Origin: Podarcis erhardii | Lineage: Eukaryota | DNA length: 64,000 nt | Direction: 5' to 3' (one strand) | Assembly: GCA_964252035.1 (NCBI GenBank) | Contig: OZ176203.1 | Shown here: positions 1 through 64,000 of the stretch, piece after piece | Numbering within the stretch: the stretch's first letter is position 1 | Layout of the letters: each line of letters opens with the position of its first letter | The notes under the pieces: generated by a model | Seen by the model: only the letters and a program-made list of their open reading frames with translations | What the model was told of the DNA's origin: nothing | Databases searched by the model: none | Program-made: the position numbers and the translations under genes

Positions 1-296
1 TGTGTTTTAGTATGCTATTTTCACTTATATATGCATTTTTATGCACACATTTCCCCAACATATGTACCTTTGCACATGCTACTTGGCTGGAGAACGACAT
101 TGCAAAATTCAGATAAGTGTAATTTTTGAAGGATGGCTGTGTTTGGGTTCATGTATTGTTTTTAAACTACTAAGTGAATTGAAATTCCTCCCTATTGGTA
201 TATAAGCTGAGCTTATTATGTATAGACATAAAGCCATTTTCCACTACTTTTTCTGGTGCTGTTTCAGTAGCAATTCTTATTTATTTATTTTTGCAG

Positions 297-448
297 TTCA
301 AAATGAAGATCTGCTGCCAGGAACTTCTGCCACTATTGCAATTTGCATTTTGGTGGCCATCTTTTCCCTTGGTCTATTGCTCTTTTTTATCTGGTACCGC
401 TGGAGGAGGCTACACCCAGCCAATGAGAAGCAAGACCTTCTATGCATG
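297..448 (+). CDS. Transmembrane exon of an unidentified type I membrane protein (gene begins upstream of window)
   Basis: Acceptor tttttgcag|297 (phase 1), donor atg|gtaaat after 448 (phase 0). Encodes QNEDLLPGTSATIAICILVAIFSLGLLLFFIWYRWRRLHPANEKQDLLCM: a hydrophobic run of about 20 aa followed by basic YRWRR. Confidence 0.75.
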
Positions 449-455
449 GTAAATA

Positions 456-456
<1 letters not shown>

Positions 457-499
<43 letters not shown>

Positions 500-500
500 C

Positions 501-547
<47 letters not shown>

Positions 548-548
548 A
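457..548. repeat. Compound microsatellite (ATTG)n then (AGAA)n
   Basis: Seen directly: ATTG units 457-499, AGAA units 501-548. Confidence 0.95.
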
Positions 549-1387
549 TTTGACAAAGTTGTACAAAAAAGTTTTTTTAAAAAAATATCCACAAGACTTA
601 AGATTTCAGGCTTCTAGAAAACTGAATTTCAAAAACAAGATTCAAAAGTTGAATTTGAATTCTAAAATATTGATGCATTTTGTTTTTTGTTTGTTTTGTT
701 TAAAAAACCTCCAAACTTCTTAATGCCTTCTTAAGTAGCAAAAGTTTACCATCCAGCCTCTTTTATGTTCTAGATATTGAGGCAATTGATTTTGCTGTCC
801 TACAGAGCATCCTTAGGTGACAACCATCATAAAGTTCACTAGTAACTTGGCACCTCACAATGTTTGTAATGCTTCAACATTCTGTAGAAGTGACAGAGAA
901 GGAAGAGAAAAATTGGTACAAGCTTTACAGCAGGAATGGTTCATAAACTTTCCAGCCTAAGCTGCAATACTAGAAGGTGCCCTTTCTCCATTCTGTGTAC
1001 AGAAGTCTACTGGACTAGCAGTTGAATCTGATTTCAGAACTGGTGATGGAACAGCAGACTAGCTTAGGGGATGATGGGTAGACCATGTAGTACATGCAAC
1101 TCCAGTAAAGGGGACCATTGAAGCAGGCCACCAGTTCTTACCAGCACCTGCTCTCTGAGGTCCTCTGCGTAACATTAGGGATGGCCCTGCTGCAAAAACT
1201 AAACTCCTTTGCATCTTTAGAAGTCATCATACTTGCCAATGGTTTGAAGCCAATATATATGGTCAATGTGAGAAGATATTTCCCTGCTGCAGTTTCTGAA
1301 GAGAACACATTTACATGCAAAAGTCAGCGTTCTTGAACTGCCCATCTAGTTCACCATCTTTGAAGTAAAATCTGTCTCTGTTGATAG

Positions 1388-1492
1388 GTTCTTTCTGTAT
1401 GTCCTGGATGCACGACGGGTACAAGCTATTCCTATACTCAGGAACAAGTTGTAGTGGAACCATTTCCTGAAGAAAGCCCTCTGAACAGATGA
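1388..1492 (+). CDS. Candidate terminal (cytoplasmic) exon of the upstream membrane gene
   Basis: Acceptor tctgtctctgttgatag|; phase 0 matches the 448 donor. Reads VLSVCPGCTTGTSYSYTQEQVVVEPFPEESPLNR*; AATAAA at 1684-1689. No homology support. Confidence 0.45.
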   Translation, partial: VLSVCPGCTTGTSYSYTQEQVVVEPFPEESPLNR

Positions 1493-2084
1493 AATATATT
1501 TTGGACAAACAACACCAGACTTTTTAGAATGTGAACTCAGAATGTTTCTGTGTGAACAGAGAATTGCATGCTGGATTCTATATTACGTTCATATAAAATC
1601 TTCAGTAGGATCTTCAGGAATTAAGCTACGTTGCCCAATATTATGATTATTTATTTGAAAAATCTGTTTATATAGACTAGAATAATAAAAACAGAACATA
1701 TTTATTTGCTACATATTTTATGCATGCACTGGAATTCTGAAACTGTGAACTCCGAGGGCCAGTTTGCTGTTGTGACACTTAAAAATGCAGTGGAAATTCA
1801 AATGAAAAATGACTCAGTCCATCTGATAAAAGTGAGACAGACATGACTGGCTTGAAGATAAAGTTCTGATTCTGTTGCTGGGTTAAGGGAGGTGACATGT
1901 ATGGAAAACACATATTAAAATACTTCAAGATCGTTAAGGGAAAAAGGAAACTCGTTGAACCTTTTTACATCGTGAGTATATATGTGAGGCAGTCACGATA
2001 AAACAGCTCACTAAATATTGAGAAAGCTTGGGTGTATATGTTATATTGGTGAATCATAATACTACAATACTACACAATACTACA

Positions 2085-2340
2085 CTATTGGTGTAGTGGT
2101 TAAGAGCGGTTGACTCGTAATCTGGGGAACCGGGTTCGATTCCCCGCTCCTCCACATGCAGCTGCTGGGTGACCTTGGGCCAGTCACACTTCTCTGAAGT
2201 CTCTCAGCCCCATTCACCTCACAGAGTGTTTGTTGTGGGGGAGGAAGGGAAAGGAGAATGTGAGCCGCTTTGAGACTCCTTCGGGTAGTGATAAAGCGGG
2301 ATATCAAATCCAAATCCAAAAAAAAAATAAAAAAAAAATA
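2085..2340 (+). mobile_element. tRNA-derived MIR/Ther1-related SINE (Squam3-type)
   Basis: tggtgtagtggttaagagc head, B-box-like ggttcgattccc, body shared with copies at 7894 and 47595, A-rich tail. Confidence 0.85.
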
Positions 2341-2666
2341 GATGACTCTCATTCACTCCCACCTTTACTAGTGACCAGGGCTGCTCCCTATTTTCTTGTA
2401 TCTAAACCTGGTAGAACGCTTCTGGTTTGCCTTTTGGAAAGATGTTAGGATGCTTTAAAAAATACACCAAAGGGTGGTTCTAAGCTGGAGTTGACCTTAA
2501 AAGCTCTAAACCATTTGAGACCAGCCACTTTCTCCTATGTATACCTACCTGAGTCTTGACATCCTCTTCAGAGGTGCTTCTTCAGATGCTTCTGGCAAGT
2601 GAAATGAGGCAGGTGACTACCGGGAAGAAGATGCTCTTGGTGGTAGCAGCCAGTTGTGGAATATTG

Positions 2667-2730
2667 TAGAATTGTAGAGTTGGAAGAGATGTAGGGTCAT
2701 CTAGTCCAACCCCCTGTGATGTAGGAATTT
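2667..2730 (-). mobile_element. CR1-like 3' tail fragment (CR1 or CR1-tailed SINE)
   Basis: tagaattgtagagttggaag...gtcatctagtccaacccc, the reverse of a CR1-type 3' end. Confidence 0.6.
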
Positions 2731-3000
2731 CAACTGGCTGTTATAATTAAACAACATGAGGAATCACAGTTCTCATAAAGGTGTCTCAGAGGGTGGCCTC
2801 CGAATGAGATTGTTATAATGGTTGCTGTTTTATTTAATTTATTTGTCGGTGGTTTATATGAGAAAAAGTCTCAAAGCAACTTTCTAAAAACTTTTAGAAT
2901 CCGTAGTTTTAATGGTGTTAGCAATGTCCCAGTAAGCCAGGGGAGTGAGAGTTAATCATAAAAGGAAAAGGAGACAAAATCATTATTAGCCTAAGCTTCC

Positions 3001-3237
3001 CCATGACGGGGTGAGCTCCCGTTGCTCGGTCCCTGCTCCTGCCAACCTAGCAGTTCAAAAGCACGTCAAAGTGCAAGTAGATAAATAGGTACCACTCCAG
3101 CGGGAAGGTAAACGGCGTTTCCGTGCACTGCTCTGGTTCGCCAGAAGCGGCTTAGTCATGCCGGCCACATGACCCGGAAGCTGTCTGCGGACAAACACCG
3201 GCTCCCTAATGGTCAGGGGTCCCTTTACCTTTACCTT
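3001..3237 (+). mobile_element. Sauria SINE, 5'-truncated with internal deletion
   Basis: Matches the copies at 23507-24228 and 28803; (ACCTTT)n tail. Confidence 0.9.
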
Positions 3238-3576
3238 AATATCTCCAGGTGGGGGCAACAGCTCATTCATAAAAGAAAAGGAAAAATGCCATTGGGGAAA
3301 AGTGGTGTCATCATTCAACATACCTTTTCACAGGATAGTCTTGTGAGGGGACCTCAAACTCCCAATTCTTGCAATGTTCTTTTTTGTCAGACCCAATGCA
3401 TAAAACTGTGGCTCCTATTTAACTGAAGTCATTGGCTATATAATATTTTATTATGCAGTCCCATCATATTCCATTCTACACAAATAATACCAAGAAGAGG
3501 GTTGTATTTTCTTGGGCTTGAGTTTAGTTGTCATTTTCAGCTAAATGACTCATCGTTGGATGGGAAGAGTGTCTGA

Positions 3577-3590
3577 TGCCATCTGGTGGT
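3577..3590 (-). promoter_or_regulatory. CTCF-like motif
   Basis: Reverse complement reads ACCACCAGATGGCA, matching the CCASYAGRKGGCR core. Motif match only. Confidence 0.35.
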
Positions 3591-4342
3591 GCTTCTGCGA
3601 CCAACGGCAATGCAAGCTGAAGTCACTTCTGAGCTTCTTAGAGAAACACCACAGACTTCACCACTTGCATTTTTGGTCTTCCTCCCTCCTCCACTATTTA
3701 CATTCCCCGCCATACTTATAAATGTGTGTGAATTGAGCATGCCTTATGCCTCTGGAGAAGGTGGCGGTGGTGTGGTTTTGTCAGTGAAAATTCATGCAGC
3801 AATATTCATGCACCACCACCTTCTCCAGAGGCATAAGTCATCTGCCTGTAAGGTGCTATACTTTGTGTGCTTGCTGAAGCATATACAATGCAGAGTCCTT
3901 TCTACAGACATATCTGCCAATGCGCAAGGGCACAGTGTAGGGGGGGGGGCAGTGAAGCAGTGGTCCAGGGTGCATATTTTTGAGGGGGTGCAATGCAGGC
4001 GCCCCTGGTGCAGTGTTCCTCTCCCAGTGTCAGTGGAACCAATAGAGAGGTTACCGATGGACTATATTGTCTAAATTTGTTCATGCAATAGTGATAGACT
4101 TTTATTTTCTGCAAATCTATTACATATTCTCTGTTCAAGAATTGCTACGCTTGGAGTTTCTATTATCGCATGATTACAGGATTGGGACTATTGAAAGGCT
4201 TGTTTGCCTCTGTGATATTGATTGATTACCTTCTGTATTTTGTTCATACAATATTGATTTATTTGTATCTCCATCATATATTCTCTGTTTAAGAATTGTG
4301 AAATAATACAGGTTATATATATTTTGTTAGAACATTATTAGC

Positions 4343-5046
4343 TTCAAAATATATAATGAGTTTAAAAAATTGTGGTGCTGGAAAGCCATCAGGTGATGAA
4401 ACTGGTGCCAAGGTAGAGCGAGCTGATGGGTATGAGCCCCCTGTGCAAGAGTCTGTCTAAAATCAGATACAGAAATAAAAAAAGATTTAATATATATATA
4501 TATAAATTGTTCAGATACACCTTTCCAAAGAGACCTGAAGCATTTATATTAGGAATGATTGGAGTGGAAATACCAAAAATAGATCAAAAACAGTTTATGT
4601 ATGCTACAACGGCAGCATGAATTTTACGAGCCCAAAAATGGAAACAGCAGGAGCTACCAACAATAGAAGAATGGCAGGCGAAAGTAATGGAGTATGCAGA
4701 AATGGCAAAGCTGACCGGACACATCTGGAACCAGAGTGAGCAAGCATTCCAGAACGAATGGACTAAATTTATATTATACTTAGAGACTCACTCTACACAT
4801 ATAAAGACACCAGCAGGACTGAGATAGGGCTCACTTCATGAGAAGAATCAACATTCTATTTCAGCCAAGTAACGTTAAATATAGGATGGAGATGTTATAA
4901 ATGTGCAAAATAAAATGTAACAAAAGGAAACCAGAAAAAGGATGGAGGGAAGTCGAAAGCTTGGCAGAGCAAATGATATAACGGTTGTTATGTTATGGTA
5001 TTATATAATTGTTAAAAGTTGAAAATTAATAAAAATTATATACACA
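4343..5046 (+). mobile_element. 5'-truncated L1 (ORF2 C-terminus + 3'UTR), interrupted by a retrocopy
   Basis: 14-bp TSD agaacattattagc (4329-4342 and 5047-5060). With 4373-4509 removed it reads [25 protein letters not shown]...YATTAA*ILRAQKWK...EWQAKVMEYAEMAKLT, typical of squamate L1 ORF2 ends. Confidence 0.85.
4373..4503 (+). pseudogene. RPS3A: 5'-truncated processed pseudogene of ribosomal protein eS1/S3a
   Basis: 4374-4460 encodes [28 protein letters not shown], the RPS3A C-terminus. Followed by a short 3'UTR, AATAAA (4474-4479) and a (TA)n tail; flanked by aaattg duplication (4367-4372, 4504-4509). Confidence 0.92.
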
Positions 5047-5307
5047 AGAACATTATTAGCCTCGTGTTGCCTGTCATTGCTTAAATAACAATCTTGCTTA
5101 GGAGAGGCAGAACTAAGATGTGGAGATATGCTTCAGAGGTCCAGATTATGGGGAGCTCTGAAAAATTAATAATTATAATTTGGATTATAATTTGGTCTTC
5201 TTTATTTTAGTTTTTTATTTTAATTGGATTATGATTGGATATATTAATTGGATGTTTTTTATTGGAAAATTAATAAAAGTCATTTTTTTAAAAAAAAAAA
5301 TACAATA

Positions 5308-5542
5308 CAGTGGTACCTCTGGATATGAACAGGATCCATTCCAGAACCCTGTTCGCATCCTGAAGCGACCGCAACCCGCATCCATTCGCGATTCGCTCCT
5401 TCCGTGCATGACATCATTTTGACCGTCTGCGCATGTGCGAGCGGCGAAACCTGGAAGTAACATGTTCCGTTACTTCCGGGTCACTGCGGAGCGCAACCCG
5501 AAAGCGCTCAACCTGAAGCAACTTCAACCCGAGGTATGACTG
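5308..5542. mobile_element. Tc1/mariner (Tigger-like) MITE
   Basis: TIRs cagtggtacctc / gaggtatgactg, flanked by TA on both sides. Confidence 0.8.
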
Positions 5543-6687
5543 TATTGCTTAATATTGTCTGTTTTTGCAACACAGGGGATTTCCTTTGTTACATACCTCT
5601 CCCAGAGTCAGCGGAACCAACAGAGAGGAGCACCGTGTCAGGCCATGCTGGGGGCACTGCTGTGGGTGTGCCTCATTCATGCCTGCCAAGTACTGTGTTG
5701 AGTGGCCAGGCTCCTCCTGTGTGGGTGGGCAGGCAACACAGTGTGGCTCTTCTTGTGTGGGGGTCGCTCTGGCGGTGTCAGCGGTGAGGGCTGGGGGGCT
5801 GGGGTGAGATCCTCCACCCTCCACCCTTTGTGACCCATTCCCTGGCACACACACATGCTCCCCCCAGCACGCATGCCCACCCCGGGTGCTGGGAGCTCAT
5901 GGTACGCGGCTGCCTATGTGTGAACACCAGGATGGGGTTGAGCTGTTATACCATGATGGAATGGAAAGGGAAATAAGTGTAGACCCACTCTTGACCTTCA
6001 CATGGTTACAATGGCTTGGAAGACAGGACCTCAAGAGGGCCAAAGAAACAGCCTGCACACGAAAACATATTTGGGTTAAGGATATTGTCTGTTTCTTCAG
6101 GACACAGCAGTTTCAATAATCTATGTAAGAGCCTAAAATGTTTTAAAAGAAATTGAACAAAGTTGGTGCTAGAAGACCAGTATATTATATCGCCTATTAA
6201 GGCCTTCAGACAATGCCGTTACTCTTCCAAAGTCACTAGAGTGGCACTATCTGTTTAATGAGAACTAATTCAGTGCAATTGTGTTTTGTTTACTGCTGTT
6301 TCTGCCAATTTCGTCCGAGGCCTTATCTGATCTCAGAACTGGGTGCCCCTTTAAGATCTATGAATTGAATACCTCTTAAAATAGTCTGTTACCTCTTGAC
6401 TTTTTCATTGTTAAACAGGCAGGCTGAAAACAATGCTCTATACAAGAGTATCCTTTTCAAAAACCTGCTTTCCCCTTTATATCAGTTTCATGAATCTGTG
6501 ACAATAAAGAAGATGGCTCTTGTACAAATTCAGCAGGAACGCTTAAAAAGCTGACTGGTTTGACTGCTAAGCTTTTTCCTTAACACTGGAACAAAAATTA
6601 TAGATTCATTTCATTGCTTAAGGAAACAGATGTGCTTAATTTTTGTTTATTTTCAAAACGGGGTAGTGCAAATTCATCCAGTAATTT

Positions 6688-6738
<51 letters not shown>

Positions 6739-6739
6739 A
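6688..6739. repeat. (AGAA)n microsatellite
   Basis: Seen directly. Confidence 0.95.
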
Positions 6740-7006
6740 TATATATATATTCCTCTGGAGCTGTTAAAGAGAAGACACCATCATTTTGATGACGTAATTA
6801 TGGCTGCTGATAACAATAACAGTAATTTGAAACTGTTAAAGAAGAGGCCATATTATTATAATAATTTATTGGGGGGGGGATTCAAGGCAACTTACATGTT
6901 ACAGTAAGATGTATTTTTAAAAAACAAAAGAAGTAGTAATTAACATATAAAAAGTAATCAGGACCCTTCCCAAAGGGCACCTGGTGGTAGAGGAGAGAGT
7001 TCAGTT

Positions 7007-7130
7007 ATAGAATTAAAGAGTTGGAAGGGACCACAAGAATCATCTAATCCAACCACCTTCAATGCAAGACTATTTTGCCCAAATCTTTGCCCAAAGATTA
7101 AGAGTCTCATGCTCTACCAACTGAGCTACA
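7007..7130 (-). mobile_element. tRNA-derived SINE with CR1-like tail
   Basis: Reverse strand has a tagctcagttggtagagcatgagactcttaatct head and a CR1-type tail. Confidence 0.65.
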
Positions 7131-7893
7131 GTCTTTACAGAATCTTTTTAATTTGTCAACTTCTCAACCCAAGCCTTTCAAAGCTGAACAGATTTATTGG
7201 GGAAGTGAGATCCCAGAAATGTCTTTCTTTTTCTTTCTTTGTTAAACATGATAGCATGCTATTCCTCATTTGGCATCTCTTGAGATTTGCTATACACAAG
7301 AGCCCAAAAAATGAGCAGTTGAGAGATTCAAAAGCAAAAATAATACTATGATAATAGCTGGAATAATTTTTTGCATTTTATTTTTTTACGTTTTTCTTAA
7401 TTTTTGACATTAACATAACAATAACAAAGAAATAAACAAGGGAAGAGACCAAGGCTGGGCAATACATTTTTGCACCTGAGTCGAACCAGAAAATGGCTGA
7501 GTTTGGTTTGAGCCAGGGGTCAATTTCTCTTGCAAAACCTATTTCCAAACTGTGAAAAGTGTGGAATGAATGGATGAGAGAAATATCTTGTGAACAACTC
7601 AGAAATGAAAATGGGATCAGCGCCCGATTTAGGGTATCATAGGATGATTTCACTGCAAGGGGCACCAAGCCGAGGGCACACAAAATTATAATAAATAAAA
7701 AAGGAATTTTTGTGTAAATAATAAATATTTAAGTGGAGGACACCAAATTTTGTCCTTGCCATAGGAAATGTCCAGGGGTTTGGGGGTATTTATTGGGGGG
7801 GGGGGTTGGCTCAGGTGTGGGCAGCTTGGGTGCAGGCTGCTCTGCATGCCATGGCTGCTGCCAGCCTGAGCCAGCAAAAGAGGCCTGCATGAG

Positions 7894-8202
7894 AGCCAGT
7901 GTGGTGAAGTGGTTAAGAGCGATAGACTCACAATCCGGGGAACCGGGTTCGCGACTCCACTCCTCCACATGCAGCTGCTGGGTGACCTCGGGCTAGTCAC
8001 ACTTCTTTGAAGTCTCTCAGCCCCACTCACCTCACAGAGTGTTTGTTGTGGGGGAGGAAGGGAAACGAGAATGTTAGCCGCTTTGAGACTCCTTCGGGTA
8101 GTGATAAAGTGGGATATCAAATCCAAACTCCTCCTCCTCCTCCTCCTCCTCCTCCTCTTCTTCTTCTTCTTCTTCTTCTTCTTCTTCTTCTTCTTCTTCT
8201 TC
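7894..8202 (+). mobile_element. Squam3-type SINE with (CCT)n(CTT)n tail
   Basis: Full head agccagtgtggtgaagtggttaagagc; same body as 2085 copy; trinucleotide tail 8128-8202. Confidence 0.9.
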
Positions 8203-8371
8203 TCTTTCTCCCATTGGTCTGTTAGCGTCTCAGGCTGTCCTCTTTTTGTTCTTCAAGATATGGCAACTATATATATCCTGTATGTAAACTTCGTGCAAGG
8301 AAATCAGGAAGAAAGCTCAATAAACCAGTCATCTAGGAGCTCTAAGAGCAGCAATCAAATTTGTGTTCCTT

Positions 8372-8427
8372 AGGAAGTGGCAGCTGGATGACTCAAAGAG
8401 CTATTATGACTCAAAGAGCTATTATGA
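8372..8427. promoter_or_regulatory. Candidate enhancer: ETS motif, E-box and duplicated AP-1 sites
   Basis: AGGAAGTG 8372-8379, CAGCTG 8381-8386, 18-bp tandem duplication tgactcaaagagctatta giving TGACTCA at 8389 and 8407. Confidence 0.4.
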
Positions 8428-8796
8428 AAGAATGCAACCCAGACCATTCTTCCAGACCGCCTTGCTCACTCACTGGCTGCACACATGAGAGGAGGAGGCT
8501 GAGGTCGGTTAGAAGTTGGGTTGCCATATTTTAAAAAGTAAAATTCCTGATGCCCGCAAAATTGTGATTTCCCCATTTTTACACCCCAAAACCAGGACAT
8601 GTCATGACTTATGGCAATCCTAGTGACAAATTTTCAGTTCCTTTTTTCCCATGAATATTCAAAACAGAATCTAAAATGTAGTTCCTTATTGGGGATGCTC
8701 ATTCAGCATTGTACAAAAGGCGGGACGAACAAATTGGGAATGAGTAACCAACTCCAGTCAGGTCCTAAAGGGTATCTGTTAAGACAAGAATGCAGA

Positions 8797-8908
8797 AACA
8801 TAGAAAGCTGCCTTAAATTGAGTCAGATCATTGGCCTATCTACCTGGAGATGACAGGATTTGAAAGCTGAGGTGTTCCGCATGCAACACAGAAGCTCTAC
8901 CAGTAGCT
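8797..8908 (-). mobile_element. tRNA-Ala-type SINE (Squam2-like), internally deleted
   Basis: catagaaagctgccttaaattgagtcagatcattgg...ctacctggagatg...gctctaccagtagctg; related to the copy at 45315. Confidence 0.6.
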
Positions 8909-10206
8909 GAGGCTCCTGAACAGCTGAAGCTGTTGCTGGTGTTTTATTTTAGATCTTGTTGTGATTTATGTGGAAATTGTTGTTTGACTGTGTATTTTTT
9001 AATGTTTTGTTTATTGTTTATGACTACTTTTACTATGTTGTAGTTAATGTATTGAACTGTTGTATTTTTTTCCCATGATGTAGGCCATCATGGTTTAAAT
9101 GGTATGGATGGATGGATGTATATATGTCTGTATGTCTGTATGTACCACTGAGTTAATGCCTTCCCCCGATGAAAGCTGCTATGGAGATTTTCTCCTTCAT
9201 AATACTAGACTAGAGCTCCAAGCATCAGCCAATCAAGATGCAGGGAACTGAGGAGCACAGGAAGCTTCCTTATCCCAAGTTGGACAATTGGTCCACCTAG
9301 CTCAATAGTATCAACACCGGGGATGGGGTACATAAAGGCCACCCCCACTTCTGGGCAAACCTCTAAGGTCCAAATGCCTGCGGTGATGGAGGCAGAGGAA
9401 AACATGGGCACAGCATTGAGTATACATTTCTTCTTGGCGTAGTAGGGACATCTCCTCATTGCTTGTAGTTTCTCTTACTCCTTCTATGTGTGCCAGCTAT
9501 GCCTCTGTGTACCAACTGCCTTGCATTTACAATATTAAGAAACAATATTTAATACTCCGGCTCTGTAGAATATATAGGGTGGTATTCAAACATGTTTTAC
9601 TCTTAGCAGATCCACTGAAATGAATGAACGTGCCAAAGTTAGAGCCATTACAGTAATTTCAATAGGCTACTCCTGAGTAAAACTTACTTGACTACAACCC
9701 ATAGGTCATTTCTTACTTTAGAAAATTTTATGGTCTCAGGACTTTGGGATTTGTTTAAAGCACAGTCATAAAATAGAACAGGAACAGTAGTAAAGACCTC
9801 GGATTTTTATTTAAAGCATTTCCCTAGTAAAGGGCATCATTAGTTAGGGCCCCTGATAATCCCACAAACATTTTATACAAATATCCTTTCCTTTCTTTAA
9901 CTATATGCTCCCCACCATAGTCACACATCTAGCAGAAGCATCATTTTTCAAAACAGACGCTAATAAGGTAATGGCCAATTTGTGCTCTCAGTTACTGCTC
10001 TATAATCTCTGTTTAGCTCTAAGAGCATGCTTTAGACTTCTGTCTCTCAGAGTTCACTGCCCACCCCCCAACCATTAGGGAGGGAGGACACGGGAGATTA
10101 GACATTCCCAACGCATTTTCCTGCTTTCCTTTTCCACACTGTGGCTTTTCCAGCCTTCACTGGAGGCAGCAACTGCCCTCGTGTGCACTCTTCTTCATAC
10201 CAGAGC

Positions 10207-10218
10207 ATGCGTCCCAAG
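10207..10218 (+). CDS. CD200: CD200 coding exon 1 (MRPK)
   Basis: agcATGcgtcccaag|gtaaga: 12 coding nt and a strong donor, phase 0. Same 12-nt first coding exon as I recall for human CD200. Confidence 0.75.
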
Positions 10219-10593
10219 GTAAGATGCTTGCTGTGATGCAAGTCCAAGGCACAAGCTTGGGGATTTGTCTCCGAACATAGGGAGAAAGTAAAGAGAAAGT
10301 GCCTGCATGTTCTCAAATGAGGCTGAAATTGGTGTTTGCTTAAATCGGTCCAAAGCCGTACTGCCTGAATTCAGTTTGCCTCCGGCATTCAATTAGCTCA
10401 AGAGTAGTGGCGCAATTAGTTTTAGCCTCTGGATTCAAATAGGCTTACGAGGGGCACATCTCACTTTAGATAGTCATGAGGCGTGTGCTCACTTCAAAAT
10501 GTGGTAATCCAAGATTGCTGCATTTGGAAGCCCTTCTGCTCGGCTGCCTGGAGTGCGGCCCAGCCCTGCCCTGGCGATGCCATTGCTCAGGAG

Positions 10594-11285
10594 CAGGGCC
10601 AGGTTAAGGTTTGATGAGGCCCTAAGCTACTGAAGATAATGGGGCCCTTTATATGTCCAGCTGTCCTTTGTCAACAATAAATTGTCGCTGTTTTTGTGTG
10701 TTGAATATATGCTATATGGTAATTGATGGACCTAATAGATATCTAAAGCCATTTGCACATAACGAAATAGGTATTTTATCAAAGTAATTGTTGAACTAAA
10801 ATACAATTAAGAAGTATATTAATAGTGAAATAATTACTAAGCTCTAACTTAAAATGATTTTTTATTCATAACAAACTTAACAATGCAAACATCAAAGAGG
10901 AAAGCAGACAGCATATCTGCTAAATAAATCTTCTGGGAAAACAACTTTGTCAGTGGCTAAATTCCTTTTCCTGGCACTCAAGTGTCGGAAATGTATAACT
11001 GAATGCCTTGATGTGGGTTATCTGTGAGAGGTTTAGTACTGTGGCCCTATCTTATTTATGTACCCCTATGATGTTTTAGTTTATAATTCTGTATTGTGTT
11101 TTATTTCTGACTATCGGTCGAATAAAGGAAATTTACAATGCAAACACATTGTCATTTGGCAATAACAAAAGTTCCTTTAGAAACACAATTTACACATTTT
11201 TTTTCCTTTAATTTTTTTTTGGGGGGGCCAAGAGAGTGGGGGCCTAAACTATAGTTTGTTTAGCTTATACATAAATTTGGCACTG
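10594..11285. mobile_element. Non-autonomous hAT DNA transposon
   Basis: Ends cagggccagg / tttggcactg; perfect 8-bp TSD ctcaggag (10586-10593, 11286-11293). Confidence 0.85.
10892..11134 (+). mobile_element. Non-LTR retrotransposon 3' fragment nested in the hAT element
   Basis: 12-bp duplication acaatgcaaaca (10880-10891, 11135-11146). ORF remnant TLSVAKFLFLALKCRK...*, then a 3'UTR ending in AATAAA. Clade not resolved. Confidence 0.55.
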
Positions 11286-13090
11286 CTCAGGAGAAGCACA
11301 AAGGTGCTTTTATGACTGCAATGTTCCACATGCTTAACTGAAAGGTAAATCTTACTGAACTGCATGAGATTCAGGGTGCTTCTAGGTGGGGACCTAGTAA
11401 TGCAAACAGGTATTTGACTCCTGGGTTTCCCACCCCCACCCCCCAAAAAGACTGAATATGGATTAAAACTGAGGGGCAGATATGGGGAGAGGGGAATATG
11501 ACAAAGATGTTGTGTGGTTGCAGCAAAAACAATGGCACACATGAGAATCGCTAAACCCACACTCTTGCTTATAAGTAAGATCGTGTTTATGTATAGGATT
11601 ATTTTCACACTTTGGCAAGAAAAAAAAGAAAAGAAAAGAAAAGCCATCACCCTTGTCTTCTAGTGAATGTAATAGGAATATTTGAAGCATGAACATGAGA
11701 AATGCAGAACAGGATTTGAGTTCCATGGAGCCTGATCCTATTCTTTCTTATGCAGAAGCAAATCCTACTGTGTTCAATGGGGCTAGGTCACAGATAAATG
11801 TGCAACAGAGTTGCAACCTTTTTGTTTTTGAATCCTTTTGGTGCTATCTGTGTGTATGTGTGAATACTGTTAATGTGGGGTAGAAACTAATGAAGACCAC
11901 AAATTTTAGACAGGTTATACCCTTGGGGGTGATGTTGTAATATTAGTAAGTCTGCTTGACTCATGTAGTGGTTTCCTAGGTTGAACAGGCTCTGTGCAGT
12001 TTAGATTTCAAGCATGACTGTTTATGGTACTAAAATCCATCAACCCCAACTTCTCATCATTTCCAAGGGTTATATCATTACTGTATTATTCTGGGTGCTA
12101 TTTCCATAACGTCACTAACATAGTTACTGGCAGGAGATTTCACATATAAATCTCCTGGGTCTGCACTCAAAATCACTGCTGTGGTCTGAAATTCTTATCC
12201 CATTCTTTAATATGCACTGCATGGTTTTAATTCTGATCTATTATTGTGGTTTCAATTGCTTTTTATGTAAATTCTTGACTTTATAATTGGGTTTGGAGTG
12301 AGATGGTTCTATATTTTTTATTGTTGTGACATTTCAATTTGTTAGTCACATTGGGTTTCTTTGAAAATTAAGCAGCACATACATTTTATTTTAAAAATAC
12401 ATGAACTGCAAGCTGTGTAAATAAATTGCTGTTTTTATCTACTATTTAACTGGCCCAATTATGACAAAAAAATTGATTAAAGTGTGTTATCTGGTAAGTA
12501 ATCTGCATGCAGGTATGGTTTCAAATGTGCACCTACAGAGGAAAGTTTTAAAAGCTTAGAGGACTCACAGAAATAGACACTCTCTCCAAATCTAGGTTCA
12601 AAAGCTGATGTTGGGAAGTCAAATGAAACTATCTTTAAGTGAAGAAATGGCTGGACATTTATAATATAAACACCGAAGTGTCTTGTAGCACCTAAAAGAT
12701 ACATCCATTTATCTCCGGTACACTTCCAAACACCAGGAACCACTTCATAGGATGCATTTGCATCTATTTGTGGACTCTGATCCACAAAAGCTTATGCCAG
12801 AATAAATTTGGCAGTCTTTAAGATGTCACAAGGGTATTTTGTTTTGCTTTTTTTTGTTTGTTTGTTTCTTTGCTGCAGCATACCTACTTAGAGATTGGGT
12901 TGGCATGCAACAACGCTCTCCTAAATTATTTGCATTGCACATTTGACCGTAATGTGTATGGTTCACTTTCTTACAATGTTTAAAAAGATTTGGAAAACAT
13001 GGGCAAAAGGAAATAATGGTATTATTTGGTTTTCATTTTTTCCTTGCCAAGGCATTTTAAATACTGTATGTAAGTTAATTTTATTTAAAT

Positions 13091-13361
13091 CAGTTACAGA
13101 TAGGTAGCCGTGTTGGTCTGCCATAGTCAAAACAAAATAAAAAAATTCCTTCCAGTAGCACCTTAAAGACCAACTAAGTTAGTTCTAGGTATGAGCTTTC
13201 GTGTGCATGCACACTTCTTCAGATACACTGAAACAGAAGTTTCAGTGTATCTTCTGTTTCAGTGTATCTGAAGAAGTGTGCATGCACACAAAAGCTCATA
13301 CCTAGAACTAACTTAGTTGGTCTTTAAGGTGCTACTGGAAGGATTTTTTTTATTTTGTTTT
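13091..13361. mobile_element. Penelope-like element terminus in fold-back (inverted) arrangement
   Basis: Arms about 13129-13239 and 13251-13361 are near-perfect reverse complements; left arm identical to the Penelope end starting at 16195. Confidence 0.9.
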
Positions 13362-15044
13362 TATTTTAATCAGTGTAGGTTATTTATTTGCAGCTTGTTC
13401 AGTATGAGAAGGTGGGCTTCGTTCCTAGAAGGCGGTGTAGAGGGTTCGAGTTTACAACACTTTCGATGTGTTAATATATATTTTTCGACTGGTCCTACCA
13501 ATAAACATCATTAGAACCATGCTGCAGATGTGCTTTAAGTTCCACTGTCATTAACAAGTCATTGTCTGCAATCACAGGGCAATAAATCCCTCTGGAATCA
13601 GTGGTGATTGTAAACGCATTTTAGTGGGACAAGCCAATGAATGGAAAGAAACTGCTTAGCATGATGCAGTTTACAACCCCCTCTCCAAATAAATCTGTTG
13701 GAGGGTCAGTTGTGGTGCTTAATCTGTGCCTTCATCTATGCTGAAGGGGAAAGGTTGCAGTGCAGTCCCAGATTCAATCTCTGGGATCTCCAAGATGGGC
13801 TGACCTGACAAGAGATCCCAGCCTCAAAGCCTGGAGAGCTGACAACACTGGATCACCACTGCATTAGCAGGCAGCTTCCAGTGTCCTTTGTTCAACCTTA
13901 ATATGTGTAAATAAGCACAGATGTAAAGATCTAATAATTTTCTTCTGAGGGGAACCTAACCTGGGTGTTGCAGCCAGGAGTTTTGCACTGCTTGGAGAAA
14001 GGGATTGATCATGTTTTGACACTGAGCCAATCCAAAAGTTCTAAAGGTGGGGATTAATCTATTAGTGCTCATTCACACATGCGCATCACCGCTTGGTGCA
14101 AAAGATAGTCAACGTGTCAAGCACTGTGTGTGTGTGCCTGTCATATGAAGGAGAACAAAATGTGTTAGGGTTTTGAGATTCTAGAAATACATTCTGCAAT
14201 AACACAAATCACATTGCTTGCTTTTCTTTCTCACTTCTGACATCCTGTTAATCCCTCTCCCTTTATTGTGCCAGCTCTCTTGAGGGAACGTTTTGCCACT
14301 GAGATACTGACTAGATTTAGTTTCCATTGACCTTAAAGGCATTAACTACCCACTGCTCATTTTGTTTTTCTTTTGAGAAGTAGTTTGCTTGCCCCATTGT
14401 TCCTTGTTATTCTTCTCCCAGATGCTTCCTTCCTTGATGCTGAAGCTGAAATGCCTATCTTCCTTTAAGTTTCCACCCACAACACATCCTTTTCTTAACA
14501 ATTATCTCATTTCCTTTTGATAATAAGTCTGTTCCTTAATCATATTTAATCCTTGTCAGTAGCTGGCATAACATAATGATTAAGAGACTGAATTACAGAT
14601 TGAGATACATCAAGTTTCACCACTGCCATGTGCTCACTTGGTGATCTTAAACCAGCCTGTAGTATTGTGGAGGAGTTTTAATACTGGTTTACCATAGATA
14701 GCTGCTGTAAGCACTACAACTAGAACATGAACACGAAGAGCTCAGAATGTATGAAAGCGCTACACATTTTGTGCAGTGTTTTGTGATTTAGAATACAGGG
14801 CTTAATTGGAGCCCAGGGGTTTTCTGAGTCTCATCACCAGAATAACTTCTTCCAATGCTAGGGCCTGGAGTTGAACATGAGAAGTAACAATGTGAAAAAA
14901 TACTTTCCCTGATAAAATTGACAGTCTCCAACTGCCTACTCAATCCCAAAATTTACAATCTCAATCTGCTGACTCAGTTCATATATCTACCAACTCCATC
15001 TTCTGACTTAGGCTGAATAAACATCATACATGTAAAGCACATTA

Positions 15045-15423
15045 TTATTATTATTATTATTATTTATTAAATTTGTATTCCACCTTCATCCAAAGATAAG
15101 AGGGCAGTTCACAACATAAAAAATACAAAATGAGAACACAAAATTCAAAATACATAATAACAACGAGAACAAAAGCAAACCAATAGCCCTTAGCATGCTA
15201 ATCAGCCAAAGGCCTGGTTCTGGAGAAACGTTTCCGCCTGGTGCCTAAAGATATGTAATGAAGGCACCAGACAAGATTCCCTAGGGAGAGCATTCCACAA
15301 ACAGGGGGCCCTGCAGAAAGGCTTGTACTTGTGTTGCCACCCTCTGGACCAATCATGAAGGAGGTCCTCAGATGATTATTGCAGAGTCCAAGTTGATTCA
15401 TATGGAGAGAGGCTGTCCTTGAG
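15045..15423 (-). mobile_element. L2-type LINE 3' fragment
   Basis: (TTA)n tail plus aaaggcctgg...gcctggtgcctaaaga...gagagcattccac motif shared with the 49432 copy. Confidence 0.7.
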
Positions 15424-15727
15424 GCACATGACTTCAAAGCACATGACTTTCCCCAAAGAACCATGGGAACTGTAGTTTACACCAGAGAGCTATAACTCCC
15501 AGCACCCTGAACATGCTACAATTCCCGGGATTCTTTGTGGAAATTGATATGCATCCGATGCATATTAAATGCATGGTATGTATGCAGCATAGTTCCAATC
15601 ACTTAGCTAAATCGTAGCTCTCTGTGGTGTGTTCTAAAAATAGTGGTTTAGAAAGCTTCCACACAAGGTTAGCAGGCTGGACTGCCACTGGCCCTCCTGA
15701 AATTTAAGAATCAAAACCCACTGCATT

Positions 15728-15864
15728 AGGGATAACCAATGTTGTGCCCTACAGATGCTGTAGGACTGCAACTCCCTTCATCCCTGACCACTGGCCGTGC
15801 TTACTGAGGCTGATGGGAGTTGGAAGTCCAACAACATTTGGGTAGCACCACATTGCCAGCTCCT
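15728..15864. mobile_element. Short palindromic hAT-type MITE (about 135 bp family)
   Basis: caactccc...gggagttg internal inverted symmetry; same family at 24735, 35399, 44455, 59385. Ends approximate. Confidence 0.55.
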
Positions 15865-16472
15865 GCATTGCATGATAAGCTCCTCTACCAAATTTCTACT
15901 CTATGCAAGGAGAAGAAGTTTAATAAAAAACAACAACAACACAGCCCTGTTTCCTCTTTATCTGTTGATGGGGCATTCTCAGATTTTACAGTCGTCATTT
16001 CATAAACAGAAAACACTTCTGCTAGGAAATCCCATGAAACCAATGAGGATCACATGTAATCATTTTGAATGTTTGTACATCACGGCACAGAAATATACAT
16101 GCACTGGGAAACTAAAGCCTGTCATAGCTTCCCAGGTTGTACATGCTGCAAAACACCAATGAGGTCAAGTCTCATTAGTGACAGTCCATAGGTGAAAACA
16201 AAATAAAAAAATTCCTTCCAGTAGCACCTTAAAGACCAACTAAGTTAGTTCTAGGTATGAGCTTTCGTGTGCATGCACACTTCTTCAGATACACTGAAAC
16301 AGAAGTCACCAGACCCTTCTAAATAGTGGGAAGGTGGGGAGGGGTATTACTCAGAAGGGTGGTGGGAATGGGTGATTGGCAGATAGCTGTGATGAGCCTG
16401 TTGACGACTCTTAACGACTGCAATAGGTCTTACAGGAAAAAGCAAGGGGTGAGAAGGTGAAAAATGGCTTTG

Positions 16473-16791
16473 TCATGTATAATGAGATAAGAATCCAATG
16501 TCTTTGTTAAGACCAGGTCTCTCCATGGTTTTAAGTTTGGTAATAAGTTGCAATTCAGCAGCTTCTCTTTCCAGTCTATTTCTGAAATTCCTTTGTAATA
16601 GAACAGCTACTTTGAGATCTTGTATAGAATGTCCTGGGAGATTGAAATGTTCTCCTACTGGTTTCTCTGTCTTGTGATTCCTGATGTCAGATTTATGTCC
16701 GTTTATCCTTTGGCGTAAGGTTTGGGCTGTTTGTCCAATATAGAGAGCTGAAGGACACTGTTGGCATTTGATGGCATACACAATGTTAGAC
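16473..16791 (-). pseudogene. Penelope GIY-YIG endonuclease C-terminal portion
   Basis: SNIVYAIKCQQCPSALYIGQT...RINGHKSDI...HFNLPGH...ERE...GLN*, no internal stops. Confidence 0.92.
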
Positions 16792-16869
16792 CAGTGTTTC
16801 CCAACCGGTGTTCCGCAGCACACTAGTGTGCCGCGACACGTTGCCTCGTGTGCCGCTTGGGAAACACTG

Positions 16870-17105
16870 CTCTAAGCGAGAGGGGACTCTGCTCAGGCTG
16901 CATCCGCCGTGCGCGAGGGAGGCGCTTCCTCTCGTGAGGGAGGCGAGAAGAAGGGAGGCGGGGCCGAGCAGGCGGATTGGCCCGGCGGCGGCCGTGACGT
17001 CACCCTGCGCGCGGCGGCAGATTCGAAACTCCTCAGGCGCAGGCGCGGCTGGAGCAGGAAGGCCGCTCTGCTTGAGAGGAAAGAGAGGGAGCCGCCGCCG
17101 CCCGG
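16870..17105 (+). promoter_or_regulatory. Captured CpG-rich cell-cycle-type promoter/5'UTR (CENPW-derived)
   Basis: GC box 16953-16965, ATTGG 16976-16980, TGACGTCA 16995-17002, GGCGG-caga-TTCGAA (CDE/CHR spacing) 17013-17027, NRF1-like 17037-17047; no ATG before 17106. Confidence 0.75.
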
Positions 17106-17168
17106 ATGAAGAACACCGTTCCGCGGAGCACCGTGAAGAAGCTGCTGAGCAAGCACAAGCCGCACTTG
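17106..17168 (+). pseudogene. CENPW: Captured N-terminal fragment of centromere protein W
   Basis: MKNTVPRSTVKKLLSKHKPHL aligns to recalled chicken CENP-W MRRTVPRGTLRKIIKKHKPHL; similarity stops abruptly after HL. Confidence 0.85.
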
Positions 17169-18068
17169 CCTCAGGGTCTTACTGCCCACCCGCCTCTGTT
17201 TCCTTGCTGTGCTTGCTCAAACGGAACAAAGAGCAGGGAAAGCCCCTCCCCTCCAGGCAAGCAGGCAGGAGGGAGAGAGAGAGAGAGAGAGAGAGAGCGT
17301 GCGAGCTGGCTGGCTTGGGTGAGTAGGTGAGGGAAAACTTTTGCCTTCCTTTCCTCCCTCCCCGTTATACCCCTCTCCTGCATTCTTAGCCAGCTGCTTC
17401 TCTGCACACCCCTCTCGTGCTCCTTGTCCGTTCTGTGTTTTTCCTTCCCTCCCCACTTAAAATGTGGTTTAAAAGCATGGATCCACATGGATCCTCAGGA
17501 TCTTTGCATTGGGTCACCCCAAATTCACCATCAGATCACATAGCATGTCCATGGCTACAGCCTGCCCCCCCAAAATCACACACCCACTGTTGCCTGGGGC
17601 TGCAATGGTGCAAAAACGTGGTTACAAAACATGGATCCACAGGGATTCTCAGGATTTTTGCATTGGGTCACCCCAAATTCACCATCAGATCACATGTCTG
17701 TGGCCACAGCATGAAGCACAAAAATGATACATCATTAATATTCACTGCCCACGGCGGCAGCCAATCGGCTGCCGCAAAGGGCGGGCCCTCACAGGTTCAC
17801 TGAATAAAGTATTTTATAATTTTTCATATTTCTGTTTACTTACTATTTCATAATAAAGTAATTATAAAATACTTTATTTGTGTTTATTTGATTCCTATTA
17901 AAGAGAGTTACTTTATATATAGTCAATATAGGCACAGAGTTAATTTTTTAAACATTTTCTAATGGTGGTGTGCCTCGAGATTTTTTTCATGAAACAAGTG
18001 TGCCTTTGCCCAAAAAAGGTTGGGAAACACTGTGTTAGACGATGAGCAATTAAATAGTCCCGAGATGG

Positions 18069-19905
18069 ACTTCCGGGTTGACGCGATCGGATTAATGGCG
18101 GATTCCCTCCGAGCTCCGGGGGGAATCGGCTCCGCTGAGAACGGGTCTTGCCGCGCCGGCGACGCGGGGACCCTTAGAAACCACAGGTGCGGATACCTGT
18201 GGACCTGGTGACTCGGTGGGCACCTTAAGCGCCCTCCTCGACAGTCAAAGAGCCTTTTTAAAGGCTGCGGAGAAGGTACGAGGAGTGGCGTGGTGCTGAG
18301 AGTAGACCGCTACCTCAGTGGAGTGAAGCCGCAAGCCATTGCCGGAGAGCGTCAACTTTCTTCCCGAAATTTGGACCGAAAGTAAACACCCCGTGAGTAA
18401 AGGAAATTCGATCTTTAAAAGAAATTTTATCCCTAATCTGGCGACCGGGGGGGACGTGCTAAAGGGAAGTCCGCACCCCCCCTCATACAGACAATTTAAA
18501 GCAAGGAGCGAAAGCCTAAGATCAGAGAGGAATAATCTCGTGTCTTTCGGAGATTGACAGAGACTTTATCAATTTACGTGAACAAGTCGTTTTTTTTTTC
18601 TAAGCTGTGCTGGAGGAAAGAGGAGAGTTTCAGAAAATTTCTGTGTACCCCCCCCCCCGAACCCGGGAGTACCCTGTAACAGCCTAGCGCGAAAGAACAG
18701 AGTTTTGACAGCTGTCAAGTGAGCTGTCAAACGGCAGGACTAAGAGAACTGTATTACTTTATATCTTTTGGATTTACAAAGTGTTTTATTCAACTAGAAG
18801 TGGTTGGAAACAAAGTAAATAACGAGCTAAAAAGACTGTTGGTACAGAACTTTAACAATGGCAATCCCTCTAGAGGGGACTGGAGACATTACAATGGCTG
18901 CAGAAGGAAAACTACTAGCAGAAATAGAAAGAGCCTTCTTTCTCGTGGGAACTTTACAAGAGCAAGCTATGATTATGGATAAACAGTTGATGACCTTGAT
19001 CTCTAAGACAAGTAATCCTGCTGATGGAAGGAAGGAATTGACTCTGGAAGATTCTGCAGCTGAACCAGAAAAGATATCTTTGGAGTTGGAGGAAAAACAG
19101 GTCGAAGGGGAGAAAGTACAGTTGTTAAACTTCTTACAGGACTCTTTGCAGCCAAGGAACAGAGAAGCCCTTTGGACTACAAGTCATGGAGAGAGAGAAG
19201 CAAGGGAGGAAGCCGCTGGACACAATAAAAGATGGGAAATTAAAAAAACAAAGAAATACAACTGGGGCTTCCTCCTCTTTTCTGGAATTGATGACTTGGG
19301 ACTTTGGGGACCTTTGGCAGAACCTTGGCACCAAGTCCTTCTAATTAGGATTGATCTGAGAAAGGATGAAGAGACCTCCCGAGACTTGAAGACCAATAAA
19401 ATGGATTACCAACAGAACAGGCAGGGAGAGACTGAAATAGACTTAAAGGCCTCTGACGTGAGAAATCCGGGCTAGGGATTTTAGAAGAGGACAGTTATTT
19501 TGGAAGGGACAGATACCTGGGCAGGGAGGGAAGGGGAAAAAGTAGAATTTAAAATTTTAGGATTTTTGGGTCTTTTTTTTATAATGTTGACTCATATTTT
19601 AATAAAAAAAGGGTAATTTTTGGTATAAGAATTTTGATTGATCTTAGAATAAGGATCTAATGTATATAAGTAAAAGATTATTGAATTGGGCCTAACAAAA
19701 AGAATCAAATTTAAACATAATAAGAATAGGATTGGGGAAGGAAATAAGAACTTGCTGAATTTAATATGGAAATTGGGATGTATGGGGGGGGGCGGGGGAA
19801 GTCAGGGAAAGAGGGTTATGAAAGCAAAGATATGAAACCATTTATATGTTTGTGTGTGTGTTGTCATAAAATGTGAAAATCCAATAATTTAAAAAAAAAA
19901 AAAAA
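18069..19905 (+). mobile_element. 1837-bp L1-related non-autonomous element (half-L1-like)
   Basis: 18-bp TSD taaatagtcccgagatgg (18051-18068, 19906-19923); (gg)acttccgg CpG-rich 5' end as in squamate L1s; one ORF; polyA at 19891-19905; no RT/EN. Confidence 0.8.
18858..19475 (+). CDS. 205-codon open ORF of the half-L1-like element (second ATG at 18894); putative ORF1 derivative
   Basis: Uninterrupted ORF, Glu/Lys-rich and helical-looking N-terminal half; I recognise no domain. Confidence 0.5.
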   Translation: MAIPLEGTGDITMAAEGKLLAEIERAFFLVGTLQEQAMIMDKQLMTLISKTSNPADGRKELTLEDSAAEPEKISLELEEKQVEGEKVQLLNFLQDSLQPRNREALWTTSHGEREAREEAAGHNKRWEIKKTKKYNWGFLLFSGIDDLGLWGPLAEPWHQVLLIRIDLRKDEETSRDLKTNKMDYQQNRQGETEIDLKASDVRNPG

Positions 19906-20748
19906 TAAATAGTCCCGAGATGGTATGTGTGATGTTGTTGGGGCCAGTAATGGTGTTGTCCGGGTGTATGTGGCAGCAAAGTTGGCATCTGGGTTTATTG
20001 CAGGCTCTGGTGCCAGTGTCCGTGTTAAGTCTGGTAGTAGTATTATTGTGGGTTAGGAGTTGTTTAAGATTGGGTGGCTGTCTGTAGGCAATGAAAGGTC
20101 TTCCTCCCAGAGCTTGAGAAAGAGAACTGTCATTGTCCAGGAGAGGTTGTAGATCTCTGATGATGCGTTGTACTGTTTTAACTTGGGAGCTGTATGTGAT
20201 GACTAGAGGTGTTCTGTTATTTTCTTTTTTGGGTCTGTCTTGCAGCAAGTTCTCTCTGGGTATCAGTCTGGCTCTGTTGATCTGTTGTCTAACTTCATCT
20301 GCTGGGTATTTTAGTTCTAAAAAGGTTTGCTGTAGATCTCTTAGGTGAGAGTCTCTGTCTGTAGAATTGGAACAGATGCGGCTGTAACGTAGTGCCTGGC
20401 TATATACAATGGACTGTTTGGTATGTTTGGGATGGTAGCTAGAGGCATGTAGATATGTTTGTCGGTCAGTTGGTTTACAGTATAAGGTGGTGTCTATGCG
20501 CCTATCCTGTATTTTTATAGTAGTGTCCAAAAAATGTATTTCTTGCATAGATTGATTCATTGTTAGGTTGATTGTGGGGTGAAAATCATTGAATTTCTGG
20601 TGGAAGGTGTCCAGGGTCTGTTGACCATGTGTCCAGATGATAAAAATATCGTCAATGTATCGCAGGTACAAGAGAGGTTTGAGTGGGTAGGAGTTTAGGA
20701 AACGTTGTTCTAAATCTGCCATGAAGATGTTGGCATACTGTGGGGCCA
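19906..20748 (-). pseudogene. Penelope reverse transcriptase C-terminal portion and linker
   Basis: APQYANIFM...YLRYIDDIFIIW...FLD...LYCKPTD...SSYHP...RICS; no stops; joins in frame to the GIY-YIG part once inserts are removed. Confidence 0.93.
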
Positions 20749-21128
20749 ACAGGAATTTTTTTATTTTGTTTTGACTATGGCAGACCAACACGGCTACCTA
20801 TCTATAACTAGTCCATAGGTGGATTTCAACTTCCCCACTATTTAAAGAAATGGGTAAAGTACGGTATGTACAATGTGAAGTAGCCTTCAGGCCAATGACC
20901 TGCCATTTGTTAGTTCTTAGCTAGACATGGAAAAGCTTCACTGCTTGTCTTGGGGAGTTTTGTCTGCTATGGCAACATTTTGAAAATCCCCTGATATGGT
21001 TGCAGTGGAACAACAGCCTCTTTCTTCATTATGCACCTGGGCTATACCCAAAATCCAAATAGTAGAGCATTGCGGTGGCAAAAAAGGCTATTGTGTATCT
21101 GTAACACATCTCTTTTTTCTATTCCTAG

Positions 21129-21210
21129 TTAAATGAAGGTCTCTGTTCCCCATGGACGTTCCAGGGCCTGACTCTGTGCATCATATGTATTGTTCTCTGT
21201 AGGATAAAGG
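21129..21210 (+). CDS. CD200: CD200 exon 2 (signal peptide)
   Basis: tcttttttctattcctag| 82 nt |gtaagt, phase 0 to 1; LNEGLCSPWTFQGLTLCIICIVLCRIKG. Confidence 0.88.
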
Positions 21211-22175
21211 GTAAGTCTAACATGATTAGTGCATTGGGGAAAGTGTAATGACTAGGCAAGGGTGGCTCAAGACATTTTGCCACCTGAGGCAATGGACAAC
21301 ATGGTACACACACACACTCTTGATATTGAGTAGCCAGCTGGACTGACTGCTGAATCCTAATTCAGTACTAGCAATGGGGCACTGCACTGTCCTGGAGGGA
21401 GGTCAGCACCATACTTGTAAGGCTGGAGCCCCACAGCTCTCAGCTCCAACAGTATGGACAGGGATATCAGGAGGAAGAGCTAAGGGCTGCCACCACCTCC
21501 CATCTTATGGCACCTGCAGCAGTCACCTCATTCTACCTAATGGTAGAGCCAGACCTTTGGCTATGAGCCAGTAGACCAGCAAGTGTGGCTGGCAGAGGGC
21601 TATGGAGAGTCTTGTGTTGCTGTGAGCAGGATGGGCTTCTATTTTGAGTCAAAGAAATGTATTTTTTTGGCATCTGTCTGTCTCAGGAGACAATGGAGGA
21701 GCACGCTTTGAGGGATGAAGTCAAACTGTTGGAAGGTTGCAGCGCCTGCTGTGGAGAGATATGTTTTGTTGCAGGTCAGGCAGATGAAGGCATCTGGTTG
21801 TGCTGCTACAAATGAACCATAGTGTTTCTTTTCTCTGTGCTCCTCCCAGTGGCCTTTCATCTTCTGGTCACTGCACAGACACACACAGAGCTGCCTTGTG
21901 AGGTTAAATAAGGTATGCAGCAACCCTCTTCCCCAAATTGTTCCTACCATGAATTTCAGAAAGGCTTCCTTTTCCCTCCACCTATCCAGTGAAAGGTATT
22001 AAAAAATGAAAGAAAAATATTTTGGAATTAGCAGCCCAGTTCTAATCTGTTCATGGTTGCTAGAAGTGCAGAACAGGAATTTTTGCATAAATAAATATTT
22101 TCCTTGGATCTAGACCAAGGGATTTGTAAGCATAAGATACGAGAGGTGATTATTAATTATTTTGTCTTGCCGCAG

Positions 22176-22502
22176 GTGCCATATTGACAAGTGACAGAGA
22201 CGTGGAGCTGGGCGGCAACGCTACTTTGAGATGTACCCTAACAGAATCTCTTCAAACTGTTCAAGTTACATGGCAGCAAGAGGTTAATAAAAACGCTGTA
22301 AATTTGGCAGCATATGGCAACAAACAAATTCCAAATATTAACGACCGATACAAAGGTCGAGTCAATTTAACAATTTTTGAACTCAATGACACTGCCATCA
22401 GCTTCTGGAATGTTAGCACCGAAGAAAATGGTTGTTACCGATGCATATTTAACATATTTCCTCCAGGATCCAATAGCAAAAAAACTTGTCTTTCTGTTTA
22501 CG
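22176..22502 (+). CDS. CD200: CD200 exon 3 (IgV domain)
   Basis: 327 nt, phase 1-1; ATLRC...VTWQ...FWNVS...GCYRCIFNIF...TCLSVY, including the extra F/G-strand Cys pair characteristic of CD200. Confidence 0.95.
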
Positions 22503-23506
22503 GTGAGTCATTTCATATTAAAATAGCTAGAGCAGGGCATTTCTTCAAATATGCTCCTTTGATAATGAAGCAATACAACACACACCATTATCTCACCCCC
22601 GTTCCAGGGGCGCAAGACTTGCCCAAGTTTGCTTTCCTTAGGAAGGGTGTTACAAGAGCCCTACAGCATTTCCTAATACTTGGTTTCATCCAACAATATA
22701 ACTACCGATTGAGTATAATTGGAACTACAGCTTAAACCACAGGTGGTGAACCTGTGGTCCTTCAGTTGATGTTGGACTATAACTCCTACGATCCATGAGC
22801 ACGCTAGCTGCAGATTATGAGAGCAAAACCTGATGGTCTAAGGTTACAATATCCACAGCAGATCGGAGGCAGTATATTTCCAGTTGCCCAGGTCCTGCCT
22901 GTGGACTTCCTGTGGGCATCTGATTGGCTACTGTGAGAGCAGAATGCTGAACTTGATAGGTCATTGATCCATTAGGTTCTTATATTCTTCTATGCTGATA
23001 TGGGGAGTGGAACAGGACACTAAGAAGCTCCGGGGACCAAAAGCTCAGCTTGGTGTCTGATCTCCATCTGCCTCAAAACTGCAGGCTTCTCCTTTTGTTT
23101 CCCTGTATATACAGAGACCTGGATCACAACATTTGTTAACTGTGCAGGAGGATCTGTCCCCTTCTCTCATAATTCTTCCGATTCAGAACATTCCCAAATC
23201 TTTTGTTAGCAATGGACTAAGCAATTTGTTGCTATGGCAACATATTCCTGAACAATTAACAAGTCCAAGGTTCTGGCCTGTTATGCCACAGAGAAACTCA
23301 CACTAACGGAAACCCCTTTGTAAAACTGAATAGAAATCAGCCCACTGTGTAATAATGTTACAACATATGTTTTAGTTTTCAGCCAGAATATTGCAGTGTG
23401 GGACATTGGGCTTTTCCACATGTACGGTGTGTTGAATAACACACTATAGCACACTACAGTTGAAGGATGATTGCTCAAAGTTAACATAAGTTTCCTACCA
23501 TATAGT

Positions 23507-23864
23507 AGGAAAGTAGTAGTAAAGGGACCCCTGACCATTAGGTCCAGTCATGGCCGACTCTGGGGTTGCGGTGCTCATCTCTCTTTATTGGCTAAGGGAG
23601 CTGGCGTACAACTTCCGGGTCATGTGGCCAGCATGACTAAGCCACTTCTGGGAAACCAGAGCAGTGCACGGAAATGCCATTTACCTTCCTGCCGGAGTGG
23701 TACCTATTTATCTACTTGCACTTTGACGTGCTTTCAAACTGCTAGGTTGGCAGGAGCAGGGACTGAGCAACGGGAGTTCACCCCATTGCAGGGATTCGAA
23801 CCGCCAACCTTCTGATCGGCAAGTCCTAGGCTCTGTGGTTTAACCCACAGCACCACCCGTGTCC
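23507..23864 (-). mobile_element. Sauria SINE, full length
   Basis: Complete head and body; flanked by ttcctaccatatagt-like target copies. Confidence 0.92.
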
Positions 23865-23880
23865 TTTTTCCTACTATATA

Positions 23881-24228
23881 AGGTAAAGGTAAAGGGACCC
23901 CTGACCATTAGGTCCAGTCATGACCGACTCTGGGGTTGCGGCGCTCATCTCGCTTTATTGGCCGAGGGAGCCGGCATACAGCTTCCGGGTCATGTGGCCA
24001 GCATGACTAAGCCGCTTCTGGCGAACCAGAGCAGCACACGGAAACGCCGTTTACCTTCCCGCTGGAGCGGTACCTATTTATCTACTTGCACTTCGTGCTT
24101 TCGAACTGCTAGGTTGGCAGGAGCAGGGACCGAGCAACGGGAGCTCACCCCATCGCGGGGATTCGAACCACCGACCTTCTGATTGGCAAGTCCTAGGCTC
24201 TATGGTTTAACCCACAGCGCCACCCGCG
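23881..24228 (-). mobile_element. Sauria SINE, full length (tandem to previous)
   Basis: Complete element with (ACCTTT) tail. Confidence 0.92.
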
Positions 24229-24377
24229 TTCCTACCATATAGTCTGCCTCTAATTCAACAGTTTGCAGTTTGCCCTGCTGAGTCCCTCACTGATACAGTA
24301 GCATCTTTTCATCTTCCTTTTATTGCCCACCTGCGGTCCTTATGGTGAAGCATTTTGTGCCGTCATTTATGTCACAG

Positions 24378-24641
24378 GCCGCCTCAACACATTTTTACAC
24401 TACAGCATCTCTGATGGGCGCTTGAATGCCACCTGCTCAGCAACGGGCTTCCCACGTCCCAACATCACATGGGTTGCGCCAAGAGGCCTGAAGGAGGAAC
24501 ACGAGATCACAAATCCCAATGGAACAGTATCGGTCATAAGCAATATCCTTGTAAATGCCTCAGATAGCCATTCTGGACAAGAGATGATCTGCAAGGTTAC
24601 ACACAGGGGGAAAGAGATGGATCTCAAGGTACCAAGAAAAG
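24378..24641 (+). CDS. CD200: CD200 exon 4 (IgC2 domain)
   Basis: 264 nt, phase 1-1; LHY...NATCSATGFPRPNITW...NPNGTVSVIS...ICKVTHRG; donor g|gtaagt. Confidence 0.95.
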
Positions 24642-24734
24642 GTAAGTGAGCAAAGCACTCGGTGCCTGTCATCCTCCTAAAAGGTAGCAAAACTTTCATC
24701 TCAAAAATCTTGTATTTTCTTTTCTTCCATTCTA

Positions 24735-24874
24735 CAAGGGATGGCGAACCTGCAGCCCTCCATATGTTACTGACCTACAGTCTTCCACCATCCCTGATCA
24801 TTGTCCATGATACCTGGGGGTGATGAGAACTGGAGTATAACAAACTCTGGAGGGTCACAGGTTTGCCATGCCTG
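24735..24874. mobile_element. Short palindromic hAT-type MITE
   Basis: caagggatggcgaacctg ... caggtttgccatgcctg inverted ends. Confidence 0.65.
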
Positions 24875-25455
24875 ATGTAAAAGGAAAAAAAAACAAAATT
24901 CAGACTAAAGAGAGGCTTTAGTGCAGGGATGTGGAACAGGTTCCAGGTGGCCAATTTTGGCAGTTGAGTGGGGCTACCCACCTGTCCACCCCTGGATCCT
25001 TTAATACTGTATATTTCACACTTCCTCTTATCAAGTAATAATTATCATTTTAGTCTATTGTTACATGCACGCATTCTTCCTTATTTTTTCCCTCCTTCAA
25101 GATGGATTTGGGCATGTGCTTTTAGTCTCCCTCTGAAATTCTTTACTCTTACCTCTTTCATAAACAGAAACACACTCACTGGTTTTCAGCGAATGCATTT
25201 TGAACATATTCTTAGGAGTTATTTCAACCTCTAGTCATCTCACCCACTACAGCAAATTAAGGACCTCACTTTCAATGTAGAATTGTGAATTTATTCTGTT
25301 ATATTACATTATTATATCATATTATATTATAATATAAATTATTATATTATATTATATTATATTATATTATAATTATATTATATTATTGCATTTATATTTA
25401 TATTACACAGACTCCTCTCCATATTGTCAGCAATTATTTTCTTTCCTCCATATAG

Positions 25456-25550
25456 GCTATCCATATGCTGTGGTCGTAACTGTACTTGTCCTAATTTCTC
25501 TGACTGTGGTTATTATTGCGGTGTGCTGCTGGAAACGACACCAAAAATAG
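25456..25550 (+). CDS. CD200: CD200 exon 5 (TM and very short tail, stop TAG)
   Basis: ctttcctccatatag|; GYPYAVVVTVLVLISLTVVIIAVCCWKRHQK*; the WKRH motif matches human CD200. Confidence 0.92.
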
Positions 25551-26875
25551 TGCAGAAGTAAGTTATTTAAACCAAAAGAAGATAAATATACGTTGTTGCT
25601 ACGCAGACTACATGAATGGTAGCTGATGCACATAAAAATGCTGGATATCAGCTGAATGAGAGGGCTTGTGCTCAAGAATGCAGAGATATGTCAATTTTGG
25701 TTTGTCCTGAATTCTGTTTTCTGAGAGCTCCCAGGCAGGCTCCGCCCCTTTTTGTGCTTGAAGAGCAGACTGGAGTGAAGACTACTACTTGGTCCGCTCT
25801 CCTGGCTCCACCTCCCCAGTCACGATTGGTTCGTTTGAACCGAGGTTTGGCGGGAACCTCAAGGTCTGTGACCTGAGGAGGTGGACCAGGAGTGCTCTGA
25901 CGGGAGTCACGGAGGATCAGGGGTGCTGCGCATGGGCACGCAAAGGGGCCCTCCATTTCATGGGGAGAGCAGTTATTTTTGCACAAATTTATTGACTGGA
26001 GAACACCATCACAATTTAGAAATTACAAATTTTAAAGGTTGGCTGTGTTCCAGTTTTCATACTGTTTCATAAAGTGTGAATTAGTGATGTTTACCTTTAA
26101 ATGTGAGCAAAATTGAATTTCTTATTAATCACTACTTACACTCAGTTGAAACAGGTGATTTCTGAGTACTGTGCAAACAAACATGTATGTTTATATGGGC
26201 TAAGAGATATGGCTGATTCTTGTTCAAAATAGTTTTTCTGTTATTTTGACTTGAAAATAAGGTTGTGGTGTTTGTTTTTTTCAAAAATGACATGCAAATT
26301 GCTGCAGGAACATGGGGAACTGAATTTAAGATTGGAAAAATGAGAAAGTGGCAAAACCCAAAAGTGATATCCCTAGTTGTAAATAGGTGATGGGATAAGG
26401 AAGGAGTAAGAAACGTTCTCTCTGTGAACTTCTTTTAAGTTAACTTTTCTTAGCATCTAAGTCCATGACAGCAAGTCAAAATCTGCTTCCCAACTTAAAA
26501 CATGTTATATGTGTCTGAAACAGGATTTAGAGTGAATCCCTTGCACCTTGTACTGGCAGGGGTGGGGAAGCTCCCACTGAAGTGTATGGGAGCCCGTTCC
26601 ACATTGGTGCAAACAGCAGGCATGGAGGGAACTGAACTGGGACCACAGCAGGAGGGTCACAGCCATCCCTCCTGCTACATCCTATGTCTACTCAGGATAA
26701 GGGGACCTGCAAATACAACATATATTTAAGAGCTTTCTCATCTTTTGTAATGGTATGGAAGGTGTTGTGTCTCATTTGGTCTTAAACTGATATCGTGGGC
26801 CATCGTTTCCATGTTGTACACCCATGTCTTTTGCCCTGTACTAGAGTTGCTTGCACACTACTCCGAACACCTGTA

Positions 26876-27100
26876 CAGTGGTTCCTCAGGTTAAGTACTT
26901 AATTCGTTCCAGAGGTCCATTCTTAACCTGAAACTGTTCTTAACCTGAAGCACCACTTTAGCTAATGGGGTCTCCCACTGCCGCTGCACCGCCGGAACAC
27001 GATTTCTGTTCTCATCCTGAAGAAAGTTCTTAACCCGAAGTACTATTTCTGGGTTAGCGGAGTCTGTAACTTGAAGCGTATGTAACCCGAGGTACCACTG
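26876..27100. mobile_element. Tc1/mariner (Tigger-like) MITE
   Basis: TIRs cagtggttcctc / gaggtaccactg with TA flanks; same family as 52833. Confidence 0.85.
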
Positions 27101-28802
27101 TACACACGATCTCTACACATGTGCAAGTGTTTGCATGGAAGTATATACTTGTTCTTTGTCCAGTCACTGTGTACACAGACTGTACACTCGTTGATCATTA
27201 CACAGAAATAGCAGCAGGGTTGTGCAGCTCATCTGTTGTGTACACGGGGACCAAGATGGAACACACGATGAACGTATTATGTGAACATCTCAAGTGTTAT
27301 CTCATAAAGAGGCTTTGCAAAAGTTCTGAAGCATTACCAAAACTACCATATCAGTATGCATGTGCTTTCCCCCACAGGGCAAAAAGCATTTTGTGTGGAT
27401 GGGAGAAATATTTTGACTGGGAAAATGTCATGGAAGGAAAGGCTTAAATGCCATTCACAGCTCTGTATTCCCAATCTGGTTCAGGGGCTTCCCATGCCCC
27501 ATCTAGCTTGGCCCAGAGATGTTTATAGACTTGAACTATGCATCATAGGCAACATTGATGATAATATGACTTCCCAGTCATGGGAGATGGAGTTTTCATT
27601 GGTCTACAGCCTAAATTCCTTCATGTTTAAAATATGCTCCATGAATTGGCAAGGCTTGTGAACAAAGAAATTACATTCAGCGTTTAACTTTCTCCATGCA
27701 GCTTCATTTGAAACAGCTTTATTCCTGCTTAAGTCATTCACAACTTTTAAACAAAGTGAGCTACCATAACATTTTAGCGTTGAGGCAGTTAAGCTTAGTG
27801 AGGGTTTTGGATTGATGTCAGCCACAACCCCATATGAAGCTGCAGATAGAGGCTTCTAGAACTTTCACTTCCTCTCTCTGGAACTTTCTTTCCTGCATGC
27901 AAACAAACACGCACATACAAGCAGAAACTGGGCCACCAGCTGAAAGAGACTTTTCAGGGGTGGAATCGCTTCCCTTACAAATTAAGGCAAAGTAACTGTG
28001 GTGATTTAAAATTAGACTTTTGTAAAAAGGCATATTATTCTATTAGGATTTTAAATCTCTCCCCCCCCCCCCGAGTTTAAATGAAAACTCTATGAAAAAT
28101 GTATATGTATTGGAAATGAATTTATTTTTAAAAAATGAATTTCTAACTGGAAAATTAAATGTTCATCAACATACAAACATCAACTTTAAAAATGTAGGGC
28201 AGGAGTAAAAATTTTCAGCTGACCTATCCCAAATCCTATATCTCGACAAGCTCTCTACTTTCAGATTTTCCCCTCAGCTTTCTTATGATCCAACAATGTT
28301 GTGCCATACCTCCACTGCCCAGTCTCTTGTCTGGAACCATATCCTGCTTGAAATTCCTGGAAACGTCAGATTAAGACAGATAAGGACAGTCATAGGGAGT
28401 GTCTACCATAACTTGAAGCCAAGTATCATAAGGACACTTATAAATTCTTATCTAATATTCAGAGATGTTTTCATAGGGTAGCCTATCAAGGTTTTTACAG
28501 CACTGAGGAAATAGGAACGAAACTACAAATTAAGGGCATGTTGTTCTTGATGTGAGAACATATTATTCTCTTGTTGGGCTTTAGGCTGTGGCAATTTTTT
28601 CAGGAGATCATCATGGCAGCCACAGCCCCTGGAGTATCCAAAAGTGAAAGCAGTTGTGTTGCTCCATTGTGTATGTGTGTAAACATGCAATCACACACGC
28701 ATGCACACACACAAGTACGCACACAAAAGCATAATATCCAATTTATTAGGGATCAGCCTGGCTGAAACATCTGCATAATTATCTGGACATAAGCTCTACT
28801 GA

Positions 28803-29173
28803 GGGGGACGTGGGTGGCGCTGTGGGTAAAACCTCAGTGCCTAGGACTTGCCGATCAGAAGGTCGGCGGTTCGAATCCCCGCGGTGGGGTGAGCTCCCGT
28901 CGTTCGGTCCCAGCTCCTGCCCACCTAGCAGTTCGAAAGCACCCCTAAGTGCAAGTAGATAAATAGGTACCGCTTTATAGCGGGAAGGTAAACGGCGTTT
29001 CCGTGTGGTGCGCTGGTGCTGGCTCGCCAGCTACAGCTTCGTCACGCTGGCCACGTGACCCGGAAGTGTCTTCGGATGGCACTGGCTCCCGGCCTCTTGA
29101 GCAAGATGAGCGCGCAACCCTAGAGTCGGTCACGACCGGCCCGTACGGGCAGGGGTACCTTTACCTTTACCTT
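28803..29173 (+). mobile_element. Sauria SINE (different subfamily), full length
   Basis: 13-bp TSD taagctctactga (28790-28802, 29174-29186); (ACCTTT)n tail. Confidence 0.93.
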
Positions 29174-32100
29174 TAAGCTCTACTGAACTCAGAAGTGCTT
29201 CCTGCTGAAGGCATATAAGATGATGTGTGTCAGAGGAGATTCATACAGTAATAAACAATAGTAATGATAATCAATAATAAGTTCAACGTCTGAAACTCAA
29301 GAGCAGGGGTAGCTAGCTATATCTTCATAAAGAAATCTGCTCTTGTGTATCTAGTACTTTCTTCTTGTAAGGAAATTGCCTTGTCAAAGGATTTCTTGAA
29401 ACATCTTAACATTCAGACAAGTGCGAAGCAACAGCAACACCCAAACGTGCCCTTTCAGCTCTCAAAAGTCCTGTTTCCTATATAGACTGGATCCCTTCCA
29501 AACAGTAGCAACCAAGCCCCAAACAGGATATATTGCACAAGAACCCTGACCTTTCCCTTCACCTTCATAGTTCCATATTTTCTCTTGCAGCTATGGAGTG
29601 GCTTTTTATTCTGAAACATTTTTGATTGTCACATAAGTGAGGGCTGCACACCACACACTTCCTCCTGCAATGTGGGTTTGTGGTTGTGGAGCAGGAGTAG
29701 TTCTGAGAAAAAAAGCAACGTTTCTCTCAAGAAATAAGTATTCCTCAAACACTCATGTGCAATCTATTCCTGTATTCCCCCTCCCCCTTTCTTCAGCAAC
29801 CTGGGTCCTATTTAAATAGGGCTTGTTATAGAAAATGCAAGTTTAGTACTGTTTCTGCCATGACAATGTAAAGCCCATTGCCATACTCAGTTGGTGTGAA
29901 ATTCTTGAAACACTTGGAGCAGTCAGCTCATTCTTTCCTCATACTCTATATATATGAAGATTTGGGAAGAAAAGTGAGAATGGACTATAACCATCATACA
30001 CAATGGGAAAAAACTGTGAAATGGCTCCCTGACAGTTGAAACACGCCTGACATTGTCATTTTTTAAAATGCAAATAACCTTTTATTTACCCAGGTTTTAG
30101 GTGGGTAAAGTGATGCTCATCTTTTAGTGGAGCGGGACTTGTTGGATGAGCATTTTAAGAATTTTGTATTGTACATCTTTTTCTAATTTGGCTCATAATT
30201 TTAGATTTTACTTCACTGTATATTAAGTTGTTAAGTTACCTTGTATTATGGCAACAAATATATATAATATTGATAAAATAAAATAAAATAATTAAAACTA
30301 CTCTATCTATCTATCTGTTCTCTTTTAGGAATCTAAGGGAATAAACCAACATTCTGAATTTTGTTCCAGGGAACTGAAAAAACATTCTAGCAACTGTGTC
30401 TATATAACTAGAAAGTCATGAATGCAGCATCAATTTAAAGGAGAACCTGGACCAAATTTGTGGCAAATACAATATCAGCTGGGATCCAGAGGTTCTCTTG
30501 TACAAGCAGAAGGCATCTCTGTGGGTACAACCCTCCTAGATACTGTCAATTCTCCCCTCTATTTGCAGCCTCTCTTGCTACACCCCATGTTTTTCCCAGT
30601 GGTGGGAAAGCACCATTGTCTGAGCAATGTCCTGCTTGTTTGTCACTGGATCCAACCCAAAGAAAATGAATTATTAATTCTTAAATGAAAATAGAATGTG
30701 AAAAGAAGGTGGTAAACACCAGGATTCTAGTCTAGTAAAAGGCTTAGAATTGTTAAAACCAAGAAACACATGTGCAGGGCTTTGGGCCAGTTTCCACCAT
30801 GAAGTATTCATTTGCTTCAAAAAGAAAAAAGCACAATGCAAAATAAACACAGATCTGCTTCTGTTAATATAACTTTGGCTTTCCTACTTTAAACACACTA
30901 TTGTTAGCTGATTTTAAAGGGAAGCTTAAAAGGAAAATGCAAAGGGACAGTGTTTTCCAGCAATCTACTGAAGAGGAAGGGCACAGGTTTGATGAATAAG
31001 AGCTATTCAATAATTCTGCAACTATGGGGATTGAACAGGAAACAATTAATTAGGCTTAAAAAAGAATTAAGAAGAGGAAGTTATTGTTTAAAGGGACAGT
31101 AGCCCAAATGACCTTAGCAGTGCTTACCAAACCACACTGAACAGGCTAGTGCTGAAATCGATTTCATTTCAAGAAAGTAATAATTAGAACCTACCAATCA
31201 GGTAAAAAAATATTAGAAACAAGGAAAAAACGGAATGCAGCAGGTAATCATGTCACTGGATTTTGTAAAACCTGAGAGAATAAAGGGATGTCAATTTCAA
31301 ATTAAATGGCTCATATAAAAGGAACCCAAGTAAATATTTATGGGCATTAATTAGTTCCAGGTGTTAGTTATCCTAACTGTGCTTTATGGCAATTTCTTGT
31401 ACATTCAATGTTACCTCTTCTGTGGCTACCTCTCTTAAAATAAATCATTGCACTGAATGTATGGAAAGACCTACTGCATTTTATGTAGAAACCAAATAAA
31501 GTAATTTCAAAGAAAAGTGATAATATGCTCCTTATTGTCAATGTCTTTGGCTTTTTTTTTTTGTCAAAATGGGACCTCAGATTAAAATAGTGCTACAATT
31601 GGATGTAGATTTGATGTGATGATAGTCTAATAGTCCTTCTTTTTACCTTTAAAAATCTTTCTGCACTGATTTCTTTAAAAGCAAAAAATGACATTTAAAA
31701 AATAGCAATGAAGCTGTATCAGACCTAGTAGACAGTTTCTCTGGCTTCCTGCAGTTTCTTGTGGTTACAAGAAAGCCCACCTGAGGTTATTACAGGGGCA
31801 CTTGGGAAGGCTGGAGAATGTGGACCACCAGAGAGAGGATTTGTAGAATCAAACCAAAGACGAAAAAGTTTGACACCTCTAAAGTAAGGGAAGTGCCCTT
31901 CACCCATAAGAATTTAACTGAAAAATTCTCTCTGCTTTGGTAATTTTTAATAATTTGATTATTTTTAATGCAATTTCTTTTCTAGTGCATTGATGGAGAA
32001 TGGTAAACAAGCAAATAAGTACATTTTTCCTGATTATATAATTTCTAATTATGTAAGCCACCTCAAAGTTTTGTAGAGAGGTGGGATATTATATGGATAA

Positions 32101-33634
32101 ATCAAGAAATCTGTGCTAAAGCACTGCAACCTCCCTGTCACATTTGTTTTCAAAACTTTTTTGAGACTGTATGTGCCCCATTGCAGTGTTAGGATGTTCA
32201 GCTAGTCAGATTAAGAATGACAAAACTCAGCACAACTACCAAAGCAGTCAGCTGGTAGTCTTTTTCCAACCACTTACTTCAGCTATGCTGCTAAATGAAT
32301 CAATATGATGAAGGCAGAAAGATGAGAACTTTGCTGAAATCAACTTTCCATTTCCTTGCCTAGATCTGAAGATAATTGTTTGCAAATTAGATGGGTGACT
32401 TTGACAAGGAGCGTAAATGATTCATCGCAGACGGATAAATATTTTGCACCTAGATTTGCACGCTTGCAGTTTCAGAGGTCTGGTGATGAACTTTTCAAAC
32501 ACAGGGCAACCTGCCACTCACCCACCTGCTCTAGGTCTAGGAGCCCAGCATGTCGCAGAGGATTCTGGGAGGTGTTGGCTCATCAGGCTGTTGGCACCGT
32601 TGACATTCTGCAAGAACTGTCCATATGCACTAAAACATTACTAATGTTTTGATGTGGCTGTCACTCACTGGATAATATCGTCACCAGCAGTTGCACAATA
32701 CCTTTACTAGGAGGACCAACCAAAATGTCACAAAATAGTAGCAAGCTAGGTCTGGTTAACATCCAGCCTTTGTGTTTTCAAAAATAAGGGGTGACCACTA
32801 TCCCAGAATACTAGCTGTGTAACCATATACTGGGAACACCTAGTAGAGACTTACTCAGTTTGAAATATCCATTTTGTAAGAGAATCTTGTCCTTATGACT
32901 ACAACATCCAGCCAATTTCTGTACTCCCACCCCTTCTTTATTTTTCGTCGTCTCCCTGCCACTTGCTTTGCGTAATTTCTTGCAGAAAGAAGCTCCCAGC
33001 CCCTCTAAATCTTTCAGCAACTTTCCGTTTTGCTAACTATGTCTGGTTTAGCAATAGAGTAGTAGTTTAGGCTTTCCACAGGTGGATGATCACAATCATG
33101 GTGAATTCATTATCTGAAACACCACAAACTACTCACAACAAGTGGGTATCAGCAGGCTTAGGGGCACTAAAAATAAATATTCAGGGGTAAATCACTAAGG
33201 GGTGGAATGGCCCAGTGAACACTGAGTGTGCTCAGCAAACTGACACTTGTTGGAGGGGGAGGAAAATGGACTGCTCAGGAAGAGAACATGGTTGGTTGTT
33301 TGGAATCCTGAGCAGTAAAACTCTACACTATTGCAGTTTCCCACTTGTCCTTCCTGGGCCACATTCCCAAACAGAAGTTTCTAATAACAAAACCTTTTGC
33401 CAGCAGAACAAGTGTACCACTAAGAGACTTTAACTTGGCTCTACACTGAATGCTATCCAAAGATTCTAGATAACTAGGGAGCCATGTAGATGGTCCTTTG
33501 GGCTCATGTAAGCCTTGGATTTATATCATTCATTCATTCATTCATTCATTCATTCTCCTGTCACACAGACAGTTCTGTCATAGCACAAAGAACAACTGCA
33601 TCACAAAATTGCTTCTTCCCTATTTATTTACACC

Positions 33635-33884
33635 CAGTGCTTTTTTCCCTTAAAAAATGCATGTGTACTCTCATTTTGACTCAAGAAAATCACCATTTTA
33701 TAGCTCAAATCAGGAAGAATAAATACAGTAAATGGACATCGGGGGTAGCAGTGGAACTGACGATTCACTGTGCTAGAGAAGAAACTATTTTTTAAAATAA
33801 TTTTTCAATTTCTTGTGACTCCTGTTAGAGTCACAAAATGTTTAGGGGTATGCATCCCCCTGCATCTCCGCAGAAAAATCACTG
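33635..33884. mobile_element. hAT MITE
   Basis: TIR cagtgctttttt / aaaaatcactg; perfect 8-bp TSD tttacacc. Confidence 0.85.
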
Positions 33885-35398
33885 TTTACACCTATTAAAA
33901 ATTGTTCTTAAATGCTACCCTTTTGACATAACTGTTGTGCCTCTTTTGTGAGGTCATCCACTGGTTGCACAAACTTTAACAATGAAACACCAACACTCTT
34001 AATAAACCTTTTGTTCCCACATGTACTTCAAGTTTACACCCTCCAGATTGCTTTCTTCCAACTGAGAATGCAGAGTTTTCCCCAAAGTTTTTCACAGTGA
34101 TTCCAGCTGTGAAAGTTCATGGGAGATTTGCTCTCGCTTTGGCTCCTTTTCAGAAGTTGCTATGTAGCTCACTCCTTCACATGTTTATTCAAAAGCAATT
34201 ACCACTAAAGTTGATAAGACTTGCTCCAACTAAATAAGTCTGCATAGGGCATGGATTTGAGAAAAATAACAATGGGCTTATTATTTCGAATTAGGAGATC
34301 AAACTATAAATCGGTAATAGAAGAGTTATTTTCAAAACCCTAAAACGGGTGTTTCCAATCTTTTGGATTTATCTTCGCAAGCATTGCCATTTCCATTTTT
34401 AGAAGGCTAGGAAGTCATGGGAAAAATCCTCCCCCTTCCAGCAATGGAATGAATCAATATATCAGATTTCAGAAGGATGCCCTCCAGTTTGTGCACAGCA
34501 GTTTAAAGTTACAGCTGTCTTTTCATGGCTGACTTTTTAAACAGTTGTTTTGCACACTCCACAATACAATCCTGTACATGTCTATTCAGAAGGCATGCCC
34601 ATTAAGTTCAGTGGGGATTACTCCCAGATGAGGATTGTGGCCTAACTCACAGAAATACAAAAGGTGTTGTGGGCTTTGAAGACGCTCGAACTCAGGACAA
34701 AAGGGAGTAACGTGCTAAGAGGAAGGCATGCTTGGCAAACCCTCACCGTGATCAACTCCTGCCCAGAACTCCTGCCCACTGTGGAAGGATGTGTGGATCC
34801 AGAATTGGCCTCCACAGTCACTTACACTGTCACTGCTAAAAACATGTTTTGGAAAACAATCTTACTCGGCTACAAGTGATCACCAAAGAAGAAGAAGTAT
34901 GCATTTGTGTGTGCTTTGCCTGTGTGGAAGTATGAAGAATAAAACTGTGAGAATCTATTAGGTATTGTTAAATTTATTAACAACACATTCAAGTTCAATA
35001 TAAAGCAAGCTCTCATTGGCTTTTCTGGGGGGGAAACCTTCTTGGATTTCTAAGTTCATTATTGCTTTTAAATGTGGAAAATATTTGATAAGTGTCAAAG
35101 GAAACGCTGATGAGTACTGTAATTGTGTGGGGCTGGGCATTAAAAGTGCAGGTCCTTATAAAGTTAAAATCTCTGGGGATTTTAGCTTTGTATTTTTATT
35201 TTTTATCTGCTTGGTTGAACTTTTTTTGGTTATCTGTCATGGAAATATTGAGAGCTTTTTGGATTATGTTGGCAATGAATGTGGGAAATGTAGATTCAGC
35301 AAGTCCATTGAACAAACAAACAGACCCTTATTGCCTCAAATCTAATTGTGAAACATAATAGCTAGTTTAGAAGAGGGAAACATTTTGTCCAGCTCCAG

Positions 35399-35539
35399 CA
35401 TGGGACTGGGGAACTTTTGGCCCTCCAGATGTTGCTAGACTACAGCTCCCAACTTTCCTGACCAATGGCCCTTCCTGGTTGGAGTTGGTGGGACTTGGAG
35501 TCCACCAACATCTGGAGGGCCACAGGTTCTCCAGCTATG
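35399..35539. mobile_element. Short palindromic hAT-type MITE
   Basis: ggccctccagatgttg ... caacatctggagggcc inverted pair. Confidence 0.7.
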
Positions 35540-36319
35540 CTCTAGCAGCATCATGCCCATCCTTCTTGGGTGGGTTTCACCTCAGATCGTATAAATCTTT
35601 CGCCTTTTACAAAACTTTTCCACTTCCATGAAACTGGGTGCTCTTATCTCTGCTATTATGGATTCCCTGACTGGAAGGACAGTAACCAAATCCAGCCACC
35701 TTCTTTGGTTCCTCTGTTAACAACCACATTTGATTACCAGGCAGGGCTGGATGTAGACCACAGACAGAGAACCTCAGGCCTCTCTAAATGGCCTTCTAGA
35801 TTCTTCTCAAGGCACACACCGTCCTGAGCCACATCCCTCACCCTCCTTTGCACTCTCCTTCAGTGTTTTTGGCTGGCTGGAATATGTCTGTGAATTCGGG
35901 TAATGCTCCCTCCATGTCTGGATGGAAGACAAAGAAGGGTTTGTGAGTGAGTAGAAACTTGTCCACTGCATGAGGGTAAAATTCATATTTGTTTATCAGC
36001 CCTTTTGCCTCTGGCCTCACCTGCCATTGGATGTGGCCCCTGGAACATTGGCTAGAGGAGATGAGGAACATTGGCTGAAAAGGTTCCCACCCTGATGCAC
36101 TTCACGCAAACTTCCACAAAATGCCACATTATCAAGCCAACTACCACATCTACTGCCACCTCTCACTTCTCCTGTCCAACCAAGGACCTCTGCATTGGTC
36201 TGGGGTGGGATTAAAATGGAGGAATAGCAGTGGAGACAGTGACTAGTGCTTCAGTTCTCCAGCAGGGAATGCCATCTCACCTGGAGCCGTAAGTACAGAC
36301 ATAGAGTCTCCCTTCAAAT

Positions 36320-36466
36320 GCTGTAGTGTAATGGATCAGTGTGTCTGGCTGTTAACCAGAAGGTTGGTGGTTTGAGACCACCCAGGGATGGCTGTGGGCA
36401 AGATTCCTGCATTGCAGGGGGTTGCACTAAATGACTCCCAGGGTCCCTTCCAATTTTATGATTTTG
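36320..36466 (+). mobile_element. tRNA-derived SINE with CR1-like tail
   Basis: gctgtagtgtaatgg...ctgttaaccagaagg head; attcctgcattgcagggggttg...gggtcccttccaa tail. Confidence 0.6.
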
Positions 36467-36615
36467 TAAGGCTACACACGAGTGTGGTGGCATGACCCCT
36501 GCGCAGATTGGTACTGAAGGCGGTGAAAGACCCATGTGGTCCCACCTCAGGCATTGCTTCAGAGTATGGAGGGGGGCATTTGAACCTCCATCTAACATAC
36601 CTTGCAAGGTTATTA

Positions 36616-36980
36616 CCGTATTGGCCCGAATATAAGCCCCACCTTTAAAATTGGAGAGGGGGGGGGGGAGAAAAAAAGAAAAAATACCCAAATATATGCC
36701 ACTCCATTCCTTGCTGCTCCTGGCTGTATACTGGGCGGGGGGGGGGGGGGAGCCACACTGCGTTGCTGGCGGCCTTTCCCCTTCCTCGCTCTCTCCCTTT
36801 CTGGTCTTGGGGGAGAGGATGGGGGACTACGCATGGGGCGGGTGCTGCTTTGCCACACTCCTGGCGCTGTTTGCCCAGCGCTCTGGCTGCATACTGTAAG
36901 GTTGAGAATATAAGCTGCACTTTAACTTTTCACGGTAGGAATTTTGGGGGAAAGTGAGGCTTATATTCAGGCTAATATGG
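36616..36980. mobile_element. Tc1/pogo-type MITE
   Basis: TIRs ccgtattggcccgaatataagcc / ggcttatattcaggctaatatgg; TA flanks. Confidence 0.8.
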
Positions 36981-37440
36981 TATGTGGCTAAGAGGAGGGG
37001 AGGACCATGTAGGTCACACTGAAGTCCTTGGAAGTTATTAAGCGTAATACAAAGAAATACTAATGCAATAAAAATAAAGTGGCAATGTGTGCAGGATTCT
37101 GCCTTCTGGGTCTCTTAATATGTGCTTCAGAAAGTAGATCTAGTAATTATGGGCAATTGGTGGCATCTCAAAACCTGAGAGCAGGGTAGGCAATCAGCTG
37201 AAATGAAGCAACAACTGACATGCTAAACACACATAGAGGAACACACATAGTAACACACATAGAGGAACAGGGTGGTTGGTGAATTGAACAGTGTCTCTTT
37301 TTTGGGTGTTTTTCTTAAAAAAAATAGGTTTGTCATAAATTTCTTCTAACCAGATCAGTGCTACTGCCTGATCTACAGCCATCTAGTGGTCCCCAGTATT
37401 AAGAAGCAAGAAGCAAACGATTTTGCACGGTGAAAAATTT

Positions 37441-37569
37441 GAAATTTGTAGATGGCCCCAAATTGGGAGGGGTAGCTCATGCTGCAGAAGCCAGAATCGG
37501 GATTCAAGATGACCTGAATGAATTGAAGAACTGGGCCAAAGCTAACAAAATGAATTTCAGCAGGGACAA
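37441..37569 (+). mobile_element. Degenerate CR1 RT fragment
   Basis: FVDGPKLGGVA...IQDDLNELKNWAKANKMNF resembles the CR1 FADDTKL region; followed by an AT-rich L1-like 3' tail to about 37840. Confidence 0.7.
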
Positions 37570-40500
37570 TTCAAGTGACATTGCTTGTAGGGTTAAAAGA
37601 AGTTTTGTAAGGAGTAATTTATAAATTATTGTGAAGAGAATTAGTTGTACTGGAAATCCGAGTTTATAGCAATAACTATAGTAACAAAATGCATAATTAG
37701 AAAGACTTTAGAAAACCATCAGTCGAGGTTGAAGGAAGACTCAGGCTGTGATAGCCAAAAGTTTTGAAATGATGTTTAAAAGGATGTTATGCTGAAAAAT
37801 ATGTGTAAAAACTAATAAAAATTATTTATATAAAATAAATTGAATTTCAGTGGGGAGAAAAGTAAGTCTTATGCACACACTGCCCAGGAACGGAACCCCT
37901 GCACAAAAGGTTTGCCACCTGTATGTATGTTACATAAATTATGCAGTTTCACCACCACAGATAGCAAGACCAATAAAGTAGGGTTGCGTTTGTTTGTTTT
38001 TTGCAGCATACAAACTGCAGTAGTACGAAAGGAGCACTGCCTGCAGCAAATGCACAGAATGGAAAACGATGCCTCCTTGCATCCCTAATTGGCAGCCACT
38101 CCTGGTGTTGGCTAACCCCCCCCCCCAACATGCTCTATTGGAAAGTACTATTTTACAACATAATGTAATTCTAGGGTGCATTGTGGGGTGGGGAGAAGCT
38201 GGTGGTGAGGACTCTGCTGTCACGAACACTATATTTTTGCCACAGCGCTAGCAAACCAATGTTTTAAATGAAATGGGGGGAGCTGCTTCTGGTAGCCTGC
38301 CACTGTCCCACCCCAAAAAATAATTTTTGGGGCAGTCTCCCCCGCCCAACCCCCCCCCCCCGATTTTTCATTAAAGAACCTAATTTAATCACCTTATGTT
38401 GCAGTGGAAAACTGTATTTATCTGGGGATTCCCCACCTAACAAATGTTGGGTGCATTGCTAATACTTCAGGCTGGTCCTAAAGGCAAAACAGTGGAATTT
38501 TCAGAAACCGGCAATATTTTCCCTTAACTATTCCATGGCCACTGCTGCTAAGTAATGCTACTAGCAGCGTACAAGAAGGAAAGGAGACAACAGCCACACA
38601 TGAAAACCTTCACCACCATCATCAAGATAAAAATTCTCTGCCTCAAAAGCACCACCAAAACACCAACAATATGTTCCTTGGGGGTGAAATCGTCTATAAA
38701 AATAAGCCTGCTTACTCACAGGTGGTTTGCAAAGACTCATTTAAGCCACCTTTTGGTTTCAGATGATACCACAGTTTGTGTGTCCTTTTTTTCTTTTTAA
38801 CTCAGGAAGATTCTGAAAGTTAATCTCTGTAGAAAAGATTGATTAGGTCAACTTAGCAAAGTGTCTGCATCTATCTATCATCTATCTATAAATGTTAAAG
38901 CAGGCATGTCCAAAGTCTGTTTCGGGGGCCTAATCCGGCATGCCGGTTGGTTTAATCCGGCCCCTGTGGCAGATTATTTCCTGGGGTAAAATCCTAAAGA
39001 AACCTCAACAAGTTCAATCAAAAAAAAAAAAAAAAAAAAAGCTGTGTTAAAGGAATTTGTTTCTTTCAGGACTTCAATCATTGTTTTATTTGCCAGATTC
39101 AAGGGAATTTTAAAAATGAAATATGCAGGTGCCTCTGATTAACTGAATAGCAGATATGTACATTTTTAAAATACAAGTGCCTATAAAAAGGACAGATTGG
39201 AAGCTGTCATTAAAAGAGGCACTCACCCTTTCTTGACACACACAAGGAATTCCTCTTCTTCTAAAATTATTTGGCCTGCAACACCACATGCATGCATCAA
39301 CATTTCAAAACAAAGAATCCTTTTTGATGCTCCAGAAATATTGTCTTGACCCACATACTGATGGCTGCGAAATGAATTAATAGACTACAACTCCATGCAC
39401 ACATGCAAATTTAGATGAATTAAGTAAAATTCCAAGCATTTAATACCTACATCTCCATCCCACTCTTTAATCCTAACTGGCAATGAGTCATCATTTGGGG
39501 GGGGGGTAGCAATTAAAAATAAGCAATTCATGTTCACATACATAAATATATATCTTTTTTTTTCAGTCTCAAGAAGTAACAATTCATCAATAAATTAAAA
39601 GCAAAACAAAATACGAAACTAGAATAAAAAATACAATGAAAATAGAAAATGTAGATGTTCTAAACCAAAGCCAGGCAAGATTCCAAGCTCCTTAAAAAGC
39701 ATCTAAAATCATTATTACAACACACGGGCTTGTGGAGGTGGGGCGGGGCTTATGCCTTACCTGTGGCACATAAATCATGAAGTGAAATAATACACCTACA
39801 GTTAAGTTTGTGAAGAAAGAACAAGAGAGGTGTGGTGTCTACAGGGGAGTTCACTCAAACACCCTCATGTGTTGCAAAAATTAATGGGCGGGTTGTACCG
39901 CAAGCTCTTCCCCAATTACTAACATGCATTCCCCACATCCCACATAGACATAGATTTAGGAGCTTTTTGAAGGCTGCTTAGTGACATGCCAATGTTCTGT
40001 GTACTGCTCCTTCATGTACAGGGGATGCTGGGCCAATCAGAATCTGCCCTTGCATGGAGGACTTCTAAGAGTCTACATCTGTACATGGCTTTGTGTCAAC
40101 ACCAGAGAGCAAGACTACACAGCTAGGAAACCATGAGCTCAGTGGGTGACCTGGGGTCAGTCATTATCCCTCAACTGAACCTACCTCCTGATCTCCTTGG
40201 AGAAAGATACCGAAAAGCAATTAATCAGTAAATGGGTAAATAAATAAATATTTAGCTGAATCCTACACACTTAACATTTGGAAGCAACAGTTTATGACCT
40301 ACTGGCAGCCAGGAAGTGTCATTTTAAAAGTTGGACCGGAATCACCAAATCTAACCAACTGTTGTCCTCTTCAGCATAGATATGATAGTTTGTTAAGTGC
40401 TTCGGATAATTGTTTCTTTTGGATCAAATGCAAAACTTCACTCAGTCATTATTCTTAATCTACCCCAGACCTTCAATTTTGGATTGGTAAAGCATGAGAA

Positions 40501-40664
40501 TCATCCCTGTGTTTTTTAAAAAAGGGGACTCACTGATATTTTGTCATTCTATCTGATGTTTACCTGTCAACTCATCCATTACCCTATGCCTTTGAGGTAA
40601 CTCCAAGTTCCAATGCCGGCAGCCAGTGACTAACTGGTGGGGCATGGCTGACCTTTTAGACATC

Positions 40665-40830
40665 NNNNNNNNNNNNNNNNNNNNNNNNNNNNNNNNNNNN
40701 NNNNNNNNNNNNNNNNNNNNNNNNNNNNNNNNNNNNNNNNNNNNNNNNNNNNNNNNNNNNNNNNNNNNNNNNNNNNNNNNNNNNNNNNNNNNNNNNNNNN
40801 NNNNNNNNNNNNNNNNNNNNNNNNNNNNNN
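40665..40830. other. Assembly gap (166 N)
   Basis: Seen directly. Confidence 1.
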
Positions 40831-41666
40831 CCACAAGGGCCATCGAGTCCAACCCCCTGCCAAGCAGGAAACACCATCAGAGCACTCCTGACATATGGTT
40901 GTCAAGCCTCTGCTTAAAGACCTCCAAAGAAGGAGACTCCACCACACTCCTTGGCAGCAAATTCCACTGTCGAACAGCTCTTACTGTCAGGAAGTTCTTC
41001 CTAATGTTTAGGTGGAATCTTCTTTCTTGTAGTTTGGAACCATTGCTCCGTGTCCGCTTCTCTGGAGCAGCAGAAAACAACCTTTCTCCCTCCTCTATGT
41101 GACATCCTTTTATATATTTGAACATGGCTATCATATCACCCCTTAACCTCCTCTTCTCCAGGCTAAACATGCCCAGCTCCCTTAGCCGTTCCTCATAAGG
41201 CATCGTTTCCAGGCCTTTGACCATTTTGGTTGCCCTCTTCTGGACACGTTCCAGTTTGTCAGTGTCCTTCTTGAACTGTGGTACCCAGAACTGGACACAG
41301 TACTCCAGGTGAGGTCTGACCAGAGCAGAATACAGTGGCACTATTACTTCTCTTGATCTAGATGCAGTCCAGAATTGCATTGGCTTTTTTAGCTGCCGCG
41401 TCACACTGTTGGCTCATGTCAAGTTTGTGGTCAACCAAGACTCCTAGATCCTTTTCACATGTACTGCTCTCAAGTCAGGTGTCACCCATCTTGTATTTGT
41501 GCCTCTCATTATTTTTTTTTGCCCAAGTGCAATACTTTACATTTCTCCCTGTTAAAATTCATCTTGTTTGTTTTGGCCCAGTTCTCTAATCTGTCAAGGT
41601 CGTTTTGAAGTGTGATCCTGTCCTCTGGGGTGTTAGCCACCCCTCCCAGTTTGGTGTCATCTGCAA
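40831..41666 (-). mobile_element. CR1 LINE 3' portion
   Basis: FADDTKLGG...; [18 protein letters not shown]...[11 protein letters not shown]...[11 protein letters not shown]; runs into the gap. Confidence 0.95.
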
Positions 41667-42496
41667 ATATATATATATTCTTCCCCCAGGAGGAAGCCAC
41701 CATCACAATCATACACTGCCTTATCATTTTTCATTTTTTTCCACCCAAAATTATATCTGATCTGAGCTGCATGCACTTTCACATCCTTTCATCAACGTCA
41801 TGAACCCATTCTTATCTATACACAGCACTCTTTCCTCTGCAGTCAGTGTGCTTGGTGGCGAGATGCTAAAGCGCTTCCTGTTTTTCTCACATATTGTGTC
41901 TTTCATATCAAAAGGGGAGCAACGTGTTCATTAAGCCAATACTTTCAATCCTTGGGTTCTTCTACTTTCTGAGAGACACTGTGGGCACTTTTAGCTGAAA
42001 GAGTTCTGAAATGATTTCTTGAGTTTTCCTTTTTCATCCCTCTATTGACAGTATGTCAAAGCAGAGTTTCAGGTACTGGCATCCTTCTGCTTCAGTAATC
42101 TGCCAGAGATTAGGCAGGTGGCAACTGGGTACTGGATCTTTTCAAGGGGAATGTCCTTCCCAGAGTCCCCCTTTGTGCTTTAGCTAAGCACCCTTTTATT
42201 TTCCCCTGCTTGACTTTTGCTGCTGGTTTTATGATCCCACTTCTTGATTTCATTCAGCTTTCTTATTACTGATGGTTGCTTCCTTGGGCTTTATAGAGAT
42301 AGGTTGTGTTGGACATTGGCTGGCTGAATGAAGAAGCACAGAGGGCTCCTCTTGGAAAGTGAAGCCTACTGCAATTCTCTTTTCTACACAAACTGTTAAA
42401 GGTGCAGGAGCCCTGCCATCTCCTTCATATGGCCACTCTACGTGGACATTGGATCAAACAGGCAGGAGATGCCATTATTAAATAAACAAAGAGAAG

Positions 42497-42704
42497 ATAA
42501 GAAGGTTCCTGCTGGTTCAGATCAAAGGCCAAGTCTAGAATCCTAGTTTGCCACAGTGGCCAATAAGAGGTCCCTGGAGATGTCTACAAGCTTGATATGT
42601 ATATGAGTGCTATCCTGTGTGAAAGGAACACATATAGCCACTGTGAACATTTGATAGCCCTAACCTCCATGAATTTCCTCACCCCACCACCTTTTAAGCC
42701 AGTT
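42497..42704 (-). mobile_element. Old CR1-like 3' fragment
   Basis: ataagaagg...ctgctggttcagatcaaaggcc...cacagtggccaa pattern; degenerate. Confidence 0.5.
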
Positions 42705-43281
42705 TGTGGACTATGCTGGCAGCCATTTCAGCATCTGCAGCGACAGGGAGCAGCAATCATTTATCTATCAACCATAATTTATTGTACACATCTAGTTCTT
42801 TTCCAGTTCATTCCTAGTGGAGATAATTACTATAATCTATACAGTAATTGGTTCATTTAGCCTCAAAATTCTTTTGCTTAATATTATGACTTGGGATATC
42901 CCTAGTTGAGGATGAGATCCATGAAATACATGATTAAAGTTCTGCTAATTTGGCTTTCAGTCAGTAGAAAATGTATACATTCATTCTATTCACTGAGCAC
43001 ACTTCCAGATGACCAGATTATTGGGCATTCGTCCCAAGTTGTTGGCAGGGAGATTAGACTACACTGGCTATTGAATGACCATTTATTCTCATTTGCAATG
43101 AAGTTTGATGACGTTGTGTCAAAGGACACGTTCCAATGAATTTTCCTGTCACTTCCCTTATTGCAAAAAGTCCAGTCTTTTGGGGAAGAGAGTTTGTTCT
43201 GCAAAAGCTACAAATCATTTTAACTGCATGACCTGAATTTGTAGGCATGTGGTTGAATCCCACCTGAAAAGTGCTCTGAGA

Positions 43282-43505
43282 GGGCATGTCCACACTTCCG
43301 CCTACCCCATGCCTAGAAAGCTTCTCCTGGCATGAGTCCAAGCAGTTTTGTCTTTGTTCTGCCATTTTCCCCTGGAAAACCTGCTCTTTAGCGCTAATTC
43401 AGAACAAACATCAATCCAGAGAAAACCTTATTGCTTTGATTCATTGGTAAAGATTGTGTTTTACTGGGGGAAAGCAGCGGGGGAAATGCAAGTCTGGATG
43501 GGCCC
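43282..43505. mobile_element. PIF/Harbinger-like MITE
   Basis: Imperfect TIRs gggcatgtccacactt / aagtctggatgggccc. Confidence 0.5.
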
Positions 43506-43987
43506 CTTATCTCCTGCAGTCTTTTAGTAAACTGGAAGTGCAAACAAAAGTTGACAGTTTCTCAGAATATATTTTCTTTTCTTTTTGTTGTAGTATTCCT
43601 AAGCTTTCACCATCCAATTCTATGGAAAGCTAGGTAGTGATCGGGATTTGCTTACAGGATTTGTCTCTCTTTGCTGAAGGGATTTAGTAATAAACAGCTA
43701 GGCTGCTTATGCAACCAACTGTAATGTGGTTTGATTAGATCAAGATTTCTGGAAACTAGGACTTGCAGAGCAGCTTATGAAAACAGAATAGATAACATCA
43801 GCAAGAGAGTCATTTTAACAACCCCAAAATAATAAATAGCATCAATGAATGAACACATGCTCCTAGTGGAAATAGATGGTGCGATACCCATGCACTAAGC
43901 AATTATCAGAGTGAAGCTGATGAGAAAGCTTGCAGAGTCACAGTGGAAGAAGCTATATGATGCTAAACAATGAACGGTTGTCCACAA

Positions 43988-44305
43988 TTAGTGATTCAGC
44001 CCAATGGCAGCATATTCTGTAAATTCCGTCTCAGCAGAATGCTCATGTCTCTGAACAGGTTCCTCATAGCTCAGTGTTGCATAAATAAGGGCTTCCTTCT
44101 TTTGAGGTAAGAGTTGCTGGGTATTGGAGACACATTCATCACATGTAGGCTTGGGTGGTGCACTGATGGCATTCCAGCAGTTGCATTGGTTGCCGTAGAT
44201 GGGATCATCATTTGGAAATTGCAGCACATAAGGCTCAGCAGCTTGATGAAATGCAGGTATCATATGGGAGGCATTGCTGCACTGGGCATCTGCATTGCTA
44301 TTAAG
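43988..44305 (-). CDS. BTLA: BTLA exon 5 (cytoplasmic tail)
   Basis: Acceptor cttgtttcccccacag|, phase 0; contains IYGN, ITIM LIYATL and ITSM TEYAAI, ends GLNH*. Confidence 0.93.
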   Translation of the reverse strand, partial: LNSNADAQCSNASHMIPAFHQAAEPYVLQFPNDDPIYGNQCNCWNAISAPPKPTCDECVSNTQQLLPQKKEALIYATLSYEEPVQRHEHSAETEFTEYAAIGLNH

Positions 44306-44454
44306 CTGTGGGGGAAACAAGAGTACAATAGATTCATGAGAGAGTGCAGTATCTTAATCACATATCTAGCTAGGGGCAAAGAAAACAACCATGTCAGACA
44401 TGGACAGCTCAAACATCAAGGAAGATGTCGCTTTTCAAGCCTTCATTAAAACCA

Positions 44455-44590
44455 CAGGTTTTCCCCATCCCTGACCCTCTAGACCTTGTTGGGCTACAAC
44501 TCCCATCATCCCTGAGCATTGGCCATGTCTGCTGGGGCTGATGGGAGTTGGAGTCCAACAACATTAGCAGGGTAGCAGGTTGGAGAAGCC
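44455..44590. mobile_element. Short palindromic hAT-type MITE
   Basis: caactcccatcatccc ... gctgatgggagttg symmetry. Ends approximate. Confidence 0.6.
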
Positions 44591-45314
44591 TTTTTACATT
44601 TTAATACCCAGGATAACATCCAAGGCACCTGGATTAAAAGAAGTGCAGTTGACACTCATCAGATTATGTATTGTTTTGATGTGAAGTTAGACACAGATGA
44701 GACATGGCACTATTCATGTCTTTAGTACTTGCTAAAAAATCAAATGGTTGATTTTTTAAAAAATAGTGTGGTAGTGATCAGGGTGAACTAGACTGGGATT
44801 GCATGTGGAAGAGGAATGTTAGTCCTGTGTCCCAAACATAGTCCTGTTCCCAATGCAGTGGCAGGAAAATTCCAATTGGGAGTCTGTGCTCCCAAAAGAA
44901 AGATCAGCCATGTAAAGGCTAAAGTCATGAATAATGACATGATGCCTCATTTGGACCTCTTCTAAGTCTAGAAAAAGCTGAACTTTGGAGCAAATAACCA
45001 GCTTTGGACAAAACTAAGAACATTTGCCCATATTTCTACCTCCCTTCTTCCCTCTGTTGTTTCACGCTATCTGGTTAAGGTTGTTGGCAACTTGGGAGGC
45101 AGAATTTGTCCATGTAGTTCAGTAAGGTGCAATGTCACTGATGGCTAGGATTTAAAACACAACTAAACACCACTTCAGTTGAAGGCTGAGCTTTCTTCCT
45201 GTGTTCATTAATGAAAATTGCTTCCTTTAAGTGGGAAAGTCCATGAGGTGAAGGTTTTTATATGTATCTTGAAGGGGTTGGAACATAACACATTAGCCCT
45301 CTCCAGGAATTCAA

Positions 45315-45479
45315 GCTGTAGCTCCATGGTAGAACATCTGCTTTGCCCATAGAAGATTCCAGCTTCAATTCTTGACATCTCCAGGTAGGACTTGGGAAGA
45401 ATCCTGCCCAAAATCCTGGAGAGCTGTTGCCACTCAGTGCAGACAATACTGAGCTCAATGGACCAATGGTTTGACTCAC
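45315..45479 (+). mobile_element. tRNA-Ala-type SINE (Squam2-like)
   Basis: gctgtagctccatggtagaacatctgctttg...catctccaggtagg...ctggagagctg...gacaatactgagct. Confidence 0.7.
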
Positions 45480-45816
45480 GGGGATTGTAGGGATGAGCAC
45501 CCTAGCTGCACCCCTTGTCATTATTCTCACCTCGTGGTGGTGTCCATGTGAATCAAGGAGCCTCCAGTACTTGTGGGGCTCTCTGTGCATTTTAGAACCA
45601 AGATTTTCCATGGGTCCAGGAGGCTTGACACAGTCAACCTGCAACTCATGGAGGGAGGTGGGTGATGATTAGGGAGGTAGGGGAAAGCTAGCACACACTT
45701 CTCCGTGGCCTCAGCTCATGTGATTACTGTACACAGGGACAGAATGCCTGAAAGGGGCTTATGGGCATTTAAGTACTCGGAAATTCAATACCAGGCTCAT
45801 CAGTGAAGAAACCTAC

Positions 45817-45863
45817 CACATTCATTTCAGTTTGTGAGATTGATGGGCCTTTATTGCTGTTCA
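45817..45863 (-). CDS. BTLA: BTLA exon 4
   Basis: tttttcttttcctttccag| 47 nt |gtaggt, phase 1 to 0; VNSNKGPSISQTEMNV. Same size as I recall for human exon 4. Confidence 0.88.
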
Positions 45864-46483
45864 CTGGAAAGGAAAAGAAAAACACCAGCTATTGATGGAA
45901 CAACATTTGGATAGTTCGTCACATTCATTGTACAAAAACAAGAACGCAGCTTGTGAAAAAGCCCTGTCTCATAAAAAGGGGATCAAGGAAATCCTTACCA
46001 AATTTATGGATAGGCCAAAACGGCTATGCTGTTATAATGAAAGTCAGGCAATAAATATTTAAAATAAGTAGCTTTTATCCAAGACTATGAGTTTTGGAAG
46101 ATAGTCATGGAAGCGGTCCTAAGACACTTATTTTTTATCCTGAGGTAGAACAGAAATGGGGTTGGCACCACTCCCCACCCCCACCCCGGTCAAGGCACAT
46201 AGTGGTTCCCAAGATTGGTCAACTTATTTTGACCCATAAGGCAGAACCCCCCCACACACAAACACCTTGCCCCAAGAATAAAATATAATCATAATAAATT
46301 TTGAAGTAGCCATTTGCTGCAGTTCTGTAACACTCAAACTCAACTGCCTCACTCTGCCTGTGGGTAGGTTCAGCCCTGGTAATATGAGAAATGAAAAGAT
46401 ATTTGAGTAGCAGAAGTGAGACAGCTGAATATCTCTGCCCAGGGAAAAGAGGGGGAAACTAGAGAGATCTTGAGAGAATTCAC

Positions 46484-46645
46484 CTTTATGCTTCCTTATG
46501 CAGCACAGCAGGCCCAAGCAGCTCAAAATGAAGAGGCACAGCGGTCCCAGGAATGACAGGAAATAAATAATCAGCTTCATGTCCTTTCCAACTGCTTCAT
46601 TATCTTCTGCAGTAGCATTTTCAGATTCTGTTATTTTATTGTGAT
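46484..46645 (-). CDS. BTLA: BTLA exon 3 (stalk + TM); acceptor position uncertain
   Basis: DHNKITESENATAEDNEAVGKDMKLIIYFLSFLGPLCLFILSCLGLLCCIRKHK; donor g|gtgaat. Alternative in-frame AGs lie up to about 40 nt upstream. Confidence 0.85.
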
Positions 46646-47594
46646 CTGTTATTATTATTGTTGTTGTTGTTGTTGCTGTAATTACTATTTACATTTGCTA
46701 TTGTCCTAATGCCAAAGCAACATGTTATATTTCAATACAGCAATGCAATTATTAATCATTAAGCAAATACAAAGAGCTGAGCGGTTAAAATCTTCCCTCA
46801 ACCCTCTACCAAAGCAGAATTCACCATCAGTTAACTTAACAAGGGTGAAATAACCAATATAGTAAGAGAAGTTAAACACTGTTTAAAAGTAAGCATTCTC
46901 AGAAAGAGAAAGAGCATTCAAAAGTCAATTAAAATTCAAAAGAAAAATAGCATGCTTCCTAACAGAAGTAATCTGTTGATCCAGAATGGTTTCACAAGGG
47001 TCATTGACAATACATTATGATCTCTAAATGTTCTTAATGCAATCTAGAAAGCCAGAGAGGCTATAATGAAGGTAATGAAGGATCCATAATTCCCAGTGTT
47101 TTTGTAGAGGAGGGCAGAGGATGCTGAAATGAGCCAAATAAGGGCAAATGAGACACTGCCCCAATAATCTGAGTTTGCTCTCCTCCAGTTCATGCCTGCC
47201 TGCCTTCTTACTAACATTCACTCCGGGGTGGCACAGCTCGTCAACTTACTCCTCAGTCTCAGTGTTTCTATTATTGAACTCAGCAAGGAGGAGGATCCCT
47301 GGAGGGGAAAACATTTTTAGCTTTCCCCCCATACTGTTTTCATTACCAAAATAGCTCCTTCAACCTGCTATTAGAGCCCTAATGCCCTGAGCCCCAGTTG
47401 AAAGGATGGGTGTGTCATGGAACTGTATGCTGGGCAGCCGCTGACACACCATCTCTGTGTTTGGAGCATGTCAGAAGAGCCTCTACAAGCAGACCAATAT
47501 ACAGTACATGCGTAGAACTCCATGAGGAGGGGAGCCATGACCTAGTCAGGGTTCTCTCTTACTCAGAGACACACTTCAAAAGGATGGATGACAG

Positions 47595-47820
47595 GAAGAA
47601 GAAGAAGAGTTGAGATTTGATATCCCGCTTTATCGGCTAACAATCTCCTTTCCCTTCCTCCCCCACAACAAACACTCTGTGGGGTGAGTAGGGCTGAGAG
47701 ACTTCAGAGAAGTGTGACTAGCCCAAGGTCACCCAGCAGCTGCATGTGGAGGAGCGGGGAATTGAACCCGGTTCGCCAGATTACGAGTCCACTGCTCTTA
47801 ACCACTATACCACACTGGCT
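47595..47820 (-). mobile_element. Squam3-type SINE with small internal deletion
   Basis: Reverse match to the 7894 copy; (CTT)n tail. Confidence 0.88.
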
Positions 47821-48503
47821 CACTTCCACTGGGCACAACAGCAGCAGGGGGTGGGCTAGCCCACTCAGCCCCCATTCACTTTCAATACTTGGGAGGAGGA
47901 TCATGTAACACCCCCCCACACACATACCCGTCCAAGTGTTCTATGATTGGGTACATGGAGGGAAGCAGTTTTATAGAGTACAAGTAGATACTTGAAACTT
48001 AGCCTCAAGGTAAACCTGATATTAAACTTATCTGTGAATCCTTTGCTTGAGATTCTCTTTTTTCTTTCTTTCACAAAACAAACTAATAGCAGTCATGAGG
48101 GTGGGGTGAGGGAGCAGGTGTTAATTCTGGCTGGAAAAGTGGCAGGGTAGGAGAGTATTGACCTCTCCTCATGTGCCACATGATGGCATTACCTGTGCCA
48201 TCCTTCCATTGCCTCCCTGAAATAGCTCTTTGCATCAGCTAGCAACATTGGGGTGAATTAACAGTTTGGGAGAGAGATAATTTTCAGTAGGGAAACATCA
48301 TGGGGGCGAAGTTGGATAAACTTCCCCTTTCTTCAGTTTTGATGCAGATGTTGTAGGGATGGGGCTTATGACTATTTTTAGGTTTTTGTGTGGGTTTTTT
48401 AAAGAGAGAAGTACAGTATCCCAACTATGTGCGTCAAAAGTCACATTTAACTCAACCCTTAGAGAACTGAAACTAAGGTAAGTCAATTTGAGATCAGCTA
48501 TAG

Positions 48504-48759
48504 CAAGGGTCAGCAAACTTTTTCAGCAGGAAGCTGGTCCACTGTCCCTCAGACCTTGTGGGCGGGGGCCAGACTATATTTTGAAGTAAGAAAAAAAAAT
48601 GAACTCCTATGCCCCACAAATAACCCAGAGATGCATTTTAAATAAAAGGACACTTTCTACTCATGTAAAAACACACTGATTCCTAGACCGTCTGTGGGCC
48701 AGATTTAGAAGGCGATTGGGATGGATCTGGGCCCCCGGGCCTTAGTATGCCTACCCATG
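48504..48759. mobile_element. hAT-Charlie MITE
   Basis: caagggtcagcaaact ... agtatgcctacccatg; 7/8 TSD (a/c)gctatag. Confidence 0.75.
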
Positions 48760-49431
48760 CGCTATAGTAAGAGTTGCACAGCCTTAGGTGTGCTTGTTTC
48801 ATATTTCAGCCTCCTGTGGGATTTTTATTTTGTAAAGGTTTCAGCATTTCAATTTTATACAGGCCGTTTCTTAAGCTCAAATGTAAGTTCTGGGCAATGT
48901 GACCCTCTTGTTGAATTTACATACACAGAAAGTCCAAATACCAATTTGAGTCATTTAGATGTTACAACATGGGCTGTTTGGCAGTCTGTACAGGTTTCAT
49001 TTCTTTACAAAACTAGACAGCCTATTTTTTGGCAGATGACTGAGAAGGCTACCGTTCTACACATTGTTTGCAAATAAGGGAGCCGTGATGTCTTTGATGT
49101 GTGATGAACATTTTGTAACTGCAGCACTTGGGTTTAACTGTTTTCTGCAATGAACCCCATCAAGATTTGGAAAACTGAAATACCGCAAAGCAAGGAACAA
49201 ATGAGCAAATCTTAGCCAACGTTCACACCATATATTTAAATCACTATGATACCAGTTTAAACAAACAGGACTTCCCCCAAAAAAGAATTCTGGGAGATAT
49301 ACCTAGTGCTTTTTTCTGGGGGGACGCAGGGTGGTGCATACCCCTAAACATTTTTTAAGAAAAAAAGCACTGGCTATACCTTTCTCCATGCACGGCCTTC
49401 AAGACAGCTTACAAGCAAAGCATTTATGTAT

Positions 49432-49826
49432 ACTACTATTATTTATTAAATTTTTATACTTCCCTTCATCTGAAGACCACAGGGTGGTTCACAACATAAA
49501 AAGAAAAACACAAAATACATAATAAAACAAAAGCAAAGCAATAACCCCCCTTTCCTAAACAGGTTTAAAAGGATATAGAATGTTAACCAGCCAAAGGCCT
49601 GTTTTATAGAGAAACGTTTTTGCCTGGCACCTAAAGATATGTAATGAAGGCGCCAGGTGAGCCTTCTTGGGAAGAGCATTCCACAAACGAGGAGCCACCA
49701 CAGAAAAGGCACGTTCTTGTGTTGCCACCCTCTGGACCTCTCACGTAGGAGGTACATGAAGAAGGGCCTCAGATGATGGTCACAGGGTCTGAATCGCTTC
49801 ATATGGGGAGAGGCAGTCCTTGAGGT
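49432..49826 (-). mobile_element. L2-type LINE 3' fragment
   Basis: Same family as the 15045 copy. Confidence 0.75.
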
Positions 49827-50935
49827 GATGATGATGCACCCTTCAAAACTAAGTCCCAGGGCAGGTTGCAACAATTTAATGCACATCATTAGAAACAGTT
49901 TAATGCACATGACAAACTTAGGTCTATTCATTTCAGTGGGTTTACTCTGAGCATAACTCAGTTGGAAACAAGCCCCTTTTCTAATAGCAGTCACACACTT
50001 CAGTGCAGATTATGCTGCCTCCCCAGGCTCACAGTGTCATCAAAAGAGTTCAGCTTGTTGTCTGTTCCAGCTCTACTGTTCTATGATTCTATGACCAAGA
50101 GAGCAGTGCTGGATTGGGGGTGTTTGTGCAGAAGGGGGCACATGCCCTTGTGTTAGTTTTGGAGTGGTGGCAAATTACAGGCTTTCTCATGAGCATGTCC
50201 CTGTGTGTGTGCCCCTATCCAACTTTGCCTTGCTCCAAAGGGGAAGAGAAATTCAAAGTATCAGTGTGGGGTGGCCTTTCTAAGCCTCCCATACCCTCCA
50301 TTCAGGCTCCACCTGAACCAGACGGATTCACGGAGGCTCAGGAAACCTGCTCCATGTTGAAAGGCTCAATTTTCAAGTACACGCCCCCATCTCCTTTGAA
50401 GCTCAGCTGGATTTCCAAGCCTCCCTTATGCTTTGGAGAGCTCACCTGCTGCTGATCCTTTCAATCTCCAATTTCAAATCACTCTCTTCATCCTTCTCAG
50501 CTGTTGCCACTGGGCTAAACATGCTGAGATGGAGAAGCGGGGCAGCAGTGCAGACCACTGTCGCCTATTGCAAAATTTGTAGATCCAGCATTGTAAGAGA
50601 GGCAGCGCGTGCAACATGGCTGGGACTTTGATGGGCCTTTTGACAGTTGGCTTTATATACTGTACTAAAGAGTGCTGCGCACAGATAAGAGGAAAGGGTT
50701 AGCCTGCAGCATGCCAGAGGTGCTTAGAGAAGAGGAAATAAAATCAATGTACAGTTGAAACCTTGACTGTGTTGATGTGCGTTTCTTGAGCAGAGCAAGA
50801 ACATAAACAAATGACCGCAGGGCTATAAGCACCAGGCAACTGACCAGGAGGCTGACTGAATTACCCATAGGCCTGTTGCTGCAAACAATGAATTGGAAAA
50901 AGGCCCTCATTCTCGGAATTGCTTATGATGCTTAC

Positions 50936-51229
50936 CTTGTACAATGACTTGTATTTCATGGCCTGAGAGTATGCTTTCCCCCATAGTAGCTCGACACTGA
51001 TAGCGTCCACTGTCATTCTTAGAAATAGGCAAAAATTGCAAAACAAAATCATGGCCTTTCCAAAGAATATTGTGTCTTTGTCCTTGAGGCAGAATTTCAC
51101 TGTTCCTGTACCAATTTATCGTAAGATTCTCTTGGCAATCCATTACTGGGCACTTTATACTGAATGAAACGCCAGCATTTATCGTGTAGTTGGTTCCCCT
51201 TCGGACAGAAATAGTGCAGTTTTCATTCC
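50936..51229 (-). CDS. BTLA: BTLA exon 2 (Ig domain)
   Basis: ttttttcttccag| 294 nt |gtaagc, phase 1-1; NENCTISVRRG...IKCPVMDC...NWY...FVLQFLPISKNDSGRYQCRA...SGHEIQVIVQ aligns with BTLA. Confidence 0.93.
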
Positions 51230-51437
51230 CTGGAAGAAAAAAGTGGGGTGGAAATTATGCCTGACACACCTCAGATATTTTTGCATTTTTAGCGATATCA
51301 TTTCATTGGTGTCTTGTTGGTTTTCCCAGCCATGCAATACCTTTAGATGAGAAGAGCTGATTGGCAAGCTAATATGATATAAAATATTGACATCAGTCAT
51401 CTGTTATTGGTTTAATCACAGTCAAGATATTTATAAA

Positions 51438-51880
51438 TTATTATTATTATTGTTATTAGTATATTTATTTCCCCAGACTGGAACTCATGGCGGCTTACAA
51501 AGATAAAACAGAACAAGCTTAAAAACAAAGAAAAGATAATTATTTAAAATGTAATTAAACACTAACAGAATCAAAATGCTATAAAAAGATCTGTTAAAAA
51601 CATAAACAGTAACTACACATCCCAACAACACCCCTTTCCTAAAAAAACAGTCAGTTTCCAAAGGCCTGTTGGAACAAGTCTTCACCTGCCAGCAGAAGGA
51701 CAGCAATGACACAGCCAATCTAACTTCTTTAAGGAGGGAGTTCCAAAGTCTGGGAGCAGACACCATGAAGACCCTATCCAAGTGGGTGGTGGGAACAAGA
51801 GAAAGAACTCCCACAAAGAGTTCAGAGCCTGGACAGGTTTGTATGAGGGAATGTGGTATTTCAGATAACCTGGATCTTGG
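51438..51880 (-). mobile_element. L2-type LINE 3' fragment
   Basis: (TTA)n tail; aaaggcctgttggaac...gtcttcacctgccagcagaagga...gggagttccaaagtctgggagc. Confidence 0.65.
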
Positions 51881-51929
51881 CATCAGAAGTCTGTTATCAG
51901 AAGTCTAGATGACCAAACAGTTACTTCTT

Positions 51930-52216
51930 GCTACGCCCCATCATTTTGCCTGGACACTGAGGTCCAGGTCTGAGGGCCTTCTGGCGGTTCCCTGATTGCG
52001 AGAAGTGACGTTACAGGGAACCAGTAGAGGGCCTTCTCGGTAGTGACGCCCGCCCTGTGGAAAGCCCTCCCATCAGATGTCAAGGAAATAAACAACTATC
52101 TGACTATTAGAAGACATCTGAAGGCAGCCCTCTTTAGGGAAGTTTTTCATGTTTGAAGTTTTATAGTGTTTTTAATATTCTGTTGGGAGCCACCCAGAGT
52201 GGCTGGGGAAACCCTG
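51930..52216 (+). mobile_element. L2-type LINE 3' fragment running into gap
   Basis: agggccttctcggtagtg...gccctgtggaa...ccctcccatcagatgtcaagga...ctgaaggcagccct. Confidence 0.7.
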
Positions 52217-52507
52217 NNNNNNNNNNNNNNNNNNNNNNNNNNNNNNNNNNNNNNNNNNNNNNNNNNNNNNNNNNNNNNNNNNNNNNNNNNNNNNNNNNNN
52301 NNNNNNNNNNNNNNNNNNNNNNNNNNNNNNNNNNNNNNNNNNNNNNNNNNNNNNNNNNNNNNNNNNNNNNNNNNNNNNNNNNNNNNNNNNNNNNNNNNNN
52401 NNNNNNNNNNNNNNNNNNNNNNNNNNNNNNNNNNNNNNNNNNNNNNNNNNNNNNNNNNNNNNNNNNNNNNNNNNNNNNNNNNNNNNNNNNNNNNNNNNNN
52501 NNNNNNN
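52217..52507. other. Assembly gap (291 N)
   Basis: Seen directly. Confidence 1.
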
Positions 52508-52832
52508 TTTCAAAAACATGTTGAAAGCTTTTGGGCTGGTGCAGCTAACTTCCATCAACCCCAGGAATTCACAGCTTACCAGGACACTTGCTGCACCCTT
52601 CAAACCCAGCAGCTTCAGCTCCCTTACCAATGGTAGCCCTTCTTCAATGCCTACTGTGGTCAATGGAGCAGTAGGCATGGGGGAGGGGATTTGATTCCAT
52701 TTGCATTTAAAGGTGAACCTACCTAATTTGCACAGCGTGCAAACTGAAACACAGCCAACATCCTAAATTCAAATTTCTCCAAATTTTGCAGCACAGTTCT
52801 CCAGTCAAATAATGTGAGCAAAATTGCATATA

Positions 52833-53032
52833 CAGTAGTACCTCGGGTTACATACGCTTCAGGTTACAGACTCCGCTAACCCAGAAATAGTGCTTCAGGT
52901 TAAGAACTTTGCTTCAGGATGAGAACAGACATCGTGCTCCAGTGGCACAGCGGCAGCAGGAGGCCCCATTAGCTAAAGTGGTTAAGTATGGACCTCCAGA
53001 ACGAATTAAGTACTTAACCCGAGGTACCACTG
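52833..53032. mobile_element. Tc1/mariner (Tigger-like) MITE
   Basis: TIRs cagtagtacctcggg / cccgaggtaccactg, TA flanks; inverted relative of the 26876 copy. Confidence 0.85.
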
Positions 53033-53878
53033 TACCAGGGCAAAGTGTGCATAAGAATGTATACATCAGTGAAAATAACACACGGAAACGTGTTCTATTC
53101 GGAGAAATTTACTTTGCAAAAATGTGTACATTAGGCAAAAGTGGGCATATTATGAGAAATTTGCACTAAAATGCTGATGGATTTATATGGGGACTTAAAA
53201 AACCCACACCATATCATGAACTAATGAAGTGAGCTAAATTTCAGATTGGAAAAATGAGGAAACTTATTCACCTACTACCTTCTGACCAGTGACCACAAGG
53301 CAACTTCAGCTACAGAAGGTGGAAATGGAACTAGGTGTGTGACTGAAATTTGAGAACAAGGACTTATGTGGGGCTTATGTAAATTTGTGGTTTTAGGAGG
53401 AAAGCAGGCTGCAGCCAGTTTGCCACAAAAAGTGGTAGAAGAGAGTGCTGTTTGGTTGCCTGGGTCAAGTAGGCATAAATGGAATGACACGGTGCGGTTC
53501 AATAACTTGATCTGATTTACGAAGTTGAGGCGTTTTAAAAGCCACAACAATATCCTCAAGTAAGTCTTGTTCCCCTCCCCATATCTGAATAGAAGAATCT
53601 ACAATCAAGACCCAAGCACTCTCCCCTCCTGTGGTTTCCAGCAAATGGTGGAATTGCTGTCTCTGACCTTGAAGGCAGAGCATAGCCATCATGGCTGGTA
53701 GCCATCAGCAGACTTAGCCTCCAAAACACAAAATTCATGATGAGGTTGATTGCTGCCCGAAGGTGAGTGCCACTGGTTTCCTAAAATTCACAAAGACTCT
53801 TCAGCACCCAGCAGTCCAAATCCTTCAGATTTAGATTATATGGTATGAGACCACCTGCAAATTTGAAAGGCATGCAGG

Positions 53879-53894
53879 CATGTGTGTGCGCGCG

Positions 53895-53936
<42 letters not shown>

Positions 53937-53940
53937 GAGA
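53879..53940. repeat. Compound (TG)(CG)(CA)(GA) microsatellite
   Basis: Seen directly. Confidence 0.9.
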
Positions 53941-55252
53941 ATGATGCAAAAATATTTCTTTTAAATCTTGGGAACTGAAAAACTAGGTCACACTTCTCTT
54001 TGGTACTTTGAGAAACACACATTTGCTGGTTTAACATGTAGTTTCATACTTGAATATGCACTGCTGAATACAAATGAAGGTGTTAATCAACCTGGCATTA
54101 CTTTATTTATTTGCTGTATTTGTGTCCTACCTTTCCTCCAAGTTGCTCAAGGCACCATACAGGATTTTCCCTGTCTCCATTTTTCCTTCGCAATAAGGCT
54201 TTCATGTAGGATTAGGCTGAGAGATAGTGACTGGCTCACCCATGCTGACTGACACCCAGCGGGCGACACCACTGGGGGGGATATGAACCTGGGTCTCCCT
54301 GATCCTAGTCCAACACTATACCCACCTACACCACAGAACAGCCTTTGGTGATAGGGAGCCATTTCACATGTTCTAACGTTTAATTATTCATTGAAGATAA
54401 AGTGCTCTATAAAATGTTTAAAATAAATAAGTAATGTTCCAGGAAAGACAAGCTCCCATTTGTCTGCTCACAGTGGCCATAAAAACATATGGAGGTAAGG
54501 TGAAGGTATCCAAACATTTGTCTCTCCTCTGCATGGTACAATGGTTGCCACAGTCAAAGCATTTCCTGTAAAACATTAGTTGTTTTGCTTCTTTACCTTG
54601 AGTTCCAGACCGATTAAAAGCAATAAAATATTGATGCATTTAACTTTATCAGACAACTGCAGAGAGGATTTCAGAATATTACGCTCTGATTAATAGTTAG
54701 AAGCTTTCTCTCTAACCTAAACTTATTCTTGAGTAGTTTTATAGTGTGGGTACCTGCACCCTTCCAGCATTGTTAGGCCTCCAATCTCATCAACAATTGG
54801 CCATATTAATTTGCCCTTTGCACTATATTGTCATATTGCCACTCATTCTCCTGTTTTTTATACTGGAATGAACAGGATTAGTCATTTCAGCTTGTTTTCA
54901 TTATATAATGTCTCCATCCTGCTAACACTCTGCTTGCTCTTCTCTGATACTGCACCCATTATCTTCTGGAAGACACCAATTCACATATGAAGAGTGGCTG
55001 TAATTATTCAGTGAAGAAGAGAAACTTCAGCCCCATAGTGTTCGATTATAGATTAATAGTGGCTTCTCTGTTGGGGCTGAAGCCTGGTGTGAAATATTCT
55101 AAGGCTGGGAATAAGGCCCGTTATTGTACTATTTAACCCAATTTGAGCTGTAGCCTGAACTTAACAGTTGTGTCTAGCCACCTGAAAACATTTAGAAATA
55201 AAGGTTTCACACACGTTTCACTGGCATTCCGATAGATACGGCCATATCTTAC

Positions 55253-55322
55253 CATGTGCCCACGTATTCTCCAGCGTCAGCATCAGAAAGAGGGAGCACA
55301 TTGCAAAGCTACCTGCGTACAT
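55253..55322 (-). CDS. BTLA: BTLA exon 1 (signal peptide)
   Basis: gccATG...cat g|gtaaga, phase 1; MYAGSFAMCSLFLMLTLENTWAH(G); in-frame stop upstream. Confidence 0.85.
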
Positions 55323-58300
55323 GGCCTGGAATGTAGCTTCACTTCATAGTCATCGTGGAAAAGAAAGCTGATCCGTCGGGATGAAACTGTTTTTCTGGTG
55401 CAGTTTCAGCAGCTTCTTAATTCGGCTTGAGGAGGCTCATGCAGAAACACTTCAGTCACCTCAAGAAAGTGAGCCAGAGTGGAGGCGTGAGGGGATGTGA
55501 AAGAGCTCTGGCACGCTCACAACAAATCAAATTTGCTCACCGTAGAACTTCCTGCAGCCGCTGCTGGTTTCCAAAGCCTCTTGCCTCCCAAACCAGACAG
55601 AATGAAATCTGTTTTTTTTTTTTTTTTCACCTTGAAAGAGGAACTGGTGGATGGAAACAAAATGAAATACACAGAACATTTTTCAAAGAGTAGCTTCAAT
55701 TTTTTTTAAGCATTTGAAAAAGTATAGTTGTTTTTTTTTGAAAAAATAAAAAATAAAGAATTGTTGCAGCACCTCATTTGGATGTCTTCTTTCTTTTGGA
55801 AATTCATGTCACTCCTTCTAAGAGCGAACTCATGTGCTGAGTGCCAACAAAGTTGTAACCAAAATGGGAGAGCAGTGCTATTTTTCTAGAAAAAGAGGTG
55901 CTGGAACTCCCCACAAATGCCTCCCTTGTTCTCTTATAATGACCATGGCGCCCACCTGAGAGGTGCCAGAACTGTGTTCCGGCTGAAGAAAAAGCCCTGT
56001 AGAGAAGTATCAGCATGATCAGTAGGAACCCTGAATTTTGCAGAGGGGCAACAAATAAAAATACTCACACCACTGGGGCAACCCTCCCTCCAAGAACCTT
56101 CACATCAACCCTATGAGGTCTGCACATGCTCAGTAGCCATGGAATGGTGGCAAGCAGTTGCAGAATGGCTTGATGAAGGAGGGCCTGGCTGGCACCCTGA
56201 GCAGGAATACCTGTGTTATGAAATAAGAATATGCTGCAACATTTTGTTGCCCCTGCCACTTGTACACATAGCAACATGACTGAACAGAATTTCATAACAC
56301 AGATCGCTTATGGATATTAATGATAGATAATGATATACTTTTGCATTTTTGTTAACACAGAGGGAGTTAAGAGATTGTTTCTCTCACCACTGTTAATGCC
56401 AGTGAGGTTTCCTCTAATTTTGCCAAGCCAAATTAATATTTAGGGCTAATGCAGATGATGTCCTTCAGCAATGCTTGAGACTATAAGGAAAAGGCTGCAG
56501 TAATCTGGGACAGCTGTAGGAGGAAACTTCTATGTCCACAGCCTGCTCCTAATTTCTTTAATATATAGGAAGTTTTGTGGGCAAGAGGGTCCTTTAATCA
56601 GGTTGAAAAAAACTTTTCTATTTGTTATTTTAGAAGTTTGCTCACTTAGCTTATCATTGTCTCACATGCAAGAGACATCTGATAACCCGTGGGCTTATTC
56701 TGCAAAGGTATCCCAACTATGAAATGCCCTCCCCCTTGGCATACAATTGGCACCAGCTCTGATGAATCTTTGGTGCCATTTGAAAACTCTCCTATTTCAG
56801 CAGGCTTTTATGAGAGCTTAATTACCTTGGACGGGTTTGGTCCTTCTTGCTGCTATTGAGACTGTTGTGATTTTATCTGCTGCTCTTATTTCTAATTGTG
56901 TTTGTCTCCAGACAGATCCACTTGCTTTCAGTTAAAGGTGACATTCCAGAATTTTTGTGCTGTCAAAAGGATAAAATTATTTCATAGGCCAGCGGTGCTG
57001 TCATAACGTCGTCAAAACAGCTACATCTTTACATTGGTCCATTGCGCTGTACAAGAAATAAATTATTCTGGATCCGCCAGGAATGAGAAACCCGTGCCCC
57101 GCTGTTTATCCAGGTGTTTTCTTCTCCTGGGTATTTGGATAAAACAGGCTTTCCCCAATGTGGAGCCCTCCAGACACTGTTGGTCTCTTAACTCCCATCA
57201 GTCCTAGCCAATACGGCTAACAATCAAGGAGGGTGCAAACTGGAGTCCCACATTTGAAGTCCCACAGGCTCCTTATCACTCACTGAAATGACTCTTTTTA
57301 AATAAGGAAGCAAAGCCTTTATTTTAGATCATTATTATGCTACAATATAACACACTGACACATTTTTAGGCGCAATCCTAAACTCTAAGCAGGGCATCAC
57401 AGAGTGCCAACTCGACACTCCCAGTGCTCACACCAACCTGGGTGGAATGTGGAGTGGCAAGCAAAAACACCCCTTTGCTCTGTTAGCAGCCAGGCTGGTG
57501 CAGAAAAAGAAGATTAGATTCTCTCCAATGTCATGACATGAGGGTGGCAAGATCTCAGGAGAATCTAGTGGATGCTGGGCCAGGCCAGGCCTGCTTCCCC
57601 AAAACACATATCAAGGCTTTCTGCGAATGGGCTGTTAGTGGTAACATCTGCCTGTTGTTTGGGTGGGCATGTTGGGGCCCCCCCGTCAGGAGAGGCTAGC
57701 AGAGCTAGGAAGAGGGACATCTCAGCTGCACCCAAACCCCATGTAGCATGGCGGCCTGGATTGCTCTATTTTGCCAAAAGAAATAACAGAAAGGGGGGAA
57801 ACGAAAAGTAGTCAGGGCCACCTCTCTATCTGGCAGTTCTGCTATGTATCTTTTGCTGTTCAAATATGACCTTGCTGCCGTTGTTTTAAAACTCTTTATT
57901 TTGTAAAGTTAACACAGAACTTTAAAAACATAAAGACAATGAATATTCAACATGCATAAGCAAACAAAAAATATCCTAGCAGCAAATTCAAAGATGGAAC
58001 AGTAAAAAGGGATAGCAAGATTATCCATACAATATATATCTATAAATAAATGGTAATGGTTAGCACACTGTTATTTTGTTCCTTATTTCACTCAAGAAAA
58101 AAAGTTATAATGGAGACACAAAATCAGTTTAACTACATCACTATCTATCTTTGCATGGTTGTAATAGACTATTTTTTTTATTTATTTTTTAAAAAACCCT
58201 TAGGGAGTTAGGGATTTTTGAGTAGCATAAGAACATATCCTAGTTGGCAGAAACTATTTTTGCCATCTCTTGTAAACTGGACAGGTTAGTTCAAAAGTTT

Positions 58301-59384
58301 TCTCAATCCATTATAACAATCAATATAAAAACCTGAACTTTTAACTTCATAAATATGCAGGTTTGGAAATTTGGTGGGAGCCAGTTTTCAAAAGACAATT
58401 AGGTATGTCTTGACAACTATCTGAAGAACAGTAACACCTTGGTTTGTATTCAAACTTACAGGGCAGTCCAATGCATTTCTACTCAATATATTGCTCCACT
58501 GAGTTAAGTGTTAATCATGACTTAAGTTCCATTAACCTCAACAGGAACTAAATGCAACTAATTTAGGTTGTTCTCTAATGCACAGTTACTTGAGAGTAAG
58601 CCCAGTGGGACTCACTTCTGAGTAGACATGCATAGGATTGAGCTTTCGGCTTTGATCCAACCCATTATTAGCGGCGTCCTTCACCCCCAACCCAATCTGA
58701 ATGGTTTGTACAACATTAACATCTGATTGTGAAGGATGCTTCAGTAAATGTATGCTCTTTTTCAACCAGATACTCATTTTAGCATTAAGAAAGCTTAGAA
58801 ACATTTCTGTCTCACAAAAGGAGTCTTGTGTTCAATGGAGTCTAGATCAACAAAAATTGATGTATTTGAAGTTTCTGCTCTATGTCAATTGAGAACATAT
58901 GAGCAGCCAAATCCTGTACTTGGAAGCAAGTTCCATGAATTCAACATGACTTATGTTGAAGTACGCATGTACAGGACTATGGCTTTCAATAGCTATTCAA
59001 AAGCCAAATCATGTTTAGGCAACTACTCAGACCAATCTGTAAAACATTAAGTTATATTCCTTTGGCTAGGTTGCTACTAGTTACTTATTTCAGTTCTAAT
59101 TTTTACATGCACAAATGACACGAAAATAACGTGTGCAAAGGTAAACTATCCATTTTATGCTTACAGAAGTCTGGCTTTCAACAATTCTTTTCATTGGTAG
59201 AGTCAAAACAGTGATTTAATATCCTAAGGAAAAGGAATCTAATGTTACTTGTTTCCATGATTTGTACCAGTCATATGGGTTAATGGCATCATGGTGCAGC
59301 TTCCATTCTTCTACACAGCACACTTATGCACGGCCTTTTCACTTAAAACATAATGGGCCAAACAAGAACTGTTTAACTGAATGG

Positions 59385-59500
59385 TAGCCAACCAAATGTT
59401 GGTGGACTACAACTCCCATAATCTCTGAACCTTAAACCATTAAGGGTTGGTGGGAGTTGGAACCCAACAATATCTTGAGGGAACCAAGTTAGGACAGGGG
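59385..59500. mobile_element. Short palindromic hAT-type MITE, degenerate
   Basis: gactacaactcccat ... gggagttggaac symmetry. Ends approximate. Confidence 0.45.
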
Positions 59501-62378
59501 TAGTTAATGTATTTTGTGGTGAGATGCGTAAGTTTCAGAAGCACAAGGCAATTCATGGATCACCACTCTGCACATTAATTGAAAGGGTGAAAAGAAAGTG
59601 TGCAAATGCACACTTACCACCTCCCCCGCTCTTTGCTGACATTTCCTTGTGAGTGATGAGGCTGCCCTACAAATAGAAGAACCAAAGCAATACAAATATC
59701 CCAGGAGTACAGCACATGCATTTCCCACTGCCATGCACAATGGGCACCTACTCTCTTTCTGACATCATACAAAGGAAGCTTGTAGATGAAGATGACAGGG
59801 AAGTACACATATATTGATGGCACAGCATTCTAATTCACTAGAATTAGTAGATAAGCAAAATAAAATAAAATAAAAACAGGTGGTTTTTTTGTAGGGAACT
59901 ACCCACTTGCTCCAGCATTCCTCTCTGACAAAGGTAGATTACTGTTTAATGTTTATTTTTTTAAAAATATAAGGTATCTGAAATTAAATGAGATAAATTT
60001 TCAACAGAATATCTGCTATGGACCCAAACAGGCATTTTTCTACTCCCAATTCATTATTATGAGCTTTCTTCATAGGTAAGAAAGCTGATCTAATCTTAAA
60101 ACTTGACTATGAAACTGATGCACCAGTGTCACCCAGTCCAATAGAGTAACACATTTCTTTTTAATGCTGCACTGGAGTACTGCATCTCTGCACTTGAGAA
60201 CTATTGTGCAGGAAGTCTATACTGGAACACACATTCTGTGTGCCAGTAACTGTTTTTCATTCTGGAACTGAATATTAAGGCTGTGATCCTTTGTTCAGTT
60301 ACGAGTTAATTAAGCTTAGGGCTGATTAGGTTCAGTCCAAGAAAGAAAACCCCAATATTTTCCTCCATGCTGCAGATGTAACATTAGGAGCAATACATGG
60401 GGTTCTATTGGATTTTTTAAACAAAAAATCAGAGTACTTTGGCAACAACTGCAGTGGCAGGAAAAAAACAGAAAAGGGAAAAGGAAGGTGGGGTGGGGGA
60501 CACACAGAAGCTCCTCCTCAAATATATGGAAACCTAAAGCAGATGCCACCTATGCAATTTCATACAAATATGAGAGCAAAAAAATGCATTAAATATGAAA
60601 TAGACTGTTTTTCGTAAGCTAAGCAGTCCAGATCCTGGGCTACATTCACCAATGCCAAGCTCAACGTGGCACTGCAGATTTTGGATAATCTCCAACATAA
60701 AGAGTATATACCTACTAGAATAACTTGGCTCCATTGATTTCAATGGGTCTACCTTGGTGATCACCCGCTTCCTCAAACTCTATGCAGCTTTTCAATGCAA
60801 TATTGCCTGTGTGACTGCGTCAAAACCTTCCAGTGAATCTGCATGTTCCTTAAACTGCTTATTCTGCTCTCTTATCTGTTTTAGTCCAAGAAAAGAGGGG
60901 AAAGTATGGGGAAAGAAATGGATCCATCATCTGACTCCAACCAGATGTCTATGGTGATGTTTCCTATTCTTTTCTATTTGATTTGGGCTTTGGATGTTAA
61001 TTAATAATATTTTTTAAAAAATAGGCCAGAAATAAAAAGCTACTTTGCTTCCTTTGCAATTCCACCAAGAAAAAGTAAAATGTCTGGGGCATGATGCTTT
61101 TAAAAGTTATGCATTTAAAAACTCAATCAATAGAAAAGACAGTTATGGTAAACTCTCCCATTCTAATCAATGGGAACCAAAAGTGCTTAACTGTGGTAGG
61201 ATCAGGAATTGCTGTTAGCTAATGCATGAAGAAATATTTTAGTCATGAATTACAAATTCCTATTAATGCTTTGCTCCTTGGAAAACATTTCATAAAGAAA
61301 AAGACAACAGACAGTGAAGCAAAAGGTATCATCAGTAACTCTAGGAATTCGTATTACATAAACCTAAACTGTGCAAAGTTCAAAAACATGAGATATTCAC
61401 GTAGATTAGGGAAAAAAAAACCCAACCACCTATTTGAGCCAGCTTTGAAATTAAATAGGGAGCAATGGAAATGCACATTAGACAACTTATATTTATATCC
61501 ATTATTTGCAAAACATTGCCATCTACAGGCAGCTGACTGCGTAACTTTACTCTTACAGTCCTGCAGCTTTCCTCTGATCTGTAGTATAATTAGGGATGTG
61601 GGAAAATTGCTCCTTTAATTCTGTGGAGTATGTCATATACTCTTGCTTTCAGGACTGTGTAAGCTAAAGGGATGCTCAGCAGAATGAGCATCCAACAGTA
61701 GATGCTACCCTTGCCTTTCAATGGGATGCACATCTACATCCTTTCAACCCTCAATAGCTATGCAAGAGTTTGCACATCCAGCCACCAGTTAAAACTTCTC
61801 CATCCAACAGAATGTAAATCACATAGAATGAGACAGAATGTGGGTTCAGGATAATAGCGGAAACCAGAAAAACGGAAACAGTAGCACTGGAAATCAAGCT
61901 TGCAGGATTGCTTTGGCATCCCTAAGTATAGCTATGCTGGAGATAAATTTATGCTGAAAATACGGGGCACGCATATTGGGCATATATGAATACATGTTAA
62001 AGCCAGAAATTAGACTATTGAGTTTGACCATGCCTAATTTCATCATTTGCAATTATCAGGTAATGCAGGAGGATGAAAAGCGAGCAAAGGAATTTTTCTA
62101 CAATAATGATTTAGCACTGGACTGTACAAACTCAGCAACATGGCACCTTTCTGCCATTTCCCCCCACTCAAGGAGCTCAACAACATTTTAGATCCAAACT
62201 CTTGTAATACTAGAGTCACCAACAATTTGTTGCACACCGTTGCGTTTTGCAATAGATTGTCATTTTACAATACAAAAACCATTACGTAACATTGCATGTG
62301 CATGAATATAAAAATAAACCACGTCACTGCTATGCAACTGTTAATACTCCACACTTAGAACCAAGTGGCCTCCTCCAC

Positions 62379-62876
62379 TCAGTGGTCTTCAGACTTGAGA
62401 AGCTGGTGTGAATACCCATCAGGCAAGTAGGTTTTTCTTAGCTGGTCTGCCTTGGGTATGGAGTTCCCATTCTTCACATGGCGAGAGAGGAAAGCTCGCA
62501 CAGCTGGGTGATCAGCCTTCTCGAGGGGAATGCTAGCTTCCAGAAACATTTTTACAAAGTCCTGGACGACACCGGGCTTCTCTGGCGGGGCTGCGCTGTT
62601 GCACTGCAAAGAGGCAGTCAGAGTTCGCGGTTTCTTCCTGACAGTTTGCTCCTCAAACTCCCCCTTGCGTTTGGTGTGCGTTTTGGATTTGAGATGGTCA
62701 TTGATGGCCGACTTGCGAACATGATTCAGGACCACATTGCAGAATGTGCAGTACAGTTTCCCCCCGTCTTCATACAGTTCGCTGCCAAATTCAGTAACGC
62801 GATCCTGAGGAGTCACATACAAAGCGGTTTTAGAACGGCTCCGGGAGGGAGGTGGCTTCACGTCAAATCGTTCCAT
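62379..62876 (-). CDS. CGGBP1: CGG triplet repeat-binding protein 1 (165 aa, single coding exon)
   Basis: MERF...RSKTALYVTP.DRVTEFG.EL.EDGGKL.CT.CNVVLNHVRKSAI.DHLKSKTH matches CGGBP1 with its C2H2/BED-type finger; acceptor ttgttttaag| at 62897 leaves 21 nt of 5'UTR. Confidence 0.98.
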   Translation of the reverse strand: MERFDVKPPPSRSRSKTALYVTPQDRVTEFGSELYEDGGKLYCTFCNVVLNHVRKSAINDHLKSKTHTKRKGEFEEQTVRKKPRTLTASLQCNSAAPPEKPGVVQDFVKMFLEASIPLEKADHPAVRAFLSRHVKNGNSIPKADQLRKTYLPDGYSHQLLKSEDH

Positions 62877-64000
62877 TGCAGTCTTCAGTAAACTGATCTT
62901 AAAACAAACAAAAAAACAAGATAGAGTATTACATTTATGTTCACTCTGTGCAGTCTCCAGTAAACAGCGGGATTTGTTTACTTGGGTATAGCTGAATACC
63001 AGAATGTTCAGTCACTAAAACGTTCCTACACCAAGAGATACAAATGCCGATTTCTCTACTAGTTGACTGCAGGCAAAAATGTACTCTGTACAAGATGATT
63101 ATACCATGCTGTGACATTTGTGAACAACAGCAAAATTATTATGGGAAAGTTGTTTTAAAGAAAATGGGCTGTATGCATCTAAATAGTTCCACTAGCGCAC
63201 TGACTTTTAGCTACACAACAGAACTTCCCAGTCTCCTCTCCCTGTGCTCCTCCTAAATCTGTTTCAGGTTTTCCAACCCTCCGGAGCAGAATTATAGGGT
63301 GAACAGGAAGAGGAGAGGGCAGAGAAATTACATTGCACAGCCAGACGTCTTGCACTAAAGGGCCTATTTAGCTGGATACTGCCCAATGTTTATGTTAGAG
63401 ACAGACATGTGTAAGTCACATGTTGGCCCCTGGCACTGATGACTGGCCCAAGGTTCTTGTTAAAATAGAGTTTTCATGATTTTTTAAAATAGGCTTGGGA
63501 GATGTAGCATATCAATTAAAAGCATATAAATTATAATTTTTTGTAACAAACATTACTGCAATGTACAGTAATTTGCAGCTATCTTGTCCATGAATATGAT
63601 GCATACTTCCATTATTTGTAGCTAAAGTTATGAACATCAGCTGCAATTCCCAGTGAAAAACGTACTTCCATGGTGTTATCACTGCTCTATCAGGTGCTCC
63701 AGTTCCACACACGGCTCAGGTTTGTTACGGAGAGGCTAACTTTCACAGAATTATAACTGGGAACCTAAACTAACTGAAGAAGCTTAAATCCAACTCCTGC
63801 TTCCATCTGCAGTTGAGAAAGAAAAGGGCATGTCACAGTACTTTAAAACATTTGAATGAAATGGCTTGCATAGCATTTTACTTCCACCAGCATGACACTT
63901 TTAGATATCTCTAACACTTATGGTCGCAGTTCAAACTTTTTTTTTTTTAATATTGCTGGCCTTATGGTTGTTGTATTGATTTGTATATTTGAATATACCA

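Follow-up and report, generated by a model that had tools for sequence, protein, structure and literature searches.

The DNA analyzed here, referred to as the window, is a 64-kb stretch from Podarcis erhardii that carries a CD200-like gene, the IgV and IgC exons of which match OX-2 glycoprotein best. Exon 2 of this gene lies on the plus strand at 21129-21210 in phase 0; the P. raffonei protein starts MRPK|LNEGLCSPWTFQGLTLCIICIVLCRIK|G. Another gene contributes an Ig-like exon on the minus strand (50910-51254), downstream of the CD200-like gene; it could be BTLA, the neighbor of CD200 in human. Intron 1 is occupied in part by a 4.6-kb block (16195-20809, minus strand), a 5'-truncated Penelope-like retroelement that is bordered by a 12-bp target site duplication (TSD), AGTCCATAGGTG, at 16183-16194 and 20810-20821. 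The minus-strand open reading frames (ORFs) of the block comprise a reverse-transcriptase fragment (weak RVT_1 match) and a GIY-YIG-like motif, and a terminal piece is inverted. Its Atlas neighbors combine HTH_animal, RVT_1 and GIY-YIG, which, judged by domain content, is a Penelope-like architecture. An Rfam scan of 16000-21400 gave no match and no hammerhead call at the Penelope-like ends. This retroelement hosts the subject of the present analysis, a 1241-bp non-autonomous hAT-type element at 16792-18032, located within intron 1 of the CD200-like gene in sense orientation.

The ends of the element are defined by terminal inverted repeats (TIRs) that agree at 15 of 15 positions. The 5' TIR, CAGTGTTTCCCAACC, is located at 16792-16806 on the plus strand and its exact reverse complement, again without mismatch, at 18018-18032 on the minus strand. 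CAGTGTTTCCCAACC opens with CAGTG, that is, with the YARNG pattern of short hAT TIRs. Directly outside the two TIRs, the 8-bp TSD TGTTAGAC is present at 16784-16791 on the left and at 18033-18040 on the right. The motif GTGTGCC occurs 13 times in the 64-kb window, with four occurrences no more than 65 bp from the element ends; this is the subterminal-repeat pattern expected of hAT elements. When up to two mismatches were allowed, the sole further TIR match in the 64 kb was an internal inverted copy within the element (16855-16869, minus strand, one mismatch). No autonomous hAT transposon with matching TIRs was found in the window or in the fetched loci. Likewise, neither the window nor the two loci from relatives that were compared with it (CENPW of P. 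muralis, CD200 of P. raffonei) yielded additional copies of the element or of its TIR; at about 90 kb of non-overlapping sequence in total, this sample is too small for a judgment.

Contigs (Logan) of three DNA runs and one RNA run were placed on positions 16000-21400. Run X15 (organism G) agrees with the unique flanks without a difference and represents the window species, and run X1 (organism A), with a flank difference of about 1.2%, a sister species. Run X5 (organism D) differs by about 2.7% in the flanks and shows P. muralis-specific letters as well as a left-edge CENPW deletion, and is therefore P. muralis or very close to it. In contigs of all three species, position 16783 is joined directly to 18033, with 1249 bases skipped and eight letters that fit on either side. 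These contigs are paralogous empty sites, namely other copies of the host repeat without the element. They carry a single TGTTAGAC and confirm the insertion and its TSD. The perfect TIRs and the 8-bp TSD that had been read from the sequence around 16792-18032 are likewise confirmed.

The element is built from three parts. The first 78 bp (16792-16869, plus strand) form a MITE-like module with the 5' TIR, subterminal GTGTGCC motifs and, at its inner end, the inverted TIR copy. The element body (17170-18017, plus strand) contains a (GA)n tract (17261-17298), two repeats of approximately 154 bp (17459-17731) and an AT-rich 3' part with GTGTGCC motifs. Both non-captured parts (16792-16869 and approximately 17200-18032) belong to a very abundant hAT family: their summed word depth amounts to about 1e5-1e6 in the three species, compared to about 50-100 for single-copy sequence. 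Other family members part from the window at 16855/16856, where the contigs show a loose end and a joint from 16856 to 18010. The latter represents a short family form of about 100 bp. The body additionally includes a GC-rich hairpin with 16-nt arms and a CCAAT motif (17747-17782). This hairpin is missing from most other family members, the contigs of which diverge after 17733 in all runs. Contigs of other family members also reveal different GC-rich inserts. In P. muralis, for example, DNA contigs (22 in number) and RNA contigs show members of the hAT family with a different GC-rich sequence and a TGACGTCA motif directly before 17960, which may be another captured promoter-like piece.

Between the module and the body lies a 300-bp segment (16870-17169, plus strand) with a GC content of 68% and a CpG observed/expected ratio of 0.99, compared to 0.17-0.22 in the flanks. 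To determine its identity by homology, the CENPW loci of P. muralis (L001), P. lilfordi (L003), P. raffonei (L004) and Lacerta agilis (L005) were fetched. The segment is 96.6-96.9% identical to CENPW of the three Podarcis species and 92.6% identical to that of Lacerta agilis; the P. muralis locus aligns with 16883-17169 at 95.9% over 290 bp (E 1e-134). It encompasses 236 bp of upstream region and 5' UTR, followed by the ATG with its 21 codons and one further nucleotide. The ORF that starts at 17106 opens with MKNTVPRSTVKKLLSKHKPHL and continues with 53 unrelated residues. Among PDB chains, the 21-residue peptide (17106-17168) matched chicken CENP-W only (residues 2-21 on 2-21, E 2e-4), and it is 100% identical to the N-terminus of CENP-W from Podarcis muralis. 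The sequence-only reading, which had taken about 300 bp at 16870-17169 for host CENPW 5' DNA and the peptide for the CENP-W N-terminus, is thus borne out on both counts, and the CENPW 5' match on which it depended was found in the loci of the Podarcis relatives.

Both borders of the captured segment were located by comparison with these parental loci. On the left, position 16870, which directly follows the internal TIR copy, is exactly where the homology to P. lilfordi and P. raffonei sets in. The parental upstream sequence, GCCGACC|CTCTAAGCGAGAGGGGACTC, aligns with the window from 16870 onward, and in P. lilfordi, P. raffonei and Lacerta it reads ...GCCGACC|CTCTAAGCGAGAG(G/A)GGACTCTG. Upstream of CENPW, P. 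muralis has lost 21 bp between GGAC repeats (L001:9750-9775 versus L003/L004:2760-2790) and with them the CTCTAAGC site, at which the MITE postulated below would have been located in the donor lineage. On the right, the border at 17169/17170 is devoid of a TIR. As had been predicted, the true locus runs on into ...DLL and intron 1: in all parental loci, exon 1 extends past 17169 with CGC ATG CGC GCC AAC ACC GAC CTG CTG|GTGAGG, that is, RMRANTDLL and then the donor.

These borders bear on where the segment comes from. The true CENPW locus and a CENPW retrocopy were considered as candidates and rejected. CENPW resides on other chromosome records than the site of the element in P. muralis, P. raffonei and P. 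lilfordi, and a retrocopy is excluded because the capture ends 27 nt short of the exon-1 donor and takes in non-transcribed upstream DNA. A genuine 5' end of CENPW, or a pseudogene of it, flanked by unrelated transposon fragments by chance would account for the sequence identity taken alone. The flanks, in turn, are intron 1 of the CD200-like gene and collinear with P. raffonei, and TSD and empty sites bound the unit as a whole, which makes this explanation next to impossible. The transfer went from CENPW to the transposon: conservation of the N-terminus extends to chicken, and in four lacertid assemblies no transposable elements (TEs) occupy the parental CENPW site. TIR-like sites were absent from the 24 kb of the P. 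muralis CENPW locus L001.

Four changes that are common to the family set the captured piece apart from every parent: two CpG>CpA substitutions and one GA>AG pair at adjacent bases. Two of these four family-wide changes being CpG>CpA hints, on the basis of the substitution type, at some germline methylation, though the CpG observed/expected ratio is still close to 1. The identity to the parents of about 97% is similar to the divergence between species. Position 17103 is G in all other copies, as in the parents, and the C is private to the window copy.

The two unequal borders are also relevant to a composite transposition, in which CENPW would have had a MITE on its upstream side and another family member on its downstream side, both excised jointly by their outer TIRs with the DNA between them carried along. 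Such an event would place the internal TIR end directly against CENPW upstream DNA at CTCTAAGC, a hAT-like target, just as observed, and alternative transposition by pairs of Ac/Ds ends is documented in maize (PMC1592236). At the right border (17170), however, a TIR is missing, and none of the four parental loci has the sequence of 17170-18032 in CENPW exon 1 or intron 1. A second element would have to lie truncated within the first exon of an essential gene, or else another rearrangement would be needed, and we consider this route unlikely.

Contig depth suggests that the captured segment is present in multiple copies. In the window species, two X15 contigs reach depths of 2052 (16808-16993) and 2069 (16995-17117), compared to 94-98 in flanking single-copy contigs. 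In the sister species, a 354-nt X1 contig covering 16871-17222 has a depth of 569 versus 18.5 in the single-copy flank. These high-depth contigs cross the capture borders at 16869/16870 or 17169/17170 and contain one difference each from the window. The chimera accordingly stands at about 21x the single-copy word depth in the window species and about 31x in the sister species, where assembler word depth serves as a proxy for copy number and GC bias may cause underestimates. This suggests roughly 20-30 copies of the CENPW-bearing element in each of the two related species. Because contigs of the capture junctions reach this depth in two species, the enclosed CENPW DNA is supported as behaving like a Pack-type family and not like one-off filler. 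The expectation of further TIR-flanked copies that form a family is supported by depth only. In the P. muralis DNA run X5, the sole contig over the captured part (16883-17169, depth 26.7 versus 49 in the flanks, nine differences) is the true CENPW locus. No captured copies were found among the contigs of this run, a data type that reveals presence and not absence.

The lineage history of the host block was examined in the same data. Contigs of organisms A and D join 16182/16181 straight to 20810/20809 and lack the block at the orthologous site. Collinearity with the window, at 92-98%, extends to the P. raffonei assembly (L002), where a single AGTCCATAGGTG is found at the block position. The block is specific to the window lineage, because it is absent in organisms A and D and in P. 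raffonei. Also inside the block, an A-tailed element is nested at approximately 18051-19905, together with a duplication, AAATAGTCCCGAGATGG, about 17 bp long. Relative to single-copy sequence, the depth of its interior is about 65-150x in the window species, about 30-100x in the sister species and next to none in P. muralis; the element looks like a second family that expanded in this lineage only. The block represents either three very recent, successive insertions or a composite that was copied in as one unit. If it was copied in as a unit, TGTTAGAC had been duplicated at an earlier site, and the hAT element may have reached its present site as a passenger of the retroelement and not by its own transposition there.

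The extra depth could in principle stem from such copying: a single capture in a resident hAT copy, by the transposition-independent gap filling proposed for single-copy Pack-TIRs (Tan et al. 2021), with the surrounding Penelope-like element or a larger segment then duplicated. Closely related Penelope-like copies are numerous among the contigs, and the 4.6-kb block with its three nested elements may have been inserted as a unit, with a perfect 12-bp TSD, at a site that is unoccupied in three relatives. Against this, host-repeat copies without the hAT element at the exact site (joint from 16783 to 18033) are found in three species, and the sister species carries the captured piece at about 31x yet has no block at the corresponding position. 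Copying of the retroelement or duplication of a larger segment is thus very unlikely as the source of the amplification.

The reading we prefer, and consider probable, is that the element in the window belongs to a young Pack-type hAT family with multiple copies, which captured CENPW DNA by a template switch from a MITE on the promoter side and then spread. According to this scenario, an ancestor shared by the window species and its sister would have carried a 78-bp MITE of the abundant hAT family at CTCTAAGC, a site 236 bp ahead of the CENPW start codon. In the four other lacertid assemblies, the postulated MITE is absent from the CENPW site. The inferred earlier target resembles the present one in that TA occupies positions 4-5 of both TGTTAGAC (TGT-TA-GAC) and CTCTAAGC (CTC-TA-AGC), a comparison that comprises two sites only. 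A longer family member would then have been under repair synthesis, after excision or at a stalled fork, and its nascent strand would have taken the promoter-side MITE as an ectopic template. Synthesis would have run out via the TIR of the MITE into 300 bp of CENPW, comprising promoter, 5' UTR and 21 codons, before the nascent strand returned to internal sequence of the longer member. With both outer TIRs retained, the product would have been movable by hAT transposase in trans and could have reached roughly 20-30 copies, with transposition as the probable means of amplification. The window copy would finally have landed at TGTTAGAC in the Penelope-like retroelement, in intron 1 of the CD200-like gene and in sense orientation. 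hAT elements often insert near the 5' ends of genes, and for this reason a read-out from a MITE would favor the capture of promoters and first exons. A model for capture after a stalled fork is available with FoSTeST (PMC8277862).

The captured piece includes a set of promoter-like motifs (16976-17027, plus strand): ATTGG at 16976-16980, the cAMP-response-element-like (CRE) motif TGACGTCA at 16995-17002, and GGCGG-4 nt-TTCGAA at 17013-17027. The CRE and the GGCGG-CAGA-TTCGAA block are invariant across the four parental loci (Lacerta and Podarcis) and the captured piece. ATTGG, the complement of a CCAAT box, is the same in the captured copy, P. lilfordi and P. raffonei, and reads ATTAG in the CENPW promoter of P. 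muralis. In CDE/CHR promoters, a CHR (TTYGAA) with a GC-rich CDE located 4 nt upstream, together with CCAAT, leads to transcription in G2/M phase. The RNA run X24 (P. muralis, without the CENPW subfamily) has a depth of 0 over 16905-17085 and is uninformative on the captured promoter.

Starting from the captured ATG, a chimeric ORF of 74 codons plus stop (17106-17330, plus strand) joins the 21 CENP-W residues to 53 residues from transposon DNA. No Pfam domain was found in the 74 residues, and a comparison with a collection of 5.8 billion protein sequences returned nothing at E <= 1 besides real CENP-W. The histone fold of CENP-W (PF15510) is not part of the ORF, which holds residues 1-21 only and is a fragment, not a gene copy. 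Because it is without the histone fold, the ORF cannot act as CENP-W. Towards its end, a consensus-like splice donor, GTGAGT, is located at 17319-17324 (plus strand), in phase 0 to the captured ATG with 71 codons upstream. This putative donor, recognized from its letters, is phase-matched (phase 0) to exon 2 of the CD200-like gene at 21129. A chimeric first exon, in which the captured ATG and the donor at 17319 are spliced to CD200-like exon 2, is possible on paper. Any promoter or coding activity of the captured piece is putative, as is the spread of a cell-cycle promoter that the sequence-only reading had proposed.

Elements of this kind have been described in animals. In the largest animal survey, which covered 100 genomes (81 vertebrates; Tan et al. 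2021), 370 Pack-TIRs were identified, 208 of which have hAT ends (PMC8277862). The words 'lizard' and 'Anolis' do not appear in the main text of that study (PMC8277862). Only 4 of the 370 were multicopy, three from frog and one from alligator, and these tend to hold GC-rich DNA; for single-copy Pack-TIRs, the authors proposed transposition-independent gap filling (PMC8277862). The sequence-only reading had called host capture much less reported in vertebrates than in plants. This holds for multicopy cases, which are rare; the kind as such had already been described, including the 208 hAT cases (PMC8277862). A non-TE interior with a parental copy elsewhere, by which Pack-TIRs are recognized, was found here with the loci of three other Podarcis assemblies as parental copies. 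The closest likeness is to Pack-hAT-N8_XT of Xenopus tropicalis, which carries a 291-bp piece of the CAPSL 5' UTR and is present in 3 copies (PMC8277862). Both are non-autonomous hAT elements with both termini and a TSD, about 300 bp of a GC-rich gene 5' end, an identifiable parent and, for the lizard element as judged by depth, more than one copy. The lizard element, in contrast, has a depth that suggests about 20-30 copies in each of two species, includes promoter and start codon, and has a capture border that is flush with a TIR. It thus fits the known Pack-TIR/Pack-hAT kind and stands out by its apparent copy number, by the promoter with start codon and by the TIR-flush border. Full-text literature searches retrieved no description of a CENPW capture or of Pack-type elements in lacertids.

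Outside of vertebrates, comparable systems are known from plants and insects. New gene structures in plants stem to a large extent from gene fragments captured by DNA transposons, and Pack-MULEs favor GC-rich 5' ends of genes. The Pack-MULEs of rice and other grasses resemble the lizard element in having TIRs and in carrying and multiplying fragments of host genes, but they are Mutator elements of plants with a 9-10-bp TSD and long TIRs, number in the thousands and often hold several fragments each (PMC5861414). Among hAT elements, Ds-type deletion derivatives with filler DNA have gained foreign DNA during repair synthesis, and the maize Ac/Ds systems are not known to amplify a promoter-bearing fragment to tens of copies. 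The chimeric genes formed by alternative transposition of maize Ac/Ds are a further instance of foreign DNA gained by a hAT system through aberrant use of its ends, in a plant (PMC1592236).

The TIR itself has counterparts in insects, among them Rhodnius, which is a hub of horizontal transposon transfer to tetrapods. The hAT2_NA and hAT1_NA MITEs of Bombyx, Rhodnius, Heliconius and Manduca have an 8-bp TSD with TA at positions 4-5 and a TIR of CGGTGTTTCCCAAC or CAGTGTTTCCCAAC (PMC3845634). Within the 14-nt TIR, the only part compared, the lizard sequence is identical to hAT2_NA of Manduca sexta over all 14 nt and one base off those of Bombyx, Rhodnius and Heliconius (PMC3845634). These MITEs differ from the lizard element in their insect hosts and in that no capture has been reported for them (PMC3845634). 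Common descent or a horizontal origin of the lizard hAT family may be considered on the basis of this short match.

A more far-reaching proposal is that an active hAT MITE family in some Podarcis repeatedly captures CpG-island promoters and first exons via promoter-adjacent MITEs and amplifies them to tens of copies, with the CENPW subfamily scattering a working cell-cycle promoter with ATG and donor that could provide new first exons, for example to the CD200-like gene. We put this forward tentatively, as the less probable outcome. The CENPW element in itself, with about 20-30 near-identical copies by depth in two close species and none detected in P. muralis, represents a recent and datable capture. 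Its border points to a concrete mechanism, the read-out from a promoter-side MITE, and its copies would constitute a natural experiment in which a CpG-island cell-cycle promoter with a start codon has been placed in many genomic contexts. If the wider proposal is true, repeated promoter capture by Podarcis hAT MITEs would be a vertebrate counterpart of the Pack-MULEs.

What the first reader, a model, noticed from the sequence alone, without database searches (positions are those of the whole stretch)
16953..17047. Intact G2/M promoter grammar (GC box, CCAAT, CRE, CDE-4nt-CHR) inside CD200 intron 1, sense orientation
Seen: GGCGG (17013-17017), a 4-nt spacer, then TTCGAA (17022-17027), with upstream ATTGG, GC box and a perfect TGACGTCA; many CpGs are retained. 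Knowledge: CDE/CHR elements with this spacing recruit DREAM/MuvB at late cell-cycle genes, and TTCGAA is a recognised CHR variant. Inference: a possible proliferation-linked internal promoter for an immune-checkpoint ligand gene.
Basis: partly seen in the sequence, partly recalled or inferred. Interest (0 to 1): 0.7.

Follow-up and report, generated by a model that had tools for sequence, protein, structure and literature searches.

The report
Transposon-borne CENPW promoter copy in CD200
The cell-cycle promoter motifs are real, but they are a young copy of the promoter of the centromere gene CENPW, carried into the first intron of a wall-lizard CD200 gene by a cut-and-paste transposon present in about 20 copies, and nothing shows that it drives CD200.

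Summary
The CDE-4nt-CHR pair is not chance: 1 hit against 0.01 expected.

The cluster is not a native CD200 element. Window 16883-17169 is a 287-bp copy (95.9% identical) of a Podarcis CENPW promoter, 5'UTR and first 21 codons. It sits inside a 1,241-bp non-autonomous hAT transposon (16792-18032) with terminal inverted repeats and a perfect 8-bp target duplication.

The CDE/CHR block is the best-conserved part of CENPW promoters in nine sauropsid orthologues. The CRE core is partly conserved. The ATTGG (CCAAT) occurs in none of the nine.

Contig depth in a DNA run suggests about 20 near-identical hybrid copies. The scan had already noted this hybrid on two other pieces of this genome.

The Penelope element that holds the transposon is missing, with a clean empty site, from the P. 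raffonei CD200 orthologue. This insertion is therefore lineage-specific, and intact motifs and CpGs reflect youth.

The listed RNA contigs show only a parental-type CENPW transcript. No listed contig crosses the hybrid junction, and no listed joint links 17318 to CD200 exon 2. This rests on contigs and truncated lists, so absence is unproven.

Verdict: a genuine G2/M promoter module, most likely an inert passenger. A role as a CD200 promoter is unsupported.

The parts
16953..16964 (+). GC-box-like GGGAGGCGGGGC
   Evidence: Read directly. The block GGCGGGGC(C/T)GAGCAGG is shared by most squamate CENPW promoters in alignment A2.
16976..16980 (+). ATTGG (inverted CCAAT)
   Evidence: Present in the copy. 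The Podarcis parent locus L001 reads ATTAG. None of 9 orthologues has CCAAT/ATTGG within 229 nt of the ATG.
16995..17002 (+). Palindromic CRE TGACGTCA
   Evidence: Only occurrence in the window, 0.26 expected. TGACGT is shared by Podarcis, Rhineura, Varanus, Elgaria, Hemicordylus and Sceloporus. The central CG is invariant in all 10 rows of A2.
17013..17027 (+). CDE (GGCGG 17013-17017), 4-nt spacer, CHR (TTCGAA 17022-17027)
   Evidence: One hit against 0.01 expected. Seven of the 12 columns upstream of the ATG that are invariant in all ten sequences fall in this 15-nt block. A CHR stands at the equivalent place in 9 of 9 orthologues.
16883..17169 (+). 287-bp copy of CENPW promoter, 5'UTR and first 21 codons
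   Evidence: blastn and MAFFT against the Podarcis CENPW locus L001 9775-10064: 95.9% identity, 9 substitutions and one 3-nt GCC indel. The 3' break lies inside CENPW exon 1, which in the parent runs on about 30 nt to a GTGAGG donor.
17106..17168 (+). ATG and 21 codons identical to CENP-W residues 1-21
   Evidence: 100% identical to P0001, centromere protein W, 76 aa, PF15510. tblastn of P0001 on the window finds residues 1-21 only.
16792..18032 (+). Non-autonomous hAT-type transposon carrying the CENPW fragment
   Evidence: Terminal inverted repeats at 16792-16817 and 18007-18032, and an extra internal inverted copy at 16853-16875. No family-matched ORF. Read joints 16783->18033 with 8 shared letters show copies of the host Penelope element without it.
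16784..16791 (.). Left 8-bp target-site duplication TGTTAGAC
   Evidence: Read. Identical to 18033-18040.
18033..18040 (.). Right 8-bp target-site duplication TGTTAGAC
17319..17324 (+). GTGAGT donor-like site in the transposon body, in phase 0 with the captured ATG (71 codons)
   Evidence: Sequence and ORF 17106-17330. CD200 exon 2 starts in phase 0 at 21129. No joint 17318->21129 among those listed.
16195..20809 (-). 5'-truncated Penelope-like retroelement holding the nested hAT and an L1-like element
   Evidence: GIY-YIG domain at 16473-16790 (PF01541, E 1.5e-6) and an RT tail at 19889-20791 (PF00078, E 1.1e-4, 22.4 bits, below Pfam's 29.6-bit cut-off; the YIDD motif is read directly). The whole block is absent from P. 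raffonei, and a 12-nt duplication AGTCCATAGGTG stands at 16183-16194 and 20810-20821.
18051..19902 (+). L1-like non-LTR element with an A-rich tail, nested in the Penelope element
   Evidence: 21-nt direct repeat at 18048-18068 and 19903-19923, and an A run at 19886-19907. Joints 16791->19906 show Penelope copies without it.
10207..10218 (+). Coding part of CD200 exon 1 (MRPK), followed by a GTAAGA donor
21129..21213 (+). CD200 exon 2 (signal peptide)
   Evidence: 100% identical to residues 5-32 of P. raffonei OX-2 membrane glycoprotein-like. AG acceptor and GTAAGT donor.

Best explanation
The motif cluster is the core promoter of the centromere gene CENPW, duplicated as DNA. A 287-bp piece holding the promoter, 5'UTR and first 21 codons was captured inside a 1.2-kb non-autonomous hAT transposon. 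That hybrid was then amplified in trans to roughly 20 near-identical copies. One copy landed, with an 8-bp target duplication, in a Penelope-like retroelement in intron 1 of CD200, in the sense orientation.

The grammar is intact because the copy is young and because it inherits a CDE/CHR module that is deeply conserved in CENPW. In the parent gene that module presumably recruits MuvB: DREAM in G0/G1, then MMB-FOXM1 in S/G2-M.

At this locus the copy is most likely an inert, probably silenced passenger rather than a working CD200 promoter. Shown here: the homology, the transposon anatomy, the copy number by depth, the lineage-specific insertion, and conservation of the CDE/CHR. Inferred: how the capture happened, DREAM/MMB binding in lizards, and silence of this copy.
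For: Identity. The ORF at 17106 matches Podarcis CENP-W residues 1-21 at 100%. Window 16883-17169 aligns to the CENPW locus at 95.9%. Only 21 codons are present in the window.

Transposon. Inverted repeats and a perfect 8-bp TGTTAGAC duplication. Read joints show the Penelope family without the insert.

Copy number. In DNA run X1 the contigs 16808-16993, which spans the 5' capture junction, and 16995-17117 have depth about 2,050. Single-copy CD200 flanks have about 100. Each contig differs from the window by one letter.

Youth and lineage. The block 16195-20809 is absent from P. raffonei with a clean empty site. An organism-G contig also departs from the window at 20810.

Conservation. A CHR is present in 9 of 9 orthologues. 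The strict CDE+4+CHR pattern is present in 7 of 9.

Literature. TTCGAA is a validated CHR. CENPW is listed among DREAM targets.

No sign of activity. RNA run X15 has one 278-nt contig (depth 96) on 16944-17169. It then runs on for 55 nt unlike the window, as the parent does at the same breakpoint. RNA run X18 has CD200 mRNA (2,142-nt contig) but zero depth on 16897-17093. No listed joint links 17318 to 21129.
Against: All runs were Logan contigs, not raw reads. They cannot show starts, strand or rare isoforms, and the joint, loose-end and piece lists were truncated. Silence is therefore not proven.

The RNA runs come from organism labels H, which differ by about 2.5-3% in the CD200 V exon. They may lack this very insertion.

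Both CD200 mRNA contigs end at the exon-2 acceptor (about 21129), which could hide alternative first exons.

CpG o/e of 0.99 is compatible with an unmethylated state as well as with youth. A strong in-frame donor at 17319 makes use as a first exon mechanically possible.

Depth ratios from contigs are only a rough copy number.
Confidence: 0.78

Rival explanations
1. The copy is a working, proliferation-linked alternative promoter. In cycling cells MMB-FOXM1 on the CHR fires transcripts that run sense into CD200 intron 1. These use the GTGAGT donor at 17319 and splice in frame to exon 2, giving a CD200 mRNA with a 71-codon CENPW/transposon leader.
For: The full conserved CDE/CHR plus CRE and GC-box block is present, with at least 61 nt upstream of the furthest point reached by the parental RNA contig. 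The orientation is sense, and the donor is in phase 0 with a phase-0 acceptor. CpGs are undecayed. CD200 mRNA contigs break at the exon-2 acceptor in two RNA runs, as expected if more than one upstream sequence joins there.
Against: No listed RNA contig crosses 17169/17170, and no listed joint links 17318 to 21129. Run X18 expresses CD200 but has zero depth on the copy's promoter and 5'UTR. The insertion is absent from P. raffonei and organism G, so it is not a conserved feature of CD200. It sits inside nested repeats, a usual target of silencing (inference). A 71-residue extension ahead of the signal peptide would probably impair normal targeting (inference).
Confidence: 0.12
2. The copy binds MuvB/DREAM or CREB/ATF without producing stable transcripts. 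It would then act as a local repressive, enhancer-like or decoy site. With about 20 copies, the family would be a small sink for these factors.
For: CHR and CRE are intact. DREAM binds TTCGAA probes in vitro (PMC4176359). The family is multi-copy.
Against: No binding data exist for any lizard. Twenty sites are few beside the hundreds of native CHR promoters. Nothing in the sequence separates this reading from inertness.
Confidence: 0.08
3. The cluster is a chance assembly of short motifs, or a native regulatory element of CD200.
For: ATTGG and GC-rich strings are common in CpG-rich DNA.
Against: The stretch is 95.9% identical over 287 bp to the CENPW promoter and exon 1. It lies within TIRs and a target duplication. 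The CDE-N4-CHR pattern is expected 0.01 times per window. The stretch is absent from the P. raffonei CD200 orthologue.
Confidence: 0.01

Closest known systems
Native CENPW promoter (Podarcis locus L001; orthologues in squamates, quail, turtle)
   Same: The same sequence over 287 bp. The GC-box block, the CRE, the CDE-4nt-CHR (TTCGAA) and the ATG context are the same, and the first 21 codons are identical.
   Different: It is cut off 226 nt upstream of the ATG and inside exon 1. It is flanked by transposon DNA. It carries ATTGG where L001 has ATTAG, and it has no downstream CENPW exons.
CDE/CHR and CHR-only late cell-cycle promoters of mammals (e.g. CCNB2 CDE/CHR; BUB1 with a TTCGAA CHR), PMC4176359
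   Same: A validated CHR hexamer, a G/C-rich CDE exactly 4 nt upstream, a CpG-island context, and a position near the transcript start within the +/-200 nt window used there.
   Different: No binding or cell-cycle expression data exist for this copy or for lizard CENPW. The conserved CENPW module has no CCAAT boxes, which are usually found upstream of CHRs.
Animal Pack-TIR elements, especially multicopy Pack-hAT-N8_XT carrying 291 bp of the CAPSL 5'UTR in Xenopus tropicalis (Tan et al. 2021, PMC8277862)
   Same: A non-autonomous hAT with a roughly 290-bp fragment from the 5' end of a host gene, an identifiable parent, separate target duplications, and more than one copy.
   Different: That survey found only 4 multicopy cases among 370, and the frog example has three copies. 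Here depth suggests about 20. The cargo includes a conserved, recognisable promoter module, not only UTR.
Helitron-borne NUBPL promoter and exon copies in vespertilionid bats
   Same: A DNA transposon that captured a host promoter with its first exon and spread it through a vertebrate genome.
   Different: A different superfamily (rolling-circle against cut-and-paste), far higher copy numbers in bats, and a different cargo. This is a recollection, not a test.

Membership tests
CDE/CHR late cell-cycle (DREAM / MMB-FOXM1) promoter | CHR hexamer of an experimentally validated type | tested here: met
   TTCGAA at 17022-17027. It is validated in Bub1 and is one of the three commonest CHRs (PMC4176359).
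CDE/CHR late cell-cycle (DREAM / MMB-FOXM1) promoter | G/C-rich CDE exactly 4 nt upstream of the CHR (optional; 23% of CHR promoters have one) | tested here: met
   GGCGG at 17013-17017 with the spacer CAGA. The 23% figure is.
CDE/CHR late cell-cycle (DREAM / MMB-FOXM1) promoter | Phylogenetic conservation of the CHR in the gene's promoter | tested here: met
   For the parent gene, a CHR stands at the aligned place in 9 of 9 sauropsid CENPW promoters (Sceloporus as inverse TTCAAA). Seven of 12 invariant upstream columns lie in the CDE/CHR.
CDE/CHR late cell-cycle (DREAM / MMB-FOXM1) promoter | [quoted passage not shown] | tested here: inconclusive
   A parental-type RNA contig reaches 16944, 78 nt upstream of the CHR. 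That is within the +/-200 nt window of PMC4176359, but contigs cannot place a start.
CDE/CHR late cell-cycle (DREAM / MMB-FOXM1) promoter | CCAAT boxes (NF-Y) upstream of the CHR (usual companion, not strictly defining) | tested here: inconclusive
   There is one ATTGG in the copy. The parent L001 has ATTAG, and 0 of 9 orthologues have CCAAT/ATTGG within 229 nt of the ATG.
CDE/CHR late cell-cycle (DREAM / MMB-FOXM1) promoter | DREAM/MuvB binding and expression peaking in G2/M | not testable with these tools
   Only by analogy: mammalian CENPW is listed among p53-DREAM targets.
Pack-TIR (Pack-hAT) transduplicating transposon | Terminal inverted repeats and an 8-bp target-site duplication | tested here: met
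   TIRs at 16792-16817 and 18007-18032. TGTTAGAC stands on both sides.
Pack-TIR (Pack-hAT) transduplicating transposon | Internal host-gene fragment with an identifiable parent locus | tested here: met
   Window 16883-17169 against L001 9775-10064, 95.9% identity.
Pack-TIR (Pack-hAT) transduplicating transposon | No transposase of its own | tested here: met
   The element is 1,241 bp. Its ORFs have no Pfam hit.
Pack-TIR (Pack-hAT) transduplicating transposon | Mobilised as a unit (more than one copy with the same capture junction) | tested here: met
   The contig across the 5' junction has depth about 2,050 against about 100 for unique flanks. Earlier notes place the same hybrid on two other pieces of the genome (not verified by me at sequence level).
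Alternative internal promoter of CD200 | Transcripts that start in the element and continue into CD200 exons | tested here: inconclusive
   No listed contig bridges 17169/17170, and no listed joint links 17318 to 21129. The lists were truncated, only contigs were available, and the RNA runs come from another organism label.
Alternative internal promoter of CD200 | Presence at the orthologous site in related species | tested here: not met
   Absent from P. raffonei CD200 intron 1, with a clean empty site. An organism-G contig also lacks it.

The most novel reading that the evidence does not exclude
A hAT transposon has spread about 20 near-identical copies of a DREAM/MMB-FOXM1-type cell-cycle promoter, each with a start codon and a downstream splice donor, through a wall-lizard genome. 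Some copies lie in sense inside host introns, among them the one in the immune-checkpoint ligand gene CD200. These would fire in proliferating cells and give their host genes new G2/M-linked first exons. That would be a natural, replicated experiment in promoter shuffling by a vertebrate DNA transposon.
Probability: 0.1. Interest if true: 0.65.

Novelty: new member of a known kind. Interest (0 to 1): 0.33.

Why it matters
As a claim about CD200 it matters little. The element is a recent, lineage-specific passenger with no sign of use.

As an object it is a tidy case of a vertebrate cut-and-paste transposon that captured a recognisable, deeply conserved cell-cycle promoter and multiplied it. 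In the one survey read here, only 4 of 370 animal Pack-TIRs were multicopy.

If some copies are active, about 20 identical CDE/CHR promoters in different chromatin and gene contexts would allow two tests. One is how position and silencing override a DREAM-type promoter. The other is whether such captures create new first exons.

The comparison also shows that the CENPW CDE/CHR module is conserved across sauropsids without a conserved CCAAT box.

Tried and rejected
Chance motif cluster: rejected.

Genuine CENPW gene in this window: rejected, because tblastn finds only residues 1-21.

Retrocopy or L1 5' transduction of CENPW mRNA: rejected. The 3' break lies inside exon 1, not at a splice site, and the piece is bounded by hAT repeats with an 8-bp duplication.

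Pfam on the 74-aa chimeric ORF, on the 205-aa ORF at 18858-19475 and on the 128-aa ORF at 17417-17803: no hits.

A closer outgroup for polarising the nine differences: Zootoca CENP-W and P. lilfordi CD200 are not on record in the contig look-up.

Supplementary tables of PMC4176359, to see whether CENPW is among its listed CHR genes: not held.

Search for the transposon body in the ten fetched loci and elsewhere in the window: nothing beyond a GA microsatellite and the internal 154-nt repeat.

CpG decay as a proxy for methylation: uninformative. The copy keeps 32 of the parent's 36 CpGs and differs from the 20-copy family contigs by one letter each.

Using the 5' end of the RNA contig as a TSS: rejected as proof, because contigs cannot show starts.

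Papers linking Podarcis with CENPW, or transposon capture with CHR elements: none found.

Two paper searches failed on term syntax.

Full report
**Observation.** The sequence holds the following motifs:
- GGGAGGCGGGGC at 16953-16964
- ATTGG at 16976-16980
- TGACGTCA at 16995-17002
- GGCGG at 17013-17017, then the 4-nt spacer CAGA
- TTCGAA at 17022-17027

The stretch 16801-17200 is a CpG island, with GC 0.66-0.72 and CpG o/e about 0.9-1.1. The composite pattern SGCGG-N4-TTYGAA occurs once in the window on both strands, against 0.01 expected from shuffles. TGACGTCA occurs once against 0.26 expected. ATTGG alone is too short to mean anything.

**Where it lies.** Proteins named OX-2 membrane glycoprotein(-like), which is CD200, from Podarcis raffonei and Zootoca vivipara map onto the + strand of the window. 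The exons are:

| Exon | Window coordinates | Note |
|---|---|---|
| Exon 1, coding part | 10207-10218 | four codons, then a GTAAGA donor |
| Exon 2 | 21129-21213 | behind an AG, 100% identical to P. raffonei |
| V-set exon | about 22178-22505 | |
| C2 exon | about 24377-24643 | |
| TM exon | 25455-25547 | |

**What it is.** An ATG at 17106 opens a 74-codon ORF. Its first 21 residues are 100% identical to a 76-aa centromere protein W labelled Podarcis muralis (PF15510). I fetched the genomic locus of that protein as L001, from a Podarcis assembly. Whether it is the same species as the window is not known. Window 16883-17169 aligns to L001 9775-10064 at 95.9%, with nine substitutions and one GCC indel. 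That covers 226 nt upstream of the ATG and the first 21 codons.

Homology stops at 17169/17170, inside CENPW exon 1. The parent runs on about 30 nt to a GTGAGG donor. tblastn finds no other CENP-W residues in the window. This is a DNA-level copy of the 5' end of CENPW. It is neither the gene itself nor a retrocopy.

**How it got there.** Three nested insertions explain the context.
- **The hAT transposon.** The copy lies between inverted repeats at 16792-16817 and 18007-18032, with a further internal inverted copy at 16853-16875. The octamer TGTTAGAC flanks the element at 16784-16791 and 18033-18040. An 8-bp duplication with such repeats is the signature of a hAT element (established knowledge). 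The 1,241-bp element has no transposase.
- **The Penelope-like host.** The hAT interrupts a minus-strand Penelope-like retroelement. Its GIY-YIG domain is at 16473-16790 (Pfam E 1.5e-6). Its RT tail is at 19889-20791 (PF00078 E 1.1e-4, below Pfam's gathering cut-off, with the YIDD motif read directly).
- **The L1-like element.** The Penelope element also carries an L1-like element at 18051-19902, with a 21-nt duplication and an A tail.

**Copy number.** In the best DNA holder (X1) the single-copy CD200 flanks have contig depth of about 100. This run matches the window at 99.8% in those flanks. The contigs on 16808-16993, which crosses the 5' capture junction, and on 16995-17117 have depth of about 2,050. 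Each differs from the window by one letter. That suggests roughly 20 near-identical copies of the hybrid. It is a rough figure, since it comes from contigs.

The rest of the transposon body is far more abundant, at 800 to 20,000 times single-copy depth. The hybrid is therefore a small, young subfamily of a large family. Earlier notes of this scan place the same hybrid in a DOCK intron (about 25 copies by depth) and in an SLC23A2 intron of the same genome. I did not see those sequences. My depth estimate is independent of them.

**Age of this insertion.** The P. raffonei CD200 locus (L010) is collinear with the window at 96-98% identity, except that the whole block 16195-20809 is missing. That block is the Penelope element with both nested elements. 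P. raffonei has a clean empty site, and the window has the 12-mer AGTCCATAGGTG on both sides. A contig of DNA run X13 (organism G, about 2% diverged) also departs from the window exactly at 20810. The CENPW promoter copy in CD200 is therefore lineage-specific and recent.

**Is the grammar functional in its source?** I aligned the copy and the Podarcis parent with the 5' regions of CENPW from Rhineura, Varanus, Elgaria, Hemicordylus, Pogona, Sceloporus, Coturnix and Emydura. Twelve columns upstream of the ATG are invariant in all ten rows. Seven of them lie in the 15-nt CDE-spacer-CHR block, and two are the central CG of the CRE.
- **CHR:** TTCGAA or TTTGAA stands 62-112 nt upstream of the ATG in eight orthologues. 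Sceloporus has the inverse TTCAAA.
- **CDE:** the strict CDE+4+CHR pattern holds in seven of nine.
- **GC-box block and TGACGT:** shared by most squamates.
- **CCAAT:** no orthologue has CCAAT or ATTGG within 229 nt of the ATG, and L001 itself reads ATTAG. The 'CCAAT box' is not part of the conserved module.

A CDE lies 4 nt upstream of a CHR. TTCGAA is a validated CHR (Bub1) and one of the three commonest. CHRs sit at or near the TSS. Only 23% of CHR promoters have a CDE (PMC4176359). Mammalian CENPW is listed among p53-DREAM targets (PMC5729532, PMC6753476). The cluster is therefore a genuine late-cell-cycle promoter module by descent.

**Is this copy active?** Only Logan contigs were available. 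No listed holder was on record as RNA, and six small runs were guessed to be RNA. Spliced CD200 contigs in X15 and X18 show that these two are real RNA.
- **X15:** one 278-nt contig (depth 96) lies on 16944-17169 and then continues for 55 nt unlike the window. It departs at the same point where the parent gene and a 610-nt DNA contig of X13 depart. I read it as parental CENPW mRNA. It shows that parental transcripts can include the whole motif block, though contigs cannot place a start.
- **No hybrid transcript:** nothing in X15 covers 16897-16943, and no listed RNA contig crosses 17169/17170.
- **X18:** this run has a 2,142-nt CD200 mRNA contig but zero depth on 16897-17093.
- **No splice to exon 2:** no joint 17318->21129 is among the listed joints.

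Several caveats apply. The joint, loose-end and piece lists were truncated. Contigs drop rare forms. The RNA runs belong to an organism label whose CD200 V exon differs by about 2.5-3%, so it may lack this insertion. Both CD200 mRNA contigs end at the exon-2 acceptor, so what is joined upstream is unseen. Silence is therefore the more likely reading but is not shown.

**CpGs.** The copy keeps 32 of the parent's 36 CpGs, at o/e 0.99. Two losses are CG>CA. At 17035 the parental-type RNA contig of X15 also has A. At least part of the difference from L001 is therefore variation in the parent lineage, not decay of the copy. The window copy differs from the 20-copy family contigs by about one letter per contig. 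It is too young for CpG retention to say anything about methylation.

**Mechanism, committed.** Most likely (about 0.78) this is an inert passenger.
1. A host promoter fragment was captured into a hAT element, for instance by repair or template switching. This step is inferred (compare PMC8277862).
2. The hybrid was amplified in trans by an autonomous hAT.
3. One copy dropped by chance into a retroelement in CD200 intron 1.

If it were unmethylated, established knowledge predicts two phases. In quiescent cells LIN54/MuvB would bind the CHR with E2F4/DP on the CDE, giving DREAM repression. In S/G2-M, MMB-FOXM1 would activate it. Transcripts would then run sense into the intron. The GTGAGT at 17319 is in phase with the captured ATG (71 codons) and with the phase-0 acceptor of exon 2.

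I computed phases only. Such a product would carry 71 extra residues ahead of the CD200 signal peptide.

**Comparison and novelty.** The closest known things are three:
- the native CENPW promoter;
- mammalian CDE/CHR promoters;
- animal Pack-TIRs.

Tan et al. 2021 found 370 Pack-TIRs in 100 animal genomes. Of these, 208 were hAT-borne and only four were multicopy. One was a hAT with 291 bp of the CAPSL 5'UTR in three copies. This case is a new member of that kind, with a higher apparent copy number and a recognisable conserved promoter as cargo. No paper in the library links Podarcis with CENPW. The scan had already noted the hybrid in this window and on two other pieces of this genome.

**Housekeeping.** No contig taken for human was fetched or used. 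The N runs at 40665-40830 and 52217-52507 were left untouched.

Noticed in passing
window 16183-16194 and 20810-20821; L010 9581-9592: The whole 4.6-kb block (a Penelope-like element with nested L1-like and hAT elements) is an insertion with a 12-nt duplication AGTCCATAGGTG. It is absent from P. raffonei. Three nested insertions therefore accumulated in one lineage after that split.
   Followed up: yes
L001 9871-9875 against window 16976-16980: The Podarcis CENPW parent locus reads ATTAG where the transposon copy reads ATTGG. The parental-type contigs of runs X13 and X15 showed no listed difference there, so the A may be private to the L001 lineage. The lists were truncated, so this is not certain.
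   Followed up: partly
window 17960-18032 (loose ends in RNA runs X15 and X18): RNA contigs join the right end of the hAT element (from 17960) to a GC-rich sequence with a CRE-like TGACGTCA that is not in the window. It weakly resembles the CENPW CRE region in reverse. It may be another subfamily with different or inverted cargo.
   Followed up: no
window 17459-17541 and 17613-17695: A 154-nt tandem duplication inside the transposon body belongs to an extremely abundant repeat, with contig depth about 20,000 times single-copy in two species.
   Followed up: no
window 21129 (table 3 row 21158): CD200 mRNA contigs of two RNA runs end within about 3 nt of the exon-2 acceptor. This is what a branch in the assembly graph would give if more than one upstream sequence (exon 1, unspliced intron, or another first exon) joins there.
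   Followed up: no
window 62379-62876 (-): An intact 165-aa ORF looks, from memory, like CGGBP1, a domesticated hAT-derived DNA-binding protein. It would be a neighbouring gene. It was not searched.
   Followed up: no
window 2998-3193, 23519-24242, 28803-29172; L001 8925-9290 and 22332-22703: A CpG-rich SINE-like repeat of about 360 nt occurs several times in the window, twice in tandem between the CD200 V and C2 exons, and also flanks the CENPW parent locus.
   Followed up: no
window 18001-18400: A second CpG-rich stretch (o/e 0.85-1.16) forms the 5' end of the L1-like element next to the hAT. It may be that element's own internal promoter.
   Followed up: no

What the first reader, a model, noticed from the sequence alone, without database searches (positions are those of the whole stretch)
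17106..21210. Captured CENPW start codon can splice in frame into CD200 exon 2
Seen: the ORF from ATG 17106 stays open for exactly 71 codons to a strong donor TGG|GTGAGT at 17318/17319 (phase 0), and CD200 exon 2 starts in phase 0. Splicing would give a 326-aa CENPW/transposon-CD200 chimera that replaces MRPK with 71 aa ahead of the signal sequence. The (GA)n tract at about 17273-17297 lies in this exon, so its length would switch the frame. Entirely a prediction; phase match alone has a 1 in 3 chance.
Basis: inference. Interest (0 to 1): 0.75.

Follow-up and report, generated by a model that had tools for sequence, protein, structure and literature searches.

The report
Transposon-borne CENPW start inside lizard CD200 intron
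A young jumping-gene insertion carrying the on-switch and first 21 codons of the cell-division gene CENPW sits inside the first intron of a wall-lizard CD200 immune gene and could on paper splice in frame to CD200, but nothing shows that it does.

Summary
ATG 17106 opens a 71-codon frame that ends at a donor TGG|GTGAGT (17318/17319). CD200 exon 2 (21129-21210) starts in phase 0. A (GA)12.5 tract lies at 17273-17297. By arithmetic the chimera would be 326 aa.

The CENPW piece (16883-17169) is a real DNA-level capture, 95.9% identical to the true CENPW locus of Podarcis muralis. It covers 226 bp upstream of the ATG plus 21 of the 31 exon-1 codons. It lies inside a 1.24-kb non-autonomous hAT element with terminal inverted repeats and an 8-bp target duplication. 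That element is nested in a Penelope-like retroelement.

The whole 4.6-kb block (16195-20808) is missing from CD200 intron 1 of P. muralis, P. raffonei and Zootoca, so it is lineage-specific and young.

The splicing claim stays untested. No RNA run of the window's own species was available. The four runs I laid come from lizards whose CD200 differs from the window by 4-5%. They show only the normal exon 2-3 junction and true CENPW mRNA.

The donor is a cryptic transposon site, not CENPW's own. The phase match is a 1-in-3 coincidence.

The scan has already noted the same CENPW-hAT hybrid elsewhere in this genome, in DOCK and SLC23A2 introns. The closest known system is the bat HelibatN3 exon trap.

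The parts
10207..10218 (+). CD200 exon 1 coding part (MRPK), donor AAG|GTAAGA at 10218/10219
   Evidence: Unique pattern match, sequence read, and orthologous proteins that begin MRPK.
10219..21128 (+). CD200 intron 1 (10.9 kb)
   Evidence: Bounded by exon 1 and exon 2. Collinear with the P. raffonei, Zootoca and P. muralis loci except for the 4.6-kb block.
16195..20808 (-). Lineage-specific 4.6-kb insertion: a Penelope-like retroelement carrying two nested insertions
   Evidence: Absent from the orthologous intron of P. raffonei, Zootoca and P. muralis. Minus-strand ORFs hit GIY-YIG (E 1.5e-6) and RVT_1 (E 1e-4).
16792..18032 (+). Non-autonomous hAT-type element. Terminal inverted repeats at 16792-16817 and 18007-18032; 8-bp target duplication TGTTAGAC at 16784-16791 and 18033-18040
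   Evidence: Repeat families I2 and D2 and sequence read. Empty-site joints 16783->18033, with 8 letters shared by both sides, in contigs of other Penelope copies. No transposase domain.
16883..17169 (+). Captured CENPW fragment: 223 bp upstream of the ATG (226 bp in the parent, which has 3 more letters) plus 21 codons and 1 nt
   Evidence: 95.9% identity over 290 aligned columns to L001:4775-5064, the true CENPW locus of P. muralis. No other CENPW exon in the window. CpG observed/expected 0.99.
17041..17318 (+). Predicted chimeric first exon. The start is inferred only from where parental CENPW mRNA contigs begin
   Evidence: Parental contigs begin at window-equivalent 17041-17049. The only ATG in this stretch is at 17106. 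No transcript from this copy was seen.
17106..17318 (+). 71-codon open frame: 21 CENPW codons plus 50 transposon-derived codons
   Evidence: Only residues 1-21 match CENP-W. No Pfam family.
17273..17297 (+). (GA)12.5 microsatellite inside the predicted exon, encoding RERERERE
   Evidence: The reads tool masked 17253-17321 as repeat.
17316..17324 (+). Donor-like site TGG|GTGAGT, phase 0
   Evidence: It is the first site after the ATG that matches at least 7 of 9 consensus positions.
17324..17332 (+). Competing donor-like site TAG|GTGAGG (exon end 17326, phase 2, out of frame)
18051..19905 (+).
   Evidence: Joints 16790/16791->19906 carry only GATGAGCAAT (= window 18041-18050) between the two sides. 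The 205-aa ORF has no Pfam hit.
21129..21210 (+). CD200 exon 2 (signal-sequence exon, 27 codons + 1 nt)
   Evidence: RNA contigs join 21209/10 to 22175/76.
22176..22502 (+). CD200 exon 3 (IgV domain)
   Evidence: V-set domain, E 1e-10. Boundaries. Spliced contigs in X3 and X5.
24378..24641 (+). CD200 exon 4 (second Ig domain)
   Evidence: tblastn to P0009 and P0002; boundaries read.
25456..25550 (+). CD200 exon 5 (transmembrane segment, short tail, stop codon)
   Evidence: 100% match to residues 229-259 of the orthologs; boundaries read.

Best explanation
This is a young, lineage-specific transposon pile-up in intron 1 of an intact CD200 gene of a Podarcis-like lizard.

Shown:
- A Penelope-like retroelement inserted in antisense orientation.
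- A non-autonomous hAT element then inserted into it.
- That hAT element carries a DNA-level copy of the CENPW core promoter, 5'UTR and first 21 codons.
- The copy points the same way as CD200.
- The CENPW frame happens to stay open through 50 codons of transposon sequence to a cryptic consensus donor.
- The phase of that donor matches the CD200 exon 2 acceptor.

Inferred: the in-frame path is a coincidence of a multi-copy element landing in one of three possible phases, not a selected feature. In the animal the copy is most likely silent, or at best a minor source of transcripts, so CD200 is made essentially only from its own exon 1.
For: - Capture and breakpoints.
- hAT terminal repeats, 8-bp target duplication and empty-site joints.
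- The 4.6-kb block is absent from three related genomes.
- CD200 is intact at 259 codons with canonical splice sites.
- The real CENPW exon-1 donor was not captured; the parental exon 1 has 31 codons.
- An open frame is expected in 20% of shuffles, and a phase-0 donor before the first stop in 4%.
- The captured ATG has C at position -3 where the parent and all CENPW mRNA contigs have G.
- No chimeric protein appears among CD200 relatives of 106-336 aa or CENPW-like proteins of 39-124 aa in the protein collection.
- Earlier notes of this scan report about 25 near-identical copies of the hybrid, so an in-phase intronic copy is expected by chance (not tested here).
Against: - The captured segment keeps CpG observed/expected 0.99, against 0.31 for the rest of the element. 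Only 2 of its 9 substitutions are CpG-decay changes. This fits a promoter that has stayed unmethylated.
- The CCAAT, CRE and CHR-like motifs are intact.
- The donor is the first strong one after the ATG. Apart from a site only 71 nt past the donor (17390), the native exon-2 acceptor is the only strong acceptor-like site downstream.
- A bat Helitron of comparable design, carrying its parent gene's own donor, does trap exons (PMC4778049).
- No RNA of the right species was examined, so silence is not shown.
Confidence: 0.62

Rival explanations
1. The element works as a mobile exon trap. The captured CENPW promoter fires in dividing cells. The transcript uses the 17318 donor and the CD200 exon 2 acceptor. 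A 326-aa protein is translated whose 71-aa, probably disordered, extension precedes the CD200 signal sequence. That sequence then acts as an internal signal or anchor, so CD200 is still displayed, now under cell-cycle control.
For: - The promoter motifs and CpG density are intact.
- There is a single ATG in the predicted exon, followed by the first consensus donor in phase 0.
- Apart from a site only 71 nt past the donor (17390), the native exon-2 acceptor is the only strong acceptor-like site downstream.
- Precedent: HelibatN3, with the NUBPL promoter, 6 codons and a splice donor, splices to downstream acceptors experimentally and in bat transcriptomes (PMC4778049).
Against: - No transcript evidence of any kind.
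- Weak Kozak context, with C at position -3.
- The frame depends on a mutable (GA)n tract.
- Multi-copy transposons are usually silenced (general knowledge).
- The insertion is too young for conservation to speak.
- A 71-aa extension may impair signal-sequence function (inference).
Confidence: 0.18
2. The captured promoter is active but yields only non-coding or unproductive RNA. Transcripts use the out-of-frame donor at 17326, or run on to the AATAAA signals in the hAT element, or are removed by nonsense-mediated decay. They may mildly interfere with CD200 transcription.
For: - A second donor-like site, matching 7 of 9 positions, lies 8 nt downstream in phase 2.
- AATAAA signals lie at 17803, 17852 and 17897 on the + strand.
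- In the bat precedent, the bona fide element-driven transcripts mostly gained new 5'UTRs or were non-coding.
Against: No RNA evidence for any transcript from this copy. Donors close to a transcription start usually suppress downstream intronic poly(A) signals (general knowledge).
Confidence: 0.15
3. The stretch is the real CENPW gene, or an RNA-derived retrocopy of it, rather than a transposon capture.
For: The first 21 residues are 100% identical to P. muralis CENP-W.
Against: - The true gene, with all three coding exons, lies on another chromosome record in P. muralis.
- No further CENPW exon exists in the 47 kb downstream.
- The copy includes about 160 bp upstream of the mRNA start and stops in mid-exon, so it is not a retrocopy.
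- It lies between hAT terminal repeats with a target duplication.
Confidence: 0.01

Closest known systems
HelibatN3 Helitron of vespertilionid bats (captured NUBPL promoter, six codons and splice donor), Grabundzija et al. 2016, PMC4778049
   Same: Both are non-autonomous DNA transposons that picked up a host gene's promoter, start codon and a few N-terminal codons. Both were amplified. Both can sit in sense orientation in introns, where a donor inside the element faces the next host acceptor.
   Different: This element is a cut-and-paste hAT, not a rolling-circle Helitron. The parent gene is CENPW. Its exon-1 donor was not captured, so the donor is a cryptic site 149 nt into transposon sequence. 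Copy number is in the tens rather than thousands, and that figure comes from earlier notes, untested here. For HelibatN3 the trapped transcripts were demonstrated; here none has been seen.
Pack-type transposons (Pack-MULE, Pack-CACTA, Pack-hAT) of plants, e.g. PMC8903248
   Same: A non-autonomous terminal-repeat element carrying a fragment of a host gene whose parent is elsewhere in the genome.
   Different: The host is a vertebrate. The cargo is chiefly a promoter with a short coding stub rather than internal exons. I read only the title and abstract of that paper.
Transposon-initiated alternative first exons (gene-TE chimeric transcripts)
   Same: An intronic transposon would supply the transcription start, first exon and donor to a host gene.
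   Different: In the known cases the promoter is usually the transposon's own, such as an LTR or L1 antisense promoter, and the junction is seen in RNA. Here the promoter is a stolen host CpG island and the junction is only predicted.

Membership tests
Pack-type non-autonomous hAT transposon | Terminal inverted repeats | tested here: met
   Arms of 26 nt at 16792-16817 and 18007-18032, 81% complementary, with outermost letters CAGTGTTTCCCAAC.
Pack-type non-autonomous hAT transposon | 8-bp target-site duplication and a demonstrable empty site | tested here: met
   TGTTAGAC on both flanks. Contigs of other Penelope copies join 16783 to 18033 with 8 letters shared by both sides.
Pack-type non-autonomous hAT transposon | No transposase of its own | tested here: met
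   The ORFs within 16792-18032 are short, and the two longest have no Pfam family.
Pack-type non-autonomous hAT transposon | Internal fragment of a host gene whose parent lies elsewhere | tested here: met
   16883-17169 is 95.9% identical to the CENPW locus on another chromosome record of P. muralis.
Pack-type non-autonomous hAT transposon | Mobilised after capture (several copies of the hybrid) | not tested
   Known only from earlier notes s1-263131 and s1-241315. There is no second copy in this window or in the fetched loci.
Transposon-borne promoter / exon trap (HelibatN3 type) | Captured promoter including the transcription start | tested here: met
   The capture reaches 223 bp upstream of the ATG. 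Parental CENPW mRNA contigs begin inside it, at window-equivalent 17041-17049. This is a sequence-level test only; activity is not shown.
Transposon-borne promoter / exon trap (HelibatN3 type) | Start codon followed by a splice donor inside the element, in sense orientation within a host intron | tested here: met
   ATG 17106 and donor 17318/19, on the same strand as CD200 and inside its intron 1. The donor is not the parent gene's.
Transposon-borne promoter / exon trap (HelibatN3 type) | RNA that starts in the element and is spliced to the host exon | tested here: inconclusive
   No such joint appears in four RNA-like runs. However, those runs differ from the window by 4-5% in CD200 exon 3. 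The two sequenced relatives whose exon 3 differs to a similar degree lack the insertion. The donor also lies in a stretch the tool masked as repeat.
CD200 / OX-2 membrane glycoprotein gene | Signal exon, IgV exon, second Ig exon, transmembrane exon; orthology to annotated CD200 | tested here: met
   V-set domain. 92% identity to P. raffonei CD200 in the IgV exon. All exons found with canonical sites, 259 codons. Locus collinear with three lacertid CD200 loci.
CENP-W protein family (PF15510) | Histone-fold domain | tested here: not met
   Only residues 1-21 are CENP-W. Residues 22-71 are transposon-derived, and the 71-aa frame has no Pfam hit. The predicted product would not be a CENP-W family member.

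The most novel reading that the evidence does not exclude
The CENPW-hAT hybrid is a cut-and-paste counterpart of the bat HelibatN3 exon trap. It would be a mobile cell-cycle promoter with its own ATG and donor. At CD200 it would give dividing lizard cells (germ line, embryo, regenerating tissue) an extra, in-frame supply of the immune-inhibitory ligand CD200, with an on/off switch set by the length of the (GA)n tract.
Probability: 0.08. Interest if true: 0.7.

Novelty: new member of a known kind. Interest (0 to 1): 0.3.

Why it matters
If the junction were found in RNA, it would be a vertebrate example of a cut-and-paste transposon spreading a host cell-cycle promoter and start codon, rewiring an immune checkpoint ligand. 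It would be caught soon after insertion, while relatives without the insertion still exist for comparison.

As it stands, the value is smaller. The window gives a clean, dated anatomy of one copy of the CENPW-hAT hybrid. It also gives a precise junction to look for (17318 joined to 21129) once RNA of the right species is available.

Tried and rejected
- **Real CENPW gene or retrocopy.** Rejected. There are no further exons in the window, the true gene is elsewhere, and the copy includes promoter DNA and stops in mid-exon.
- **Pfam scan.** The 71-aa frame and the exon-2 peptide gave nothing.
- **Word search with the 71-aa frame.** It found only true CENP-W. It sees only proteins of 39-124 aa, so longer chimeras were out of reach.
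- **Search with the IgV exon (106-336 aa) and the P0002 cluster members.** Only ordinary CD200 proteins turned up, none with a CENPW start.
- **Exact look-up of the 74-aa unspliced ORF in public assemblies.** Not on record.
- **RNA test.** The run search found no run on record as RNA. The four runs laid proved to be RNA of other lizards without the insertion, so the result neither supports nor refutes the claim. The single reads call did not display what lies upstream of exon 2 in the contigs, and the donor sits in a stretch masked as repeat.
- **Other copies of the element.** None found in the window or in loci L001-L004.
- **Large representative protein search.** Not run. At 50% clustering a chimera would hide behind ordinary CD200, and the operators asked that it be used sparingly.
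- **N runs at 40665-40830 and 52217-52507.** Left untouched.
Full report
**1. What is at the coordinates**

- The ATG at 17106 opens a frame of 71 codons that ends at 17318.
- The next six letters are GTGAGT, so the donor-like site is TGG|GTGAGT. It matches 7 of 9 consensus positions and is the first such site after the ATG.
- Read on unspliced, the frame stops three codons later.
- A second donor-like site, TAG|GTGAGG, follows 8 nt later in phase 2.
- The (GA) tract is at 17273-17297.
- No other ATG lies between the likely transcription start and the donor.

**2. The CD200 gene**

- The window carries an intact CD200 (OX-2) gene on the + strand.
  - Exon 1 coding part: 10207-10218 (ATGCGTCCCAAG|GTAAGA).
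  - Exon 2: 21129-21210.
  - Exon 3, IgV: 22176-22502. It matches the V-set domain at E 1e-10.
  - Exon 4: 24378-24641.
  - Exon 5: 25456-25550, including the stop.
- The coding lengths add up to 259 codons.
- Annotated CD200 proteins of P. raffonei, P. muralis, P. lilfordi and Zootoca read MRPK|LNEGLCSPW....
- By arithmetic the chimera would have 71 + 255 = 326 codons.

**3. The CENPW piece is a real capture**

- The first 21 residues are identical to CENP-W of P. muralis. The rest of that 76-aa protein is nowhere in the window.
- The true gene, fetched as L001, has a 31-codon first exon and two further coding exons.
- Window 16883-17169 aligns to L001:4775-5064 at 95.9% identity. This covers 226 bp upstream of the parental ATG, plus 21 codons and one base, after which similarity ends abruptly.
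- The copy includes DNA upstream of the mRNA start and breaks in the middle of exon 1. It was therefore made from DNA, not RNA, and it did not bring CENPW's own splice donor.
- The donor at 17318 lies 149 nt into transposon sequence.
- Contigs of related elements without the capture run into the window at 17167 from a different upstream sequence. This shows that 17167 onward is transposon backbone.

**4. The carrier and its setting**

- The fragment lies in a 1241-bp element (16792-18032).
  - It has 26-nt terminal inverted repeats and an 8-bp duplication, TGTTAGAC, on both flanks.
  - It has no transposase.
- Contigs that join 16783 to 18033, with eight letters shared by both sides, give the empty site.
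- The hAT element interrupts the GIY-YIG endonuclease region of a minus-strand Penelope-like element (GIY-YIG E 1.5e-6; RVT_1 E 1e-4).
- Ten bases further on, a second insertion occupies 18051-19905.
- The whole block 16195-20808 is missing from the otherwise collinear CD200 intron 1 of P. raffonei and Zootoca and of P. muralis.
- Flanking intron DNA is about 96% identical to both Podarcis species, and the CD200 protein matches neither exactly. The window therefore comes from a third, closely related lizard, and the insertion arose in its lineage.
- Cross-species conservation of the frame or donor cannot be tested.

**5. Is the promoter likely to work?**

- The captured part keeps 33 CpGs in 287 nt, an observed/expected ratio of 0.99. 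The parent scores 1.08, and the rest of the hAT element and the Penelope flank score 0.2-0.3.
- Only two of its nine substitutions against the parent are CpG-to-CpA changes.
- The CCAAT box, the TGACGTCA motif and the TTCGAA (CHR-like) motif are intact.
- This fits a CpG island that has not been heavily methylated. The numbers are small and the element is young, so it is a hint only.
- Against efficient translation, the captured ATG has C at -3. The parent has G there, as do three of the four CENPW mRNA contigs; the fourth has a 3-letter deletion at that spot.

**6. RNA evidence**

- The run search found no run on record as RNA. It listed small runs guessed to be RNA that hold 16-30% of the sampled words, and larger runs of unknown kind from three other organism labels that hold 60-84%.
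- I laid four of the small runs on 16750-22650.
- Two of them, X3 and X5, contain contigs that join 21209/10 to 22175/76 with GT..AG ends. They are therefore RNA and express CD200.
- No joint from 17318 to 21129 is listed.
- The contigs over 17041-17169 all stop at 17169. Three of the four carry the parental G at 17103 and the fourth has a deletion there. They are true CENPW mRNA.
- These results cannot refute the claim, for three reasons.
  - The CD200 exon 3 contigs differ from the window at 10-12 of 250 letters. A similar degree of difference separates the window's CD200 from P. muralis and P. raffonei, whose genomes lack the insertion. So the runs very probably come from lizards without it.
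  - The tool masked 17253-17321 as repeat and dropped one joint there in X5.
  - The sequence upstream of exon 2 in the contigs was not among the rows shown.
- With one reads call allowed, I could not go further.
- The protein collection holds no CD200 relative of 106-336 aa with a CENPW start. The unspliced 74-aa ORF is not on record.

**7. Chance**

- In dinucleotide shuffles of the transposon sequence after the capture, the frame stays open for 71 codons in 20% of trials. A phase-0 donor matching at least 7 of 9 positions precedes the first stop in 4%.
- These are properties of the element family.
- For a given sense-oriented intronic copy, the match to the host exon's phase is 1 in 3.
- Earlier notes of this scan report the same hybrid in DOCK and SLC23A2 introns, with about 25 copies in this genome (not tested here). 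An in-phase copy somewhere is therefore expected.
- A crude scan found only two strong acceptor-like sites downstream of the donor. One is at 17390, only 71 nt away; the other is the native exon-2 acceptor at 21129. If the donor were used, exon 2 is therefore the likely partner.

**8. Verdict**

- I put about 0.6 on a silent or trace-level copy whose in-frame path is coincidence.
- I put about 0.2 on a real CENPW-promoter-driven CD200 isoform.
- I put about 0.15 on unproductive transcripts.
- The closest known system is the bat HelibatN3 Helitron, which carries the NUBPL promoter, six codons and a splice donor. It traps downstream exons experimentally and in bat transcriptomes (PMC4778049).
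- This case differs from HelibatN3 in three ways.
  - The transposon superfamily is different.
  - The donor is a cryptic site rather than the captured gene's own.
  - There is no RNA evidence.

Noticed in passing
window 16195-20808: A Penelope-like retroelement on the minus strand (GIY-YIG and reverse-transcriptase ORFs) is a lineage-specific insertion in CD200 intron 1. It is absent from P. muralis, P. raffonei and Zootoca. The flanking alignments overlap by about 12-13 bp, which suggests a target duplication.
   Followed up: partly
window 22176-22502; proteins P0009, P0012, P0002: The CD200 IgV exon evolves fast. The window is about 92% identical to P. raffonei there, and the two P. muralis protein versions differ from each other at six residues, five of them in the IgV region. 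The transmembrane exon is 100% conserved.
   Followed up: partly
window 16976-16981 vs L001 (alignment A1, column 130): The captured copy has an intact inverted CCAAT box (ATTGG), while the P. muralis parental CENPW promoter reads ATTAG at that spot. Either the window species' own parent differs from P. muralis, or the P. muralis promoter lost the box.
   Followed up: no
window 17459-17541 and 17613-17695: An internal 83-nt direct duplication (92% identical, 154 nt apart) lies inside the hAT element. This part of the family is by far the most abundant in the RNA contigs, with word depth in the thousands.
   Followed up: no
window 16786-16875: A short hairpin-like pair lies just inside the left end of the hAT element: 23-nt arms, 91% complementary, 44 nt apart. 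It amounts to an extra inward-facing copy of the terminal repeat, immediately before the capture breakpoint at 16883.
   Followed up: no
window 17189-17335: One RNA contig (X5) skips 17190-17334. Some family members therefore lack the segment that holds the (GA)n tract and both donor-like sites.
   Followed up: no
protein P0010 (Lacerta agilis CD200, 291 aa): The annotated L. agilis protein has a 32-aa N-terminal extension from an upstream in-frame ATG ahead of the usual start, which reads MRLK in that species. Database models with extended N-termini before the CD200 signal sequence therefore exist, but they are unrelated to CENPW.
   Followed up: no
window 23491-24233 and 28805-29173: A repeated segment of about 370 nt occurs twice in tandem in CD200 intron 3 and once inverted downstream of the gene. 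It is also present in the P. raffonei and P. muralis loci.
   Followed up: no

Follow-up and report, generated by a model that had tools for sequence, protein, structure and literature searches.

The 64-kb stretch of Podarcis erhardii DNA analysed here (hereafter the window) contains a 1,837-bp retroposed unit, at 18069-19905 including its A15 tail as read from the sequence. It is very likely a young and complete member of a lacertid family of non-autonomous retroposons of about 1.8 kb, descended from an L1 of the lizard clade-1 type. At both ends, over the first 330-440 nt and the last ~250 nt, it is homologous to genuine L1 derivatives of Podarcis, and the single open reading frame (ORF) in between is under purifying selection. 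We are confident that these elements form a non-autonomous family that is HAL1-like, depends on L1 and encodes a protein not recognisable as ORF1p. The element probably spreads by borrowing LINE-1 machinery.

Limits and layout of the element

The unit is bounded by an exact 18-bp target-site duplication (TSD) (Table 1). Because the repeat abuts the poly(A) end and the 5' end is common to the family, it is not a chance feature. At the insertion site the top strand reads ...CAAT/TAAATAG, or TT/AAAT when the duplication is taken as 17 bp, a context that is AT-rich like L1 endonuclease sites. The first 100 nt of the element have a G+C content of 69% and 16 CpG, and CpG drops to 0-1 per 100 nt across the ORF and 3'UTR. 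The leader is 788 nt long up to the first ATG, or 824 nt if counted to the start codon conserved among relatives (18894), and the 3'UTR measures 415 nt. Only two ORFs of at least 200 aa occur in the window, this one among them. It is also the largest within the 1,837 bp and is Pfam-negative, so reverse transcriptase and endonuclease are absent. These measurements bear out a sequence-only reading of the same DNA, which had proposed an 18-bp TSD, a CpG-rich L1-type 5' end, a leader of about 790 nt with a CCC/GTGAGT donor, an open 205-codon ORF, a 3'UTR of about 430 nt with poly(A), and no reverse transcriptase. Rfam gave no match for 17900-20100 at E up to 1, and no further copy of the element was found within the window.

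Table 1. Features of the retroposed element, in window coordinates
Feature	Position	Strand	Basis or remarks
Left TSD, TAAATAGTCCCGAGATGG	18051..18068	.	18/18 match to 19906-19923
L1-type leader, CpG-rich start	18069..18857	+	Homology to L1 5' ends
5' terminal motif, ACTTCCGG...ATGGCG	18069..18100	+	Same start in the P. lilfordi copy and two L1 5' ends
5' splice-donor-like motif, CCCGTGAGTA (CCC/GTGAGTA)	18390..18399	+	In all covering family members and both L1 5'UTRs
Block GGAAGTCCGCAC, then C-run	18465..18476	+	Core invariant in the alignment of family and L1 5'UTRs
Palindrome TGACAGCTGTCA (18706-18717) and second GCTGTCA (18722-18728)	18703..18732	+	Longest invariant leader stretch
ORF, 205 codons + stop	18858..19475	+	Conserved start 18894 (193 codons)
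C-run/CTAG/G-run palindrome	18866..18877	+	Just 5' of the conserved start; all family members and both L1 5'UTRs
Predicted long N-terminal helix, codons 9-52	18882..19013	+	AlphaFold2 pLDDT 80-87
Conserved C-terminal tail, R-D-L-K-x-N-x-K-D-Y-Q-Q-N-R...A-S-D-V-R-N-P-G-stop	19371..19475	+	dN/dS 0.09-0.36
3'UTR	19476..19890	+	G-rich tract 19784-19798, (TG)n run, AATAAT 19883-19888
Poly(A) tail, 15 A	19891..19905	+	Read from sequence
Right TSD	19906..19923	.	Exact repeat of 18051-18068

Relatives in other samples

Leader, ORF and 3'UTR are colinear with the window element in 11 contigs from other samples, L001-L007 and L010-L012 among them, and the 3'UTR follows the stop codon directly in every contig that extends beyond it. 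A second complete copy was found in Podarcis lilfordi (L008 8930-10720). It is 70% identical from element base 1 through the tail, begins at the same first base (ACTTCCGG...), ends in poly(A) (A11) and is flanked by a 14-bp TSD with one mismatch, TAACT[G/A]TTTCTATC. The leader-ORF-3'UTR junctions are common to the 11 contigs and this full-length TSD-flanked copy, at identities of 65-87%, in line with the earlier proposal of a family and not a one-off. The 12 colinear sequences come from at least ten samples or genomes, a count of sources and not of copies within a genome. Poly(A) occurs at the homologous point in L002 as well as in the P. lilfordi copy. In relatives the position of AATAAT is taken by AATAAA or ATTAAA, and a pyrimidine microsatellite replaces the (TG)n run.

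The encoded protein and its relation to ORF1p

AlphaFold2 predicts one long N-terminal helix in the protein, and residues beyond it have pLDDT below 50. Conservation along the protein is highest in the helix region and in the C-terminal tail. Judging from these models and a predicted pI of 5.0, the product is probably an acidic protein with an N-terminal helix, mostly disordered and poorly conserved in the middle. This acidity sits oddly with a role as a substitute for the RNA-binding ORF1p.

Pfam gave no match for the ORF, nor for seven family members at E up to 10. When 1.84 billion proteins were searched exhaustively with a profile, only 10 matches of 129-215 aa came back, and L1 ORF1p was absent from them. 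The family profile found no L1 ORF1p in the PDB up to E 10, its lone match being a neuroguidin helix with a non-significant E of 0.35, and a feature-based search of the ESM Atlas gave no usable match. Alignment by hhalign to the N-terminal part and coiled coil of one Podarcis L1 ORF1, representing a single L1 lineage, gave a probability of 0.2%. Positions 18400-19650 matched nothing by tblastx or sensitive blastn in ~104 kb of L1-bearing Podarcis DNA (the rest of the window, L008 and L009). A scan of L1-bearing Podarcis DNA for the ORF1 RRM-start motif picked up a truncated instance in L009 only. The ORF had been described as lacking a recognisable RRM or CTD, and the negative Pfam, PDB and exhaustive profile searches agree, as does the AlphaFold prediction of an N-terminal helix alone and no ORF1p domain.

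Could the element nevertheless be a true half-L1 that works like mammalian HAL1, its ORF a shrunken, fast-diverged ORF1 reduced to the coiled coil? The ORF does occupy the ORF1 position, right after a 5'UTR that matches L1 5'UTRs block by block, and its sole confidently predicted structure is a long N-terminal helix, comparable with the coiled-coil domain of ORF1p. L1 ORF1p is a basic protein, however, in contrast to the pI of 5.0 predicted here. Neither the exhaustive profile search, Pfam, PDB and hhalign nor the nucleotide and translated comparisons described above revealed similarity to ORF1p or to L1-bearing Podarcis DNA. Coiled-coil regions of ORF1 diverge fast in most vertebrates, but the coiled coil is unusually well conserved in lizard clade-1 L1 (PMC5381506), and an ORF1 relative therefore ought to have been detected. 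We consider this explanation unlikely. A HAL1 in the strict sense has as its ORF an ORF1p with coiled coil, RRM and CTD (Transposase_22), which this ORF does not recognisably encode. The ORF may conceivably have originated from L1 sequence in another frame.

The only alignment that hhalign produced, of the family's C-terminal tail with residues 22-38 of P0023 (E 0.26), was taken as chance. In the 2A/StopGo motif (PMC3708506), D-[VI]-E-x-N-P-G precedes a P, and the N, P, G and P hardly ever vary. A peptide of this kind was rejected: D-V-R-N-P-G-stop is one residue short, with no Pro codon, and distant members have S-P-G or D-P-G.

L1 ancestry of the ends

At the 5' end, 18070-18399 matches the start of a P. 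lilfordi L1 with an internal deletion (L008 5349-; 66% identity, E 1e-29), and 18070-18508 matches the 5' end of a P. raffonei L1 (L009; 69% identity, E 3e-59). At the other end, 19649-19905 matches the 3' ends of the same deleted P. lilfordi L1 (E 6e-10 and 6e-4) and of the L009 element (E 2e-6). These comparators are derivatives with ORF1 and ORF2 remnants, not intact autonomous Podarcis L1s. The ORF1 part of the L008 element (5349-7487) is 62% identical to P0023, and its ORF2 tail groups with zf-RVT clusters; phmmer with this tail found no match in the PDB. The L1 identity of the comparator therefore rests on P0023, residues 188-319 of which match residues 752-882 of human L1 ORF2p (E 4e-15).

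Conserved leader blocks follow the identical order in the alignment of family and L1s. We take the start of the element at +1 to hold an ETS-like core and the ATGGCG at 18095-18100 to be YY1-like. The donor-like motif, in which the G of GT lies at 18393, is also present in L010 and L011. Sequence downstream of it is found in all copies, so the copied RNA was the unspliced form. The palindrome region at 18703-18732, in which a 10-bp stem could pair, likewise recurs in L010, L011 and the L1 5'UTRs. The 5' terminus matches the published consensus of lizard clade-1 L1, GACTTCCGGTGN8ATGGCG (PMC5381506), and with both ends matching L1 remnants the derivation from L1 that had been proposed is upheld. 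The leader, measured to the conserved ATG, falls within the 5'UTR range of these L1s, 792-1,465 nt (PMC5381506).

The TSD, the poly(A), the mRNA-like layout (CpG-rich 5' end, one ORF, 3'UTR) and the purifying selection on the ORF would also be compatible with a processed retrocopy of mRNA from a host gene that evolves fast, the Logan relatives being that gene's orthologues or paralogues. We find this very improbable and rejected a host-gene processed pseudogene: both ends are homologous to L1, the first bases matching the L1 5' consensus (PMC5381506), and the P. lilfordi copy, at 70% identity, is itself TSD-flanked and poly(A)-tailed with the same start base. The GTGAGT-containing leader is unspliced in all copies, and no annotated host gene appeared in two collections of 5.8 and 1.84 billion proteins, where the only named protein match is a frameshifted retroposed copy.

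Selection on the reading frame

The ORF is open in 10 of 10 relatives compared (171 aa in the most distant one, 188-215 aa in the others), whose contigs were fetched via intact ORFs. In the P. lilfordi copy it is frameshifted. The ATG at 18858 is missing in this copy and in L006, L007, L010 and L011. Values of dN/dS among relatives range from 0.33 to 0.63, with every 95% bootstrap interval below 1, and fall to about 0.1-0.3 at both protein termini. The frame remains open at dS of 0.4 to >1. Variable sites in the last nine sense codons number 3, 2 and 7 at codon positions 1, 2 and 3, and changes close to the stop codon are mostly synonymous. The ending A-S-D-[VL]-R-x-P-G-stop is retained even at 24-28% overall identity. 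All relatives were retrieved through a protein database, which biases the set to open ORFs, but this bias alone does not give dN/dS below 1. Taken together, the codon comparisons indicate that the element's small protein is maintained by selection. An accidental single internal deletion of an L1, or a chance functionless open frame, would fit the one copy in the window and the short deleted L1s that occur nearby in related genomes (for example, L008 5349-7487), but is hardly credible given that 12 independent sequences, with protein identity as low as 24%, have identical junctions, and given a frame that stays open at such dS with dN/dS well below 1.

Discussion

Mammalian HAL1 (Smit 1999; Bao and Jurka 2010; summarised in PMC5753468) has an ORF1-type ORF and no ORF2. 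The window family is like HAL1 in having L1 ends, a single ORF at the ORF1 site, no ORF2, family spread and a selected coding region. HAL1 encodes a recognisable ORF1p, whereas the ORF described here is without RRM, CTD or ORF1p similarity, and the family differs further in its squamate host and in ends of the lizard clade-1 type. The squamate lineage by itself suggests independence from mammalian HAL1. To our knowledge, half-L1 elements have been described from mammals only, with a normal ORF1p, and a literature search found no paper describing a lizard half-L1 within the collection searched.

With lizard clade-1 L1 (L1_AC of Anolis; PMC5381506) the family shares the 5' terminus ACTTCCGG...ATGGCG, a CpG-rich 5'UTR of ~0.8-1.4 kb with conserved motifs, an A-rich body, and a 3'UTR repeat tract followed by a polyadenylation signal and poly(A) tail. 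It differs in having no ORF2 and no ORF1 RRM or CTD, and in being 1.8 kb against ~6.4 kb. The deleted L1s (L008 5349-7487 of P. lilfordi; LOC128406054 of P. raffonei) have the same type of 5'UTR and the same 3' end and are likewise short, without reverse transcriptase and retroposed with poly(A). In them, however, ORF1 N-terminal and ORF2 C-terminal sequences were fused by deletion, whereas the ORF of the window family is unrelated and the family has a long subfamily history of its own. Alu and SVA use L1 ORF2p in trans and have poly(A) and L1-type TSDs, and the window family would depend on ORF2p in a similar manner. Unlike these non-coding elements, it has a selected protein and a putative L1-derived promoter.

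These features suggest a cycle. Transcription would start at an internal promoter, likely the retained L1 5'UTR from ACTTCCGG...ATGGCG. At its 3' end the element retains ~250 nt from the end of the L1 3'UTR, including the polyadenylation site, and the tail shows that the transcript was polyadenylated. Purifying selection between subfamilies suggests that the element depends on the ORF product to propagate itself. That ORF2p from an autonomous L1 is captured in trans is suggested by the tail, the length of the TSD and an AT-rich target. Presumably with this enzyme, target-primed reverse transcription would then take place at the AT-rich site and give the A-tail and the 14-18-bp duplications that are observed. 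Our best guess for the protein is that it stands in ORF1's place as an oligomerising RNP component or adaptor, acting through its helix and C-terminal tail.

A further proposal, which we regard as quite improbable, is that the protein is not derived from ORF1p and gives an RNA without reverse transcriptase a new route by which to compete for L1 ORF2p. The protein could then be, for example, a helix-oligomerised adaptor whose C-terminal 35 residues either serve for docking or make the ribosome pause at termination. The 35-residue tail would roughly span the ribosomal exit tunnel and ends in R-x-P-G-stop, and a pausing peptide would keep the ribosome at the ORF/3'UTR junction, close to the poly(A) tail. 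If this were true, the element would be a coding L1 parasite with its own invented factor and not a shortened L1.

The reading that we favour, of an L1-dependent, HAL1-like family, bears on annotation: Podarcis lilfordi and P. raffonei currently have copies of the family, together with deleted L1s, listed as genes under the labels 'hypothetical' or 'uncharacterized'. A squamate L1 lineage would have yielded a long-lived family without reverse transcriptase, whose selected protein has none of the RNA-binding domains of ORF1p. If mobilisation requires this protein, RNPs that are not based on ORF1p can recruit L1 ORF2p, and the family would offer a small natural system, of 1.8 kb and one 200-aa protein, for the minimal cis and trans requirements of L1-type retrotransposition.

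Structure of the element and of its family

The sequence-only reading had described a retroposed insertion with a target-site duplication, a CpG-rich 5' end, a leader containing a donor motif, an ORF, a 3'UTR and poly(A), and direct reading of the sequence located each of these features where it had been placed. The first 100 nt have a G+C content of 69% and 16 CpG, while the remainder is A/T-rich and nearly free of CpG. The 3'UTR of 415 nt follows the ORF directly, and the element ends in 15 A. It was retroposed with a poly(A) tail and a long target-site duplication, at AT-rich targets.

Features of the window element and its insertion site
Feature	Position	Strand	Remark
Direct repeat, 18 bp, exact	18051-18068 and 19906-19923		Flanks the insert
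Retroposed insert	18069-19905	+	1,837 bp, read from sequence
uORF, 38 codons	18095-18211		Begins at ATGGCG of the conserved 5' motif
Donor-like CCC/GTGAGTA	18390-18399	+	In leader
Polypyrimidine tract with AG	~18576-18596		In leader
Palindrome and second GCTGTCA	18703-18732		In leader
ORF, 205 codons	18858-19475	+	After a 788-nt leader
RT-like ORF, 300 aa	19889-20791	-	Older than the insert

The RT-like ORF is interrupted by the element and runs on across the empty site (18051-18068). Its match to RVT_1 (E 1e-4) lies below the Pfam cut-off, its C-terminal part is rich in Cys/His, and we take the repeat to resemble a Penelope-type element.

No second copy of the element is present within the 64-kb window. 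A word-indexed protein search returned six proteins of 188-214 aa with 43-68% identity to the ORF product, and a profile search run exhaustively over 1.84 billion representative proteins brought the relatives to ten, each 129-215 aa long and matched end to end. Logan contigs L001-L007 and L010-L012 are colinear with the element, 65-80% identical in nucleotide sequence across leader, ORF, and 3'UTR, and share its ORF/3'UTR junction. One profile match is an annotated P. lilfordi "hypothetical protein", whose locus (L008, OX395132.1) contains a complete, frameshifted family copy at 8930-10720. This copy can be aligned to the window element over its whole length, first base to tail, at 70% identity; it has the same 5' start, ACTTCCGGGTTG, ends in A11, and is flanked by a separate target duplication of 14 bp that contains one mismatch. 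Since both termini are common to two 30%-divergent insertions in two species, and the layout is unchanged in relatives down to 24% protein identity, the alignments indicate that the element belongs to an old family with several subfamilies and is not an accident. The colinear contigs and the P. lilfordi copy thus bear out the earlier view of a family over a one-off deletion.

The annotated P. lilfordi protein itself (CAI5779343.1, 129 aa, L008 10001-10390) corresponds to the C-terminal half of the family ORF after a frameshift, in a retroposed copy that has decayed, and its entry as a "hypothetical predicted protein" is an annotation artefact.

The ends derive from L1

A 2.1-kb element that starts identically at its 5' end and has a poly(A) tail occupies positions 5349-7487 of the same P. 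lilfordi locus, 1.4 kb upstream of the family copy. Within it, an internal deletion joins the N-terminal part of ORF1 (...NLRIR) to the ORF2 zinc-knuckle H-x4-C in a single 268-aa frame. The ORF2 tail groups with "reverse transcriptase zinc-binding" clusters in the Atlas, and the ORF1 part is 62% identical to P0023, the protein of the P. raffonei gene model LOC128406054, in which residues 188-319 match residues 752-882 of human L1 ORF2p (E 4e-15). The first 330 nt of the window element are 66% identical to this deleted L1 (E 1e-29), and the first 439 nt are 69% identical to the L1 5' end at the P. raffonei locus (L009; E 3e-59). The last ~250 nt are likewise homologous to both (E 6e-10 and 2e-6, respectively).

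Alignment of family leaders with L1 5'UTRs revealed the same succession of conserved blocks: the ACTTCCGG...ATGGCG terminus, CCCGTGAGTA, GGAAGTCCGC, the palindrome TGACAGCTGTCA, and a C-run/CTAG/G-run immediately 5' of the coding region. In Anolis, clade-1 L1s are reported to share a conserved 5' terminus, GACTTCCGGTGN8ATGGCG, and to have CpG-rich 5'UTRs that are long (792-1,465 nt) and conserved, their 3'UTRs containing repeat tracts and closing with a polyadenylation signal and poly(A) (Boissinot and Sookdeo, PMC5381506); the window element conforms to this description. By homology at either end and by fit to the clade-1 consensus, the ends are L1 ends, in agreement with the L1 derivation first proposed.

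The P. lilfordi deleted L1 represents another type of short L1 derivative without RT, distinct from the window family. The gene model LOC128406054 (L009 10001-11693, CM049768.1), annotated as an "uncharacterized protein", was pieced together from a deleted L1: it combines the ORF1 N-terminal part with the ORF2 stretch.

Within the leader, sequence varies least across the perfect palindrome with the second GCTGTCA, a block also found in L001-L011 and in the L1 5'UTRs of L008 and L009. TGACAGCTGTCA is presumably identical to the palindromic target of TALE homeodomain factors (MEIS/TGIF/PKNOX); the palindrome could equally form a putative 10-bp RNA stem. The splice-donor-like CCCGTGAGTA is conserved across the family and L1 5'UTRs. 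About 200 nt 3' of it lies the polypyrimidine tract, a T-run then AAG (CAG in some relatives), and the donor-to-AG interval is present in all genomic copies. Together, the two may delimit an intron in the leader or provide a site for U1 binding. The peptide of the uORF is unconserved, the corresponding ATG in L1 5'UTRs opening just a few codons.

The ORF is constrained and is not recognisably ORF1p

The frame is open in all ten relatives from the protein searches, at synonymous divergence of 0.4 to >1. These were drawn from a protein database and are biased to open frames, a bias that alone does not reduce dN/dS. Pairwise dN/dS estimates range from 0.33 to 0.63, and every bootstrap 95% interval lies below 1. 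Values are lowest (0.09-0.36) at the two termini, over the ~50 residues that follow the conserved Met and the ~35 at the C-terminal end; constraint in mid-protein is weak, in agreement with the nucleotide conservation profile. The conserved start is at 18894, the first ATG (18858) being absent from several subfamilies. Variable sites in the last nine sense codons number 3, 2, and 7 at codon positions 1, 2, and 3, and the C-terminal A-S-D-[VL]-R-x-P-G-stop is retained in the most distant members. Judged by these substitution patterns, the ORF is under purifying selection.

The absence of a recognisable ORF1 RRM/CTD, noted at the outset, held in every comparison. No Pfam domain was detected in the product from seven members, the exhaustive profile search found no longer relative or ORF1p, and a search of PDB with the family profile, with E values up to 10 allowed, retrieved no chain of L1 ORF1p. 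Against the N-terminal and coiled-coil part of Podarcis L1 ORF1, hhalign assigned a probability of 0.2%, and the Atlas offered no usable neighbour. Two concordant AlphaFold2 runs (7 and 15 sequences) predicted a single long helix, spanning residues 9-52 with pLDDT up to 87; the remainder has no confidently predicted structure. The product is acidic (pI 5.0). When compared with ~104 kb of other Podarcis DNA, L1 pieces included, the central 1.25 kb of the element matched nothing at either the nucleotide or the translated level. Taken together, the product is not recognisably ORF1p; its source may be an ORF1 coiled coil diverged past recognition, or unrelated sequence.

Proposed propagation

The closest known kind of element is mammalian HAL1, which is derived from L1 and codes for ORF1p alone (PMC5753468). 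The family described here is alike in layout and, probably, in dependence, but departs from the defining trait of HAL1, an ORF that is ORF1p. In the literature searched, we found no published description of a squamate half-L1.

The element has no polymerase coding capacity. Transcription would be driven by the retained L1 internal promoter and end by polyadenylation at the L1-type site; the small protein would be translated from the ORF, ORF2p borrowed from an autonomous L1, and a new copy inserted by target-primed reverse transcription. The helix and C-terminal tail tentatively suggest an oligomerising RNP or adaptor role. Since selection in a retroposon lineage acts on copies that yield copies, the constraint between subfamilies argues that the protein contributes to the element's own propagation.
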